Positions 1-64,000 of a stretch of 64,000 bases of DNA are shown here, one piece after another. Numbering within the stretch: position 1 is the first letter of the stretch; every line of letters starts with the position of its first letter. Where the stretch lies: positions 42,513-106,512 of the forward strand of contig CAAEBO010000046.1 in assembly GCA_900754085.1 (NCBI GenBank), in the 5' to 3' direction. This stretch comes from Clostridia bacterium. Lineage in GTDB: Bacteria > Bacillota > Clostridia > TANB77 > CAG-508. The notes under the pieces are model-generated. The model had not been told where the DNA came from. It did no database searches and worked only from the letters and a program-made list of their open reading frames with translations. The translations under genes were made by a program, and so were the position numbers.

Positions 1-1002
1 ACAGAAATTATAAAATATGTTGAAGAAGAATTAAAAGAAAGAAATCCCAAAACATATATATCAGATGTTATGCATCAAAAACAATTTGTAGACTTTGGAA
101 GCGTAAATTACACAGATAAGAATAGAGTAGCAATAAAAGTTCAAGATGGATGTAATCAATTTTGTACATACTGTATAATTCCGTATGCAAGAGGACGTAT
201 ACGTAGTAGAAAAATAGAAAACGTAAGAAAAGAAGTAGAAGATTTAGCTAAAAAAGGTATAAAAGAAATTGTAATAACAGGAATTCATGTTGCATCATAT
301 GGTAAAGACTTAGAAGAAAACATAGGCTTAATAGATTTATTAGAAGAAATAAACAAAATAAATGGTATAGAGAGGATTAGACTAAGTTCGTTAGAGCCAA
401 CTTTAATTACACAAGAATTTGTAGAAAGACTAAGCAAATTAGAAAAAATTTGTGACCATTTTCATTTATCTTTGCAAAGTGGATGTAATGCAACTTTAAA
501 AAGAATGAATAGGCATTACGCTACAGAAGATTTTAAAAAAGCTACAGAATTATTAAGAAAAACATATCCTAATGTAGCTTTAACTACAGATATTATCGTT
601 GGTTTCCCTGGGGAAACAGATGAAGAATTTAATATTACTTATAATTTTCTAAAAGAGATAAATTTTTATAAAATGCATATATTTAAATATTCTCCAAGAC
701 ATGGTACAAAAGCTGAGAAAATGCCAAATCAAATTGATGGAAATATAAAAGAAGAAAGAAGTAAAAAACTCATAGAATTATCCGATAAAAATGAAATACA
801 GCAAAACAAAAAATACATAAATGAAAATTTAAATGTATTGATAGAAGAATTTGAAGATGGATATTATAAAGGTCATACAACTAATTATATAATGGTAAAA
901 ATGCAAGAAAATGCAAATAATTTGCAAAATAAAATAGTTACAGCAAAAATTATAGACAATGACGGAATAGAATTAATTGGAAAAATAGAGAAAGTATATT
1001 GA
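1..1002 (+). CDS. Radical SAM methylthiotransferase (MtaB/MiaB family), C-terminal portion. The 5' end is cut by the window edge.
   Basis: Frame 1 is open from nt 1. It has the CxxxCxxC motif (CNQFCTYC), radical SAM core similarity and a TRAM-like C-terminus. Confidence 0.75.
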   Translation, partial: TEIIKYVEEELKERNPKTYISDVMHQKQFVDFGSVNYTDKNRVAIKVQDGCNQFCTYCIIPYARGRIRSRKIENVRKEVEDLAKKGIKEIVITGIHVASYGKDLEENIGLIDLLEEINKINGIERIRLSSLEPTLITQEFVERLSKLEKICDHFHLSLQSGCNATLKRMNRHYATEDFKKATELLRKTYPNVALTTDIIVGFPGETDEEFNITYNFLKEINFYKMHIFKYSPRHGTKAEKMPNQIDGNIKEERSKKLIELSDKNEIQQNKKYINENLNVLIEEFEDGYYKGHTTNYIMVKMQENANNLQNKIVTAKIIDNDGIELIGKIEKVY

Positions 1003-1056
1003 TAAAAATGAATAATTATAGTAAACTAAAAAGGAGTTTGTACAAAGGAGAAAATA

Positions 1057-1173
1057 ATGGAAGAAAAAGATTCAAATAAATTTTATTTAGTAGTTAAAGT
1101 AAGTAAATGGACAAAAATTAGAAATTTCTTTATTTTAAAATTTAAAAGAAATAGGAGATATGTTAATGAATAA
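1057..1173 (+). CDS. Possible 38-aa upstream ORF overlapping the TetR start
   Basis: A strong SD (AAGGAG) sits 6 nt before the ATG. It is a short K-rich ORF ending inside the TetR start region. Confidence 0.2.
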   Translation: MEEKDSNKFYLVVKVSKWTKIRNFFILKFKRNRRYVNE

Positions 1174-1732
1174 GACAAAAAGAAAAATATTCGAAACAGC
1201 TATGCAATTATTTGCAGACAAAGGATATGAAGCTACAAGCATAGAGGAAATAACTGCTACAGTAGGCGTTGCAAAAGGTACATTGTATTATCATTTTTCT
1301 AGCAAAGAAGAAATATTTAACTTTTTAGTGGAAGAAGGAATGAAACTTCTAAAAAATAGTATTCAAATAAAAACGGATAAAGTTTCTAATTATATAGATA
1401 AAATAAGAGCGATAATTTTAATTCAAATAAAAGTAATAGTAAAATATGAAAGCTTAATTACAATAATACTTAGTCAAATGTGGGGAAAAGAAGAAAGAAA
1501 TAAAAGAAGTAGAAAATATGTTTTTGAATATTTGAGCATAGTAGAAAATATTGTTAGAGAAGGCATAGAAAAAGGAGAAATAATAGACAAAAATCCAGAA
1601 GTTATTGCTTCAGAAATTTTTAGTCTTACTAGTTCTTGTTTAATATATAAATTGAAACTAGGAGAAAAAATAGATATACAATTGATGTATAAAGAAATAG
1701 AAAAGGTAGCAATATCTGGAATAGCAAAGTAA
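1160..1732 (+). CDS. TetR/AcrR family transcriptional regulator
   Basis: N-terminal HTH signature (FAxKGYEATSIEEIxxxxGVAKGTLYYHF). The alternative start ATG 1166 has a better SD. Confidence 0.85.
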   Translation: MLMNKTKRKIFETAMQLFADKGYEATSIEEITATVGVAKGTLYYHFSSKEEIFNFLVEEGMKLLKNSIQIKTDKVSNYIDKIRAIILIQIKVIVKYESLITIILSQMWGKEERNKRSRKYVFEYLSIVENIVREGIEKGEIIDKNPEVIASEIFSLTSSCLIYKLKLGEKIDIQLMYKEIEKVAISGIAK

Positions 1733-1865
1733 TATTACAACTATATTACAATAATATTACAAAAAAGAAATAAATAATTAAAGATAAAATCATTGTAGAT
1801 TTATAGAGAAAGATGTATAATAAACTTAGTTTTTGGAATTACGTATGATGAAGGAGGGAATTTAC

Positions 1866-2810
1866 ATGTCTAGATCTGGCATAGTAAATGTTAGAATGGT
1901 AATAACTGAGGAGAAGATATTATCAAATATAGAAAAAGTTCATAAAATGATTAATCCTAAGAGTAAGAAACAAATCATTCAATTAGATGATGATACTTAT
2001 TTTAAGGATTTAGTAGAAGCTATAAAAACATATTTGGTAGAATATCCAAAGAAACAAAATTTCCCTGCAAGTGTATATAATGCTGCTTTTGATTTAGTAG
2101 AATTTGCTACAAGCCAATTTGAAGATAATACTAAGCAAATAGAAACTTTAATAAGACAAAGAGAATTAAATATAAGCCTAGGTGGAAAATTAAAAGAGCT
2201 TTTAAATAAAGTGGATACAAAGGAAAAAAATTGGAAAGATAGTGTAAAAGAAGCACAAACGGATTTCGATGAAGATATAATAAATACATTATTAATTATT
2301 GGAAGAAGTAGAAGCAAAGAAACAGAACATTATAAAGATGCTCTAAAACTATTAAAAGCAAGAATTTCTAATTTAGAATCAAACTTACATATTGAAATAG
2401 ATATGGAAAGAATTGAAGATAGATCAAAGGCATTAAGCTATATCGGGCTTGAAATAGCAGATGCGTTAAAAGAAATACCAGCACCAATAGAAGAAGTAAT
2501 AGAAGAACAAGTGGAAACTGTTATGGAACCAGTTCAAAAAGCCAAGAAAGTTAAAGTTAAAAAAGAGAAAAAAGCTGAAAAGAAGGCTAATGTTGCTGCA
2601 ATCACTGAAAATGCAAATGTAGAAAAAGTAAAAGAACAAAAATTAAATAAAGTACAAAAAGAACAATATGTAGCAGAAACATTTGAGGCTAAACCAACTT
2701 TATGGCAAAGAATTAAAAATAGCAAATTTGTAAGAACAATTAAATATATTATGAGTATTAGAGTTGTTCTTGAAGTTCCAGCACTTCCAGAAGGAAAAGC
2801 AGAAAACTAG
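1866..2810 (+). CDS. Hypothetical K/E-rich, coiled-coil-like protein
   Basis: Long ORF. An AGGAGGG SD precedes ATG 1866, whereas the listed start 1833 lacks an SD. No family was recognised. Confidence 0.55.
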   Translation: MSRSGIVNVRMVITEEKILSNIEKVHKMINPKSKKQIIQLDDDTYFKDLVEAIKTYLVEYPKKQNFPASVYNAAFDLVEFATSQFEDNTKQIETLIRQRELNISLGGKLKELLNKVDTKEKNWKDSVKEAQTDFDEDIINTLLIIGRSRSKETEHYKDALKLLKARISNLESNLHIEIDMERIEDRSKALSYIGLEIADALKEIPAPIEEVIEEQVETVMEPVQKAKKVKVKKEKKAEKKANVAAITENANVEKVKEQKLNKVQKEQYVAETFEAKPTLWQRIKNSKFVRTIKYIMSIRVVLEVPALPEGKAEN

Positions 2811-2900
2811 AAACTATAAATACTATATTGCCTAGTTTTAGGTAGTATAGTATTTTTAGATAAATTTTATGAAAAAAATAAAAAAATAATTAAAAAAGTA

Positions 2901-2929
2901 TTGACATATTATATAAAAGATAGTATACT
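2901..2929 (+). promoter_or_regulatory. Sigma-A type promoter for the tRNA pair
   Basis: TTGACA, a 17-nt spacer, then TATACT, about 15 nt upstream of the tRNA 5' end. Confidence 0.5.
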
Positions 2930-2944
2930 AAATCTCGTTGATAA

Positions 2945-3021
2945 GCTCCCTTAGCTCAGTTGGTCAGAGCAACCGGCTCATAACCGGTGGGTCCAAGGTT
3001 CAAATCCTTGAGGGAGCACCA
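2945..3021 (+). tRNA. tRNA-Met (anticodon CAT). Could alternatively be a lysidine-modified tRNA-Ile2.
   Basis: Cloverleaf with a 7-bp acceptor stem (gctccct/agggagc), a CTCATAA anticodon loop, a GGTTCAAATCC T-loop, and CCA encoded. Confidence 0.85.
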
Positions 3022-3033
3022 TTTTTTATATAT

Positions 3034-3119
3034 GGGTAGGTGGCCGAGTGGCTAAAGGCGGCAGACTGTAAATCTGTTCTCATTTGAGTACGATGGTTCG
3101 AATCCATCCCTGCCCACCA
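3034..3119 (+). tRNA. tRNA-Tyr (anticodon GTA), long variable arm
   Basis: Acceptor gggtagg/cctgccc, anticodon loop ACTGTAAAT, long extra arm, GGTTCGAATCC T-loop, CCA encoded. Confidence 0.9.
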
Positions 3120-3197
3120 ATAAAGTACAAGGAAACTTGTATTTTATTTTTAAATCACAAACGAACAAAAGTTCGAACAAAGTTAAAGGGTGAAAAT

Positions 3198-4097
3198 ATG
3201 TTAAAAAACTTAGAAGAATGTCAATTATGTCCATATAAATGTAAAGTAAATAGGTTAGAAGGAAAAAAAGGAAAATGCAAGGCTTCAGATAAAGCAAAGA
3301 TATCATTAGTATCATTGCATAATTTTGAAGAACCATGTATAAGTGGCACTAAAGGTTCTGGCACAATATTTTTTTCAAATTGCAATTTTAATTGTGTATT
3401 TTGTCAAAATTATAAAATAAGTCAAGAAGGAATGGGAGAGGAAGTTAGTATAGAGCTTTTAGCTAATAGTATGCTAAATTTACAAGATAAAGGAGCACAT
3501 AACATAAATCTAGTAACTCCAGTAATGTATGTTTATCACATTATAGAAGCAATTAAGATAGCTAAAAATAATGGGTTAAATATACCAATAATATATAATT
3601 CAAATGGATATGAAAATATAGAAACATTAAAACTATTAAAAGGATATATAGATGTATATTTGCCAGATTTTAAATACTCAGATAATAAATTAGGAAAGAA
3701 ATATTCTAATGTAGACAACTATTTTGAAGTAACAACAGAGGCAATAAAAGAAATGTATAGCCAAGTCGGGGCTCCTAAACTAAATGCGGATGGAATAATA
3801 GAAAAAGGATTAATTATACGACATCTCGTTTTACCGAATGCAATGGAAAACACTAAAAATGTATTAAAATGGATAAAAGATAATATAGATAATTCAGTAT
3901 ATATAAGTATTATGGCACAATATTTTCCAACATATAAATCAAAAGAAATAGGGGAAATTAATAGAAAAATAAATATAAAAGAATATGAAGAGATAGAAAA
4001 TTATGTATATGAAATTGGAATAGAAAATGGGTATATGCAAGACTTAGGAGAACATGAAGAAGAATATGTACCAGAATTCAAGAATAGTTTGACTTAA
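3198..4097 (+). CDS. Radical SAM protein of the PflX / pyruvate formate-lyase activating enzyme-like family
   Basis: CNFNCVFC (CxxxCxxC) and an N-terminal Cys cluster. An SD precedes ATG 3198. The listed start 3084 lies inside tRNA-Tyr. Confidence 0.8.
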   Translation: MLKNLEECQLCPYKCKVNRLEGKKGKCKASDKAKISLVSLHNFEEPCISGTKGSGTIFFSNCNFNCVFCQNYKISQEGMGEEVSIELLANSMLNLQDKGAHNINLVTPVMYVYHIIEAIKIAKNNGLNIPIIYNSNGYENIETLKLLKGYIDVYLPDFKYSDNKLGKKYSNVDNYFEVTTEAIKEMYSQVGAPKLNADGIIEKGLIIRHLVLPNAMENTKNVLKWIKDNIDNSVYISIMAQYFPTYKSKEIGEINRKINIKEYEEIENYVYEIGIENGYMQDLGEHEEEYVPEFKNSLT

Positions 4098-4148
4098 TAA
4101 ATAATATAATATAAAATATTATGTAGTAAAAACGAAAGGAAGAATGCT

Positions 4149-5780
4149 ATGAAAATAACATATAAAGATAAAATAATAGAAATACAAGAACCTAAAAAAG
4201 TTATAGAGCTATTCAAAGAAGAGTGTAATGAACATATAATTGCATGTATTTGCAATAATCAAATACAGTCATTAAACCATAATATAAAAGAAGATACGAA
4301 TATAGAATTTATAGATATATCAGATAAAGACGGACTTAGAATATACATAAGAGGATTAAATTATATTATGGCAAAGGCTTTTTCAGAACTTTATCCTAAA
4401 GCCCTATTAACAGTAGATTACCAATTGTCAAATGCTATGTTTTTCGAAATAGATAACATGAAAATTACAGAAGAAATGCTTGAGGCAGTTACTAACAAAA
4501 TGAACGAAATCGTACAAAAAGACTTACCAATAGAAAAAGTAGTAATGACTAAGGAAGAGGCAAATGAATTTTACGAAAAAAATAAAACATTAAAAGGTAT
4601 ACTTCAAAAAGACATAGAAGAAAGAAATCATGTTACATTATATTATTGTGAAGATTATTATAATTATTTCTATGGTGTTATGCCAATATCTACAAAATAT
4701 ATGAAAATATTTAAATTAGAAAAATATAAACATGGTTTTATTATTAGATATCCAAATAGAAGAGATATAACTAAATTACAACCATTCGAAGATAATCCAA
4801 AGTTATTATCTGCGTTACAAGATTATGAAAACATACATAGATTATTAGATATAAATACTTTATATAAGCTAAATACTAAAATTGAAAATGGTGAAGCAAA
4901 GCACATCGTACTATTAGATGAAGCATTACACGAAAAGAAAATATCACAAATAGCAGATAAAATAGCACAAAATAAAAGTGCAAAAGTTATTTTAATAGCA
5001 GGTCCATCATCTTCAGGAAAGACTACTTTTGCACAAAGACTAGGATTGCAATTAGAACTAAATGGTTTAAGACCTGTAACAATATCAGTAGATAACTATT
5101 TTGTAGAAAGAGAAGATACTCCAAAAGATGCTGATGGAAATTATGATTTCGAAGATATAAATGCAATAGATATGAATCTATTTAATGATCAGATATTAAA
5201 ATTGTTAAATGGAGAAGAAGTAGAAACACCTTCATTTAATTTTCATACAGGGCATAAGGAATATAGGGGAGAAAAATTAAAGTTAAATAAAAATGACGTT
5301 TTAGTAATCGAGGGAATTCATTGTCTAAATGACAAATTAACAGAAAGCATACCAAAAGAAAATAAGTTTAAAATTTATATTAGTGCTTTAACTGTATTAA
5401 ATATAGATTATTTTAATAGAATATCAACAACAGATTCAAGGCTAATAAGAAGAATAGTAAGAGATTACCAATTTAGAGGATATTCTGCACTTCATACACT
5501 AAAAATGTGGCCTTCAGTAAATAGGGGAGAAGAAAAAAATATATTTCCATACCAAGAACAGGCAGATGTTATGTTTAATACGTCATTAGTATATGAAATG
5601 TCAGTATTAAAGACTATGGCATTACCTTTATTACAAGAAATAGATAGTTCGGAAAAAGAATATTCAGAGGCTAAAAGATTATGTGAAATTTTACAATATT
5701 TTAAAGAAATACCAAAAGAATTAATCCCAACAAATTCATTATTAAGAGAATTTTTAGGAAATGGAGATTTTAAATACTAG
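4149..5780 (+). CDS. Uridine/nucleoside kinase-family P-loop protein with an N-terminal TGS-like domain
   Basis: Walker A GPSSSGKTT in a uridine-kinase/PRK-like region. The N-terminal 60-aa fold resembles the ThrRS/TGS domain. Confidence 0.7.
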   Translation: MKITYKDKIIEIQEPKKVIELFKEECNEHIIACICNNQIQSLNHNIKEDTNIEFIDISDKDGLRIYIRGLNYIMAKAFSELYPKALLTVDYQLSNAMFFEIDNMKITEEMLEAVTNKMNEIVQKDLPIEKVVMTKEEANEFYEKNKTLKGILQKDIEERNHVTLYYCEDYYNYFYGVMPISTKYMKIFKLEKYKHGFIIRYPNRRDITKLQPFEDNPKLLSALQDYENIHRLLDINTLYKLNTKIENGEAKHIVLLDEALHEKKISQIADKIAQNKSAKVILIAGPSSSGKTTFAQRLGLQLELNGLRPVTISVDNYFVEREDTPKDADGNYDFEDINAIDMNLFNDQILKLLNGEEVETPSFNFHTGHKEYRGEKLKLNKNDVLVIEGIHCLNDKLTESIPKENKFKIYISALTVLNIDYFNRISTTDSRLIRRIVRDYQFRGYSALHTLKMWPSVNRGEEKNIFPYQEQADVMFNTSLVYEMSVLKTMALPLLQEIDSSEKEYSEAKRLCEILQYFKEIPKELIPTNSLLREFLGNGDFKY

Positions 5781-5790
5781 GAGCTGAAAT

Positions 5791-6108
5791 ATGATAGAAA
5801 ATAGTAAATTTACAGAAATAGATGAAGAGTTTGTATGTGAAAATTGTGGAAAGTTGGTACGTAAATTAGAATATTCTTGCAGAAATCATTGCCCATATTG
5901 CTTATATTCTAAACATGTAGATGTAAATCCAGGAGATAGAGAAGAAAAATGCCATGGAAAGCTAAAACCGATAGGAATAGAGTTAAACTCGAAAAAAGGA
6001 TATGTAATTGTTTTTAAATGTGAGAAATGTGGCGCAATAAGAAAAAATAAAGCAGCAAAAGATGATGATATGAATTTAATTATAAAATTAAGTAGTAATC
6101 CAATATAA
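5791..6108 (+). CDS. RNHCP-domain zinc-ribbon protein
   Basis: CENCG...CRNHCPYC...CEKCG, i.e. an RNHCP motif plus paired CxxC. Confidence 0.7.
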   Translation: MIENSKFTEIDEEFVCENCGKLVRKLEYSCRNHCPYCLYSKHVDVNPGDREEKCHGKLKPIGIELNSKKGYVIVFKCEKCGAIRKNKAAKDDDMNLIIKLSSNPI

Positions 6109-6143
6109 ATAAAGTGAGCAGGAATATATATTCCTGCTCAAAG

Positions 6144-8567
6144 TTAAATATCTCTGTTTAAATTTCCATTTGTATATATATTACCTTCAAGTCTATTTCC
6201 TGAACTTATAGTAGTAATAATATTATTTATTTCGTCAATAGTTTCATCAAGTAAATTTATTCTTAAAGAACCAATATTAAAATCTTTAGTTTCTATAGAA
6301 GTTATTCTACTATTAAAAATAGTTGTAATAGTTTGAATATTATCTGGTATAAATCTAAAATTAAAACCAATTCTATCTTCTAAAAAGAATTTTTCATTGG
6401 CATTAAAACATCTTTTAGAACAATCTGGGTAACATTTATTAGATTTACCTAGAAAACAATAATTAGTATTCATTAAAGGTACATTACCATATGCAAATAT
6501 TTCTAAATTACTACCATAGTTAGGACATAAAGACATAATAGAAGATTTATTTAATTCTGGAGATATGCCTAACATATTAATATTCATATCTAGCAATGAT
6601 TTAATTGTATTTTCATTAAAAATATTTAAAGTATAATTTCCAATAAGTTCAAAATTTTTATTATACTTTTTTTGTAAATAGTTTAGATATTCAATATTTC
6701 CAATGTTGGAAAAAACAAATCCTTCTATAGGATAATTTTCGATTGCCATTTTTATATAATTTGCAATTAAATTCTTATAATTTCCTTTTATAATGACTGG
6801 CAAAAATATATAAAGCTTAGCTTTTTCAGAAATAGTATTAATGCAAGGTTTATATTTACTGTCGTAAAAATATTTTAACGGTATATAAGCTCTGTCAAAA
6901 CTAGATAAGTTTTCATAAGAAAAAGTAGGGTTTAAAATATTAAAGCATACAGAAATTTCTTTTTTGCTAATATTCGAATTATTTGAAGATAAAGGCTTAT
7001 ATGTAGTAGTTAAATTTCTTCTCATATTATTTAATGCTAGAGTTTCAACTTTAGCTAGAACTTTTCTACGTAAATCATTTATGGCACTAATTTTGGTGAT
7101 AAATAAATTAGAACCTAAATTTACTTTTATATTTTTAAATTCAAATTGAGTATTATTAGTTTTACTTAATTGTCCTATAATTCTATCAACATCTAAAGGT
7201 TTATTAATTGCAATAATAGGAAGTAATTCTGACTTTTCTGTAACAGTTATATTATTATAAATGCTACCAGGAATATTTATAGTTGAAACAACTAAAGAAA
7301 TGGGTTCATTTTCTTTTATAGTTATGCTGGCATTTAAAGGTATTTTCTTGTTTTCGACGTTATTTTCGTAAGAAGAATGAGCTTTATATGTTAAATCTTT
7401 ACTTGATAATTTATATACTTTAGAGCCTACATTAATATTGCCATTTAATCTTCCAATAGTAACTTTTTGACCAGCCAAACCAGAACTAATATTTTTTGAA
7501 TTTATCATTAATTCAGATATTGTATATTTTTTATTTCCATTATCTAAAGAAATTGTATCACCAATAGAAATATTATTATTTAAATTAACATTTATATAGC
7601 CTTTAGAACTATTATAGTGTGAAATATTACCTATATATATACCTGCATTGTTTGGCTTACTTGGAAATATAAAATCCGTATTAGGAGAGCTTTTTAAGTG
7701 ACCAGAAGAAAAACCGCCACGGTTAAATACTTGTAATAAATCACTTTTGTCAGATTCTTCTATTTTATAAACGTCATTATTTAAATATTTGTCAATATAT
7801 TTTCTATAAATTCTAGTAACTGTAGCTACATATTCTGGAGACTTCATTCTACCTTCTATTTTTAAGCATGAAACACCGGATTTTATTAAATCAGGAATAA
7901 ATTCTAATCCACATAAGTCTTTTGGACTTAATAAATAATTTAAAGAATTGTCATAGCCTTTTACTTTATAAGGTAGTCTACAAGGTTGAGCACATTTACC
8001 TCTGTTCCCAGAACGACCACCAATCATACTAGACATTAAACATTGCCCAGAGTAAGAAAGACATAATGCACCATGAATAAAAGTTTCTATTTCTATATTG
8101 GTATTTTGACATATATTATAAATTTCTGGAATAGAAAGCTCACGGGCTAAAACAGCACGTTTAAAGCCAAGCTTTTCTATGGTTTGAGCACATTCTAAAT
8201 TGTGTATAGTCATTTGAGTACTAGCGTGAACATCTAAACCAGGAAAGTTTTTTATTAAATATAAGGCTAAACCTAAGTCTTGTACTATAATTGCATCAAT
8301 GCCAGAATTATACGCATAAGTTGCAAGGTCTATAGCGGATTTAAACTCACCATTAGTTATTAAAGTATTTAAAGTAAGATGAGTTTTTACATTTCTAAGT
8401 TTTGCATAATCTATTGCCATTTGCAAAGTTTCATAATCAAAATTATTAGCAAAAGCTCGTGCACTGAAACTATTTGCTCCAAAATATACACTATCTGCAC
8501 CATTTTGTACAGCAGCTTTTAAACATTCAAAATCACCAACTGGTGAAAGTAATTCCAACAAAATCAC
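6144..8567 (-). CDS. Peptidase U32 family (collagenase-like) with a long C-terminal extension
   Basis: N-terminal U32 signature (ELLSPVG...AVxxGADSVYFG) and an 807-aa ORF. Confidence 0.85.
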   Translation of the reverse strand: MILLELLSPVGDFECLKAAVQNGADSVYFGANSFSARAFANNFDYETLQMAIDYAKLRNVKTHLTLNTLITNGEFKSAIDLATYAYNSGIDAIIVQDLGLALYLIKNFPGLDVHASTQMTIHNLECAQTIEKLGFKRAVLARELSIPEIYNICQNTNIEIETFIHGALCLSYSGQCLMSSMIGGRSGNRGKCAQPCRLPYKVKGYDNSLNYLLSPKDLCGLEFIPDLIKSGVSCLKIEGRMKSPEYVATVTRIYRKYIDKYLNNDVYKIEESDKSDLLQVFNRGGFSSGHLKSSPNTDFIFPSKPNNAGIYIGNISHYNSSKGYINVNLNNNISIGDTISLDNGNKKYTISELMINSKNISSGLAGQKVTIGRLNGNINVGSKVYKLSSKDLTYKAHSSYENNVENKKIPLNASITIKENEPISLVVSTINIPGSIYNNITVTEKSELLPIIAINKPLDVDRIIGQLSKTNNTQFEFKNIKVNLGSNLFITKISAINDLRRKVLAKVETLALNNMRRNLTTTYKPLSSNNSNISKKEISVCFNILNPTFSYENLSSFDRAYIPLKYFYDSKYKPCINTISEKAKLYIFLPVIIKGNYKNLIANYIKMAIENYPIEGFVFSNIGNIEYLNYLQKKYNKNFELIGNYTLNIFNENTIKSLLDMNINMLGISPELNKSSIMSLCPNYGSNLEIFAYGNVPLMNTNYCFLGKSNKCYPDCSKRCFNANEKFFLEDRIGFNFRFIPDNIQTITTIFNSRITSIETKDFNIGSLRINLLDETIDEINNIITTISSGNRLEGNIYTNGNLNRDI

Positions 8568-8691
8568 CTCTCTAATTAAAATATATACCTATTGTAACAT
8601 AAAAAATTAAATTCGCATAATATATAGCATATAAAAAAGCAAAATTAAGATTATTAATTAATGTTTTTACAAAAAAGATAGGAGGGAAAAC

Positions 8692-8841
8692 ATGCAAGAA
8701 GACAGAGGAATGAATTGCGGATGCAATAATGGAGGATTATTAGGAAATATGTTTTGTGGATGTGGTGATAGTGAAATATTATTTTTTATAATAATATTTT
8801 TACTATTATTTACTAACTTTGGTAATTCAAAGTGTTGCTAA
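8692..8841 (+). CDS. Tiny (49 aa) Gly/Cys-rich N-terminus plus hydrophobic tail peptide, YjcZ/tiny-TM-like
   Basis: AGGAGGG SD 5 nt upstream. Sequence is MQEDRGMNCGCNNGGLLGNMFCGCGDSEILFFIIIFLLLFTNFGNSKCC. It is below the ORF-track cutoff. Confidence 0.45.
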   Translation: MQEDRGMNCGCNNGGLLGNMFCGCGDSEILFFIIIFLLLFTNFGNSKCC

Positions 8842-8981
8842 AGAAGAATTTTTTGGCTGAAATAAAACATATTTTTCTTTTCCCCTATTTAATGTTTAAA
8901 TAGGGGAAAAATACTTGTAAAAAAAATATAGTTAGTGTAAAATATGAAAATGAAAATAGAGTATACATTGGAGGAATTAAA

Positions 8982-10046
8982 TTGAGATTTTTAGATTTAA
9001 ATAGTGAAGAAGATAGAAAGAAATATACAGAATTCTTAGAAAATAATGAAAGATGTAATTTCCAACAATCATTAGAATGGGGAAAAGTAAAAAACTTTTG
9101 GAAAAATGAAATTATTTTAGCCGAAGATGAAAATAATAATATTATAGGCTCTTTAAGTGTGTTACTTAGAAAAATACCAATTTTCGGATATTTAATGTAT
9201 TCATCAAGAGGACCAGTATGTGATATTCATAATGAAGAAGTATTAAAACAACTAACAGATGGCGCAAAAGAGTTGGCTAAAAAATATCATGCTATGGTAT
9301 TAAAAATAGAACCAGATATAAAAAGTGATGATAAAGAATTTAGAGAGATAGTAACAAAATTAGGATATAAAATAAAAGATGACGCTAAAGACTTTAGAGA
9401 TGAAATTCAACCTAGATATGTATTTAGACTAGATATAAAAGGAAAAACAGAAGATGAAGTGTTTAAAGCATTTCATTCTAAAACAAGATATAATGTAAGA
9501 TTAGCAGGAAGAAAAGGCGTTACAATAAAAGAAGGAACTAAAGAAGATTTAAAAGATTTTCACAAAATAATGATTGAAACAGGTAAAAGAGATGGTTTTA
9601 TGATAAGACCACTAGAATATTTTGAGCAAATGTATGATGCTTTAGCACCAGAACATATGAAAGTACTAATGGCATATTATGAAGGTAAGCCAATTTCAGG
9701 AGTTATACCTATTATGTATGGTAATAAAACATGGTACTTATATGGAGCAAGTAGTAATGAACATAGAAATTTAATGCCAAATTATCTTTTACAATGGGAA
9801 ATGATTAAAATAGCAATTTCTAGAGGAGATGACATATATGATTTAAGAGGAGTTTCTGGAGTTGTTGACGAAAATCATCCTCAATATGGGCTATATAGAT
9901 TTAAACAAGGATTTGGAGCAGAATTCACAGAATTTATAGGAGAGCTTCACATGGATTACTCACCAATAAGATACAACTTATATAAAATATCTGAAAAGAT
10001 ATTTAAAAGAGTTAGAACATTGTTAATGAATAGAAATAAAAAATAA
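8982..10046 (+). CDS. FemAB-family peptidoglycan aminoacyltransferase (FemX-like, no coiled-coil insert)
   Basis: FemAB family similarity throughout. TTG start with a GGAGG SD. Confidence 0.8.
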   Translation: MRFLDLNSEEDRKKYTEFLENNERCNFQQSLEWGKVKNFWKNEIILAEDENNNIIGSLSVLLRKIPIFGYLMYSSRGPVCDIHNEEVLKQLTDGAKELAKKYHAMVLKIEPDIKSDDKEFREIVTKLGYKIKDDAKDFRDEIQPRYVFRLDIKGKTEDEVFKAFHSKTRYNVRLAGRKGVTIKEGTKEDLKDFHKIMIETGKRDGFMIRPLEYFEQMYDALAPEHMKVLMAYYEGKPISGVIPIMYGNKTWYLYGASSNEHRNLMPNYLLQWEMIKIAISRGDDIYDLRGVSGVVDENHPQYGLYRFKQGFGAEFTEFIGELHMDYSPIRYNLYKISEKIFKRVRTLLMNRNKK

Positions 10047-10124
10047 TAAATATATTAAGTTAAAAATAAAAAATTAGTATATGTTTGTAAATTAGTAGAT
10101 TTAAAATAACTTGAAGGAGAAAAT

Positions 10125-11231
10125 ATGGCAGTTTTAGTTATAGAAAAGCAAGATTTAAAACATAATATAAAACAAATAAAAGAATATGCAAAGAAGAATG
10201 ATGAAAAATTAAAAATAATAGCAATAGTTAAATCAAATGGATATGGTTTAGGTTTAAAAGAATATGCTAGTTTCTTGATAGATAACGGAATAGAATATTT
10301 AGCTGTGGCAAGTACAGAAGAAGCAATAAAATTACGCGAATATGGAATAAAAGAAGATGTTCTGATGATGTCTTCTACAGCTATAGAAAACGAACTAGAA
10401 GAAATGGTGAAAAATAATATTACTATAACAATTGGCTCAAAAGATGCAAAAGAAGCTTTAATAAATGTTATTAAAAAGTTGAATAAGAAACCAAAAGTGC
10501 ATATAAAAGTAGACACAGGCTTCGGAAGATATGGATACTTATACCAAAATGAAGAGCAAATAATAAAAGATATAAAAGATTTACAAAAATATGCAGTAAT
10601 AGAAGGAATATTTTCTCATTTTTCAACTTCGTTTTATAAAGAAAAGTGGACAAACTATCAATATGAGAACTTTGTTAACCTTATAAAAAAATTAGAAGAA
10701 AATGAAATTAACATTCCAATAAAACATATATCAAATTCTTCTGCATTTATAAGATTTCCAAATATGAATTTAAATGCAGTAAGAATAGGTTCAGCTTTTT
10801 TAGGTAGAATAGCAGTAGCGAATAAGTTAGGACTAAAAAAGATAGGATATTTGGAGAGTGAAATTTCCGAGATAAAAACATTACCAAAAGGCTGGAATAT
10901 AGGATATTCTAATACTTTTAAAACCAAGAAAGAAACTAAAGTTGCTATAATACCAACTGGATATGCTGAAGGATATCATATGAGACTTGAAAATGATATG
11001 CTATCTACAAAAAATAAATTAAGAGATGTAGTACAGGCTATAAAAAGATTATTTAAGGACACAAAATTATATGTGGAAATAAATAATAAAAAATATGCTA
11101 TTTTGGGAAGAATTGGAATGTATCATCTTACTGTTGACATAACAGGTGAAAATTTTAAAATTGGTGATAAAGTAAAAATGAATGCAAATCCTTTATATGT
11201 AGATTCTTCAGTTAGGAGGTTATATAAATAA
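10125..11231 (+). CDS. Alanine racemase family (PLP-dependent), Alr/VanT-like
   Basis: The AIVKSNGYGLG motif corresponds to the Alr PLP-lysine motif VVKANAYGHG. The length fits Alr. Confidence 0.75.
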   Translation: MAVLVIEKQDLKHNIKQIKEYAKKNDEKLKIIAIVKSNGYGLGLKEYASFLIDNGIEYLAVASTEEAIKLREYGIKEDVLMMSSTAIENELEEMVKNNITITIGSKDAKEALINVIKKLNKKPKVHIKVDTGFGRYGYLYQNEEQIIKDIKDLQKYAVIEGIFSHFSTSFYKEKWTNYQYENFVNLIKKLEENEINIPIKHISNSSAFIRFPNMNLNAVRIGSAFLGRIAVANKLGLKKIGYLESEISEIKTLPKGWNIGYSNTFKTKKETKVAIIPTGYAEGYHMRLENDMLSTKNKLRDVVQAIKRLFKDTKLYVEINNKKYAILGRIGMYHLTVDITGENFKIGDKVKMNANPLYVDSSVRRLYK

Positions 11232-12268
11232 TGGAAAAAACTAAAAAGCAAGTTTTTTTTAAAAGCGTAAAAAATAGTATCTTTAATTTTGATTCATATC
11301 AAGAATTTGCAATGCAAGATATGAAGAAGGGAATATTTTATTTTTTAAAATTATCTATATTATTTTCTATAGTAATATCAATAGTTTTTGCAATATTACA
11401 AGTTACAGTAACTGTTCCAAATGTGAAGAAATTTATAGAAAGTGAAATACCAGATTTTAAGTATTCTAATGGAACATTAGAAGTACAAAGTGAAAATCCA
11501 GTTACAATAGACAAAATTGCAGATGATGTATTAATAATTGCAGATACAAAAGAATTAGAAGAAGCAAAAATAAATGAATATAAAGAAAAAATAAATTTAT
11601 ATGAAATTGGAGTATTAGTACTAAAAGATAAAATATATTTAAAAAATGCTTATACATTATCAGGAATTCAAGAAATGAAATTAAGTGATATAGAAAGTAT
11701 ATATGGAAAAAGTGAATTTACAAAACAGGATATATTAAATGATATGAATAATATAAATATGGTATCTTTATGTATTAGTCTAGCATTTACTGTATTTTTA
11801 GGATTCTTCTTAATTTTTGTATTTATGAGTATATTAGATATTATTATACTTGCACTATTAAGTAATATAATTGCAATGCTTTCACGAGTGAAAATGAAAG
11901 CATCAGCTTTAGTAAATATTTCTATACATGCTATGACACTTCCAATTGTTCTTTTACTTGTATATGCTATAGTTTTATTAACAACAGGATTCGAAATAAA
12001 ATACTTTAATATTATGTATAGGGGAATTTCTTATATATATGTGTTTACAGCAATATTCTTAATACGCCAAAATTTAATAAAGCAACAAATAGAATTAACT
12101 ACAATTGTTCAAAAACAACAAGAATTAAAAAAGGAAGTAGAAGAAGAAAAAGAAGAGAAACCAAAAGAAAAGAAGGAAGATAAGAAATCAAATGATAAAA
12201 AAGAAAAAGAGGAACATAAAGAAAACGAAAATAGTAATGTAGGCAAAGAAGCAAATGGAGAAGTATAA
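11231..12268 (+). CDS. Polytopic membrane protein (DUF1189-like) with a K/E-rich C-terminal tail
   Basis: Several TM segments, then a charged low-complexity tail. It is translationally abutted to the racemase gene. Confidence 0.5.
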   Translation: MEKTKKQVFFKSVKNSIFNFDSYQEFAMQDMKKGIFYFLKLSILFSIVISIVFAILQVTVTVPNVKKFIESEIPDFKYSNGTLEVQSENPVTIDKIADDVLIIADTKELEEAKINEYKEKINLYEIGVLVLKDKIYLKNAYTLSGIQEMKLSDIESIYGKSEFTKQDILNDMNNINMVSLCISLAFTVFLGFFLIFVFMSILDIIILALLSNIIAMLSRVKMKASALVNISIHAMTLPIVLLLVYAIVLLTTGFEIKYFNIMYRGISYIYVFTAIFLIRQNLIKQQIELTTIVQKQQELKKEVEEEKEEKPKEKKEDKKSNDKKEKEEHKENENSNVGKEANGEV

Positions 12269-12285
12269 ATAAGGAGGATATCATT

Positions 12286-14100
12286 TTGATGGAAAATTCG
12301 AATAATAACAAAGAAAAAAATAATGGGTCAAAAAAATTTTGGATTTCTTCTATAATATTATTAGTGATTATTAGTATTTTAGCATTAATATCATATGTTT
12401 TATATAATAATCTTAATAAAGAAAAAGAAAACTTAATATTACCATATACAGAATTAATTCAAAAAATAAATGATAATACAGTAGAAAAAATAGAAATGAC
12501 AGTAGGAAGTACAACTGTTAAAGTAAAATTAAAAGACGAAGAAGAAGAGAAAACAACAATTGTCCCAAGTTTACAAGCATTTTCAGAATATATACAAACA
12601 AAGACTGAACAAGGAAACGAAATGGAAGTACTTCAGAAAGAACCAAATGTATTTTTTAAAATAGGTGATACAATTTTTACAGTATTACCGACACTTTTAA
12701 TGGTATCTTTAATAATCATGTTATTTAAGATGCAAGGCTTAGGCGATAAAGGAAAGATATATGATAGTGAAGAAAAAGATACTAATATAAGATTTGAAGA
12801 TGTAGCTGGACTAGATGAAGAAAAAGAAGAAATGGTTGAGATTGTTGATTTCTTAAAGAAACCAGAAGAATTTTATGAGATGGGAGCAAAAGTACCAAAA
12901 GGAGTATTACTTTGTGGAAAACCTGGAACCGGTAAAACTTTGATAGCAAAAGCCATTGCAGGAGAAGCCAATGTTCCATTTATATCTATGAGTGGATCAG
13001 AATTTATAGAGATGTTTGCAGGGCTTGGAGCTTCAAGAGTTAGAAAATTGTTTGAAAAAGCAAGAAAGATGGCACCATGTATAGTATTTATTGACGAAAT
13101 AGATGCAATAGGTGCAAGGAGAACTAGTTCAAGTGGGGCAGAATCTGAAAATAACCAAACATTAAACCAACTATTAGTTGAAATGGACGGATTCGACACA
13201 AGTGAAACAATTATAGTGTTAGCTGCAACCAATAGACCAGAAATGCTTGATAAAGCATTGTTAAGACCAGGAAGATTTGATAGACAAATAATAATAAATT
13301 CTCCAGATCAAAAAGGAAGAGAAGAAATTTTAAAAATACACAGTAAAGATAAGAAAATAGACGATAATATAGACTTTAAAGATATTGCTGAGGACACAGC
13401 AGGATTTACTGGAGCAGAACTTGCAAATATTTTAAACGAGGCTGCAATTATTGCAACAACAAGAAAACATAATTCTATAAATAAAGATGATATAGAAGAG
13501 GCAATAAAGAAAGTAACAGTAGGACTTGAAAAACATAGTAGAGTAATATCAGAAAAAGATAAAAAATTAACAGCATATCATGAAGCTGGACATGCTGTTG
13601 TAAGTAGATATTTAGAAACACAAAATGACATAAAAGAAGTATCTATTATTCCAAGAGGTGTAGCAGGTGGCTATACAATGTATAAAACTAATGAAGATAA
13701 GTACTATATTTCAAAAACAGAAATGGAAGAAAAACTAATTGCTTTATTAGGAGGAAGAGCAGCAGAAAAATTAGTACTAGATGATATATCAACAGGAGCA
13801 AGTAATGACTTAGAAGTTGCAACAAATATTGCACGAGATATGATAACAGTTTATGGAATGAGTGATACAATTGGTCCAATATCATTAAAAGATTCAGAAA
13901 ATGCAAATCAAATGATTATTTATGGAGAAAAAATGCAAGATGCAATAGGCGCAGAAATAAAAATACTAATAGATACAGCCTACAGAAATGCTCAACAAAT
14001 ATTAATACAACATAGAGATAAATTAGATGCAGTTGCACAGGTATTATTAGAAAGAGAAAAAATAACAGAAAAAGAATTTTATGAAATATTTAATGACTAA
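12286..14100 (+). CDS. ftsH: ATP-dependent zinc metalloprotease FtsH
   Basis: N-terminal TM, AAA Walker A GKPGTGKT, SRH region, HEAGH zinc motif. Confidence 0.95.
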   Translation: MMENSNNNKEKNNGSKKFWISSIILLVIISILALISYVLYNNLNKEKENLILPYTELIQKINDNTVEKIEMTVGSTTVKVKLKDEEEEKTTIVPSLQAFSEYIQTKTEQGNEMEVLQKEPNVFFKIGDTIFTVLPTLLMVSLIIMLFKMQGLGDKGKIYDSEEKDTNIRFEDVAGLDEEKEEMVEIVDFLKKPEEFYEMGAKVPKGVLLCGKPGTGKTLIAKAIAGEANVPFISMSGSEFIEMFAGLGASRVRKLFEKARKMAPCIVFIDEIDAIGARRTSSSGAESENNQTLNQLLVEMDGFDTSETIIVLAATNRPEMLDKALLRPGRFDRQIIINSPDQKGREEILKIHSKDKKIDDNIDFKDIAEDTAGFTGAELANILNEAAIIATTRKHNSINKDDIEEAIKKVTVGLEKHSRVISEKDKKLTAYHEAGHAVVSRYLETQNDIKEVSIIPRGVAGGYTMYKTNEDKYYISKTEMEEKLIALLGGRAAEKLVLDDISTGASNDLEVATNIARDMITVYGMSDTIGPISLKDSENANQMIIYGEKMQDAIGAEIKILIDTAYRNAQQILIQHRDKLDAVAQVLLEREKITEKEFYEIFND

Positions 14101-14110
14101 TAACAAAAAA

Positions 14111-14137
14111 ATATAGCCCTTGTGGCTATATTTTTTT
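14111..14137. terminator. Bidirectional rho-independent terminator for the convergent ftsH and rluA-like genes
   Basis: tatagcc/ggctata stem flanked by an A-run and a T-run. Confidence 0.6.
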
Positions 14138-14998
14138 AAAACTAGGTAATTCATCTAATATAATTTCTTTATTATTTAAATAATCTAAAATTCCAGAATA
14201 AGAATTGAAATTAAATTTTAAGTAATAGCTATATAGTAATTGAGTCTTTTGATTAAATTTTTTATTGATTAAATTATTACCATATTTACCATCACCAATT
14301 ATTGGATGACCTATATAAGCTAAATGAGCACGTATTTGGTGAGTTCTACCAGTTTTTAGATTGATATCTAAAACAGAGCTATTTTCTTCTTTATCATATG
14401 ATAGAACATTATAAGATGTGATAATTTTTTTGTAACCAGGTTTACATTTGTCTGAAATATATACTATTGATTTTTTTGTATCTTTAAATAAATAATGTAT
14501 TAATGTATCATTTTTTTTAGGAAGCATTCCATAAACTTTAGCAATATAATGTTTTTCTATTTCGTGATTTTTAAATTTTTCAGTTAATATAGTATTAACA
14601 GTATCATTTTTAGAAAATAAGACTAATCCTAATGTATTTCTATCTAATCTATGACATGGCATAAAATTAGAATTATAAGTTTTATGCACATAAGTTGTTA
14701 AAGATTCAGTACCAGTAACTTCTAATCCTTTAGGTTTATTAAAGACAATAATGTTACTATCTTCGTAGACTATTGGAATATTATAATTAGGATAAAGTAA
14801 GCTATCTATAATATATAATTTGATAATATCATTTTCGTGTATAATACAATCTTTAGATATACGTTTATCATTTATTAAAATATCCTTCTTTTTTAACGCT
14901 TTAGAAAAAGTACTAAATTTTAAAGCAGAATATGTTTCCATTAATAATTTACTTAATTTTTTATTATCGTATTTTTTACTAACAATTAAATCTTTCAT
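14126..14998 (-). CDS. RluA-family pseudouridine synthase with an N-terminal S4 domain
   Basis: Catalytic HRLDxxTxGL motif, with an S4-like N-terminus. Confidence 0.85.
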   Translation of the reverse strand: MKDLIVSKKYDNKKLSKLLMETYSALKFSTFSKALKKKDILINDKRISKDCIIHENDIIKLYIIDSLLYPNYNIPIVYEDSNIIVFNKPKGLEVTGTESLTTYVHKTYNSNFMPCHRLDRNTLGLVLFSKNDTVNTILTEKFKNHEIEKHYIAKVYGMLPKKNDTLIHYLFKDTKKSIVYISDKCKPGYKKIITSYNVLSYDKEENSSVLDINLKTGRTHQIRAHLAYIGHPIIGDGKYGNNLINKKFNQKTQLLYSYYLKFNFNSYSGILDYLNNKEIILDELPSFKKI

Positions 14999-15039
14999 AA
15001 TAATAGTATTATAATATTTTTTAAAAATAATTTCAACTC

Positions 15040-15077
15040 AAAAAACCGGAGTAGCAATGCTAACTCCAGTTTTTTGT
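15040..15077 (-). terminator. Putative terminator hairpin downstream of the 122-aa gene
   Basis: ccggagt...actccag stem with one mismatch, an A-run before it and a T-run after it. Confidence 0.4.
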
Positions 15078-15085
15078 TTACATTA

Positions 15086-15454
15086 TTATACACGAGCTCG
15101 AGAGATATTTAAAAATTTGTCTTCCCGCTTCTTTTTCTTACCAGAATGTTTACGCCTTAATTCAGACGACATATATTCTAAAGGATGCAATGAATCAACT
15201 ACTTGCAAATAAAGTGTATTTTTTATGAGTTTACTTTTTACAATACATCCTAAAGAAAGCTGTATCTTTTTTGAAGGGTTTGGAATTTTAACGATGTAAC
15301 CATAAGGAGCATTTAAATCTGTTCCTTTTTTAAAATTACACCATTTGTCATCTAAAGTGACTGGTCTTACTTCGAAATCATCCCGTGTATAAACTTTAAC
15401 TTTTTTTGGTGCATTTGACGATTTCAATTTTGAGTTTTTAGAACTTCGTTTCAT
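15086..15454 (-). CDS. Hypothetical basic protein (122 aa)
   Basis: Clean ORF with K-rich termini. No family was recognised. Confidence 0.5.
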   Translation of the reverse strand: MKRSSKNSKLKSSNAPKKVKVYTRDDFEVRPVTLDDKWCNFKKGTDLNAPYGYIVKIPNPSKKIQLSLGCIVKSKLIKNTLYLQVVDSLHPLEYMSSELRRKHSGKKKKREDKFLNISRARV

Positions 15455-15594
15455 AGCACATACCTCCTATAGTTGATAGATATTAAAATAACATATATAA
15501 TTGCTAAAGTAAATATGAAATAGTAAATTTATAAAAAAGTGTGACATATGTTTGCCAAACCTACAAAAGGCTATGATAAAGAAAAAAGAATTAC

Positions 15595-15624
15595 TTGACA
15601 AAAGTTAACAAAGTATGTTAAAAT
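15595..15624 (+). promoter_or_regulatory. Promoter of the rplU-rpmA operon
   Basis: TTGACA, a 17-nt spacer, then TTAAAAT. Confidence 0.45.
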
Positions 15625-15630
15625 TACTAA

Positions 15631-15728
15631 TTGTAAGCCGCCTAGGTCGGGTAACTAAATGTTAGTTATGCTAACTACCTTGTATTTATGCTTAGCGAGT
15701 ATACGAAAATAGGGAGGTGCATTTTATA
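15631..15728 (+). ncRNA. Ribosomal protein L21 leader-like structured 5' UTR
   Basis: A structured leader of about 100 nt with nested hairpins (ggtaactaa/ttagttat, tagtta-tgc-taacta) immediately upstream of rplU, as in the Firmicute L21 leader. Confidence 0.45.
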
Positions 15729-16073
15729 ATGTACGCAATAATTGAAAGTTGTGGAAAACAATACAAAGTAGCAGAAGGAGATGTAGTATTCTTCGAAAAA
15801 TTAGATGTAGAAGAAGGTAAAAAAGTTACATTTGATAAAGTAATTTTAGTATCTAATGAAGGAAAAATCGAAGTAGGAGCTCCTAATGTTAAAGGTGTAA
15901 AAGTTGAAGGAAAAGTAGTTTCTCATGGTAAAGGAAAGAAAATCCGTGTATACAAATACAAAGCTAAAAAGAACTACAGAAGAACACAAGGTCATAGACA
16001 ACCATATACAAAGGTTGAAATTACATCAATAAAAACAGCTACTACAAAAGCAAAAGCTAAAGTAGAAGCTTAA
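15729..16073 (+). CDS. rplU: 50S ribosomal protein L21 with a K/A-rich C-terminal extension
   Basis: [14 protein letters not shown]... GGGAGGTG SD. The listed start 15717 lacks an SD. Confidence 0.95.
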
Positions 16074-16114
16074 GAGATAAAGAGATAAATTATTCACGAA
16101 AGGAGTGAAACTTA

Positions 16115-16384
16115 ATGGCACATAAAAAAGGTCAAGGAAGTGTTAAGAACGGAAGAGATAGTGAGTCAAAACGTTTAGGTGTCAAAAGAGCAGATGGACA
16201 ATTCGTTTTAGCTGGAAACATCCTTATTAGACAAAGAGGAACAAAATATCATCCAGGTAAAAATGTAGGAATTGGTAGTGACGATACATTATATGCATTA
16301 GTAAATGGAACTGTAAAATTTGAAAAATTCGGAAAAGATAAAAAACAAGTAAGTGTTTATGAAGAAACAGTATCAAATGCATAA
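16115..16384 (+). CDS. rpmA: 50S ribosomal protein L27 with no N-terminal propeptide
   Basis: [22 protein letters not shown]... Confidence 0.95.
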
Positions 16385-16388
16385 TAAA

Positions 16389-16418
16389 AAAAGGCAAGTA
16401 ATAAACTTGCCTTTTTTG
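16389..16418 (+). terminator. Rho-independent terminator after rpmA
   Basis: aaggcaagt-aataaa-cttgcctt stem-loop followed by a T-run. Confidence 0.7.
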
Positions 16419-16544
16419 TCGTTTTAAAGTAGATAATGTTAGACAAAAAGATTTATTCTAATAAGCATTTATTTATATGATATTGTAAAAGATATTAAAA
16501 TATAGTATAATATAGCAGAATTGACAATGATTGGAGATGGCAAT

Positions 16545-18844
<2,300 letters not shown>

Positions 18845-18927
18845 AATATTGACGAATATATAAAGTTAGATTAATATTACAACGTAACTGGTAACATAAG
18901 TTTTAATTATCTGAGGAGAAAAGAACA

Positions 18928-19065
18928 ATGAAAGTTTTACGGAAAGGAAAATGTGTAAACAAAAAGAAAAACAAAGTAAATCCATGTTTTATAAGAAGAA
19001 TTGTGATAAGTGTTGTGCAAATTGCTCACATAGCACATCTAGAGGAACGTGGCTACAGTGTATGA
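18928..19065 (+). CDS. Possible 45-aa basic peptide
   Basis: A GAGGAG SD precedes the ATG. Short ORF in a low-coding-density region. Confidence 0.2.
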   Translation: MKVLRKGKCVNKKKNKVNPCFIRRIVISVVQIAHIAHLEERGYSV

Positions 19066-19468
19066 TTGACATTAAAGAAGTAAGTCCTAATGGCTATTGC
19101 AGTCAGTATAATTAAAGCGAAAGGAATGGGTGCAGATCAAGTAGATTTGTGCCCATAAAATTTATAAAGAAACAAAGAATTCAAATTATTAAAAGGACAA
19201 TTAATCAAATTTTATTAGAAATATCGGATGTAGAATATAATATAGATTTAAGCAAATTAAAAAGAAGGATTAGACATAGATGATTTCTATATGAAAAAAG
19301 CGAAAGGAGAACGAGAATAAAAGTGGAAGAAGGAATTTTAAATTTAAATGAAAATATAATATTTGTGTACAAAATGGTTTACTAAGGAAATATATAAATG
19401 AAAATGAAAAAATTCAAATTATTAAAATAAAGGAAAATGGAAATATAATAAAATTTTAAAAAAAACCA

Positions 19469-20074
19469 GTGCTATTTACTTTTGAAATAGATAATGATAC
19501 AAACGTAAAGAAAATAATAAAAAATTTTCAAAAAATAGTAAAAAAGATACATAAAAGAAAGTTTGAATTAGGTATAAAAAAAGAAGATAAAAACATAATA
19601 GGTGAAGTAATCATAAAAGGAGACAACGAGAAAAATAAGGAGATAATAAAGTGCATAAAAGCAATACTTATCAACGAAAAAGAAAAAAGAATAGAATATA
19701 TTTATGACCAAGTGTGCAGAGATTTAGATGAAGAATTTGAAAAAAATAATTATTGCGATTTTAAAGATGATATTTGTAAAGCAAAAAGGAATTGTAAGGA
19801 AAAAACTACAATGGGATGTTGCCATAAATTTAAAAATAGAATTTTAATGAGTGGAGGATTACAAGAATGTCCATATTTAATAAATAAGCGTTGTGCAACA
19901 CAATGTATTACATGTAAATTGTTTACATGTGACGCAATTAATGTTAAGTTTAAACTAAGAGATATACCATTAATACAATATTTTTTTAATCCTATTCAAA
20001 AGCTAATAGTAAAAATAAGTTTTTTTACCAAGAAAGAGGAAATTATTAAGAAATTAGTATTTTTTAGTTTTTAA
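19469..20074 (+). CDS. Hypothetical Cys-rich protein (12 Cys in about 70 aa, including CATQCITC). May be a gene remnant.
   Basis: GTG start with no SD. A K-rich N-terminus, then a Cys cluster. Confidence 0.3.
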   Translation: MLFTFEIDNDTNVKKIIKNFQKIVKKIHKRKFELGIKKEDKNIIGEVIIKGDNEKNKEIIKCIKAILINEKEKRIEYIYDQVCRDLDEEFEKNNYCDFKDDICKAKRNCKEKTTMGCCHKFKNRILMSGGLQECPYLINKRCATQCITCKLFTCDAINVKFKLRDIPLIQYFFNPIQKLIVKISFFTKKEEIIKKLVFFSF

Positions 20075-20110
20075 TAAAAAATTAATTTGCCCCATTTTGA
20101 TTTTATAGCA

Positions 20111-20139
20111 TTGACAAACAAGAACAAATGTTTTATAAT
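20111..20139 (+). promoter_or_regulatory. dinB promoter with an embedded Cheo/LexA-like operator
   Basis: TTGACA, a 17-nt spacer, then TATAAT. The spacer contains aGAACaaatGTTT at 20122-20133. Confidence 0.45.
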
Positions 20140-20155
20140 AATGATGGTGAAAAAA

Positions 20156-21361
20156 ATGAAAAGAGAGATCTTACATGTTGATGTAAATAATGCGTTTTTA
20201 TCTTGGCTTGCAGTAGATAGATTGGAAAAAGGAGAAAAATTAGATATAAGAACAATTCCCGCTGTAATAGGTGGAGATGAAAAGCAAAGACATGGAATTG
20301 TTTTAGCTAAAAGCAATTTGGCTAAGCAATTTGGAATAAAAACAGGAGAGCCACTATTTAGTGCAAGAAAAAAATGTCCTACATTAAAAATTTATGAAAG
20401 CAATTTTAAAGTATATAAAAAATATTCGAATATGTTATATAAGTTGTTACTAGAATATTCATATAAAGTTGAAAGATTTTCAATAGATGAATGTTTTGTA
20501 GATATGACTGAATTTTTAAATGGTAAGAAATTAATAGACGTAGCATGCGAGATTAGTAAAAGAGTAAGAGAAGAATTAAAATTTACTGTAAATATAGGAG
20601 TTGCACATAATAAACTATTAGCAAAAATGGCGTCAGACTTTCAAAAGCCAGATAGAGTGCATACTTTATATGAACAGGAAATTCAAAGAAAAATGTGGAG
20701 TTTACCAATATCAGAATTATTTATGGTTGGAAAGAGAACATTGCCAAAATTGTACAATATGAATATAAAAACAATAGGAGATTTAGCATTAGTAGAGAAG
20801 GAACTACTAATAAAAAAATTTGGTAAGTTTGGTAAGATGATGTGGGAATATTCAAATGGAATAGATAATTCAGAAGTTATATTTACTATGCAAAAGCCCA
20901 AATGTGTAGGAAATTCTACCACAGTTTCACAAGATATAAACGATTTAGAAAAAATAGAAGAAGTTTTGCTAGCTCTTACAGAGCATACAACTTACAGATT
21001 AAGAAAAATGAAAATGCTTTGTAATGTAGTTAGTGTGCAACTTAGAACAAGCGAATTTAAGAATTATTCACATCAAAGAAAGTTAGACTTTTCAACTAGT
21101 TCAACAAAAGAAATATTTAATGTTGCAAAACAATTAACTAAGCAAATGTATAATGGAGAATCAGTTAGATTAATTGGAATTAGAGTAGATAATTTATGTG
21201 AAGAAAACGAGAAACAAATTTCAATATTCGAAAACAATAATATTAAAAAACAAGAAAAACTAGACAAAGTAGTAGACTTAATAAAAGATAAATATGGATA
21301 TGAAACAATAACAAGAGCAGGTGATATGAAACATACTAAAAACATAAATAGAAAGGAATAA
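20156..21361 (+). CDS. dinB: Y-family DNA polymerase IV
   Basis: N-terminal (K)ILHVDVNNAF. C-terminal little-finger domain. The start was chosen downstream of the mapped -10. Confidence 0.85.
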   Translation: MKREILHVDVNNAFLSWLAVDRLEKGEKLDIRTIPAVIGGDEKQRHGIVLAKSNLAKQFGIKTGEPLFSARKKCPTLKIYESNFKVYKKYSNMLYKLLLEYSYKVERFSIDECFVDMTEFLNGKKLIDVACEISKRVREELKFTVNIGVAHNKLLAKMASDFQKPDRVHTLYEQEIQRKMWSLPISELFMVGKRTLPKLYNMNIKTIGDLALVEKELLIKKFGKFGKMMWEYSNGIDNSEVIFTMQKPKCVGNSTTVSQDINDLEKIEEVLLALTEHTTYRLRKMKMLCNVVSVQLRTSEFKNYSHQRKLDFSTSSTKEIFNVAKQLTKQMYNGESVRLIGIRVDNLCEENEKQISIFENNNIKKQEKLDKVVDLIKDKYGYETITRAGDMKHTKNINRKE

Positions 21362-21414
21362 TTATTGCAAAAAGCGAATATTTAGTATAAAATCTATAAA
21401 AACGGAGGATGAAG

Positions 21415-22263
21415 ATGACAGAGATAATAGATGGAAAAGGATTGGCAAAAAAAATAAGAGAGAATCTAAAGAAAGATGTAGAAGGATTAAAAAAAGAAGG
21501 AATTATTCCTAAATTTGCAGTTATTCTAATAGGAGATGATCCAGCTTCTAAAATATATGTACGTAATAAAAATAAAGCATGTATAGAAATTGGAATAGAA
21601 TATGAAGAGCATGTACTAAAAGAAGATACTACAATGGAAGAATTGTTAAAATTAATAAATAAATTAAATAAAGATAAAAGTATTAATGGAATATTATTAC
21701 AAAGTCCATTACCACAACATTTAGATATAAATGAAGCATTAAAGCAAATTGATTATAGAAAGGACGTAGATGGTTTTAATCCAATAAATGTAGGGAAACT
21801 ATCTTTAGGTCAAGATTGTTTTGTATCTTGTACACCATATGGAATAATAAAAATGTTAGAAGAATATAAAATACCAATAGAAGGGAAAAAAGCAGTAATT
21901 ATAGGGAGAAGTAATATTGTTGGAAAGCCATTAATACAATGTCTTCTATCTAAGAATGCGACAGTTACTGTATGCCATTCTAAAACACAAGATATAGAGG
22001 ACATTATAAAGGATTCAGATATAGTTATTACTGCAATGGGCAAGCCAAAGTTTTTAAAGGAAAATATGGTAAAACAAGGGGCTACTGTTATTGATGTAGG
22101 AATAAATAGAATGGAAAATGGTAAAATAGTAGGAGATGTAGATTTTGAGGAAGTATCTAAAAAAACATCTTATATAACACCAGTACCGGGGGGAGTAGGT
22201 CCTATGACAATAGCAATGCTTATGAACAATATTGTAAAAGCAACAAAAGAGCAAAATAAATAA
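21415..22263 (+). CDS. folD: Bifunctional methylenetetrahydrofolate dehydrogenase/cyclohydrolase
   Basis: Full-length FolD similarity (YVRNKxKA..., a GRSxIVGKP nucleotide loop). Confidence 0.95.
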   Translation: MTEIIDGKGLAKKIRENLKKDVEGLKKEGIIPKFAVILIGDDPASKIYVRNKNKACIEIGIEYEEHVLKEDTTMEELLKLINKLNKDKSINGILLQSPLPQHLDINEALKQIDYRKDVDGFNPINVGKLSLGQDCFVSCTPYGIIKMLEEYKIPIEGKKAVIIGRSNIVGKPLIQCLLSKNATVTVCHSKTQDIEDIIKDSDIVITAMGKPKFLKENMVKQGATVIDVGINRMENGKIVGDVDFEEVSKKTSYITPVPGGVGPMTIAMLMNNIVKATKEQNK

Positions 22264-22341
22264 ATTTAGATTAATAAGGGGGGAAGTTTATTACTTCTCC
22301 TTATTATTTTATAAAAAATAATAATGTTATTAGGAGGATAT

Positions 22342-23184
22342 ATGATTAATGATGAAACAAAAAAATGGATACTGTTAGCAGAGTATAACAAAATTTCAAA
22401 TAGGAAGAAAATAGAATTATTAAACAAATATAAAAATATATATGATGTATGCAATATGTTAAAAATTAAAGAAGATTATAGAATTAATAATTGTATAGAA
22501 TATATAAATAAAAATAATATAGAAGTGTTGTATTATAAAAGTGAATGCTATCCAATAGAGTTAAATTTTTTGTACGACCCACCTATAGTTATATATGCTA
22601 TTGGAAATATGACAATCTTAAATGATAAAAATAAAATAGCGGTTATTGGAGCAAGAAAGGCTAGTTATTATGGAATAAATGTATCAAGAGAAATAGGAGA
22701 AAAACTTTCTGTAAACAATATTCATACAATAAGTGGATTGGCTTTAGGAATAGATATGAATGCACATATTGGAGTCTTAAAGCAAAATGTAGTAAATAAG
22801 AATACTGGGAAGGCAATAGCAGTAATAGGCAATGGATTAGATAATATATATCCATCTCAAAATAGAATACTAGCAAACAAAATAGTAGAAAATGGAGGAT
22901 GTATTATTACAGAATATATCGTAGGAACTAAACCTCTCAAAAGTAACTTTCCAGCACGAAATAGAATAATAAGTGCACTTTCTAATAAATTAGTAGTTGT
23001 AGAAGCAGAAAATGAAAAAAGTGGTACCATGATAACAGTAAATTGTTCATTGGAGTTAGGGAAAGATATTCTAGTTGTTCCAGGAAATATTACAAGTAAA
23101 ATGTCTAAGGGAACTAATGAATTAATAAAAGACGGAGCGAGAATTATAACAAAATTTGAAGATATTATAGAGGAAGATTATTAA
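22342..23184 (+). CDS. dprA: DNA processing protein DprA/Smf
   Basis: IAVIGARKASYYG...SGLALGID Rossmann core. An AGGAGGA SD precedes ATG 22342. Confidence 0.9.
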   Translation: MINDETKKWILLAEYNKISNRKKIELLNKYKNIYDVCNMLKIKEDYRINNCIEYINKNNIEVLYYKSECYPIELNFLYDPPIVIYAIGNMTILNDKNKIAVIGARKASYYGINVSREIGEKLSVNNIHTISGLALGIDMNAHIGVLKQNVVNKNTGKAIAVIGNGLDNIYPSQNRILANKIVENGGCIITEYIVGTKPLKSNFPARNRIISALSNKLVVVEAENEKSGTMITVNCSLELGKDILVVPGNITSKMSKGTNELIKDGARIITKFEDIIEEDY

Positions 23185-23264
23185 AATTTGCTAAAAAACT
23201 TTATCTTTTATAAAATTTATAATATAATAATCATGATTTAAGTTTTTGCTTAAGGAGGGTAAAG

Positions 23265-25790
23265 ATGGGGAGTAAAAATATAAAAGAAAAAAGTAATAAA
23301 AAAAGAAAAAGTACCCATTCAAAAGGAAAGAGTGAAAAGGTAAAAAATACAAAAAGTAAGAAAGTACTAAAAATTATTTTAGTAGTATTTATATTATTTT
23401 TTATAATATGTGCAGGTATATGCGCTGGAATATTTTTTGGACTTTTTGGTGATGATTTTAAAATTACAAAAGAAGATTTAATTATCGAAGATATGAATAC
23501 TGTCTTTAAAGATAGGAATGGAAATGTAATTGCAAATTTATCAGGTGAAGAAAATAGAAGTATAATTTCAAAAGAAGAGATGCCAGATTATTTACCAAAA
23601 GCATTTGTTTCAATTGAAGACGAAAGATTTTATAAACACCATGGAGTAGATATAAAGAGAACTTTAGGAGCAACATTCCAATATGTAATACATGGAGGAT
23701 CTTCATCATATGGTGGAAGTACAATAACACAACAGTTAGTAAAGAATCTAACAGAAGATAAAGATGATACTGGTGTTGCTGGAATGGTAAGAAAAATTAA
23801 AGAAATGTCTAAAGCATATCAAGTAGAAAGATTAATATCTAAAGACCAAATTTTAGAATTGTATTTAAATATTATATTTTTAGGTGATAAAGCTTATGGA
23901 GTAGAAGTAGCATCTAAGTATTATTTTAATAAATCATGTAAAGACTTAGATTTAGCGGAATGTGCATTTTTGGCAGGAATAAATCATTCACCAAATGCAT
24001 ATAAGCCATTTGATACAGAAAATCAAAAAATGCAAGACAAAATAAAGAATAGAACAAAAACAGTACTAATGAAAATGAAGGAATTAGGAGCAATAACTAG
24101 TGATGCAGAGTATAATGCGGCAGTAGAAGAAGTAAATAATGGATTAGCCTTTGTAAAAGGAGATATAAGTACAAATGCAGCAACATATTCATATCATACT
24201 GCAGCAGCAATAAAACAAGTAAAAGCTGATTTAATGGAAAAAAATAAATGGAATGAAGAATTTGCCGACTTACAACTTAGAAGTAAAGGATATGTAATCT
24301 ATTCAACAGAAGATACAGACATTCAAGCAAAAATGGAAGAAGAATTTAAAAAGACAGATAAATATCAAATTTCATCTAAAAATTCAAATGGTGAAAAAAT
24401 AAAATCACAAGCAGCTATGGTAGTAATAGACCATAAAACAGGTCAAGTATTAGGTAATGTTGGTGGGTTAGGTACAGAAGTAAATGCTGCAGGTTTTAAT
24501 AGATCAACACAAGCTTATAGGCAACCAGGTTCAACAATTAAGCCAATAGCAGTAATTGCACCAGGTTTGGAAAATAAAGTTTTAACAGCAGGAACAGTAT
24601 ATGCAGATGTGCCAACAAACTTTGGAACAAAAGCAAATCCATATGAACCTAAAAATGATAGTAATAAATTCGAAGGTTCAATGACTATAAGGGAAGCAAT
24701 AGAGAGATCACAAAACATACCAGAAGTAAAAGCAATGTCAGAAATAGGACCTTTAAATTCTATAAACTTCTTAAGAGAAATAGGTGTAAGCAAATTAGTA
24801 ACAGCAAGTGAGAATAAAAAACATAATGATGAGGCGGTTCAGCTAGCTTTAGGTGGAGTTACAAATGGAATAAGTCCATTAGAAATGGCAGCAGCATATG
24901 CAATGATTGCAAATGATGGAGAATATATAGAACCAACATTTTATACAAAGGTAGAAGACAAAAATGGAAATGTGGTATTAGAACCACAACAAGAAAGAAA
25001 ACAAGCTATGACAGAGCAAAATGCATATATTTTGCAATCTATATTAACAGCGCCAGTAACGGGAAATAATGGAACAGCAACATATTGCTCAATTTCGGGA
25101 ATGGATGTCGCTGCAAAGACAGGAACAACAAATGATTCTAAAGATAGATGGCTTTGTGGATTTACACCATATTATACTGCAGCTACTTGGTATGGATATG
25201 ATGAAAACATAGAAATAAAATATAAAGGAAGAAATCCAGCAGGTCAAATTTGGGATGCTGTTATGACAAGTATAAATAAAGATTTAGAAAGTGCAAGATT
25301 TGAAAAGCCGAGTGGAATTGTGACAAAGAAAATATGTAAAGATACTGGTTTACTTGCAAGTTCTAAATGCTCAAATACTTATAATGAAATTTTTGTAAGT
25401 GGAACAGAGCCAAAAGAAACTTGTGATGGAGGAAGAACAACTGTTACATTGTGTTCAGAATCTGGAAAAGTTGCTACAGAGTATTGTACAAATACATACA
25501 GTAAAACATATACTACAATACCTGAAAAAGAGAAAAATGCTAAATGGAAATCAGATTATAATGGATATTATGGCAATGCACCAACACAAAAATGTACAAT
25601 TCATACAAAACCAGTAGAAAATCATAAGCCAGACTCAAATACTATAACAAATGAAGTGACACCACCACCATCAACAGGCAATACAGTAACAGGTGGCGAT
25701 GAGAAACCTCAAAAACCAGGAGATGGTTCTACAGGAGAAGGAAATTCAACAACAGGAGGAACAAATCCACCTGCTACAACAGAAGAATAA
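23265..25790 (+). CDS. Class A penicillin-binding protein (GT51 transglycosylase + transpeptidase) with a T/G/P-rich C-terminal tail
   Basis: N-terminal TM, GT51 motifs (EDxRFYxHxG), transpeptidase SxxK region. Confidence 0.9.
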   Translation: MGSKNIKEKSNKKRKSTHSKGKSEKVKNTKSKKVLKIILVVFILFFIICAGICAGIFFGLFGDDFKITKEDLIIEDMNTVFKDRNGNVIANLSGEENRSIISKEEMPDYLPKAFVSIEDERFYKHHGVDIKRTLGATFQYVIHGGSSSYGGSTITQQLVKNLTEDKDDTGVAGMVRKIKEMSKAYQVERLISKDQILELYLNIIFLGDKAYGVEVASKYYFNKSCKDLDLAECAFLAGINHSPNAYKPFDTENQKMQDKIKNRTKTVLMKMKELGAITSDAEYNAAVEEVNNGLAFVKGDISTNAATYSYHTAAAIKQVKADLMEKNKWNEEFADLQLRSKGYVIYSTEDTDIQAKMEEEFKKTDKYQISSKNSNGEKIKSQAAMVVIDHKTGQVLGNVGGLGTEVNAAGFNRSTQAYRQPGSTIKPIAVIAPGLENKVLTAGTVYADVPTNFGTKANPYEPKNDSNKFEGSMTIREAIERSQNIPEVKAMSEIGPLNSINFLREIGVSKLVTASENKKHNDEAVQLALGGVTNGISPLEMAAAYAMIANDGEYIEPTFYTKVEDKNGNVVLEPQQERKQAMTEQNAYILQSILTAPVTGNNGTATYCSISGMDVAAKTGTTNDSKDRWLCGFTPYYTAATWYGYDENIEIKYKGRNPAGQIWDAVMTSINKDLESARFEKPSGIVTKKICKDTGLLASSKCSNTYNEIFVSGTEPKETCDGGRTTVTLCSESGKVATEYCTNTYSKTYTTIPEKEKNAKWKSDYNGYYGNAPTQKCTIHTKPVENHKPDSNTITNEVTPPPSTGNTVTGGDEKPQKPGDGSTGEGNSTTGGTNPPATTEE

Positions 25791-25864
25791 GAAAACGAAA
25801 GAAAACATCCTAAAAGAAGTACTTTTAAGATGTTTTCTTAATAATATAAAATATGGAGGTTATA

Positions 25865-27247
25865 ATGGAAATATACTTTTATAATACATTAACACATACA
25901 AAAGAAAAATTTAATCCTATAAATAAAGAAGAAGTAAGAATATATTCTTGTGGTCCAACTGTATATAAAGATGCAACAATCGGAAATATGAGAACAAATA
26001 TTTTTCAAGATACTTTAAGGAGAACTTTAGAGTATAATGGTTTTAAAGTAAAACAAGCTATGAATATAACAGATGTTGGGCATTTAGTATCTGATGGAGA
26101 TGAAGGCGAAGACAAAATGATAAAGTCTGCGCGACAAGAAGGAAAAGAGCCATTGGAAATTGCAAATTATTATACAAAATTATTTTTTAAAGATTTAGAA
26201 AATTTAAATATAGAAACTCCAGAAATAATTTGTAGAGCAACAGACAATATAGGAGATATGCTAAAAGCTGTAGAAGATTTAGTAAAAAAAGGATATGCTT
26301 ATGAAACATCAAGCGCAATATATTTTGATATATCAAAGTTAGATAAATATCCAATACTTTCAAATTTAGATATTGAAAATCAAAAAGCAGGTGCAAGAGT
26401 AGAAGTAGATAAGGAAAAAAGAAATCCACATGACTTTGCTGTATGGATAAAAGCACCAGAAAATCATTTAATGAAATGGGATAGCCCTTGGGGGCCAAGT
26501 TATCCAGGATGGCACATAGAATGTTCTGTTATGAGTAAAAAATATTTAGGAGAAGTTTTTGATATACATACAGGTGGAATTGATTTAATACCAACTCACC
26601 ATGAAAATGAAATAGCGCAAAGTAAGGGAATGTGTGGAAAAGTTCCAGCTAATTATTGGATGCATGGAGAATTTTTACTAATAAATGGTGGAAAAATGTC
26701 AAAAAGTTTAGGAAATGTATATTTATTACAAGACATAATAGATAAAGGATATGAACCATTAGTGTACAAATTATTTTGTTATTCAATACAATATAGAAAA
26801 AAATTAAATTTTACATGGGAAGGTATGGATTCTGCTAAAACTTCATTAGATAGATTAAGAGACTCTTATCAAAAACATCTTAATGGAACAGATGAAATAG
26901 ATGAAGTTATATTAGAAAAATACAAAAATGCCTTTAATGAAGCAATAAATGATGATTTAAATATGCCAGTAGCAATGAGTGTTGTATGGGAATTAGCTAA
27001 AAGGCCAGAAAAATCTAAAAAAATATCTCAACTATTAAAAGATTTTGATAGAGTATTAGGCTTAAAAATAGATGAATATAAGAAACAAGATATTCCTAGT
27101 GAAATTAAAGAATTATTAAAACTAAGAGAAGAAGCAAGAAAAAATAAAAACTGGCCAGAATCTGATAAATTAAGAGATATCATAAAAGAGAAAGGATATC
27201 TTGTTAAAGATTCAAAAGAAGGTCAAACAATTGAAAAAACACAATAA
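25865..27247 (+). CDS. cysS: Cysteinyl-tRNA synthetase
   Basis: CGPTVY, WHIECS, HTGGIDL, KMSKS. The HIGH position reads TIGN. Confidence 0.9.
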   Translation: MEIYFYNTLTHTKEKFNPINKEEVRIYSCGPTVYKDATIGNMRTNIFQDTLRRTLEYNGFKVKQAMNITDVGHLVSDGDEGEDKMIKSARQEGKEPLEIANYYTKLFFKDLENLNIETPEIICRATDNIGDMLKAVEDLVKKGYAYETSSAIYFDISKLDKYPILSNLDIENQKAGARVEVDKEKRNPHDFAVWIKAPENHLMKWDSPWGPSYPGWHIECSVMSKKYLGEVFDIHTGGIDLIPTHHENEIAQSKGMCGKVPANYWMHGEFLLINGGKMSKSLGNVYLLQDIIDKGYEPLVYKLFCYSIQYRKKLNFTWEGMDSAKTSLDRLRDSYQKHLNGTDEIDEVILEKYKNAFNEAINDDLNMPVAMSVVWELAKRPEKSKKISQLLKDFDRVLGLKIDEYKKQDIPSEIKELLKLREEARKNKNWPESDKLRDIIKEKGYLVKDSKEGQTIEKTQ

Positions 27248-27408
27248 AATACGCTAAAATACTTGCAAAATGTATAAATATTATGATATAATAATACTCG
27301 TTGAAAAAACACATAAAGCTAATTTTTGGAGAGTGCTTTATCTAAGTAATAAAGTTTCCAAAAATGTTGATACTTTATGGAAGATTAAAACTAAGAGGAG
27401 GAATTAAA

Positions 27409-28182
27409 ATGGCAGTAGTTGCAATGAAACAATTACTAGAAGCAGGTGTTCATTTCGGACATCAAACAAGAAGATGGGATCCAAGAATGGCTGAATATAT
27501 TTTCCAAGCTAGAAATGGTATTCACATTATCGATTTACAAAAAACATCAAAAAAATTAGACGAAGCATATAGCTTTGTTAAAGAACAAGCAGAAGAAGGA
27601 AAAACAATTCTTTTTGTAGGAACAAAGAAACAAGCTCAAGAATGTGTTAAAGAAGCTGCTGAAAGATGTGGAATGTATTACATCGACCAAAGATGGTTAG
27701 GTGGAATGTTAACAAACTTCAAAACTATTAGAACAAGAGTAGAAAGATTAAAAGAATTAGAAAGAATGCAAGAAGACGGAACTTTTGAAGTTTTACCAAA
27801 AAAAGAAGTAATCGTTCTTAAAAAAGAAATGGAAAAATTAGAAAAGAACTTAGGTGGAATAAAAGAAATGGAACAACTTCCAGGAGTTTTATTCGTAGTA
27901 GATCCTAAAAAAGAAAGAACAGCTATATTAGAAGCTAAGAAATTAAATATACCAGTTGTAGGTTTAGTTGATACTAACTGCAATCCAGAAGATGTAGATT
28001 ATGCAATTCCTGGAAACGATGATGCAATAAGAGCTGTAAAATTAATAGCAGACGTAGTTGCAAATGCAGTTATTGAAGGAAACCAAGGAGAAACTTTCGA
28101 AACATCAGCTGAAGAAGAACAAATAGCTGAAAATACAGAAAAAAGCATGGAAGAAATTGCTGAAGAAGCAGTAGAAGAATAA
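27409..28182 (+). CDS. rpsB: 30S ribosomal protein S2
   Basis: [23 protein letters not shown]... GAGGAGG SD. Confidence 0.95.
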
Positions 28183-28190
28183 TAAAAAAA

Positions 28191-28258
28191 GAAAGTGAGA
28201 AATTATAAAATATTAATTGAATCTAAAATTGATGTTTTAAGTTCTCACTTATTTTTAT
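28191..28258 (+). promoter_or_regulatory. Structured rpsB-tsf intergenic element (attenuator/terminator-like hairpin)
   Basis: gaaagtgagaa...ttctcactt long-range stem followed by ATTTTTAT. Confidence 0.3.
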
Positions 28259-28288
28259 AAAAGCTATATAATAGAAGGAGGAATAAAA

Positions 28289-29167
28289 ATGATTACAGCT
28301 GCTCAAGTTAAAGAGTTAAGAGAAAAAACAGGTGCAGGAATGATGGACTGTAAAAAAGTTTTAACAGAAACAGATGGAGATATGGAAAAAGCTATAGAGC
28401 TATTACGTGAAAGAGGAATAGCAAAAGCTGCAAAAAAATCAGGAAGAATTGCAGCAGAAGGTGTAGTAGAATGCTATGTTTCAGAAGATGGAAAAGTTGG
28501 AGCTATAGTAGAAGTTAATGCAGAAACAGACTTCGTAGGAAAAAACCAAGAATTTAGAGACTTTGTTATGGATGTAGCAAAACAAGTAGTAGAAAAAAAT
28601 CCAGCAACTGTAGAAGAATTATTAGAACAAGAATCAATAACAGAAGCAGGAAAAACAGTTCAAGAAGTTTTAACAAATAAAATTGCAACAATCGGAGAGA
28701 ACATGAATATTCGTAGATTTGAAAGATTTGAAACAACAGGTCTTATAGAAAAATATATTCATGGTGATGGTAAAATAGCAGTTTTAGTTGAATTAGTTAA
28801 TGGAAACGCAGAACTTGCAAAAGATATATGTATGCAAATTGCAGCTGCAAGACCTGAATTTGTTAAAGATTCAGATGTACCAGAAGAAAGAGTTCAAAAA
28901 GAAATGGAAATCTTAAAAGTACAAGCTATGAATGAAGGAAAACCAGAAGCTATAGCTGAAAAAATGGTACAAGGAAGATTAAAGAAATTCTATGCAGAAA
29001 TATGTTTAGTTGATCAAGACTTTGTTAAAAATCCTGACAGAAAAATTACAGATATATTAAAAGAAGCAAGTGCAGATGTTGTTAGATTTGCAAGATTTGA
29101 AAAAGGTGAAGGAATAGAAAAGAAAGAAGAAAACTTTGCTGAAGAAGTAGCAAAACAATTACAATAA
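28289..29167 (+). CDS. tsf: Elongation factor Ts
   Basis: [25 protein letters not shown]... full length. Confidence 0.95.
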   Translation: [292 protein letters not shown]

Positions 29168-29354
29168 TAAAGAAAAAAAGGGGGCTAATTATAGCTTCCT
29201 TTTTGCATACTAGAAAAACTAGTAAGTGTAGTATTTTTAGTGAATTAGATATGATATATTACTATGATTATAAATATATTATTAAAAAAATAAAAAACTA
29301 TATACTATGAATAAAGTTTTGTAGTATAATAGTAAAGAACTTTAGGAGGAAAAT

Positions 29355-30548
29355 ATGAAAGAAAAAGATTATTCAAAAAGTATATTTATAAAAAGTATTA
29401 TATTAACTATATTACTAACAACAGTTATAGTATCAATGATTACTACTATAATAATGAATAAAGGAGAACAAACATCATTACTAAATAGAATAGATAGTAA
29501 ATTATCAAGTATAGAACAAATAGTAGACAAAGACTATTTGGGAGAAATAGATGAAAATAAAATATTCGATGAAACAATTAAAGGTTATGTAGACGGATTA
29601 GATGATGAATATTCGCAATACTTTACAAAAGAGGAACTAGAAAAATATAAAACAGACAATATAGAAGGACAATTTGTAGGAATAGGTGTATATATAATTC
29701 AAGATACTGAGAAAAATGCAATAAGAGTATTAGCCCCAATAAAAGGTTCACCAGCAGAAAAAGCAGGAATATTAGCAGGGGACTATATAGTAAAGGTAGA
29801 AGGACAATCATACACAGGAGAGCAAATAACAGAAGCTACTAACAAAATGAAAGGAAAAGAAGGAACAAAAGTTCAAATACAAATAATAAGAGAAGACGAA
29901 ACTTTAGACGTTGAAGTTGAAAGAGCAAATGTACGTGTTAATCCTGTAGAAGCAGATATATATGAAGGAAACATAGGATACTTAAAAATTTCTAGTTTTG
30001 ATCAAGGTTCTGCCTCAGAAGTGACTAAAAAAGTAGAAGAATTAAAAGCACAAAACATTAAATCTTTAATAATAGATTTAAGAAATAATGGTGGAGGTAT
30101 TGTAGATGAAGCTATAGAAATAGCAGATCTATTTACTAGCAAAGATAGTACACTATTAATAACTAAAGATAAACACGACAATGAAAGCGTTTCAAAAGCT
30201 AAAAGAGATAAAGCAATTGAATTACCTATAATAGTTTTAACAAATGAAAATACAGCTAGTGCATCAGAAATATTGGCAGGAGCATTAAAAGATAATAATG
30301 TTGCTAAAATTGTAGGAACGACAACATTTGGAAAAGGAGTAATTCAAGAATTATTAACAATGAAAGATGGAACTGGCCTAAAACTTACAACAAATGAATA
30401 CTATACTCCAAATAGAAACAAAATAAATAAGGTTGGAATAGAACCAGATGAAAAAGTAGAATTGCCAGAAGAATACAGAAATATTCTTTCTGTACCAAAA
30501 GAAGTAGATACACAATTAAATAAAGCAATAGAATTACTAAAAAGATAA
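29355..30548 (+). CDS. S41 family C-terminal processing peptidase
   Basis: N-terminal TM, PDZ region, S41 catalytic region (IDLRNNGGG). Confidence 0.85.
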   Translation: MKEKDYSKSIFIKSIILTILLTTVIVSMITTIIMNKGEQTSLLNRIDSKLSSIEQIVDKDYLGEIDENKIFDETIKGYVDGLDDEYSQYFTKEELEKYKTDNIEGQFVGIGVYIIQDTEKNAIRVLAPIKGSPAEKAGILAGDYIVKVEGQSYTGEQITEATNKMKGKEGTKVQIQIIREDETLDVEVERANVRVNPVEADIYEGNIGYLKISSFDQGSASEVTKKVEELKAQNIKSLIIDLRNNGGGIVDEAIEIADLFTSKDSTLLITKDKHDNESVSKAKRDKAIELPIIVLTNENTASASEILAGALKDNNVAKIVGTTTFGKGVIQELLTMKDGTGLKLTTNEYYTPNRNKINKVGIEPDEKVELPEEYRNILSVPKEVDTQLNKAIELLKR

Positions 30549-30560
30549 AGGAGAAAAAAG

Positions 30561-31934
30561 ATGAAACACGCAAAGCCAAAAAAGCAAATTACAAAACAAA
30601 GAAAGCAAATTTATATAATAATAGCAGTAATAACTATAATATTATTAACTATAACAGGTGTGTTAGGAATAAAAATAGCTAAAAATGGATTATCATTAAA
30701 GGGAATGTTAATGACAAGTATAGGTCAAGACGAAAAGGATATACAAAATTTAGAACCATTTTATTGCTTGGTAATGGGAGTAAGTGAAGATATAGAAGCT
30801 AAATTAACAGACACTATAATGCTTTGTGCATATTACCCTAATGAACAACAAGTTTCTATGCTTTCAATACCAAGAGATACTTTTGTAGGAAATAGTAAAA
30901 CAAAAGCAGATTCTTATGATAAAATTAATGCACTATATCAAAAGTCACCAGAAAAAACTCTTGAAGCAGTAAGAAATCTAACAGGTGTAGATGTTAGAAA
31001 TTATGTAGTTATAAGCAATAATGCATTAAGAGATGTTGTAGATGCAATAGATGGAGTTTATTTTGATGTACCAATAAATATGAATTATGATGATGAAGGT
31101 CAAAAACTACATATTAACTTAAAAAAGGGATACCAATTATTAGATGGTGATAAAGCAGAACAATTAGTTCGTTTTAGGCATAACAATGACAAAACAACAT
31201 ATCCAGAAGAATATGGAACAGAAGATATAGGAAGAATGAGAACTCAAAGAGAATTCTTGAAGGCCGCAGCTAAGCAAATATTAACTGGTGATAATATATT
31301 AAAAATAGATGATATTATGAAAGTTGTTTTTGAAAATGTAGAAACTAATGTAAAAATGGAAGATATAATAAAATATATTCCATCAGCAACAGAATTTAAT
31401 CCAGAAAATATAAAGTCAGAAATGTTACCAGGAAAGCCAGACTTTATAGCGCCATTGTCTTTTTATGTAAGTGATGAAGAAGAAACAAACAAGGTAGTAT
31501 CTAGTTTATTTGGAATATCAGAAGAACAAATACAATTAAATAGAGAAAAATTTGAAAAAGAAAGTGGAAAGAAGATAACCACAACTACAAAAAACAATAA
31601 TAAAACAAAGAATACAAATACAAACACTACAAAAGATTCTAAAAAGAAGACTACAAATACTAATACATCAAATAAAAATTCTAATTCTAGTAAACCTTCT
31701 ACAAATACTAATACATCTAATAAACCTAATGAAGGTGGCACAACTGCTGGTTCAAATTCAGGAAGTTCAGGAAATGGAACAAACCAAAAACCAGAAACAG
31801 GCGGAGAAACAGGATCAAAACCAGATGATAATACGAATTCTGGAAATAGTGGAAACCAAGGAAATACAGGAGGATCTGAAACAGGAGGTTCAAATTCTGG
31901 AGGCCAGAACAATAATGGGAATATAGTAAAATAA
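30561..31934 (+). CDS. LytR-CpsA-Psr (LCP) family cell-envelope phosphotransferase with a long T/N/S/G-rich C-terminal tail
   Basis: N-terminal TM, LCP core (LSIPRDTFV...), low-complexity tail. Confidence 0.85.
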   Translation: MKHAKPKKQITKQRKQIYIIIAVITIILLTITGVLGIKIAKNGLSLKGMLMTSIGQDEKDIQNLEPFYCLVMGVSEDIEAKLTDTIMLCAYYPNEQQVSMLSIPRDTFVGNSKTKADSYDKINALYQKSPEKTLEAVRNLTGVDVRNYVVISNNALRDVVDAIDGVYFDVPINMNYDDEGQKLHINLKKGYQLLDGDKAEQLVRFRHNNDKTTYPEEYGTEDIGRMRTQREFLKAAAKQILTGDNILKIDDIMKVVFENVETNVKMEDIIKYIPSATEFNPENIKSEMLPGKPDFIAPLSFYVSDEEETNKVVSSLFGISEEQIQLNREKFEKESGKKITTTTKNNNKTKNTNTNTTKDSKKKTTNTNTSNKNSNSSKPSTNTNTSNKPNEGGTTAGSNSGSSGNGTNQKPETGGETGSKPDDNTNSGNSGNQGNTGGSETGGSNSGGQNNNGNIVK

Positions 31935-31936
31935 AA

Positions 31937-31964
31937 AGAAGACTTCTTAAGAAGTCTTCTTTTT
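31937..31964. terminator. Bidirectional terminator shared by the LCP gene (+) and tRNA-Thr (-)
   Basis: Perfect 10-bp stem agaagacttc/gaagtcttct with a 4-nt loop, an A-run upstream and a T-run downstream. Confidence 0.75.
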
Positions 31965-32039
31965 GGTGCCATTGGGCAGAATCGAACTGCCGACCTTTGG
32001 GTTACGAATCCACTGCTCTACCAACTAAGCTACAACGGC
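31964..32039 (-). tRNA. tRNA-Thr (anticodon CGT)
   Basis: Reverse complement gccgttgtagcttagttggtagagcagtggaTTCGTAAcccaaaggtcggcagttcgattctgcccaatggcacca. Anticodon loop and variable loop are identical to E. coli tRNA-Thr(CGU). A31.C39 mismatch. Confidence 0.7.
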
Positions 32040-32172
32040 TTAATTTACTTAATATATGTATTTTATACTCAAAAAGTAACAAAAGCAATAGTTTTTTATT
32101 GATTTTATGGAAATTTTATAAATATTATGTTACAATACTATGGACTATAAAAATAAAAAGAAGGAAAAAGAT

Positions 32173-33078
32173 ATGGGATTTTTTAGTAAATTAAAAGAAG
32201 GATTAAGCAAAACCAAAAATTCATTTGACGAAAAAATAAATAATGTATTTAGTCATTTCAGAAAAGTAGATGAAGAACTATTAGAAGAGCTAGAAGAAGC
32301 GTTAATTATGTCTGATGTGGGAATGGAAACATCAATACAAATAATTTCTAATTTAAGAGATAGAATAAAAAAAGAGAAAATAGAAGAGGAAGAACAAGTA
32401 AAAGAAGCATTAAGAGAAGAAATGCTAAAATTAATAGATTTAGATAATAATGAATTAAATTTATCAACTACTCCTTCAATAATACTAGTTGTAGGAGTGA
32501 ATGGAGTAGGAAAAACCACTTCAATAGGAAAGATTGCAAACAAACTAGTAAAAGAAGGAAAAAAAGTTGTAATTGCTGCAGCAGATACATTTAGAGCAGC
32601 TGCAGTAGAACAGCTAGAAGTTTGGTCTAATAGAGTGGGATGCGAAATGGTAAAAAAAGATGAGGGGGCAGATCCAGCCTCAGTAGTATTTGATGCCATA
32701 AAAATTGCAAAAGATAAAAATGCAGATGTATTAATTTGTGACACAGCAGGTAGGCTTCACAATAAAAAATATTTAATGGATGAATTAGGTAAAATAAATA
32801 AAATAATAAATAAAGAATTACCAGAAGCCCAAAAAGAAACATTATTAGTATTAGATGGTACTACAGGTCAAAATGCAATTATGCAAGTAAAAGCCTTTAA
32901 AGAAACAGTAGATATAACAGGTTTAATATTAACAAAATTAGATGGAACTGCAAAAGGTGGAGTTGTACTAGGTATAGTTGCTGAAAATAATATACCAGTA
33001 AAATTTATTGGTGTTGGAGAACAAATTGATGACATGGAAAAATTTAATGCAAAAGATTTTATAAATGCAATTATATAA
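32173..33078 (+). CDS. ftsY: Signal recognition particle receptor FtsY
   Basis: NG domain, GVNGVGKTTS, DTAGR, TKLDG. Confidence 0.9.
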   Translation: MGFFSKLKEGLSKTKNSFDEKINNVFSHFRKVDEELLEELEEALIMSDVGMETSIQIISNLRDRIKKEKIEEEEQVKEALREEMLKLIDLDNNELNLSTTPSIILVVGVNGVGKTTSIGKIANKLVKEGKKVVIAAADTFRAAAVEQLEVWSNRVGCEMVKKDEGADPASVVFDAIKIAKDKNADVLICDTAGRLHNKKYLMDELGKINKIINKELPEAQKETLLVLDGTTGQNAIMQVKAFKETVDITGLILTKLDGTAKGGVVLGIVAENNIPVKFIGVGEQIDDMEKFNAKDFINAII

Positions 33079-33091
33079 TGGAGGTAAAAAA

Positions 33092-35932
33092 ATGGATGAA
33101 AAAGTAGACACTAAAGCACAAGTAAAAGCAGAAAAGAAAAATAAAACTAGAATGTTATTAGTATTATTATTCCTAGCAGTAGTGGCAGTAATAGGATATA
33201 TTACCTTAAGAGGAGAATATTTAGAATTATTAGAAATAGGATCAAATTATACATCTGTATTTTGGCAAAATCTTACTTATAAATCTGTAGTTTTTGCAAT
33301 TAGTTTTGTAATATTATTTATTATAATATATTTAACTAATAAAGGTATAAAAAAAGAATTAAAGCCATTCTTTGAGGCAGAGAAAAGAAAAGTTCCAAAA
33401 TTACTTAATAAATCATTAGCATTAGTTGTTTCAATTATAGGCAGTGCTGTAATAATGAACATATTTACAGAAAATGCTATGTTATTTTTGAATAGTACAC
33501 AATTTGGTACGGGAGATCCTATATTTGGTTTAGATATTGGATATTTCATTTTTCAAAAACCATTTATAGAAATGTTACTTATGCTTTTTATAGGAATAAC
33601 AATAGGAGTATTAATTTATTCTGTAATATATTATATTGTAACATTTAATGTATGCTTTGATGGAATAGATAGAAATACATTAAAGCAAAGCAATTTAGTA
33701 AATAAAATTTTTAAATATATAAAAATAGTAGTAGTATTTTTTGCGGTATACATTATATTTAAAATACAAGATTTAGGAATAGACCAAAGTGTTACATTAC
33801 AAGACGATGAATCAACAAGAATATTTGGAGCGGGTCTAACAAGTGTTACCATAAAATTATGGGGATATGTAATATTTGCAGTATTAATGGTGATTTCAGT
33901 ATTTAAAGCAATTAAATACTTTAATAAGAAAAAAACTAAGCAAGTAGTTATATCACTAGTAACCATTCCAGGTTATTTACTAACATTATTTGTAGTAATG
34001 ACAGTATTTCAATTTGCATTTGTTAAACCTAATGAATTAGATAAAGAAAAGAAATATATAGAAGCAAATATTAATAATACAAGAACAGCATATAACATAA
34101 ATATTAAAGAAAACGAACTAGATAGTTCAGACTATAATAATTTAGATGTAGTAAACAAAAATTCAGAAACTGTAAATAATACAGCAATTGTAAGCAAAGA
34201 AATAACATTAGATACTTTAAGTGATAACCAAACAAGTTCAGATTACTATAGTTATAGTAATTCACAAATAGGAAAATATAATATTAATGGAAAAGAAGAA
34301 CTAGTTTATTTATCTCCTAGACAAATAGAAAGTAAAAACAATACAAGTTATAACAATAAAACATATGAATATACACATGGATATGGAACAGTGGTTACAT
34401 CTGCAAATAAAACAAATGATACAGGAAATATGCAATATGTTCAAAAATCATTTGATGGAAGCGATAATCAAATAAATGTTACACAACCTAGAATTTATTT
34501 TGGATTAGACGAAAATAGGCCAATAGTTACAAATTCTAAAGATAAGTCAGAATTTGATTATCCAAAATCAGAAACAGAAACTGCTCAAAACACATATGAT
34601 GGAAAAGCAGGGTTACAAACTAATTTCTTAGACAGATTAGTACTAGGAATTAGAGAAAAGAATTTAAATATAGCATTTTCTTCAAGTGTAACAAAAGATA
34701 GTAAGATATTGCTAAATAGAAATATATTAGAAAGAGTAGAGAAAGTATTTCCATATATAATTTATGACAAGAATCCATATCAAGTAATTACAGAAGAAGG
34801 AAAGATTGTTTGGGTAATTGATGGGTACACAACTGCCTCAAAATATCCTTATTCACAAATGTCTGTTATAGAAAGAAATGGAACACGAGAAAGATTAAAT
34901 TATATAAGAAATTCTGTAAAAGTAATAGTTGATAGTTATGATGGAACAGTTAATTTTTATATTACAGATACAACAGATCCAATAATTATGGCTTATAAAG
35001 AAATATATCCAGAATTATTTAAGTTAAAAGAAGAAATACCACAAGACATAGCAAATCATTTTGTTTACCCAGAATTTTTATATAATATTCAAGCTAATAT
35101 GTTAGAAAAATACCATAATGTAAAAGCAGATGTATTATATAGAAGTAGTGATATTTGGGATAGAGCTACACATACTACTGGACAAACTTTAAGAACAACA
35201 GGCACACCTATAGACCCATATTATACTATGGTAAAAACAGTAGATAGCGAAAAAGAAGAACTAGGATTAGTTTTACCATATACTTTATATGAAAGACAAA
35301 GTTTAATTTCATATCTTGTAGGAACATATGACGAAAATGGAAATAGTAAATTAACATTGTATAAATATTCAGTAGATAGCAATATAATTGGTCCAATGCA
35401 ATTAGATACACAAATAGAACAAGATGAAGAAATATCATCAACATTACAAAATTTAAATGTTACAGGTACAAAATTAATAAGAAATATGATAATGGTTCCT
35501 ATAGATAATACTATTTTATATGTAGAGCCAATATACCAAGTAATGTTAAATGAATCAGAAGTACCAACATTAAAAAAAGTAATAGTAGCTATAGGAAATA
35601 AAGTAGCTATAGGCAATAATTTAAAAGAAGCAATGAGAAACCTTGGCTCTCAATCAGCAATAAATATTGAAGTTTCAAATACAGATGATGTTAATTCAAT
35701 AATAGATGAAATTATAAAGGCAAATAAAAATGTAGAAAATTCAACTAAGAATAGCGATTGGGAAATGGTAGGAAAAGATATGTCTAGTTTACAATCTTTA
35801 ATAGATAGATTAGAAGAAGTAATAACAGAACAAAGAAAACAAGAAGAAGCAGAAAAAGAAGCGAATAAATCTAGTAATATAACAGAGAACTCTAATGAAA
35901 TAGACGTAAGAAACATGAATATAATTGAATAA
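33092..35932 (+). CDS. UPF0182 family large polytopic membrane protein
   Basis: About 940 aa with an N-terminal multi-TM region and a long extracytoplasmic domain. A GGAGGT SD precedes ATG 33092. Confidence 0.75.
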   Translation: MDEKVDTKAQVKAEKKNKTRMLLVLLFLAVVAVIGYITLRGEYLELLEIGSNYTSVFWQNLTYKSVVFAISFVILFIIIYLTNKGIKKELKPFFEAEKRKVPKLLNKSLALVVSIIGSAVIMNIFTENAMLFLNSTQFGTGDPIFGLDIGYFIFQKPFIEMLLMLFIGITIGVLIYSVIYYIVTFNVCFDGIDRNTLKQSNLVNKIFKYIKIVVVFFAVYIIFKIQDLGIDQSVTLQDDESTRIFGAGLTSVTIKLWGYVIFAVLMVISVFKAIKYFNKKKTKQVVISLVTIPGYLLTLFVVMTVFQFAFVKPNELDKEKKYIEANINNTRTAYNINIKENELDSSDYNNLDVVNKNSETVNNTAIVSKEITLDTLSDNQTSSDYYSYSNSQIGKYNINGKEELVYLSPRQIESKNNTSYNNKTYEYTHGYGTVVTSANKTNDTGNMQYVQKSFDGSDNQINVTQPRIYFGLDENRPIVTNSKDKSEFDYPKSETETAQNTYDGKAGLQTNFLDRLVLGIREKNLNIAFSSSVTKDSKILLNRNILERVEKVFPYIIYDKNPYQVITEEGKIVWVIDGYTTASKYPYSQMSVIERNGTRERLNYIRNSVKVIVDSYDGTVNFYITDTTDPIIMAYKEIYPELFKLKEEIPQDIANHFVYPEFLYNIQANMLEKYHNVKADVLYRSSDIWDRATHTTGQTLRTTGTPIDPYYTMVKTVDSEKEELGLVLPYTLYERQSLISYLVGTYDENGNSKLTLYKYSVDSNIIGPMQLDTQIEQDEEISSTLQNLNVTGTKLIRNMIMVPIDNTILYVEPIYQVMLNESEVPTLKKVIVAIGNKVAIGNNLKEAMRNLGSQSAINIEVSNTDDVNSIIDEIIKANKNVENSTKNSDWEMVGKDMSSLQSLIDRLEEVITEQRKQEEAEKEANKSSNITENSNEIDVRNMNIIE

Positions 35933-35941
35933 AAAAATGAA

Positions 35942-35973
35942 AAACACACACCATATTGTAAAGGTGTGTGTTT
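35942..35973 (+). terminator. Hairpin after the UPF0182 gene (terminator-like, overlaps the next SD)
   Basis: 11-bp stem aaacacacacc/ggtgtgtgttt with a weak T tract. Confidence 0.45.
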
Positions 35974-36267
35974 ATGTTAGAAAGAGATATAAAAATTTTA
36001 AAAGAACAAATAGATAAACTAAACTATAATTTAAATAAAAATAAATTTATCGATTTGATAGAAATAATGGGGAATAAAAAAGAAATAATTTTTAGAAATT
36101 TGTTTTCAGGTATTTGGAAAGGTATTGGAATTGGTATAGGGGTAACTTTAGTAACAGCAATAATAATTGTAATATTGCAAAAAATAATAAAATTAAATAT
36201 TCCAATAATTAGTGAGTATATAACTGATATAGTAGAAATTGTCGAAAAAACTAAAATGATTAGATAA
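35974..36267 (+). CDS. Small membrane protein (97 aa), hypothetical
   Basis: ATG with an AAGGTG SD. A single TM (GIGIGIGVTLVTAIIIVIL). Confidence 0.5.
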   Translation: MLERDIKILKEQIDKLNYNLNKNKFIDLIEIMGNKKEIIFRNLFSGIWKGIGIGIGVTLVTAIIIVILQKIIKLNIPIISEYITDIVEIVEKTKMIR

Positions 36268-36353
36268 ATAAATTATACAAAATGTAAAAATATACTTTAA
36301 AAATATAAAGAGATTGTATATAATAAGATATATTAAAAACGGAGGGAACACAA

Positions 36354-38955
<2,602 letters not shown>

Positions 38956-38973
38956 TATAGAAAGGAACATAAT

Positions 38974-39210
38974 ATGGATGGCAAATATACATTTGAACGA
39001 TTTGAAAAAGAATTAGACGCTGGATACCAAATGTATTACACATATGTACGAAATAGATATTTACTATTTAAAACAGCAGAAAATTGTTATACACAAAAAT
39101 TAATATCGGATAATCCAAAAAATCCACAGCCAAGGCAGACGGTAATAACACATAAACGAGTGGCTGAAATGTTTCCATTTATGGAAGAAATAGAATATAA
39201 AATAACATAA
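38974..39210 (+). CDS. Hypothetical small protein (78 aa)
   Basis: Clean ORF, no family recognised. Confidence 0.45.
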   Translation: MDGKYTFERFEKELDAGYQMYYTYVRNRYLLFKTAENCYTQKLISDNPKNPQPRQTVITHKRVAEMFPFMEEIEYKIT

Positions 39211-39267
39211 GAGGTAATTATACTACAATAGTAGTTAATTATATATAAAAAACTAAGGAGGAAAAAA

Positions 39268-40431
39268 ATGAGTATTGAAAAATTTGTATTAAACGAAACA
39301 TCATATTTTGGTTTTGGGGCAAGAGAAGTATTGCCAGAGGAAATAAGAAATAGAGGATATAAAAAAGTTTTAGTTGTTACAGATAAATCTTTATTCGAAA
39401 TAGGATTAACAAAAAAAGTAACAGATAAATTAGAAGAGGCAGGAATAGAATATACAGTATTTAGTGATGTAAAACCAAATCCAACTGTAAAAAATGTAAA
39501 AGATGGCTTAGAAGTTTGTAGAAATTTTGGAGCAGATGTAATAGTTGCAGTTGGTGGAGGATCTAGTATAGATACTGCGAAAGGAATATCTGTTGTTATG
39601 ACAAATCCAGATAGAGAAGATATAGTTTCTTTAAATGGATTATCAAATACAATAAATAAAGGAATGCCATTAATTGCACTTCCAACAACACATGGAACAG
39701 CAGCAGAAGTTACAATAAATTATGTAATAACAGATGAAGAAAGAGAAGTAAAAATGGTATGTGTGGATCCACATGATATACCTTTAGTTGCAATAGTAGA
39801 TACAGAGCTTATGTCTACATTACCAAAATCAATTGCAGCTTCAACAGGAATGGATGCCTTAACACATGCAATAGAGGGATATATAACAAAAGCACATAAT
39901 ACAATGTCAGATATGTTCCATATGAGAGCAATTGAATTAATATTTGAAAATTTACCATCAGCAGTAAATGAAAGAAATCAAGAAGCTATAGATAAAATGG
40001 GATTAGCACAATATATTGCAGGAATGGGATTCTCAAATGTAGGACTTGGAATAGTACATTCTATGGCACATCAATTAGGAGCAGTTTACGACACACCACA
40101 TGGACTAGCAAATGCAATCTTATTACCAACAGTTATGAGATATAATGGGCAAGATTCAGAAACAGCACAAAGATTTAGAGAAATATTAATAAATATAGGA
40201 AGACCAGATGCTGCACATTTAAATGATCAAGATGTTATAAATACATTTGTATGGAAAATATCAGAATTATCTAAAGAAGTAGGAATTACACAAACAATAA
40301 AAGATGTAGGAGCAAAAGAAGAAGACTTTGGAATGCTTGCAGACAAAGCAATGGAAGATCCTTGTAAACCAGGAAATCCAAGAGAAGTAACAAGAGAAGA
40401 CTTTATAGAATTATATAGACAAGCTATGTAA
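39268..40431 (+). CDS. Iron-containing (group III) alcohol dehydrogenase
   Basis: GGGSSIDTAKG NAD-binding motif and His-rich metal site. Confidence 0.85.
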   Translation: MSIEKFVLNETSYFGFGAREVLPEEIRNRGYKKVLVVTDKSLFEIGLTKKVTDKLEEAGIEYTVFSDVKPNPTVKNVKDGLEVCRNFGADVIVAVGGGSSIDTAKGISVVMTNPDREDIVSLNGLSNTINKGMPLIALPTTHGTAAEVTINYVITDEEREVKMVCVDPHDIPLVAIVDTELMSTLPKSIAASTGMDALTHAIEGYITKAHNTMSDMFHMRAIELIFENLPSAVNERNQEAIDKMGLAQYIAGMGFSNVGLGIVHSMAHQLGAVYDTPHGLANAILLPTVMRYNGQDSETAQRFREILINIGRPDAAHLNDQDVINTFVWKISELSKEVGITQTIKDVGAKEEDFGMLADKAMEDPCKPGNPREVTREDFIELYRQAM

Positions 40432-40495
40432 TTTGGATGGTCATTAAAATATTATTTCAAAAAAATTAATTGGAAAATAAAGGTTAAAACAAAAA

Positions 40496-40525
40496 AAGAG
40501 CAAAACTATTAGTTTGCTCTTTTTA
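40496..40525. terminator. Bidirectional terminator between the Fe-ADH gene (+) and ppaC (-)
   Basis: agagcaaa/tttgctct stem flanked by an A-run and a T-run. Confidence 0.65.
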
Positions 40526-40549
40526 TTATATAAAACTATTTAAGTTAGT

Positions 40550-41476
40550 CTAGTCTAAATTATTTAAAATATTTGGTAAAATTTGTTTTTTTCTAGAAAC
40601 AACATTCTCAAGCATTGCAGTATTATTATCTACAGAAACACCAAATGCTTTTTCTACAACAGGAGCATCATTTCCTAAAGAAATAATTTTAGAATTTGAA
40701 TTAATTATATCTGTTGCAGCAAATACATATAAATCTAAATTTTCTTTTTGAATATCTTTTGCAATTGCTTGTTCAAAATAAGATTGATTCTTAAATATTG
40801 AATCTAAATCTGCTGTATTTACTTGTGCAATTCTAAACTTTTTATTTCCTTTTTCAAATAATTTGCAATCTATATTTATAATTTCTTCTGGAGAAAATTC
40901 ACTAATGTCTGTACCTGCTTTAAGCATTTCTGTACCATAAACATTAATATCTAGCCCAGAAATTTCTTCTAATTTTTTAATAATTTTTTTATCATCTTCA
41001 GTTGTTGTTGGTGATTTTAAAATTAAAGTATCAGATGCAATAGCGCTAAGCATTAATGTAGCTATAGTCTTATCTATTTCAACATCATTTTCTTTATACA
41101 TTTTATATAAAACTGTTGCAGTACATCCAACAGGTTCTGCTCTATAATATAGTTGGTATGGTGCAACAAAATTCATTGTGTGGTGATCTACAACTTTTAA
41201 TATTTTTGCATTAGATAAGTTATTTACTGTTTGACTAGCTTCGTTATGATCAACTAAAATAACTTCTTGGTTATCTTCTACATCAGTTATTAATTCTGGT
41301 GCTTCTATTCCAAGAAATTTTAAAACATATTGAGTTTCTTTATTAACATTTCCTAATCTAACTGCTTTTGCGTTTTCATTACCTAATTTTTTTTCTAAGT
41401 TTTCCATTACTAGTGATGATGTAATAGAGTCTGTATCTGGATTTTTGTGTCCAAATATTAATGTTTCTTTTATCAT
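40550..41476 (-). CDS. ppaC: Manganese-dependent inorganic pyrophosphatase (family II, DHH-DHHA2)
   Basis: N-terminal HKNPDTDS and a DHH motif. Length 308 aa. Confidence 0.9.
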   Translation of the reverse strand: MIKETLIFGHKNPDTDSITSSLVMENLEKKLGNENAKAVRLGNVNKETQYVLKFLGIEAPELITDVEDNQEVILVDHNEASQTVNNLSNAKILKVVDHHTMNFVAPYQLYYRAEPVGCTATVLYKMYKENDVEIDKTIATLMLSAIASDTLILKSPTTTEDDKKIIKKLEEISGLDINVYGTEMLKAGTDISEFSPEEIINIDCKLFEKGNKKFRIAQVNTADLDSIFKNQSYFEQAIAKDIQKENLDLYVFAATDIINSNSKIISLGNDAPVVEKAFGVSVDNNTAMLENVVSRKKQILPNILNNLD

Positions 41477-41570
41477 ATGAGTTCCTCCTTAATTAACACA
41501 CTTTACATAAATTATTATACACGAAAATTATGTATAAGTCAATATTTTTAAAGCTTTTCCACAGTACTAC

Positions 41571-43292
41571 CTAATTAAATTCACAAGGTGTAACATTTAA
41601 TGTTTTATTATTGGTATAAATTACCATACCAGGCTTACTACCATTTGGCTTTTTTACATATTTTACAAAACAGTAATCTACAGGAACATTGTTAGAAAGC
41701 CTAGCTTTACTATAATATGCAGCAAGTTTAGCACATTTTATTAAAATTTCATTAGAAATATTTGGAGATGGATTTTTTAAAATTACATGGCTTCCATGTA
41801 TATCTTTAGTGTGAAACCAAATATCATTCTTAGTAGCTATTTTTGTAGTAAGATAATCATTTTGTTTATTATTTTTACCTACTAAAACAGTGTAACCATC
41901 TATATGAAATTCTCTAGGAACAGAAGAAATTGAGTCCTTCTTGTTGTTAGCTTTGCTATTAATTTGTAAAAAATCTTTAAAAATAGGATTTTCACTAATT
42001 TCACTATAAATTTCGTTAACTTCTACAATATCCTTAGCATATTCTAGTTCATATATGATACTTTCAATATATTGTAATTCTTCCTCAGTTTCCATCTTTT
42101 GAAGAGAAACAATTTCTAATGCGTTTTTTAATTTATTATATTTCTTAAAGTATTTTTTTGCATTATTTGAAATTGAAATTGTATTATCCAAAGGGATTAC
42201 TAAGAGAGAATTATTATCATAATAATTTTCTAATTCAATTTTGTCTGAATTATAGAACTTAGGGATTTTATATAAATTTGCTGTTATTAGCTCACCATAT
42301 AATTTATATATATTTTTGTTATTACATTCTTTAAGCTTAGTATTAATATTTTTTAATCTATCATCATACTTTTTTAAAACGTGAGAAATTAATTTTAGCA
42401 AATTATTTCTATAAGAAATAAAATTACTATTTTGTTCTTTTTCATAATAAAAATCATCTATAAAGAAATTACAATCTAAATTAGATTCTTTAATAGATAC
42501 ATCTACAGTATAGTCTAATTTATCGTTTTCGTTAGTATAGCTCTTTAAAGATACAGTATTAGTATTTAAATTATTAAGTATTTTACACAAATATTCATAC
42601 AAATTAGTAAGATCTTCTTTAGAAAAATTTGAATTATTAATATTGCATTGTAATAAAACATTCTTTATAAAGTTTTTACTAAAACCGGTAAAATAATTTA
42701 CCAAGAAATTAGTTAAATTGGTAACATTATTTTCTAAAACTAATTTGTTAAAGATGTCAAAAGAATTGACATTATAAAAACTTTTTTTACTATTTTCGGG
42801 ATATACATATTCTCTGGCGGGTAAGATATCTCGATAAGAATTAGAAAAAGTATCTAAGTGTCTTAAACTATCAATAATAAAAAAGTTATTATTTAATAGA
42901 ATAATATTACTGTGTTTTCCCATTAGTTCTATTATTAGATATTTTGTGGTTAAATCATTTAGCTCATTATATCCTTCAAGTTCAATTTGTACTATTCTTT
43001 CTAAATCCGATTTAGAAGAAATAGATTTTATTTTATATCCAAGTAAATGCTTTCTAAGTAACATACAAAAATTAGGTGCATTTAGAGGATTAGGTTTTGA
43101 ATGAGTGGTTAAATGAATTCTATACGAGTTAGAATCTATACAAATGTTTAAAGCAAAATTTTTGCCATTGGCGTAAATTCCTAGAAGAATTTCATTTTTG
43201 TTTGGTTCATAGACTTTATTTATTTTTCCGTCTAATATAGAATTTTGTAACTCGTAAGTTATTAATTTTGTTGTTATTCCATCAAAAGCCAT
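41571..43292 (-). CDS. rqcH: RqcH / fibronectin-binding protein A (NFACT family)
   Basis: NFACT-N N-terminus (MAFDGIT...), coiled-coil middle, C-terminal NFACT-R/DUF814. Confidence 0.8.
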   Translation of the reverse strand: MAFDGITTKLITYELQNSILDGKINKVYEPNKNEILLGIYANGKNFALNICIDSNSYRIHLTTHSKPNPLNAPNFCMLLRKHLLGYKIKSISSKSDLERIVQIELEGYNELNDLTTKYLIIELMGKHSNIILLNNNFFIIDSLRHLDTFSNSYRDILPAREYVYPENSKKSFYNVNSFDIFNKLVLENNVTNLTNFLVNYFTGFSKNFIKNVLLQCNINNSNFSKEDLTNLYEYLCKILNNLNTNTVSLKSYTNENDKLDYTVDVSIKESNLDCNFFIDDFYYEKEQNSNFISYRNNLLKLISHVLKKYDDRLKNINTKLKECNNKNIYKLYGELITANLYKIPKFYNSDKIELENYYDNNSLLVIPLDNTISISNNAKKYFKKYNKLKNALEIVSLQKMETEEELQYIESIIYELEYAKDIVEVNEIYSEISENPIFKDFLQINSKANNKKDSISSVPREFHIDGYTVLVGKNNKQNDYLTTKIATKNDIWFHTKDIHGSHVILKNPSPNISNEILIKCAKLAAYYSKARLSNNVPVDYCFVKYVKKPNGSKPGMVIYTNNKTLNVTPCEFN

Positions 43293-43375
43293 AATAAACT
43301 CCTTTATTTTTTTTAGTATTATATTATAAACTTATTAATATGGCAATTAAAAAACTTAATAACTACTAAAAAGTA

Positions 43376-43405
43376 TTGACATTATGCGCTTTTTTGACAT
43401 ATAAT
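43376..43405 (+). promoter_or_regulatory. Sigma-A type promoter upstream of sigH
   Basis: TTGACA, an 18-nt spacer, then TATAAT. Confidence 0.45.
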
Positions 43406-43443
43406 GTGACGTAGATATATTAGCAGGGGGTTACAATACACTT

Positions 43444-44094
43444 ATGAAATACAGCAATATGTTTTATCCGTTTGATTCAAAATATGAACTAATGCAAGAT
43501 GAAGAAATAATAACTCAAATAAAAGCAGGGGATAAAAGCGCTTTAAATTATATAATGGAAAAATATAAAGAACTTGTTAATATGAAAGTTAGTAAGTATT
43601 ATATAATAGGAGCAGAAAAGGAAGATATTATCCAAGAGGGAATGATTGGATTATATAAAGCTATAAAAAGTTACTCAGATGATAAAAATGCGAGTTTTAA
43701 ATCATTTGCAAATATGTGCATAGAAAGACAGTTAATAACAGCAATAAAAACATCAAATAGACAAAAACATATGCCACTTAATTCATACTTATCATTAAAT
43801 ACATCTGCATATGATGAAGAAGACAACACAGAGCTTATGGATGTTTTTAACAATAACACGGTGGAAGATCCGCTAGAAACAATAACTAAAAAAGAATATT
43901 ATGAAACAGTAGAAAGTGTAATAGATAAATCTTTAAGTGATTTTGAAAAACAAGTATTAGCCAGATTTATGAAGGGAGAAAGTTATATAGATATAGCTAA
44001 TAAACTAAATTCACCTGTTAAATCGATAGATAATGCTATTCAGAGAATAAGAAAGAAAGCAATTAAAAATATATTAAAAGAAAATGATAAATAA
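43444..44094 (+). CDS. sigH: RNA polymerase sigma factor SigH (Spo0H)
   Basis: Close match to B. subtilis SigH regions 2 to 4 (EDIIQEGMIGLYKAIKSY..., TAIKTSNRQKHMPLNSY). Confidence 0.85.
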   Translation: MKYSNMFYPFDSKYELMQDEEIITQIKAGDKSALNYIMEKYKELVNMKVSKYYIIGAEKEDIIQEGMIGLYKAIKSYSDDKNASFKSFANMCIERQLITAIKTSNRQKHMPLNSYLSLNTSAYDEEDNTELMDVFNNNTVEDPLETITKKEYYETVESVIDKSLSDFEKQVLARFMKGESYIDIANKLNSPVKSIDNAIQRIRKKAIKNILKENDK

Positions 44095-44148
44095 TAATTA
44101 AAATTGTGCTTAGAATGGTCTGATGCACAATTTTAATTGCTAAAAAAT

Positions 44149-44224
<76 letters not shown>

Positions 44225-44293
44225 GTATTTATTTTGCAAAACAAAAACTTTGGCATAAATTATAAAATAATTATAAATAAAGGAGCGATAAAA

Positions 44294-45379
44294 TTGAAGA
44301 TAGGAATAGTAGGACTTCCTAATGTAGGAAAAAGTACAATGTTTAATGCAATAACAAAAGCAGGTGCTGAATGTGCGAATTATCCTTTTTGTACGATAGA
44401 GCCAAATGTAGGAATGGTACCTGTGCCAGATGAAAGAATAGATAACTTAGCAAAAATGTATGATCCAGAAAAAATAACACATGCAGTAATAGAATTTGTA
44501 GATATAGCAGGGCTTGTAAAAGGTGCAAGCAAAGGAGAAGGTTTAGGAAATAAATTTTTATCACATATAAGAGAAGTTGATAGTATATTAGAAGTGGTAA
44601 GATGTTTTGAAGACCCTAATATTGTACATGTTGATGGTTCAATAGATCCTATAAGAGATATAGAAACAATAAATTTAGAACTTGTTTTTGCAGATTTAGA
44701 AACAGTAAATAAAAGATTAGAAAAGGCAAAGAAACTATTAAAAGGTGATAAATCATACAAAGCAGAAATAGATTTATTAGAAAAAGTAAAAGAAACTTTA
44801 GAAGAAGGAAAGCCAGCAAGAATATTAGAATTATCAGAAGAAGAAAAAGAAATTATAAAAGATAGTTTCTTACTTACTATGAAACCAATTTTATATGTTA
44901 CAAATGTTTCAGAAAATGAAATTTCAGAAGATAACCAATATGTAGAGAAAGTAAAAGAATATGCAAAAAACGAAAATGCAAAAGTTATAAAACTATGTGT
45001 AAAAATAGAAGAAGAATTATCTGGATTAGAAGATGATGATAAAAAAGAAATGCTAGAAGCTTTGGGAATGGAAGAATCAGGACTAGATAAAGTTATAAAA
45101 GAAAGCTATGACTTATTAGGGTTAATGTCATTCTTAACAGCAGGAAAACCAGAAGTTAGAGCGTGGACAATAAAGAAAGGTACAAAAGCTCCAGAAGCAG
45201 CAGGAAAAATACACTCAGATATCCAAAGAGGATTTATAAGAGCAGAAGTTGTTTCTTACGATGATCTAATAAAATTAGGTTCTTTAAATGAAGCAAAAGA
45301 AAAAGGATTAGTAAGATCAGAAGGAAAAGAATACATAATGCAAGATGGAGATATAGTATTATTTAGATTTAACGTATAA
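44294..45379 (+). CDS. ychF: Ribosome-binding ATPase YchF/Ola1
   Basis: (M)KIGIVGLPNVGKST after a TTG start with an AGGAGCG SD, and a C-terminal TGS domain. The listed start 44180 lies inside the tRNA. Confidence 0.9.
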   Translation: MKIGIVGLPNVGKSTMFNAITKAGAECANYPFCTIEPNVGMVPVPDERIDNLAKMYDPEKITHAVIEFVDIAGLVKGASKGEGLGNKFLSHIREVDSILEVVRCFEDPNIVHVDGSIDPIRDIETINLELVFADLETVNKRLEKAKKLLKGDKSYKAEIDLLEKVKETLEEGKPARILELSEEEKEIIKDSFLLTMKPILYVTNVSENEISEDNQYVEKVKEYAKNENAKVIKLCVKIEEELSGLEDDDKKEMLEALGMEESGLDKVIKESYDLLGLMSFLTAGKPEVRAWTIKKGTKAPEAAGKIHSDIQRGFIRAEVVSYDDLIKLGSLNEAKEKGLVRSEGKEYIMQDGDIVLFRFNV

Positions 45380-45516
45380 TTCCAAGGTTTTACATGGAAA
45401 TTTATGAAAATTGAAAATATATTGTAAAAAAACTTGATTTTTATAATAAAGTGTAGTATAAATAATAGTAGTATTGAATATAATATAAACAAAAGAGAGA
45501 AAAGGTAGGGAAGAAA

Positions 45517-45855
45517 ATGAGAAAAAATAGTTTAATTAAAGGAATTTTATTAGTTACAATAATAGCAATTTCAATGTTAATTACAAGCAATGCTTATGCA
45601 GCAGAAACAATCGTGTTAACACAAAATGCACCAGCAAATAATACAGCTGTAGCAAATAACACAGCAACAAATAATAGTGCATTATCATCAACATTAACAC
45701 CAACATCTACAACAAATAACACTACTTCAACATTAAATCAAAACTTACCTAAAACAGGTATAGCAGATAACACAATAGTATTTGCAGTAGTAGGTATTTG
45801 TGCAGTAGCAGCAATATATGCTTACAAAAAAGTAAGAGACTATAAAGGAATTTAA
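45517..45855 (+). CDS. Small LPXTG cell-wall-anchored protein (sortase substrate)
   Basis: Signal peptide, a 50-aa N/T/A-rich spacer, LPKTG, a TM segment, then a KKVRDYKGI tail. Confidence 0.75.
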   Translation: MRKNSLIKGILLVTIIAISMLITSNAYAAETIVLTQNAPANNTAVANNTATNNSALSSTLTPTSTTNNTTSTLNQNLPKTGIADNTIVFAVVGICAVAAIYAYKKVRDYKGI

Positions 45856-45952
45856 TTAATTTTATATAAATTTAAGCTATATTTTAATATAAAATTTACG
45901 AACGGTTTTTATTTTAAAATTATATATGCTAATTAAATGGACTAGTTTTAAG

Positions 45953-46543
45953 CTAGTCCATTTCTCTTGCTTTAAATATAGCTCTGTTTTTATTCTTATT
46001 ATTACAAGTTATTAATGTAACTTCTTTTTTATTATTAGTATTCTGATCTAAAATAGAAGTATTATTAATTTCTACTTCAAACTTTTTATAAATACTGTAT
46101 TCTAGGTATTCATTATTTAAATTATAAATTCTAATAATATCTCCAGTAGAAAGTTGATTTAAATTACTAAAGAAATTTCCATTGTCGTAATTATGACCAG
46201 CAATACACAAATTTCCAACCTCATTGGGATTTGGACCACAAAGTCTGCAAGGAGAGATTTTTAAAAGTTCTTCAGAACATTCTGAAATAATAGGGTAATT
46301 TAAATTGATTTTTGGTATTTCTATTTTTCCAATTATGCTAGAAGAATTAGAATGCTCATTAATGGTATTAGTGTGATATAGTGATAGAGTTTGGTATTTA
46401 TCTTCTAATTTGTGTGAAAAAGAATGTAATTTTGAAGTTTGGTGTTTAACAAAAGAAAAATAACCTAGTAAAGCTAAAATAATAAAAATGCAAAGAACTA
46501 ATGATATTAAAAATATGATTTTTGTTTTATAATATTTGTTCAT
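45953..46543 (-). CDS. Sortase (class A-like transpeptidase)
   Basis: N-terminal TM, catalytic His (CIAGHN), TLITC catalytic Cys motif, downstream Arg. Confidence 0.8.
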   Translation of the reverse strand: MNKYYKTKIIFLISLVLCIFIILALLGYFSFVKHQTSKLHSFSHKLEDKYQTLSLYHTNTINEHSNSSSIIGKIEIPKINLNYPIISECSEELLKISPCRLCGPNPNEVGNLCIAGHNYDNGNFFSNLNQLSTGDIIRIYNLNNEYLEYSIYKKFEVEINNTSILDQNTNNKKEVTLITCNNKNKNRAIFKAREMD

Positions 46544-46653
46544 AATAATATTTTTTACAGAAAAAATATTATTATTATAAAATTATTAAAATGTAAAAAA
46601 TTTGTGGACTTTTTTTAAAATATAGCTTAAAATAAAGTGTAGGAGGTAATAAT

Positions 46654-47184
46654 ATGAATATATGGCATGATATATCAGCAGATAGAATAAAAAAAGACGA
46701 CTTTATATCAGTAGTGGAAATAGAAAAAGGTGGAACAAATAAATATGAATTAGATAAAGCAACAGGACTTTTAAGATTAGATAGAGTTTTATATACATCA
46801 ACACATTATCCTGCAAATTATGGCTTTATACCAAGAACATATGCAGATGATGGAGATCCATTAGATGTTTTAGTAATTTGCCAAGAAAAGATAGTTCCAT
46901 TAACATTAGTAGAATGTTATCCAATAGGTGTAATGATAATGACAGATAATGATGACTTAGATGAAAAAATAATTGCAATTCCAAAGTCAGATCCGTTCTT
47001 AAACGATTATAAAGATATAAATGAATTACCTGATCAATATTCAGCAGAAATTATGCATTTTTTTGAAGTTTACAAACAATTAGAAAACAAAAAGACAGAA
47101 GTAAAAGAAATGTGTGGTAGAGAAACAGCAGAAAAAATAATAGAAAAATGTATAAAAAATTATAATGAGAAATTTTTAAGATAA
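46654..47184 (+). CDS. ppa: Inorganic pyrophosphatase (family I)
   Basis: Family I signature DGDPLDVLV. Length 176 aa. Confidence 0.9.
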   Translation: MNIWHDISADRIKKDDFISVVEIEKGGTNKYELDKATGLLRLDRVLYTSTHYPANYGFIPRTYADDGDPLDVLVICQEKIVPLTLVECYPIGVMIMTDNDDLDEKIIAIPKSDPFLNDYKDINELPDQYSAEIMHFFEVYKQLENKKTEVKEMCGRETAEKIIEKCIKNYNEKFLR

Positions 47185-47205
47185 TTAGAATGTGGGGAAA
47201 AAGAA

Positions 47206-48411
47206 ATGTTAGAAAGAATAATCTTTAATATATTATCCTTTTCTCTTTTTATAATAATCTTCTTTAAGATAATAAAAAAGAATGATACAGCTTATGTGGC
47301 TCCATTAATACTAGAAGCAATAGGAATAGCAATAGGATTAATAGAATTATTAATTGGAAGATTTTTAGGGACGTATGTTAGGGTAATTACATATTTGTTA
47401 GCAGTAGTATTACCATTTGCTATAATTTTATTAGAAAAGTATGGAATAAATTTTTCAGAATGGTTGTATATTTTCCTTGCTAAAATATGTAGCTTCTTTA
47501 AGAATAATAAAGAATCAAAAAAATTATTAATGAATTTAATTAATAAATATCCAGAAAGTTACAGTGGTCATAAATTGCTTGCACAGAATTATGAAAAAGA
47601 AGGTGGAATGAGAAAAGCTATAGATGAATATGTTAAAGCAATAGATATTAACAAAAAAGATTATGATTCATATTATAAAATAGCTGAATTGCTAGTTAAT
47701 TTAGAACAAAAAGAAGAAGCAATAGAAATGTTAAACAATTTAATTCACATAAAACCAGATTATTATAATGCCTCAAAATTATTAGGAGGATTACTGTGCG
47801 AACAAGAGAATTTTAAAGAAGCGATAAATGTATATATGACAGCACTAAAATATAATGACAAAGATAGTTTCGAAATATATTATAATTTAGGAATTGCGTA
47901 CACAAGGTTAAATGACTTTCAAAGTGCAAAAAATTCTTATGAAAAGGCTGCAAGTATAAATGCTTTAAACTATAAAGGATATTATAATTTAGGTTTAATA
48001 TCTATGTTGTATGATGACTTAGATGAAGCAGAAAAATATTTTATAGAAGGCATAAAGGTAGAAGATACAGAGCCAGAAAGTTGCTATCAATTAGCTAGAA
48101 TATACATAATAAAAGGAGAGCGAGAAAGGGCAATTAATTATTTAGATAGAGCAATAAATTTAGATAGTTCATTTGCTAAAAAAGCTGAAAAAGATCCTGT
48201 TTTTTTAACAATAGAGAGATATATTCCTAAAAATATAAACAAAATAATTAGAAAGAAAACAAAAATGACGAAATCAGAATTGTTAGTAAAAAATCATCTT
48301 GAAGAAACATATTTATTAGTAGGAAAAATAAGCAAGAATGATTTAAAAAATATGAATATTATCAAAGGAAAAGAAATAAATATACAGAAAGATGAAAGAG
48401 AAAATTTATAG
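47206..48411 (+). CDS. Membrane-anchored TPR-repeat protein
   Basis: Two N-terminal TM segments, then multiple 34-aa TPR-like repeats. Confidence 0.7.
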   Translation: MLERIIFNILSFSLFIIIFFKIIKKNDTAYVAPLILEAIGIAIGLIELLIGRFLGTYVRVITYLLAVVLPFAIILLEKYGINFSEWLYIFLAKICSFFKNNKESKKLLMNLINKYPESYSGHKLLAQNYEKEGGMRKAIDEYVKAIDINKKDYDSYYKIAELLVNLEQKEEAIEMLNNLIHIKPDYYNASKLLGGLLCEQENFKEAINVYMTALKYNDKDSFEIYYNLGIAYTRLNDFQSAKNSYEKAASINALNYKGYYNLGLISMLYDDLDEAEKYFIEGIKVEDTEPESCYQLARIYIIKGERERAINYLDRAINLDSSFAKKAEKDPVFLTIERYIPKNINKIIRKKTKMTKSELLVKNHLEETYLLVGKISKNDLKNMNIIKGKEINIQKDERENL

Positions 48412-48420
48412 GAGGCTATT

Positions 48421-49278
48421 ATGAAAAATATTTCGATTATAGGTGGAGATTTAAGAATTGTAAAACTTGTAGATATGCTAAATGCAGATGGTTATAATGT
48501 GTATACATATGGGGTAGAACAAGCCAATATTGAAAATACACAAAAATGCGAAAGCATAGAGGAAGTTTCAGAAAAATCAGATATAATTGTAAGTTCAATT
48601 CCTTTTACAAGTGATGGAATTAATGTAAATACACCATTTAGTAAAAGAAAAATATCAATTGAAGAAGTGGCTAAACATATTAAAGGTAAGACATTTATTG
48701 CAGGAAGAATAGAAGAAGAACTATACCAAAAGTTTAATGAAACAAAAGTGATAGATTTACTAAAAAGAGAAGAATTAACTGTTTTAAATACAATTGCTAC
48801 AGCTGAAGGAACAATACAAATTGCAATGGAAGAATCAACAAGAACTTTACATGGAAGTAAAATTTTAGTTATGGGATTTGGTAGAGTAAGTAAAGTATTA
48901 TCAAATATGTTAAAAGGAATTGGTGCAGAAGTATATTGTGAAACTAGAACAACAGTTAATTGTGCATGGATAAAAGCATATGGATATAATCCAATTTTAC
49001 TAGATGAATTAGATGAAAATTTAAATAAATTTGATATAATAATAAATACAATTCCTCATATTATATTAAATAAAGAAAGATTAAAAAATGTAAAAAAAGA
49101 TTGTATCATAATAGATATTGCTTCAAATCCTGGAGGAGTTGATAGAAACAGTGCTAAAGAATTAGGAATAAAAATGATTTGGGCACTTTCACTACCTGGA
49201 AGAGTAGCTCCTATAACTTCAGCAGAGTTTATAAAAGAAACATTAGAAAATATATTAAAAGACTTAAAAAACAATTAG
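48421..49278 (+). CDS. dpaA: Dipicolinate synthase subunit A (SpoVFA-like)
   Basis: IIGGDLR N-terminus, (S/N)IxTAEGT and IxNTIP motifs colinear with B. subtilis DpaA. Confidence 0.7.
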   Translation: MKNISIIGGDLRIVKLVDMLNADGYNVYTYGVEQANIENTQKCESIEEVSEKSDIIVSSIPFTSDGINVNTPFSKRKISIEEVAKHIKGKTFIAGRIEEELYQKFNETKVIDLLKREELTVLNTIATAEGTIQIAMEESTRTLHGSKILVMGFGRVSKVLSNMLKGIGAEVYCETRTTVNCAWIKAYGYNPILLDELDENLNKFDIIINTIPHIILNKERLKNVKKDCIIIDIASNPGGVDRNSAKELGIKMIWALSLPGRVAPITSAEFIKETLENILKDLKNN

Positions 49279-49296
49279 AAAAGGGAGAAACATAAA

Positions 49297-50091
49297 ATGA
49301 TGGAAATAACAATTTTTAGAGCAATAATATTAGGAGCAGTTCAAGGTCTTACAGAATTACTACCAATATCAAGCTCTGCGCACTTATTTATAATACCATG
49401 GATTTGTGGATGGGGTGAGATAGGCGATTTTGATGTAGCTTTACATTTTGGTACTTTGCTTGCAATAGGAATATTTTTCTTTAAAGATTGGTTAAAACTA
49501 ATAAAAGGTGGATATGACCAAGCTGTAAAAAAGAAAAAAACATTTGAAGGAAAAATGTTTTGGTATATAGTAATTGCAACAATTCCAGGAGGAATTATTG
49601 GATATTTACTAGATCACTATTGCTCAGATATATTAACAAGACCAGAAATTATAGGATGTGCTTTAATTTTTATGGGTATAGTTTTATATATAATAGATAG
49701 AAAAGCAAAATCAAAAGTAAAATATGAAGAAATGAATTTTAAACAAACATTTTTAATAGGTTTATCACAAGCGCTAGCGTTTATACCAGGTGTTTCTAGG
49801 TCTGGAGTAACTATGACGACAGCTAGAGCAATGGGAATAGAAAGAGAATCAGCAGCTAAATATTCTTTTATGTTATCAGCTCCAATAGTATTAGCAGCTA
49901 CAATATTTAAATTAAAAGATTTTGTTTTTAGCGTACCATTTTTTGTTGGAATACTAGTAAGCTTTTTAGTTGGAATAGTAGTTATTAAATTTTTACTAAA
50001 ATATTTACAAAAAGGCGATTTTAAAATATTTGCAATATATAGAATCGTTATAGGTATTGTTGTATTATTAATATTTATAAACAGAGTATAA
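49297..50091 (+). CDS. uppP: Undecaprenyl-diphosphatase
   Basis: VQGLTELLPISSSAHL signature, with 8 TM segments. Confidence 0.9.
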   Translation: MMEITIFRAIILGAVQGLTELLPISSSAHLFIIPWICGWGEIGDFDVALHFGTLLAIGIFFFKDWLKLIKGGYDQAVKKKKTFEGKMFWYIVIATIPGGIIGYLLDHYCSDILTRPEIIGCALIFMGIVLYIIDRKAKSKVKYEEMNFKQTFLIGLSQALAFIPGVSRSGVTMTTARAMGIERESAAKYSFMLSAPIVLAATIFKLKDFVFSVPFFVGILVSFLVGIVVIKFLLKYLQKGDFKIFAIYRIVIGIVVLLIFINRV

Positions 50092-50216
50092 GATAGAGTT
50101 TTTCTCTATCTTTTTTTGTAGAATTAAAAAAAATACTTATAAATTATTGATATTTTGAAGATAGTATTGTATGATAGTAGAGTATAATATATCAAGCGGA
50201 AAGGGGTAAAAACCTA

Positions 50217-50627
50217 ATGAATAAAATAATAGTAAAAGTACTTACCTGTTGTTTCTTAGTAACATTATTTGCATTAAGTACACAAATAGTATATGCAGAT
50301 TCAGTGGAACAAATAGAAGCACAAGGAGCAGGGCAATTAGTTCAAATAAAAGAAAATTCAGAGAAAAAACTAGAAGATTATAAAGACGAATATGGGTCAG
50401 ACGCATATGGTATTGCTGCATATATATTAAATGTAGTAAGAGTATATAGCATACCTGTATGCTTTGTAGGAATAGCAATTGGAGGAATTTATCAAATAAT
50501 AGGTATTCGTAAGCTTGATGAAAGAGATAGAGGCTTTGGAATAATGATAGGATGTATAACTGTATTAGTAATAACACAACTATTACCACTTATATTTGCT
50601 ATAGTTGTAAAAGGTTGGAGGGGTTAA
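50217..50627 (+). CDS. Small secreted or membrane protein (signal peptide plus two TM helices), first gene of the novel three-gene module
   Basis: Signal peptide ending VYA|DS, a charged 40-aa segment, then two hydrophobic helices. An SD is present, and its stop lies 4 nt before the next start. Confidence 0.55.
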   Translation: MNKIIVKVLTCCFLVTLFALSTQIVYADSVEQIEAQGAGQLVQIKENSEKKLEDYKDEYGSDAYGIAAYILNVVRVYSIPVCFVGIAIGGIYQIIGIRKLDERDRGFGIMIGCITVLVITQLLPLIFAIVVKGWRG

Positions 50628-50630
50628 CAA

Positions 50631-52925
50631 ATGAAAATATTATTTGCAGTAAATAATGAGAAAATATCAAAATCCATTATAAAGAAATATCAAAATGAAT
50701 ATAAAGAAATAATATCTTATAAAAATGTATATTATTTTAATGCTATTTTAAAAGAGTTACAAAAAGACAACACTTATGATCGAATTATAATAAGTGAAGA
50801 CTTAGAGCCTTTTACAAATAATAATTACGAACAAATAGACAAATTTATATTCGAAAGACTAGATAATATTAGTGATGAAGCTACAAATACGTCAAGATCA
50901 GATACTCCAATAATATTAATAAGTTCAGATAGACGTACAAAATCAGATGAAATATTAATAAAATTATTTAGTATAGGAATATATAATGCTCTTATTGGAA
51001 CAGACAGAAATATAGATGAAATTTGTAAATTAATCAAAGTGCCAAGAACAAAAAAAGAAGCAAAATTATATTATAAAATTGATTCAGAAGAAGTAACATA
51101 TCAATCAGAGAGTGAAAACGATGTTAGTGAGTCAGAAATACAAAGTATTTTAGCACACTATAAAAAAATTGGAAGAGATGAGCAAAAATGTGTGGATAGT
51201 TTTGACTCTATAGCTCAGCAATATACAGATATACAATTAAAAGCTATAGCAAGTTTTTTACCATTAAATGTAAAGGCTATATTAGAAGAAAGATCAGCTA
51301 AATATCAACAAATAATGTCAATTGCTGGAGGAAAAGCTAATAATACAAGTGATATTAAAAATAATGAAAATGAAGATAATGGACTAAAAATAGGATTTAT
51401 AGAAACTGCAAATAGTAAAAAGAATCTTGGAAGACCAGTTATAATCCCATCAGCTGTTAATACAAATAAAGTGAAAAAAATGTCTTCAAAATCACAAACT
51501 ACATCTGGATTAAACATACCAGAGCCAATAGAACCAATAATAGATTCTTTTGACGATGATATAGTAGAAGAAGTAGAAGAGGTAAAACCAAAAAGAAGAG
51601 GAAGACCTCCTAAGAAAAAGGTAGAGGAAAATGTACCTAAAGTAGAAGAAAATGAGCCAAAAAGAAGAGGAAGACCTCCTAAGAAGAAACTAGAAGAAGA
51701 TAATAATTTAAACGAGATGCCAGGATTTGATGAAGATGATTCAGATTTAATAAATACGATGCCAGGTTTTGACGATGACGACGATACAGATGTAAATGTA
51801 ATGCCAGGATTTGACGACGATAATACAACATTAAATAGTAGGCCAGGTTTTGATGAAGACGATTCAGATTTAATAAATACGATGCCAGGTTTTGATGATG
51901 ATAATACACATATAAATGATATTACATCAAATAATATAAATAATGGATATAATACTTTTAATTTAAATTCATCTAATAATTCAAATGATTATAATCCAAC
52001 TAAATTAACAAATACTAGAAGAACATATCCAACAGATTCTATAAATGCGTTACTAACCAGAGAAAAGAAAATAGTAACATTTGTTGGAACAAGCAAAAAT
52101 GGAACATCATTTTTAGTAAATAACTTAGCGCTTAGTTTAGCTAAAAAAGGAATTGATGTTGCAATATTGGATGCAACAAAAAATAGAAATGCATATTATA
52201 TATATACAGAAAACGAAGAAGATTTAAGACAAATTGCAGAAAAAAGTATACCAAATTTAATAAATGGAATAGCATCAGGACTAAAAGTTGAAAAAAATCT
52301 TACAGTATACACAGCATTACCAGAAGATGATATTCCAATGGAAAGATATGAAGAAATATTGGCTACTTTAATAAAAAATCATTCATTAGTACTAATAGAT
52401 TGTGACTTTGAAACAGATTTTGGATATTTTGCAGCATCACAAGAAATATATTTAGTACAAAGTATGGACATATTAACAATACAACCACTTACAGCATTTT
52501 TTAGAGATTTACAAAGTAAAAACATTTATCAACCAGAAAACTTAAGAATTGTAATAAATAAAGAATTACCAGTAAAAACATTAACAGTAAAAAATATTAT
52601 AGGCGGATTATCTTTCTATAATGATCCATCAATGTCATTCATGAGGGAATTATTTAACAGAGAAACAGCTAAATATTGTACAATTCCATTTGAAATAGCA
52701 ACATATTCAAAATATTTAGAAGGATTGGTAAATTGTAAAATATCATTAAATGGATATTCAAAAGAATTTTTACAATCATTAAGAACACTAGAAAATATGG
52801 TATATCCATTAATGGAACCAACAGTAAATTCAAATAAAAATGTTAAGGGAAACAACAGCTATGAAAGAACTAGATTTTCAAGTGAAATGAATGACACATT
52901 AAATCAAATGAAGAAAAATTTTTAG
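50631..52925 (+). CDS. Multidomain protein with a pseudo-receiver N-domain, two AT-hooks, five acidic MPGFDxDD repeats and a degenerate ParA/MinD-like (SIMIBI) ATPase domain
   Basis: N-terminus is CheY-like but has NN and E where the acidic pocket should be. KPKRRGRPPKKK occurs twice. There are 5 x 14-aa repeats. The C-terminus has GTSKNGTS where GKGGxGK[ST] is expected, and LVLIDCD as a Walker B-like motif. Confidence 0.7.
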   Translation: MKILFAVNNEKISKSIIKKYQNEYKEIISYKNVYYFNAILKELQKDNTYDRIIISEDLEPFTNNNYEQIDKFIFERLDNISDEATNTSRSDTPIILISSDRRTKSDEILIKLFSIGIYNALIGTDRNIDEICKLIKVPRTKKEAKLYYKIDSEEVTYQSESENDVSESEIQSILAHYKKIGRDEQKCVDSFDSIAQQYTDIQLKAIASFLPLNVKAILEERSAKYQQIMSIAGGKANNTSDIKNNENEDNGLKIGFIETANSKKNLGRPVIIPSAVNTNKVKKMSSKSQTTSGLNIPEPIEPIIDSFDDDIVEEVEEVKPKRRGRPPKKKVEENVPKVEENEPKRRGRPPKKKLEEDNNLNEMPGFDEDDSDLINTMPGFDDDDDTDVNVMPGFDDDNTTLNSRPGFDEDDSDLINTMPGFDDDNTHINDITSNNINNGYNTFNLNSSNNSNDYNPTKLTNTRRTYPTDSINALLTREKKIVTFVGTSKNGTSFLVNNLALSLAKKGIDVAILDATKNRNAYYIYTENEEDLRQIAEKSIPNLINGIASGLKVEKNLTVYTALPEDDIPMERYEEILATLIKNHSLVLIDCDFETDFGYFAASQEIYLVQSMDILTIQPLTAFFRDLQSKNIYQPENLRIVINKELPVKTLTVKNIIGGLSFYNDPSMSFMRELFNRETAKYCTIPFEIATYSKYLEGLVNCKISLNGYSKEFLQSLRTLENMVYPLMEPTVNSNKNVKGNNSYERTRFSSEMNDTLNQMKKNF
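51716..51925 (+). repeat. Five in-frame 42-nt tandem repeats encoding MPGFD(E/D)DD...
   Basis: atgccaggWtttgaYgaWga... recurs with a 42-nt period. The AT-hook-coding 29-mers are also duplicated at 51587 and 51656. Confidence 0.8.
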
Positions 52926-52948
52926 AATAATATAGGGGTGAAAAAGCT

Positions 52949-54070
52949 TTGACAGTAGCAATATTAGTAACTATAGTTATATTGGTTTGCATAATAATAG
53001 CGTTAATGATATATAATATTTCTATTCACAAAAAGATAGCCAAATTTAGTAATATAAGTGAAAAAATAAATGGACTAAATGTATTACAAAATTTTATGGA
53101 TACAATAGGAGAATACTCAAGTGTAGAAGAAAAAATACAAAAAATAAATGAAATTATTTTAAATAAATATAGTATATTAAAATATTCTACAATAGTTGTA
53201 TTTAATGGTGCTGAATATGATTTAAAAGCTTCAAATGTAGACGAAAAGCATTGGCAGACTTTAACCGAATTGGGTGAAGAAGAAATATTTAAAGATAGTA
53301 TTGCAACAGCAACACCAAAATATATAACTGTAGAAAAAGAATCAGAAAAGTTACCATATCAAAAAATGGAATTTGGACGAGCAAAATCTGCAATGTTCTT
53401 TCCATTGTATATAGATAATGTTTATATTGGTTATTGGTTAATAGAAAGCAGTGAAATTCATGCTTTTGATTCAATAGATACAGCCATAATAGAAGTAATT
53501 AGAGATAATATAGTAACAATATTGAAGACAGTTCAATATCAAAATACAGTAGAAAATACTGTAAGACAAGATTTATTTACAGGTTTAAATTCTGCTGAAT
53601 ACTTGTATGGGCTAGGAAAAAAAGAAATAGATAAATATACAATTTCAACAGTATGTATGTTTAGAATAACGAATATAGAAGAAATAAATGAAAAAATAAG
53701 TAGACATTTAGGTAATAAAGTAATTACAGAAGTAAGTAGATTTTTTGAAAATAATATATCTAAGGAATATTTATTTGTAAGATATATGGGACCTAAATTT
53801 GTAATAGTATTTTCGGGTGTACAATCAGAAGACGTTGCAAACTTTTTAGAAGATATAAAAGCACAAATAGAAGAAATGCAAATACATCCAGATTTAGATG
53901 ACAAAGCAATAGCTAATGTGAAAAATAAAGAAGAAATATATGTTAGTCCAAGATTAAATTTTGTATTAACATCATATTATAAAGGTACATCTATGGATGG
54001 ATTAACTAAGAAGTTAGAAGAATATATAGATAATGCAAATAAGGGTGAAAGTGATATAAATTATATTTAA
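52949..54070 (+). CDS. Membrane protein with a GAF-like domain and a degenerate GGDEF domain (MGPKF where GG[D/E]EF is expected)
   Basis: N-terminal TM. RQDLFTGLNS lines up with GGDEF RDxLTGLxNR, HLGNKV with GHxxGD, and RYMGPKFVIVF with RxGGDEFxxl. TTG start with an SD. Confidence 0.65.
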   Translation: MTVAILVTIVILVCIIIALMIYNISIHKKIAKFSNISEKINGLNVLQNFMDTIGEYSSVEEKIQKINEIILNKYSILKYSTIVVFNGAEYDLKASNVDEKHWQTLTELGEEEIFKDSIATATPKYITVEKESEKLPYQKMEFGRAKSAMFFPLYIDNVYIGYWLIESSEIHAFDSIDTAIIEVIRDNIVTILKTVQYQNTVENTVRQDLFTGLNSAEYLYGLGKKEIDKYTISTVCMFRITNIEEINEKISRHLGNKVITEVSRFFENNISKEYLFVRYMGPKFVIVFSGVQSEDVANFLEDIKAQIEEMQIHPDLDDKAIANVKNKEEIYVSPRLNFVLTSYYKGTSMDGLTKKLEEYIDNANKGESDINYI

Positions 54071-54085
54071 AAGGAGGAAAGAAGT

Positions 54086-54343
54086 ATGGCAAATTTTGAT
54101 AAAACAATGAGTTTTAAAGTAGAAAGAGATGCAAGTATTAAAGTAAAGGAAATTTTGAAAGAAGTTTATGACGCTTTAGTAGAAAAAGGATATAATCCAA
54201 TAAACCAAATTGTAGGATATATACTATCTGGAGATCCAACTTATATTACTAGTTATAATGATGCAAGAAATAAAATAAGATTAATAGAACGTGATGAATT
54301 ACTAGAAAAAATGGTTAAAAATTATATAGGATTAGAAGAATAA
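54086..54343 (+). CDS. IreB/UPF0297 family protein (YrzL-like)
   Basis: ...[21 protein letters not shown]... conserved core. Arranged as in the ireB-ruvX-yrzB operon. Confidence 0.8.
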
Positions 54344-54347
54344 TAAT

Positions 54348-54770
54348 ATGAGAATATTAGGAATAGATTATGGTGATGCAAGGACTGGTGTAGCTATAAC
54401 AGATCCATTAGGAATTACAGCACAAGGACTAAAAACTATAAACAATCAAAATAGTGATAAAATTTTACTTAAAGAAATTGAAGAGATAGTAAATGAATAT
54501 AATGTATCTAAAATAGTAATAGGTATGCCACTAAATTTAAAAGGTGAAAAAACGGTACGTGCAGAGAAAACAGAAAAATTTATTCATAAATTAAAATGTA
54601 AATTTGGTAAAATGCCTATAGAAATAGTAGATGAAAGGCTAACAACAGTTCAAGCACACAAAACTATGAATTTTTTAGATGTAAATAAAAGAAACAAAAA
54701 AAATATAGTAGATACTATAGCTGCTGTATACATTTTAGAAACATATATGAGAAAAGAAGAGAAAAAATAG
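54348..54770 (+). CDS. ruvX: Putative Holliday junction resolvase / pre-16S rRNA nuclease YqgF
   Basis: ILGIDYGxxRTGVAI RNase H-like N-terminus. Confidence 0.9.
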   Translation: MRILGIDYGDARTGVAITDPLGITAQGLKTINNQNSDKILLKEIEEIVNEYNVSKIVIGMPLNLKGEKTVRAEKTEKFIHKLKCKFGKMPIEIVDERLTTVQAHKTMNFLDVNKRNKKNIVDTIAAVYILETYMRKEEKK

Positions 54771-54847
54771 TTGCAAAAAATACAAAAATAGTATATGATA
54801 GTGAAAATTGAAAATAATAATAATTAAGATATCGAAAGGAGAATAAT

Positions 54848-55162
54848 ATGAGTGAAGATATCAATACACCAAATAATGGTGAAGAATTAGACAACATAAT
54901 AATTTTAAATGATGAAAATGGAAATGAAGTAAAATTTGAATTCTTAGATTTAATGGAATATGAAGGAGAAGAATATATAATCTTACTACCAACAGAAGAA
55001 AGTGAAGATAATGACGAAGTCGTTATCTTAAAAGTTGAAGATGTAGAAGACGATCCAGATATGGAAACTTATGTTAGCGTAGATGACGAAGATACTTTAA
55101 ATGCAGTATTTGAAATGTTTAAAGAAAAATTTAAAGATGAATTCAATTTTATAGATGAATAG
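54848..55162 (+). CDS. DUF1292 family acidic protein (YrzB-like)
   Basis: Acidic protein of about 100 aa in the conserved position after ruvX. Confidence 0.75.
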   Translation: MSEDINTPNNGEELDNIIILNDENGNEVKFEFLDLMEYEGEEYIILLPTEESEDNDEVVILKVEDVEDDPDMETYVSVDDEDTLNAVFEMFKEKFKDEFNFIDE

Positions 55163-55194
55163 TAAATACATTAAAAAAGAGGAGTAATTATATT

Positions 55195-55392
55195 TTTATA
55201 TTTAGAGAATAAAGGTTATTAGCTGAAAGCCTTTTATATATAATATAATGAAGGTAGCTTTTTTGTAGATATAGTGAAATAATAGTAGCTATATTCGGGT
55301 TGACTCCGTTAAAAGTTATAATGAGTATTTTTAATATTAAGGTGGTACCGTAAGAGTAATCTTGCCCTTAAAGGCAGGCTTACTCTTTTTTT
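55195..55392 (+). ncRNA. T-box riboswitch leader of valS
   Basis: AGAGA box and K-turn-like GA motif in stem I, candidate specifier GUA at about 55249, T-box sequence AAGGTGGTACCG at 55339-55350, and a terminator at 55352-55392 followed by a T-run. Confidence 0.7.
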
Positions 55393-55435
55393 GTATTAGT
55401 ATTAATAGGTATTTTATAAAGAAGGAGGAATTTTT

Positions 55436-64000: not shown

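Follow-up and report, generated by a model that had tools for sequence, protein, structure and literature searches.

A candidate membrane-linked scaffold around a catalytically degenerate MinD/ParA-type protein, encoded upstream of ireB-ruvX in uncultured gut Clostridia

Three genes on a Clostridia contig (CAAEBO010000046.1), called g1, g2 and g3 below, are best read as encoding an uncharacterised membrane-linked scaffold. Its centre is a catalytically degenerate MinD/ParA-type protein, g2, with a TadZ/CpaE-like layout. Sequence comparison indicates that the evolutionary unit is g1 and g2 joined to ireB, ruvX and DUF1292, and not a three-gene module. The genes lie within positions 50217-54070 of the window, the 64,000-nucleotide stretch of DNA that was analysed.

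An open reading frame check confirmed all three genes on the + strand at the coordinates of an earlier note, which had been made from the sequence alone. g1 (50217-50627) starts with ATG and encodes 136 aa. g2 (50631-52925), also with an ATG start, encodes the putative core scaffold protein of 764 aa, and g3 (52949-54070) starts with TTG and encodes 373 aa. The genes are tightly spaced and coupled, as had been described, except that the gap between g1 and g2 is 3 nt rather than 4 nt (g1 stop TAA at 50625-50627, g2 ATG at 50631). The Shine-Dalgarno sequence of g2, GGAGGGG at 50617-50623, does lie within g1. The 23-nt gap between the g2 stop TAG (52923-52925) and the g3 start at 52949 was also found, with AGGGGTGA upstream of g3.

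Only 15 nt separate the end of g3 from the start of ireB at 54086, and a terminator scan of the region found no terminator-like hairpin in this interval. On the + strand, terminator-like sites occur only after uppP (50090-50112) and after DUF1292 (55361-55378). The hairpin of the upstream uppP/bacA gene has a 9-bp stem followed by a T run and forms the 5' boundary of the transcription unit. A sigma-70-like promoter candidate, TTGATA-17-TATGAT (50147-50175, + strand), precedes g1 by 42 nt. It is no more than a consensus match, and shuffling predicts as many such matches as the region contains. Downstream, on the + strand, Pfam labels identify ireB (54086-54343), ruvX (54348-54770) and DUF1292/yrzB (54848-55162). 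Judging from spacing only, these are probably co-transcribed with g1 and g2 and, here, with g3. Co-transcription with ireB-ruvX-yrzB in turn points to expression that is constitutive and tied to growth, and to a housekeeping role in envelope, division or nucleoid organisation.

Homologues of g1, g2 and g3 are each found in at least 80 other genomes, at 47-99% identity and in identical order; these are real genes and not chance open reading frames. The block g1-g2-g3-ireB-ruvX-DUF1292 is intact in 80 of the 80 species-level genomes with a contig reaching across it. Median gaps for g1-g2, g2-g3 and g3-ireB are 3, 23 and 13.5 nt (78-79 loci; 78 for g1-g2). Both flanks of the block change between genomes, with the flanking genes reshuffled. 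A distant clade has g1-g2-ireB-ruvX-DUF1292 but no g3, and there g2 leads directly into ireB. Because of this clade, the core is taken to be g1 and g2: their co-conservation, part of the three-gene module proposed earlier, is strongly supported, but the membership of g3 holds only in part. g1 lies directly upstream of g2 in all of about 150 loci, distant clade included. This adjacency and the 3-nt coupling persist down to about 30-35% identity in g1 and about 28-31% over full-length g2.

The family is present in at least 572 species-level genomes, and individual variants occur on as many as 256 contigs. The g1-g2 core precedes ireB-ruvX in hundreds of species of uncultured gut Clostridia. All source names seen for family members are those of metagenome-assembled or uncultured organisms, and the module proteins are annotated as hypothetical in every source. 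These are compact genomes, with contigs reaching 1.7-1.9 Mb, and their densely packed genes nearly all share one strand. No relatives turned up on plasmids or in viral contigs, and PADLOC gave no hits, which argues for a chromosomal housekeeping function.

g2 consists, in order, of a pseudo-receiver, a helical bundle, a disordered linker, a pseudo-ParA/MinD domain and a C-terminal helix. Residues 1-137 (50631-51041, + strand) adopt a receiver (CheY-like) fold in the AF2 prediction and are judged to be a likely pseudo-receiver; the assignment comes from one model of moderate confidence (pLDDT 74.6, pTM 0.56; the other four models 50-66), and no sequence-level support for it was found. An invariant Glu56 (E56) occupies the usual position of the phospho-accepting Asp at the end of beta-3, and no Lys follows beta-5. 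This domain is the most conserved part of g2, at 66-76% identity compared with 52-66% for the C-terminal domain. In structure comparison it resembles the receiver-like domain of CpaE. A conserved five-helix bundle at aa 165-235 (51123-51335, + strand), defined by AF2 secondary structure and conservation, gave no match in a PDB sequence search.

The predicted receiver fold was absent from the earlier note, and it is what makes the architecture of g2 TadZ/CpaE-like. The statement that the module maps to no Tad, Min, Par or flagellar system therefore stands for the loci but, in the case of Tad, is too strong for the architecture. No other components of these systems were found within the window, and profile-library searches assigned none of the three proteins to a named system.

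The linker is hypervariable in length, ranging from about 80 to 880 aa across the family and measuring 230 aa here. It contains two AT hooks, KPKRRGRPPKKK (aa 319-330) and PKRRGRPPKKK (aa 343-353), at 51585-51689 on the + strand. Their columns R-G-R-P-x-K are near-invariant within the window's clade, and Pfam AT_hook matches were obtained in 12 of 44 relatives. The AT hooks reported earlier are present, with the sequence KRRGRPPKKK, but as a feature of one clade and not of the family. They are confined to the clade with g3 and missing from the distant clade, which means that tethering DNA cannot have been what the core did ancestrally. Hooks and g3 always go together (both in 123 loci, neither in 7), which is effectively one phylogenetic event. 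The acidic repeat described earlier is an in-frame tandem repeat of a 42-nt unit in 4.8 copies (51716-51915, + strand). It encodes MPGFD(D/E)DD-type motifs, and its copy number differs between strains.

By fold comparison, aa 466-764 of g2 (52026-52922, + strand) form a ParA/MinD (SIMIBI) domain. Its rewired P-loop, GTSKNGTSF (aa 486-494; 52086-52112, + strand), was aligned to the P-loops of Mrp/HypB and BceF. Neither of the two ParA/MinD lysines remains (K11 to T, K16 to T), and a Lys at a new position (K489) is conserved. G486, G491 and F494 are invariant; K489 and T492 are near-invariant. Since 119 family members share GT[ST]KNGT[ST]F, the change has been selected and does not reflect decay. 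The fold comparison and the P-loop motif counts bear out the earlier description of a pseudo-ParA with a degenerate P-loop, and ATPase activity has probably been lost. The Walker A Ser/Thr, switch Asp514 and Walker B Asp590 are invariant; given these residues and the new Lys489, the domain may bind nucleotide. ParA, MinD and FleN gave higher fold scores than TadZ, and BcsQ, a top match, and FleN are among the closest folds. Pfam and NCBIfam models related to TadZ/CpaE gave no sequence-level match to g2.

The C-terminal helix, FSSEMNDTLNQMKKNF (52875-52922, + strand; helical in the AF2 domain model at residues 286-298), is a possible amphipathic membrane- or partner-binding tail. Its hydrophobic moment of 0.46 is comparable to that of a MinD tail, but a shuffle control for amphipathicity was not significant (median shuffle fraction 0.175). 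In the distant clade g2 ends in MinD-like basic-hydrophobic tails (...KKKGLFG or ...RRGLFG).

g1 is a signal-peptide membrane protein, as had been proposed. Hydropathy gives a signal peptide at aa 1-27, with a cleavage motif (VYA followed by D) that is conserved in the family alignment. A variable exposed segment of about 35 aa follows, and then a hairpin of two transmembrane (TM) segments at about aa 64-97 and 105-134. The short basic loop that joins them, GIRKLDxRDKGF, is highly conserved, and L71, Y77, S78, P80, G96, G106, P124 and F127 are invariant.

g3 consists of an N-terminal TM helix (aa 1-31), a conserved, weakly GAF-like cytoplasmic domain (aa 32-185) and a degenerate GGDEF domain (aa 186-318). 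The last was matched by Pfam (33.1 bits, cutoff 23.8) and by a PDB profile (E 5e-11). Its A-site reads MGPKF (aa 280-284, nt 53786-53800), its metal-binding Asp residues are replaced, and no RxxD I-site was found upstream of the motif. These features agree with the membrane protein with a degenerate GGDEF described earlier and do not support the c-di-GMP receptor suggested with it. The GAF domain named there is matched weakly: GAF_2 hits came from 6 of 20 relatives, with E values no better than 0.016. g3 is 55-99% conserved although the catalytic and I-site motifs are absent.

A positioning or signalling system, as suggested earlier, is still the best class of explanation. A tentative proposal, at somewhat under even odds, is that g1 and g2, here with g3, form a lineage-specific, non-enzymatic membrane scaffold for positioning on the TadZ/CpaE principle. 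The pseudo-receiver and the degenerate ParA/MinD domain would serve as modules for protein interaction or dimerisation. With Glu at the phospho-acceptor position and the P-loop lysines gone, they would be neither a phospho-switch nor an ATP-driven oscillator. The translationally coupled g1 hairpin would anchor g2 at the cytoplasmic membrane, its conserved basic loop being the only cytoplasmic part, and the C-terminal helix of g2 would probably assist in membrane holding. The long disordered linker would set the two folded ends of g2 apart. In the window's clade, where it carries AT hooks and acidic PGF motifs, g2 would most likely tether AT-rich DNA of the chromosome to the membrane or a fixed site in the envelope. 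Such tethering would resemble Noc or MinD, without nucleotide cycling. g3 would be a sensor anchored in the membrane, its GGDEF dead, and would serve as an accessory regulator or adaptor acquired along with the AT hooks.

Parts of this scaffold can be compared with known systems. TadZ/CpaE, the localisation factor of Tad/Flp pili, likewise combines an atypical receiver at the N-terminus with an atypical ParA/MinD domain at the C-terminus (3fkq, Eubacterium rectale; CpaE receiver-like 4myr and 4dn6). Like g2, it lacks the canonical GK[ST] lysine of the P-loop and is presumed to serve as a hub for localisation or assembly and not as a motor. Unlike it, g2 has a 230-aa inserted linker with helical bundle, AT hooks and acidic repeats, lies outside a tad locus, and is coupled to a 2-TM hairpin protein and ireB-ruvX; sequence similarity between the two is not detectable. 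The P-loops also differ, K/RGGxGxS/T in TadZ (bioRxiv 10.64898/2026.07.08.737194) and GT[ST]KNGT[ST] in g2.

In contrast to MinD and the MinD-like FlhG/FleN, g2 has neither the signature lysine nor the P-loop lysine, so an ATP-driven cycle of dimerisation and membrane binding is unlikely. It also carries an additional receiver domain and linker, and no minC, minE or flagellar genes adjoin it. Noc, the Bacillus nucleoid occlusion protein, can bind DNA and membrane at the same time and in this way tether the chromosome to the envelope, as g2 might. However, Noc belongs to the ParB-family CTPases and has an amphipathic helix at its N-terminus; its fold is unrelated to that of g2, which uses AT hooks of low sequence specificity.

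The same building blocks are found in the BcsQ-BcsR-BcsE-BcsF complex, which regulates enterobacterial cellulose secretion. BcsQ has the MinD/ParA fold that matches g2, BcsE has degenerate receiver and GGDEF domains, and BcsF is a small membrane protein. The module, however, lacks cellulose synthase and the I-site, divides the domains among its proteins in another way, and shows no detected relationship in sequence.

The likeness to TadZ allows a more specific reading, in which g2 is an orphan TadZ/CpaE paralogue that, with g1, forms the landmark localising the Tad-type pilus machine of TANB77. A published study describes that machine as conserved throughout the order, with a Tad cluster in about 95% of the TANB77 species it examined (PMC11680825). 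Clostridium sp. CAG:508, after which a major TANB77 family is named, is among the loci analysed here. The missing P-loop lysine is a further point in common. Nevertheless this reading is unlikely. The TANB77 Tad cluster already has TadZ-like (231 aa) and CpaE-like (280 aa) genes (PMC11680825), no tadA, tadB or tadC adjoins the module, and no paralogue or pilus gene was found in the window or in about 160 flanks. g2 lacks even the K/R-G-G that TadZ keeps, and both the fold scores and the profile searches above go against it. A c-di-GMP unit, with g3 sensing c-di-GMP or another ligand and controlling the ParA-like g2 much as in BcsE-BcsQ or FleQ-FleN, is quite improbable. It would account for the true GGDEF-family domain of g3, for the GAF-like domain upstream of it and for BcsQ and FleN as near folds of g2, but not for the MGPKF A-site, the replaced metal-site Asp residues or the missing I-site. 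The distant clade does without g3, which is therefore not the core of the system, and no EAL, HD-GYP or PilZ partner was found among the genes called in the locus.

It is very doubtful that the genes lack a joint function, being unrelated lineage-specific genes that share the ireB transcript through genome compaction. The compact, nearly one-stranded genomes would permit this, as would the loss of g3 without loss of g1-g2; yet the adjacency and coupling of g1 and g2 survive deep divergence while the flanks reshuffle, and the AT hooks co-vary with g3. Least probable of the four is a domesticated remnant of a type IV secretion (T4SS) or DNA-transfer system, with g1 as a VirB2-like pilin and g2 as a VirC1-like ParA bringing DNA, by way of its AT hooks, to a membrane channel. 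g1 does share with VirB2/TrbC-type pilins (PF18895, T4SS_pilin) a signal peptide, two hydrophobic helices and a short basic loop, and g2 combines DNA-binding motifs with a ParA fold. T4SS_pilin was matched below threshold by 9 of 35 relatives, and 7 of 8 distant-clade g1 proteins match it with E between 2e-4 and 9e-3, covering positions 20-71 of the 71 in the profile. Every match, however, is below the gathering score (16.6-21.9 against 26.6 bits), the window's own g1 gives none, and resemblance among TM segments easily arises as an artefact of composition. No VirB4, VirD4 or relaxase-sized gene, nor any other T4SS neighbour, was found in the conserved neighbourhood, and plasmid and viral relatives are lacking, as noted above. 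Across hundreds of species, the gene order is instead stable beside housekeeping genes.

Three consecutive genes, here called g1, g2 and g3, lie on the + strand of the window. The open reading frames were called at 50217-50627 (g1, 136 aa), 50631-52925 (g2, 764 aa, ATG start) and 52949-54070 (g3, 373 aa, TTG start), exactly the positions given in an earlier note on this DNA. The note also described tight spacing between g1 and g2, with the ribosome-binding site of g2 located within g1. Both features are present, the site being GGAGGGG, but the gap between the g1 stop codon (TAA, 50625-50627) and the g2 ATG measures 3 nt rather than the 4 nt reported. The third gene follows after 23 nt and has its own upstream AGGGGTGA. 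A feature that went unmentioned is that only 15 nt separate the end of g3 from ireB, which is followed by ruvX and a DUF1292 gene (yrzB). The only terminator-like sites found on the + strand are two hairpins, one after uppP (50090-50112) and one after DUF1292 (55361-55378). The G+C content of the window is about 27%, and strand bias is strong.

Several other signals can be found within this stretch. Among matches to the sigma-70 consensus, the best in the region (TTGACA-17-TATAGT, 11/12, at 52949-52977) overlaps the TTG start of g3; no weight is placed on it because the total of promoter-like sites equals the shuffle expectation. Two terminator-like sites on the - strand (51596-51611 and 51665-51680) are not terminators. 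They reflect the duplicated stretch of g2 that codes for the AT hooks, read in reverse complement (AAGAGGAAGACCTCCT). A 121-aa antisense ORF inside g3 (- strand, 53539-53904) is without support and, given the AT-rich sequence, is probably spurious.

Relatives of g2 number in the thousands in public data. Scanned in full with HMMER, 1.84 billion representatives yielded 578 clusters at E <=1e-3, of which 223 lay below 1e-30, and all are named only "hypothetical protein". Public sources that name the g1-g3 proteins likewise call them "hypothetical" in every case. When one genome per GTDB species was scanned, at least 572 species carried a relative, and single variants of the module are present on hundreds of metagenome contigs. 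All 80 loci kept from the GTDB scan come from uncultured Clostridia, nearly all of them metagenome-assembled, and include Clostridium sp. CAG:354, CAG:508 and CAG:567 as well as Candidatus Merdicola. Clostridium sp. CAG:508 is the namesake of CAG-508, a major family of TANB77. This order, uncultured and abundant in the human gut, has been linked by a published study to cancer immunotherapy response (PMC11680825).

The order g1-g2-g3-ireB-ruvX-DUF1292 occurs in all 80 loci, as far as the contigs reach, with median intergenic gaps along the block of 3, 23, 13.5 and 1 nt (78-79 loci). Outside the block, uppP (upstream) and valS (downstream) are retained in near relatives only. The gene upstream of g1 is drawn from at least five families across loci and is often envelope-related, as in the case of UppP, a D-Ala-D-Ala carboxypeptidase or a Cu_amine_oxidN1 protein.

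The most divergent g2 relatives, used as seeds for a metagenome scan, led to a distant clade (loci L084-L097; for instance L084:689-4846). The g2 proteins of this clade are 39-46% identical to that of the window in the N-terminal domain and 31-46% in the C-terminal domain. Here ireB-ruvX-DUF1292 come directly after g1-g2, and g3 is absent. The conserved core therefore consists of g1 and g2 joined to the ireB operon, with g3 added or lost in a clade-specific way. The earlier note had proposed a unit of three genes that should be co-conserved in relatives; the genes are real and their order is conserved, and g1-g2 are kept throughout, but the boundaries of the unit were drawn in the wrong place.

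The core protein g2 consists of a receiver-like N-terminal domain, a helical bundle, a disordered linker, a ParA/MinD-like domain and a C-terminal helix. The ParA/MinD-like domain has the characteristic alpha/beta fold of these SIMIBI P-loop ATPases. Its P-loop, GTSKNGTSF, does not contain the deviant Walker A motif xKGGxGK[ST] with its signature and P-loop lysines; in an alignment to GKGGVGKS, Thr replaces both of them. The g2 family keeps G486, G491, F494, D514 and D590 without exception, and K489, T492 and D592 with few exceptions. D514, D590 and D592, placed by hand against the MinD motifs, are presumably the Walker B and switch aspartates expected of ParA/MinD ATPases. The variant GT[ST]KNGT[ST]F, which in the distant clade takes the form G[AT]xK[SA]GT[TS]F, is kept in 119 relatives; the P-loop has thus been re-wired under selection and has not decayed. 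ATPase activity may have been lost.

Sequence searches place g2 below the gathering scores of the Pfam CbiA, MipZ and ParA models (CbiA, 15.5 bits, cutoff 25.4; MipZ, 14.0 bits, cutoff 20.7). Matches to CbiA at E up to 0.1 occur in only 20 of 44 relatives, the best at 2.5e-5. Searches of PDB sequences, using both single domains and family profiles, matched neither g2 domain nor g1, and returned only low-complexity matches to the g2 linker. The C-terminal tail is a predicted helix, FSxxMNxTLNxMKxxY; distant-clade tails are MinD-like and read ...KKKGLFG or ...RRGLFG. The hydrophobic moment of the tail (0.46) is suggestive, being similar to that of the MinD tail, but is not significant in a shuffle control (median shuffle fraction 0.175).

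The N-terminal domain is the best-conserved part of g2. It is predicted to adopt the (beta/alpha)5 fold of CheY-like receivers, with the strand register taken from the secondary structure of the model. In this register, beta-3 (RIIIS, aa 51-55) is followed by an invariant E56 where the phospho-accepting Asp would be expected. The residues after beta-1 are V7, N8 and N9, so that the acidic pair of receivers is missing, and there is no Lys near beta-5. Library scans detected no receiver signal at the sequence level, and profile-profile alignment with CheY, Spo0F and PhoB gave none either. For these reasons the domain is called a pseudo-receiver solely from its predicted fold.

Linker length between the folded parts of g2 differs widely in the family, the shortest being about 80 aa and the longest about 880 aa. 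In the window it carries two AT hooks (KRRGRPPKKK, twice) with the R-G-R-P core and basic flanks, suggesting that g2 may bind DNA. The AT-hook columns are near-invariant within the window's clade, and Pfam AT_hook matches 12 of 44 relatives (best E 1.2e-4). Linkers of this clade also contain a variable number, from 0 to 10, of (M/L)PGF-acidic motifs. These are encoded in the window by a 42-nt in-frame tandem repeat (51716-51915) with the unit MPGFD[DE]DD... Copy number is 2, 5, 6 or 7 in near-identical strains, with corresponding protein lengths of 723, 764, 778 and 802 aa, while the number of AT hooks stays at two. This may be a contingency-like polymorphism of linker length.

In the distant clade the linker is rich in E, K, Q and R and has no AT hooks. 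Of the loci with a complete g2, 123 carry one or more AT hooks and g3 is present in all of them; the seven with no AT hooks lack g3 in every case. AT hooks and g3 mark one clade, and their co-occurrence therefore counts as one evolutionary event.

The g1 protein begins with a signal peptide that has a conserved VYA motif, followed by a variable exposed segment. Its two hydrophobic helices are connected by a strongly conserved basic loop. The library scans assigned g1 to no family. The topology matches that of VirB2, and the VirB2-like Pfam model T4SS_pilin (PF18895) matches 9 of 35 relatives, and 7 of 8 in the distant clade, with every match below threshold (E 2e-4 to 9e-3, 16.6-21.9 bits, cutoff 26.6). 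The window's own g1 does not match PF18895. With no score at the gathering threshold and no T4SS genes in the neighbourhood, membership of g1 in the VirB2/T4SS pilins is not established.

The g3 protein has one N-terminal TM helix, a conserved domain (aa 32-185) and a GGDEF-family domain (aa 186-318). The last matches Pfam PF00990 (E 5.9e-8, 33.1 bits, cutoff 23.8), scores 37.3 bits with TIGR00254 (cutoff 37.4) and finds DgcR in a PDB profile search at E 5e-11. RYMGPKF of g3 aligns to RFGGEEF, giving the signature MGPKF against GGEEF in DgcR. In the alignment of IDIDKF to C(L/M)F(K/R)I(V/T)N, other residues stand in place of the metal-site aspartates. The GG[DE]EF active-site motif and the metal-binding Asp are thus both absent, and their replacement is kept across the family. 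An RxxD I-site would lie five residues upstream of the motif, but the upstream sequence is NISKEYLFVRYMGPKF, which contains no RxxD. Thus g3 is no cyclase and no I-site receiver, which agrees with the degenerate diguanylate cyclase of the earlier note and speaks against the c-di-GMP receptor that it considered possible. Weak GAF_2 matches occur in 6 of 20 relatives (best E 0.016), the window's g3 not among them, and a PDB profile search with aa 32-185 found no match.

In scans of the three proteins with Pfam, NCBIfam and PADLOC, GGDEF was the sole match above threshold, and no PADLOC model matched. The module belongs to no described system, and consists of known folds in a known arrangement like that of TadZ/CpaE, in which an atypical receiver precedes an atypical ParA/MinD domain. 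TadZ has a Walker-like box, K/RGGxGx[ST], without the P-loop lysine (bioRxiv 10.64898/2026.07.08.737194). The g2 motif GT[ST]KNGT[ST] does not fit this box and shares only the missing lysine. In addition, TadZ/CpaE proteins are encoded in a tad/cpa locus beside tadA/cpaF, whereas the neighbours of g2 are g1, g3 and ireB.

The reading with the best support, held tentatively and at somewhat less than an even chance, is that the module is a TadZ/CpaE-type scaffold, anchored at the membrane and not enzymatic. In such a scaffold, g2 would be held at the membrane by g1, and its pseudo-receiver and pseudo-ParA domains would provide the surfaces for interaction or dimerisation. In the window's clade, the AT hooks would give g2 a grip on DNA, and g3 would contribute a membrane sensor or adaptor. 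Expression would be coupled to ireB-ruvX-yrzB. The analysis shows the folds, motifs and gene order directly, whereas anchoring in the membrane, ATPase loss, binding to DNA and a part in positioning are inferred. The earlier note's interpretation, a candidate positioning or signalling system, is partly supported overall.

With its TadZ-like layout, the module might instead be a landmark for a Tad pilus. This is unlikely: neither paralogues nor Tad pilus cluster genes were found in the window or about 160 fetched flanks, and g2 is not in a tad/cpa locus. The Tad-type pilus cluster of TANB77 has its own CpaB, TadZ-like, CpaE-like, TadA and TadBC genes (PMC11680825). A c-di-GMP module, with which the GGDEF family match of g3 would agree, is quite unlikely, as g3 has neither the cyclase motif nor the RxxD I-site. 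The VirB2-like topology of g1 and the recurrent sub-threshold T4SS_pilin matches would suit a relic of a T4SS, but no VirB4/VirD4 or other T4SS genes were found in the gene neighbourhood and the window's g1 is itself unmatched, leaving this reading with only a slim chance. It is also very improbable that g1, g2 and g3, whose order recurs across the 80 loci, have no joint function. Relatives of g2 and g1 were found neither in viral contigs (scan) nor in plasmids (tblastn), and mobile-element and defence readings were therefore rejected.

A bolder and rather unlikely possibility is that g1-g2 form an undescribed positioning system derived from ParA/MinD. The lysine-shifted, re-wired P-loop and a phosphomimetic (Asp to Glu) pseudo-receiver would take the place of the nucleotide switch, with the VirB2-like membrane hairpin as anchor. 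The system would be genetically tied to the IreB cell-wall signalling gene and apparently confined to TANB77. If true, monoderm bacteria would thereby have a novel means of linking the placement of the chromosome or the division site to growth of the envelope.

In other Firmicutes, peptidoglycan synthesis is under the control of IreB/ReoM, a substrate of PASTA kinases. The constant attachment of ireB to the module suggests that cell organisation is connected, in a way so far unexplored, with cell-wall control of the PASTA-kinase/IreB type. The module also provides a natural case of a ParA/MinD P-loop remodelled under selection rather than decayed, and of a TadZ-like architecture outside a pilus locus. 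Both cases are relevant to the way in which "dead" ATPases and "dead" receivers act as spatial organisers. The P-loop is unusual yet conserved, and the module is order-wide and uncharacterised in a clinically noticed gut clade with no known cultured host for it.

Some observations concern the surroundings of the module. Rfam found no family in 49000-56000, so no leader RNA or T-box is called there. The 273-nt gap upstream of valS (55163-55435) contains the terminator-like hairpin at 55361-55378, as expected of a T-box leader, and matches no Rfam family at gathering score. Upstream, a DpaA_N-type gene (dipicolinate synthase subunit A-like, 48421-49278) lies between a membrane TPR protein (47206-48411) and uppP (49297-50091), with no DpaB-like partner adjacent. 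About 6 kb downstream lies a spoIIAA-spoIIAB-sigF-like operon (STAS, HATPase_c, sigma-70; 60267-61446), also seen in a related locus (L001, 17521-18400), and it is therefore likely that the organism forms spores.

Follow-up and report, generated by a model that had tools for sequence, protein, structure and literature searches.

Recruitment of other proteins by GGDEF domains has been described in two systems. In enterobacterial cellulose secretion, the degenerate GGDEF domain (GGDEF*) of BcsE directly binds BcsQ, a protein of the MinD/ParA family, independently of c-di-GMP, and delivery to the membrane takes place via BcsF (PMC7439463). In Staphylococcus aureus, GdpS recruits DgkB to the membrane by its GGDEF domain, the catalytic residues of which are not required, and this domain together with a single transmembrane (TM) helix suffices as a membrane recruitment platform (PMC11962490). 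A further degenerate protein, YdaK of Bacillus subtilis, needs its RxxD I-site (R202 and D205) and the cellular cyclases for activity (PMC5422440).

Here we describe a related pair of genes in a 64-kb stretch of clostridial DNA (the window). The gene of a TM-GAF-GGDEF* pseudoenzyme (52949..54070, 373 aa) follows the gene of a protein with a predicted MinD-like domain (50631..52925, 764 aa; hereafter the partner); all features reported below lie on the forward strand. A direct literature search for pairs of a degenerate GGDEF and a ParA-like protein found nothing relevant, and BcsE–BcsQ was reached via a structural match. We regard the pair as an uncharacterised form of a known kind of system, for which, by analogy, BcsE GGDEF*–BcsQ and GdpS–DgkB would be the closest working precedents.

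As in BcsE–BcsQ(–BcsR–BcsF), a degenerate GGDEF* domain is combined with a MinD/ParA-family (SIMIBI) protein. BcsQ (6yay) ranks near the top of the structures matched by the partner (E = 1.1e-8), and, like the cellulose system with its membrane-tethering BcsF, the module includes a gene for a small membrane protein. However, BcsE, a soluble REC*-GGDEF* protein with an N-terminal domain, senses c-di-GMP and retains a working RxxD I-site, whereas the protein studied here has a TM-GAF-GGDEF* architecture without such a site. In addition, the partner differs from BcsQ in its AT-hooks, its large extra N-domain and its lysine-less P-loop, no cellulose synthase genes (bcsA/B) were found among the neighbours, and no BcsE-type entry came up when the GGDEF* protein was searched against PDB sequences. 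GdpS is likewise a membrane-anchored GGDEF protein of a Firmicute, but it has a 5TMR-LYT region instead of a single TM helix, no GAF domain and an unlinked partner that is a lipid kinase rather than MinD-like; the NCBIfam GdpS model (NF047872) gave 22.3 bits (cutoff, 400), indicating that our protein is not a member. YdaK shares the membrane anchor, the degenerate Firmicute GGDEF domain and the location in an operon with presumed target machinery, but has four TM helices, no GAF domain and an exopolysaccharide operon, and its I-site has no counterpart here. The order of GAF domain, connecting helix and GGDEF domain is that of active GAF-GGDEF cyclases (Dcsbis/PA2771, 4zmu; B. subtilis DgcP), from which the window clade differs in its replaced catalytic residues, N-terminal TM anchor and obligatory MinD-like neighbour. 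The partner also resembles the atypical ParA proteins TadZ/CpaE, thought to be localisation hubs rather than motors, in its ParA/MinD fold, atypical Walker A and extra N-terminal domain; unlike in these proteins, this N-domain has no detectable receiver-domain similarity, and no Tad/Flp pilus genes are nearby. These comparisons hint that coupling of GGDEF with MinD/ParA proteins is a recurring theme.

The 373-aa ORF starts with TTG, 8 nt downstream of GGGGTG. Its GGDEF* domain (53561..54067, aa 205–373) was delimited by Pfam, phmmer, the AlphaFold2 (AF2) model and the ortholog alignment. The Pfam model GGDEF (PF00990) matched residues 208–318 with E = 5.9e-8 and 33.1 bits (gathering score, 23.8), and TIGR00254 was marginally short of its cutoff (37.3 versus 37.4 bits). 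The top phmmer match in the PDB was DgcR (6zxb, E = 3.8e-6), with which RYMGPKF aligned column by column to RFGGEEF, RQDLFTGL to RDVMTGL and SRHLGN to GHEIGD. A sequence-only reading of the same DNA had proposed a degenerate GGDEF domain from MGPKF at the GG[DE]EF position and from the landmarks RQDLFTGL and HLGN, and all of these assignments are borne out by the alignment. The AF2 model of the protein (pLDDT 90.2) was superimposed by Foldseek on GGDEF domains of DosC, Dcsbis and T. maritima with TM scores of 0.79–0.86 and rmsd values of 2.0–2.7 Å; Dcsbis (a GAF-GGDEF cyclase) was a full-length match. The domain thus has a genuine GGDEF fold, although its signature motif is dead.

The losses extend beyond the signature, where RYMGPKF (nt 53780-53800) stands in place of RxGG[DE]EF. 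Both metal-binding acidic positions are replaced, and neither of the acidic residues that two-metal catalysis requires is left. The DxD segment reads MFRIT here (nt 53657-53671) and MF[RK]I[TIV] in orthologs, compared with (I/L)D(I/V)D. RHLGN (nt 53702-53716) occupies the place of GHxxGD, the guanine-contacting Asp of GD being Asn in the window protein and most orthologs and kept by a minority. Nor are the Lys/Arg phosphate binders of the C-terminus kept: the clade has LEEY(I/L)DNA(D/N)K versus the canonical ADxALYxAKxxGRN, and distant canonical members keep ADxALYxxKxxG at the C-terminal helix. Furthermore, the former catalytic hairpin now holds a proline, and a new motif, YYKGT (nt 53975-53989), is invariant in the degenerate domain. 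Cyclase activity, already considered unlikely from MGPKF alone, is on these residues very unlikely. The wide-turn motif D208-x-x-x-G-L is retained, Arg278, located before the signature motif, is conserved, and Asn247, which corresponds to the guanine-contacting Asn, is invariant (37/39, distant relatives included); a nucleotide site of a non-canonical kind, rather than docking, is conceivable from the last of these.

The I-site RxxD, expected five residues upstream of the signature, is replaced by SKEY (nt 53759-53770) and in orthologs by S[KS][ED]Y, so that it is absent in 121/121 sequences. No column pattern RxxD with R and D at ≥60% occurred anywhere in the GGDEF* protein, and no conserved RxxD was found in the conserved domains of the partner. 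The sequence-only reading had suggested a receptor or scaffold role as in YdaK and a second-messenger input to the pseudo-ParA module. Because no RxxD is present, the YdaK-style c-di-GMP receptor fails and the proposed second-messenger input loses its basis, whereas a scaffold role remains plausible.

At its N-terminus, the protein has a hydrophobic helix predicted from sequence to be a TM anchor (52955..53020, aa 3–24), followed by the basic stretch HKKIAKF; residues 2–53 form one unbroken helix in the AF2 model, and the positive-inside rule predicts a cytoplasmic location for most of the protein. A GAF domain with a long connecting helix follows (53111..53557, aa 55–203), identified by profile search against the PDB and by AF2. 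Pfam GAF and PAS models, run against the single sequence, gave no match to this N-terminal half even at E = 10. However, a profile of aa 26–206 searched against PDB sequences retrieved the GAF domains 4g3v (1e-4), 3e0y (2e-4; match over the full domain, positions 9–171) and 3ci6 (2.5e-4), as well as PDE5, YebR and other GAF entries. The TM/GAF-like sensor that had been read in front of the GGDEF domain is supported, although of the two Pfam families expected only GGDEF passed its threshold. The order of secondary structures in the model, H-E-E-H-H-E-E-E-H, fits GAF, and so does the match of the full-length model to the GAF-GGDEF structure 4zmu, but a PAS-like fold would also be conceivable. 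The family motifs of this region are KYSTIVVF, ASNV and DNVYIGYW, and Asn96, Pro152 and Gly161 stay unchanged down to relatives of 19% identity.

The partner begins with a conserved N-domain (aa 1–235) without a Pfam or PDB match, whose homolog search yielded 571 lineage-restricted proteins lacking Pfam domains. A receiver domain was considered for this region and dropped (hhalign against CheY, 0.4% probability; no PDB profile match). It is followed by two AT-hooks, RRGRPPKKK (nt 51594-51620 and 51663-51689), and five [MR]PGFD[ED]D repeats (nt 51717-51902); the partner family alone has these AT-hooks and acidic PGFDDD repeats. The next domain (nt 52032-52814) is assigned to the MinD/ParA/BcsQ fold by AF2 and Foldseek. 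The model of aa 468–764 (pLDDT 81.4) matched MinD (4v02, 1.4e-9) ahead of BcsQ, and further matches were FlhG, Soj, FleN and TadZ (3fkq, E = 1e-6). By sequence, Pfam CbiA and MipZ stayed below threshold, the single-sequence PDB search gave E > 1 for this domain and the family profile found nothing among PDB sequences; the fold was recognised only by structure prediction with Foldseek. Its P-loop, GTSKNGTSF (nt 52086-52112), has Thr in place of Lys and does not conform to the deviant Walker A KGGxxGK[ST] with its signature and catalytic lysines. The same replacement is seen in the distant loci L081 and L083 (GAHKAGTTF and GAPKSGTTF), and the P-loop and both [RK]GRP cores are conserved in 69/70 partner orthologs. 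The partner thus combines a SIMIBI-class fold in the model with a lysine-less P-loop. A conserved amphipathic helix (nt 52875-52922) ends the protein; it is a candidate membrane- or partner-binding element of its own, with which a separate tether would perhaps be needless.

We found a fixed gene order in 80/80 loci: a small TM protein, the partner of ~760 aa, the GGDEF* protein, IreB, RuvX and DUF1292. The sequence-only reading had tied the GGDEF* gene to the upstream pseudo-ParA gene, and this tie holds both in these loci and in distant relatives. The first gene (50217..50627, 136 aa) encodes a protein that has two TM helices and an N-terminus resembling a signal peptide, for which Pfam gave only sub-threshold matches; it stops 3 nt before the partner gene and is found at the same position in nearly all loci reaching that far. 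The partner and GGDEF* genes are separated by 23 nt, and the downstream genes of IreB, RuvX and DUF1292 (54086..55162, Pfam matches) follow with gaps of 15, 4 and 77 nt. No terminator-like site was found on this strand from 50112 to 55361, and the three downstream genes are probably co-transcribed. They are syntenic within the clade but outside the mobile three-gene module: at 26–31% identity the pairing with the partner persists in L081, L083 and L087, and in L087 the IreB/RuvX/DUF1292 genes are absent downstream of the module while the partner and a weak homolog of the small TM protein (25% identity) are still attached. Clusters of IreB, RuvX and DUF1292 are generic in Firmicutes. The conserved adjacency of the partner and GGDEF* genes is also compatible with products that share a pathway but do not touch, rather than dock, and no gene fusion of the Rosetta-stone type was seen. 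The neighbourhood further includes a TPR protein, two ORFs outside the Pfam scan (one of 285 aa and a membrane ORF of 264 aa) and an 894-aa ORF, which by eye we take to be valS.

Some relatives have an intact active site. In the same module, P0154 (L081) has DID, GHxxGD, GGEEF and ALYRAKENGRN, and DID is combined with GGGEF in P0149; distant homologs including P0154, P0189, P0209 and P0226 retain all catalytic motifs. P0255, P0189 and P0226, the canonical relatives at the greatest distance, lie outside the module and inform domain ancestry only. Because distant trios of small TM protein, partner and GAF-GGDEF protein keep an intact GGEEF, the module began with a live cyclase, which turned into a pseudoenzyme in the window clade. 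The ancestral module made c-di-GMP, and nothing points to sensing of it through the GGDEF domain.

In the explanation that we favour, albeit at roughly even confidence, the protein is a dead, I-site-less, membrane-tethered GGDEF pseudoenzyme with a GAF domain that acts as a docking or regulatory partner of the MinD-like protein, independently of c-di-GMP. Its ancestor would have been an active GAF-GGDEF cyclase already within the three-gene module, the chemistry of which was lost in the gut Clostridia lineage, whereas its fold, its GAF sensor and its association with the partner were retained. The single TM helix would tether the protein at the cytoplasmic face of the membrane, and the GGDEF* domain, most likely serving as a protein-docking surface, would bring in the partner's MinD/ParA-fold domain or regulate it there without c-di-GMP. 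Docking may be gated by a GAF ligand, and AT-rich DNA or another target could be coupled to the membrane via the AT-hooks of the partner. The family so interpreted supports the view emerging from BcsE–BcsQ and GdpS–DgkB, in which the GGDEF fold also acts as a platform for recruiting proteins. More speculatively, and in our judgement improbably in this full form, the two proteins could make up a system of two pseudoenzymes, in which a GAF-gated dead cyclase at the membrane captures a lysine-less MinD-like protein holding AT-rich DNA; this would be a hydrolysis-independent membrane–DNA tether or positioning device that descended from a c-di-GMP-producing ancestor and is specific to an uncultured, reduced-genome lineage of gut Clostridia.

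We considered whether the domain could still bind a nucleotide. Receptor roles are common among degenerate GGDEF proteins, as in YdaK (PMC5422440), BcsE (PMC7439463), PelD and PopA, and a receptor for c-di-GMP or another cyclic dinucleotide that signals to the MinD-like partner from a non-canonical site would fit the GGEEF-intact relatives, through which c-di-GMP was once produced in the module, and the conservation of Arg144, 206, 252 and 278 (≥90%). However, apart from the missing RxxD in both proteins, the GGEEF-intact module relatives also lack the I-site Arg, and the 64-kb window holds no other c-di-GMP component and, in an Rfam scan at gathering score, neither a c-di-GMP riboswitch (GEMM) nor a T-box near the locus; we therefore consider such a receptor unlikely. 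Less probable still is an allosteric energy or nucleotide sensor in which the degenerate A-site binds GTP or ATP. Mononucleotide-binding GGDEF* domains have been described for some phosphodiesterases and GdpP, and the invariant Asn247, the conserved Arg278 and the wide turn could serve this purpose, but the metal-coordinating acidic residues, the phosphate binders and, in most orthologs, the base-contacting Asp are replaced, and the proline inside the former catalytic hairpin also speaks against it.

A different possibility is that the GGDEF* protein works independently of the upstream partner, either serving the IreB/RuvX/DUF1292 genes (cell-envelope or ribosome-maturation functions) or recruiting an unlinked enzyme, the adjacency reflecting shared regulation only. 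The 15-nt gap to IreB, the lack of a terminator-like site before 55361 and the presence of IreB-RuvX downstream also in the distant L081 agree with this possibility, as does GdpS, whose partner is encoded elsewhere (PMC11962490). Nevertheless, it is L087 that separates the two contexts, keeping both upstream members of the module but not IreB, and IreB is likewise missing beside the more distant GAF-GGDEF relatives that have no partner. Given in addition how generic the downstream cluster is, we find this possibility doubtful, about as much so as the cyclic dinucleotide receptor. Finally, the odd motif and the label 'diguanylate cyclase', carried by some orthologs in NCBI and JGI, are all that would favour a decaying pseudogene, an artefact of assembly or reading frame, or a cyclase still active despite its unusual signature, and we give these almost no credence. 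The ORF is intact with a dN/dS of 0.03–0.05, which rejects decay, and an assembly artefact is excluded because RYMGPKF recurs in 116/121 orthologs from independent assemblies. A regular-expression search found no GG[DE]EF-like string in any of the six frames, either of 52801–54200 or of the window as a whole. The family HMM, run against all six-frame ORFs of the window, matched this gene only and revealed no second GGDEF domain. The intact GGDEF in another frame or assembly that would have overturned the sequence-only reading was accordingly not found, and an active cyclase is further contradicted by the loss of both catalytic acidic residues.

The dN/dS value given above is that of the GGDEF* domain, and the GGDEF* fold, the GAF sensor and the partnership appear from sequence conservation to be kept under strong purifying selection. 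The family therefore represents a clean natural case, in which the active site and I-site are gone, selection is strong and the three-gene module is fixed, while relatives with a live cyclase are still found in that module. The usual practice is to annotate degenerate GGDEF domains as 'diguanylate cyclase' or to presume that they are c-di-GMP receptors, and in metagenomic surveys such genes should not be counted as c-di-GMP signalling capacity. The family also offers a testable way into the cell biology of an uncultured gut lineage. It was found in at least 593 species-level genomes, and one 90%-identity cluster was present on more than 800 contigs; its carriers appear to be common gut organisms.

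The ORF at 52949-54070 (+ strand) encodes a 373-aa protein from a TTG start, with GGGGTG located 8 nt upstream. Residues 208-318 matched the Pfam GGDEF family with E = 5.9e-8, their 33.1 bits clearing the gathering score of 23.8; TIGR00254 of NCBIfam, at 37.3, fell just short of its 37.4 cutoff, and none of the NCBIfam equivalog-level cyclase models came near threshold. The best phmmer matches among PDB sequences were Leptospira DgcR and E. coli DosC (E = 4e-6 to 1e-5), with RYMGPKF aligned to RFGGEEF, VRQDLFTGL to IRDVMTGL, MFRIT to MIDID and SRHLGN to GHEIGD; the RQDLFTGL and HLGN columns, previously proposed as alignment landmarks, thus fall on DgcR-type motifs. We then modeled the protein with AlphaFold2 from 36 family sequences. 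The model was confident (pLDDT 90.2), resembled solved GGDEF domains (TM 0.8, rmsd 2-2.7 A), and had the GAF-GGDEF cyclase Dcsbis as its full-length structural match. It comprises an N-terminal helix (residues 2-53, hydrophobic anchor at aa 3-24), an alpha/beta domain (residues 59-167) and a long connecting helix (residues 178-203), after which the GGDEF fold follows. The Pfam check suggested for both domains placed GGDEF above its gathering score, but a single-sequence search of the N-terminal half found no Pfam match, GAF included. A profile of residues 26-206, however, matched solved GAF domains (E = 1e-4 to 2.5e-4), one match spanning the whole domain; the predicted assignment of the sensor to GAF rather than PAS rests on these matches and on secondary-structure order. 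Because the HMM, phmmer, fold and GAF-profile evidence agree, the sequence-only reading of a TM helix and GAF-like sensor followed by a GGDEF domain with MGPKF was correct, and HMM match and predicted fold both assign the protein to the GGDEF fold family.

Degeneration was judged against distant full-length relatives with canonical motifs (alignment A2) and by a census of 121 close orthologs. In the clade of the window, the metal-binding Asp segment reads MF[RK]I[TIV], RxGG[DE]EF is RYMGPKF (116/121 orthologs), the C-terminal ADxALYxAKxxGRN is LEEY(I/L)DNA(D/N)K, and GHxxGD is R..GN in most members, with the Asp kept in a minority and the upstream Asn247 invariant. The I-site RxxD reads S[KS][ED]Y, and no pair of columns across the whole protein forms a conserved RxxD. 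Restoration of GG[DE]EF in an alternative frame, which had been named as grounds for abandoning the interpretation, does not occur, and the 64-kb window contains no second GGDEF domain. Judged from these motifs, the degeneration exceeds what had been noted, and neither cyclase chemistry nor classical c-di-GMP binding at the I-site would be available. The earlier opinion that cyclase activity is unlikely therefore holds, the metal-binding, signature and C-terminal motifs all being replaced. The proposed YdaK-like role survives as a scaffold or docking function, which is the best-supported reading, but not as a c-di-GMP receptor: YdaK function needs R202 and D205 (PMC5422440), and our protein fails every tested defining feature of YdaK-type I-site receptors, as it does of active cyclases.

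The degenerate form is conserved in its own right. The motifs KYSTIVVF, DNVYIGYW, RYMGPKF and YYKGT are new invariants in orthologs down to ~60% identity, and comparison with nine species at 93-96% identity gave a dN/dS of 0.03-0.05, just as low in the degenerate GGDEF half as in the GAF half. These values indicate a real gene under strong selection. A pseudogene, an artefact and an active enzyme are all effectively ruled out. Scanning one genome per GTDB species confirmed at least 593 loci; the 80 loci that were retained all belong to MAGs of uncultured gut Clostridia, among them 'Clostridium sp.' UMGS bins, Candidatus Merdicola, and bins obtained from chicken, rabbit, sheep rumen and human cohorts. 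Public collections contain the identical protein; its 90% cluster has a member seen on 863 contigs and named 'GGDEF domain-containing protein', whereas other orthologs bear the name 'diguanylate cyclase'. When 1.84 billion cluster representatives were searched exhaustively with HMMER, only 1237 matched at E ≤ 1e-3; the domain is too diverged to draw in ordinary GGDEF proteins.

In 80/80 loci the gene order is fixed: a small TM protein, a partner of ~760 aa, the GAF-GGDEF protein, IreB, RuvX and DUF1292. Because the gaps in the window are short (3, 23, 15, 4 and 77 nt) and the only + strand terminator-like sites around the block lie at 50090-50112 and 55361-55378, the block is likely a single transcript. 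Minus-strand 'terminator-like' sites at 51596-51611 and 51665-51680 were rejected as a consensus-scan artefact, being the reverse complement of repeated AT-hook codons (AAGAGGAAGACCTCCT). The small TM gene (50217-50627), which always opens the module, encodes a 136-aa protein of no assigned family; its N-terminus resembles a signal peptide, and it has two TM helices.

The partner (50631-52925) has a highly conserved N-domain (aa 1-235), which showed no similarity to Pfam, a PDB profile search or a CheY profile. Its disordered linker carries two identical AT-hooks, RRGRPPKKK (51594-51620 and 51663-51689); 69/70 orthologs have exactly two copies of the [RK]GRP core, which suggests conserved minor-groove binding of AT-rich DNA, and a precomputed Pfam AT_hook match exists for one ortholog. 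Five tandem acidic repeats, [MR]PGFD[ED]D, follow at 51717-51902, ~14 residues apart; they matched no known motif, and species differ in how many copies they have, between 0 and 10. The C-terminal domain has no Pfam family; its AF2 model (pLDDT 81) matched MinD (4v02, 1.4e-9) and BcsQ (6yay, 1.1e-8), and further FlhG, Soj, FleN and TadZ. Its P-loop, GTSKNGTSF, has Thr at the lysine position, invariant in the clade. This lysine-less P-loop on a MinD/ParA-type fold makes the earlier 'pseudo-ParA' label a fair one. After a low-confidence linker, a conserved amphipathic helix at the C-terminus (52875-52922, FSSEMNDTLNQMKKNF) could be a MinD-like membrane-targeting sequence or a partner-binding peptide. 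The partner is a single ORF in the window and in 69/79 GTDB loci; public annotations often split it, even at 100% identity, into shorter proteins for its N and C parts, such as P0455 (315 aa) and P0271 (416 aa), probably because the low-complexity linker causes assembly breaks or confuses gene calling.

We further placed relatives at 26-31% identity to the GGDEF protein on their contigs. P0154 (L081 895-1974) retains intact DID, GHxxGD, GGEEF and ALYRAKENGRN, and has a partner homolog, 38% identical in the MinD-like domain, on one side and IreB-RuvX on the other. P0149 (L087 3687-4757), with DID and GGGEF, lies behind a small TM protein and a 664-aa partner, the latter showing homology in its N-domain as well as its C-domain, and precedes unrelated ECF transporter genes; a 25%-identical counterpart of the 136-aa protein lies ahead of that partner (L087 1176-1646). 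P0150, with SGIRF at the signature position, likewise follows a partner, whereas the more distant canonical GAF-GGDEF relatives P0255, P0189 and P0226 lie outside the module. Because P0154, P0149 and P0150 keep the partner, P0149 without the IreB context, the three-gene module is older than the loss of cyclase activity and moves as a unit independent of IreB. Distant partners also have lysine-less P-loops (GAHKAGTTF, GAPKSGTTF), and by this comparison the lysine-less P-loop is ancestral to the module and the dead cyclase derived. The I-site Arg is missing from the module-linked active forms too (SDED and TSHD in alignment A2), which argues that the GGDEF domain of the module served for output (synthesis) or docking and did not sense c-di-GMP. 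P0154 and P0149, which come from other metagenomes and have an apparently functional site (GGEEF or GGGEF, DID, GHxxGD), would be product-uninhibited cyclases alongside a lysine-less MinD-like protein.

The best-supported reading is that of a membrane-anchored, GAF-regulated docking protein for the MinD-like partner: the degenerate domain would dock the partner at the membrane, the GAF domain might gate docking, and, because the partner carries AT-hooks, the complex may connect AT-rich DNA to the membrane. The closest parallel in working is BcsE, whose degenerate GGDEF domain binds the MinD/ParA-family BcsQ even with the I-site mutated and without c-di-GMP, and carries BcsRQ to the membrane via the small protein BcsF (PMC7439463); operon-level homology to that system is absent. 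[quoted passage not shown] Our protein is not GdpS: it scores 22 bits where the cutoff is 400, and its membrane domain is another one.

Recruitment of an unlinked enzyme is one rival to docking of the linked partner. Binding of c-di-GMP or another nucleotide would call for a non-canonical site, and residual GTP/ATP sensing has the invariant Asn247 in its favor. Function could also be tied to the downstream IreB cluster, present in all 80 loci and missing beside P0149. The protein represents a family of its own, spread across the lineage, in which a TM helix, a GAF domain and a degenerate GGDEF domain are locked to an AT-hook/MinD-like pseudo-ATPase.

Downstream of the block, a 273-nt leader (55163-55435) with a hairpin and T-run at 55361-55378 precedes an 894-aa ORF (55436-58120), which we take by eye to be valS. 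No Rfam T-box reached gathering score in it; a divergent T-box or an attenuator is possible. The window has ~27% G+C and positive GC skew over most of its length; ORFs listed for 47-58 kb are on the + strand. It also contains four tRNA genes (2945-3018, 3034-3116 and 44149-44221 on the + strand; 31967-32039 on the - strand) and, at its end, the first part of a 16S rRNA gene (63779-64000).
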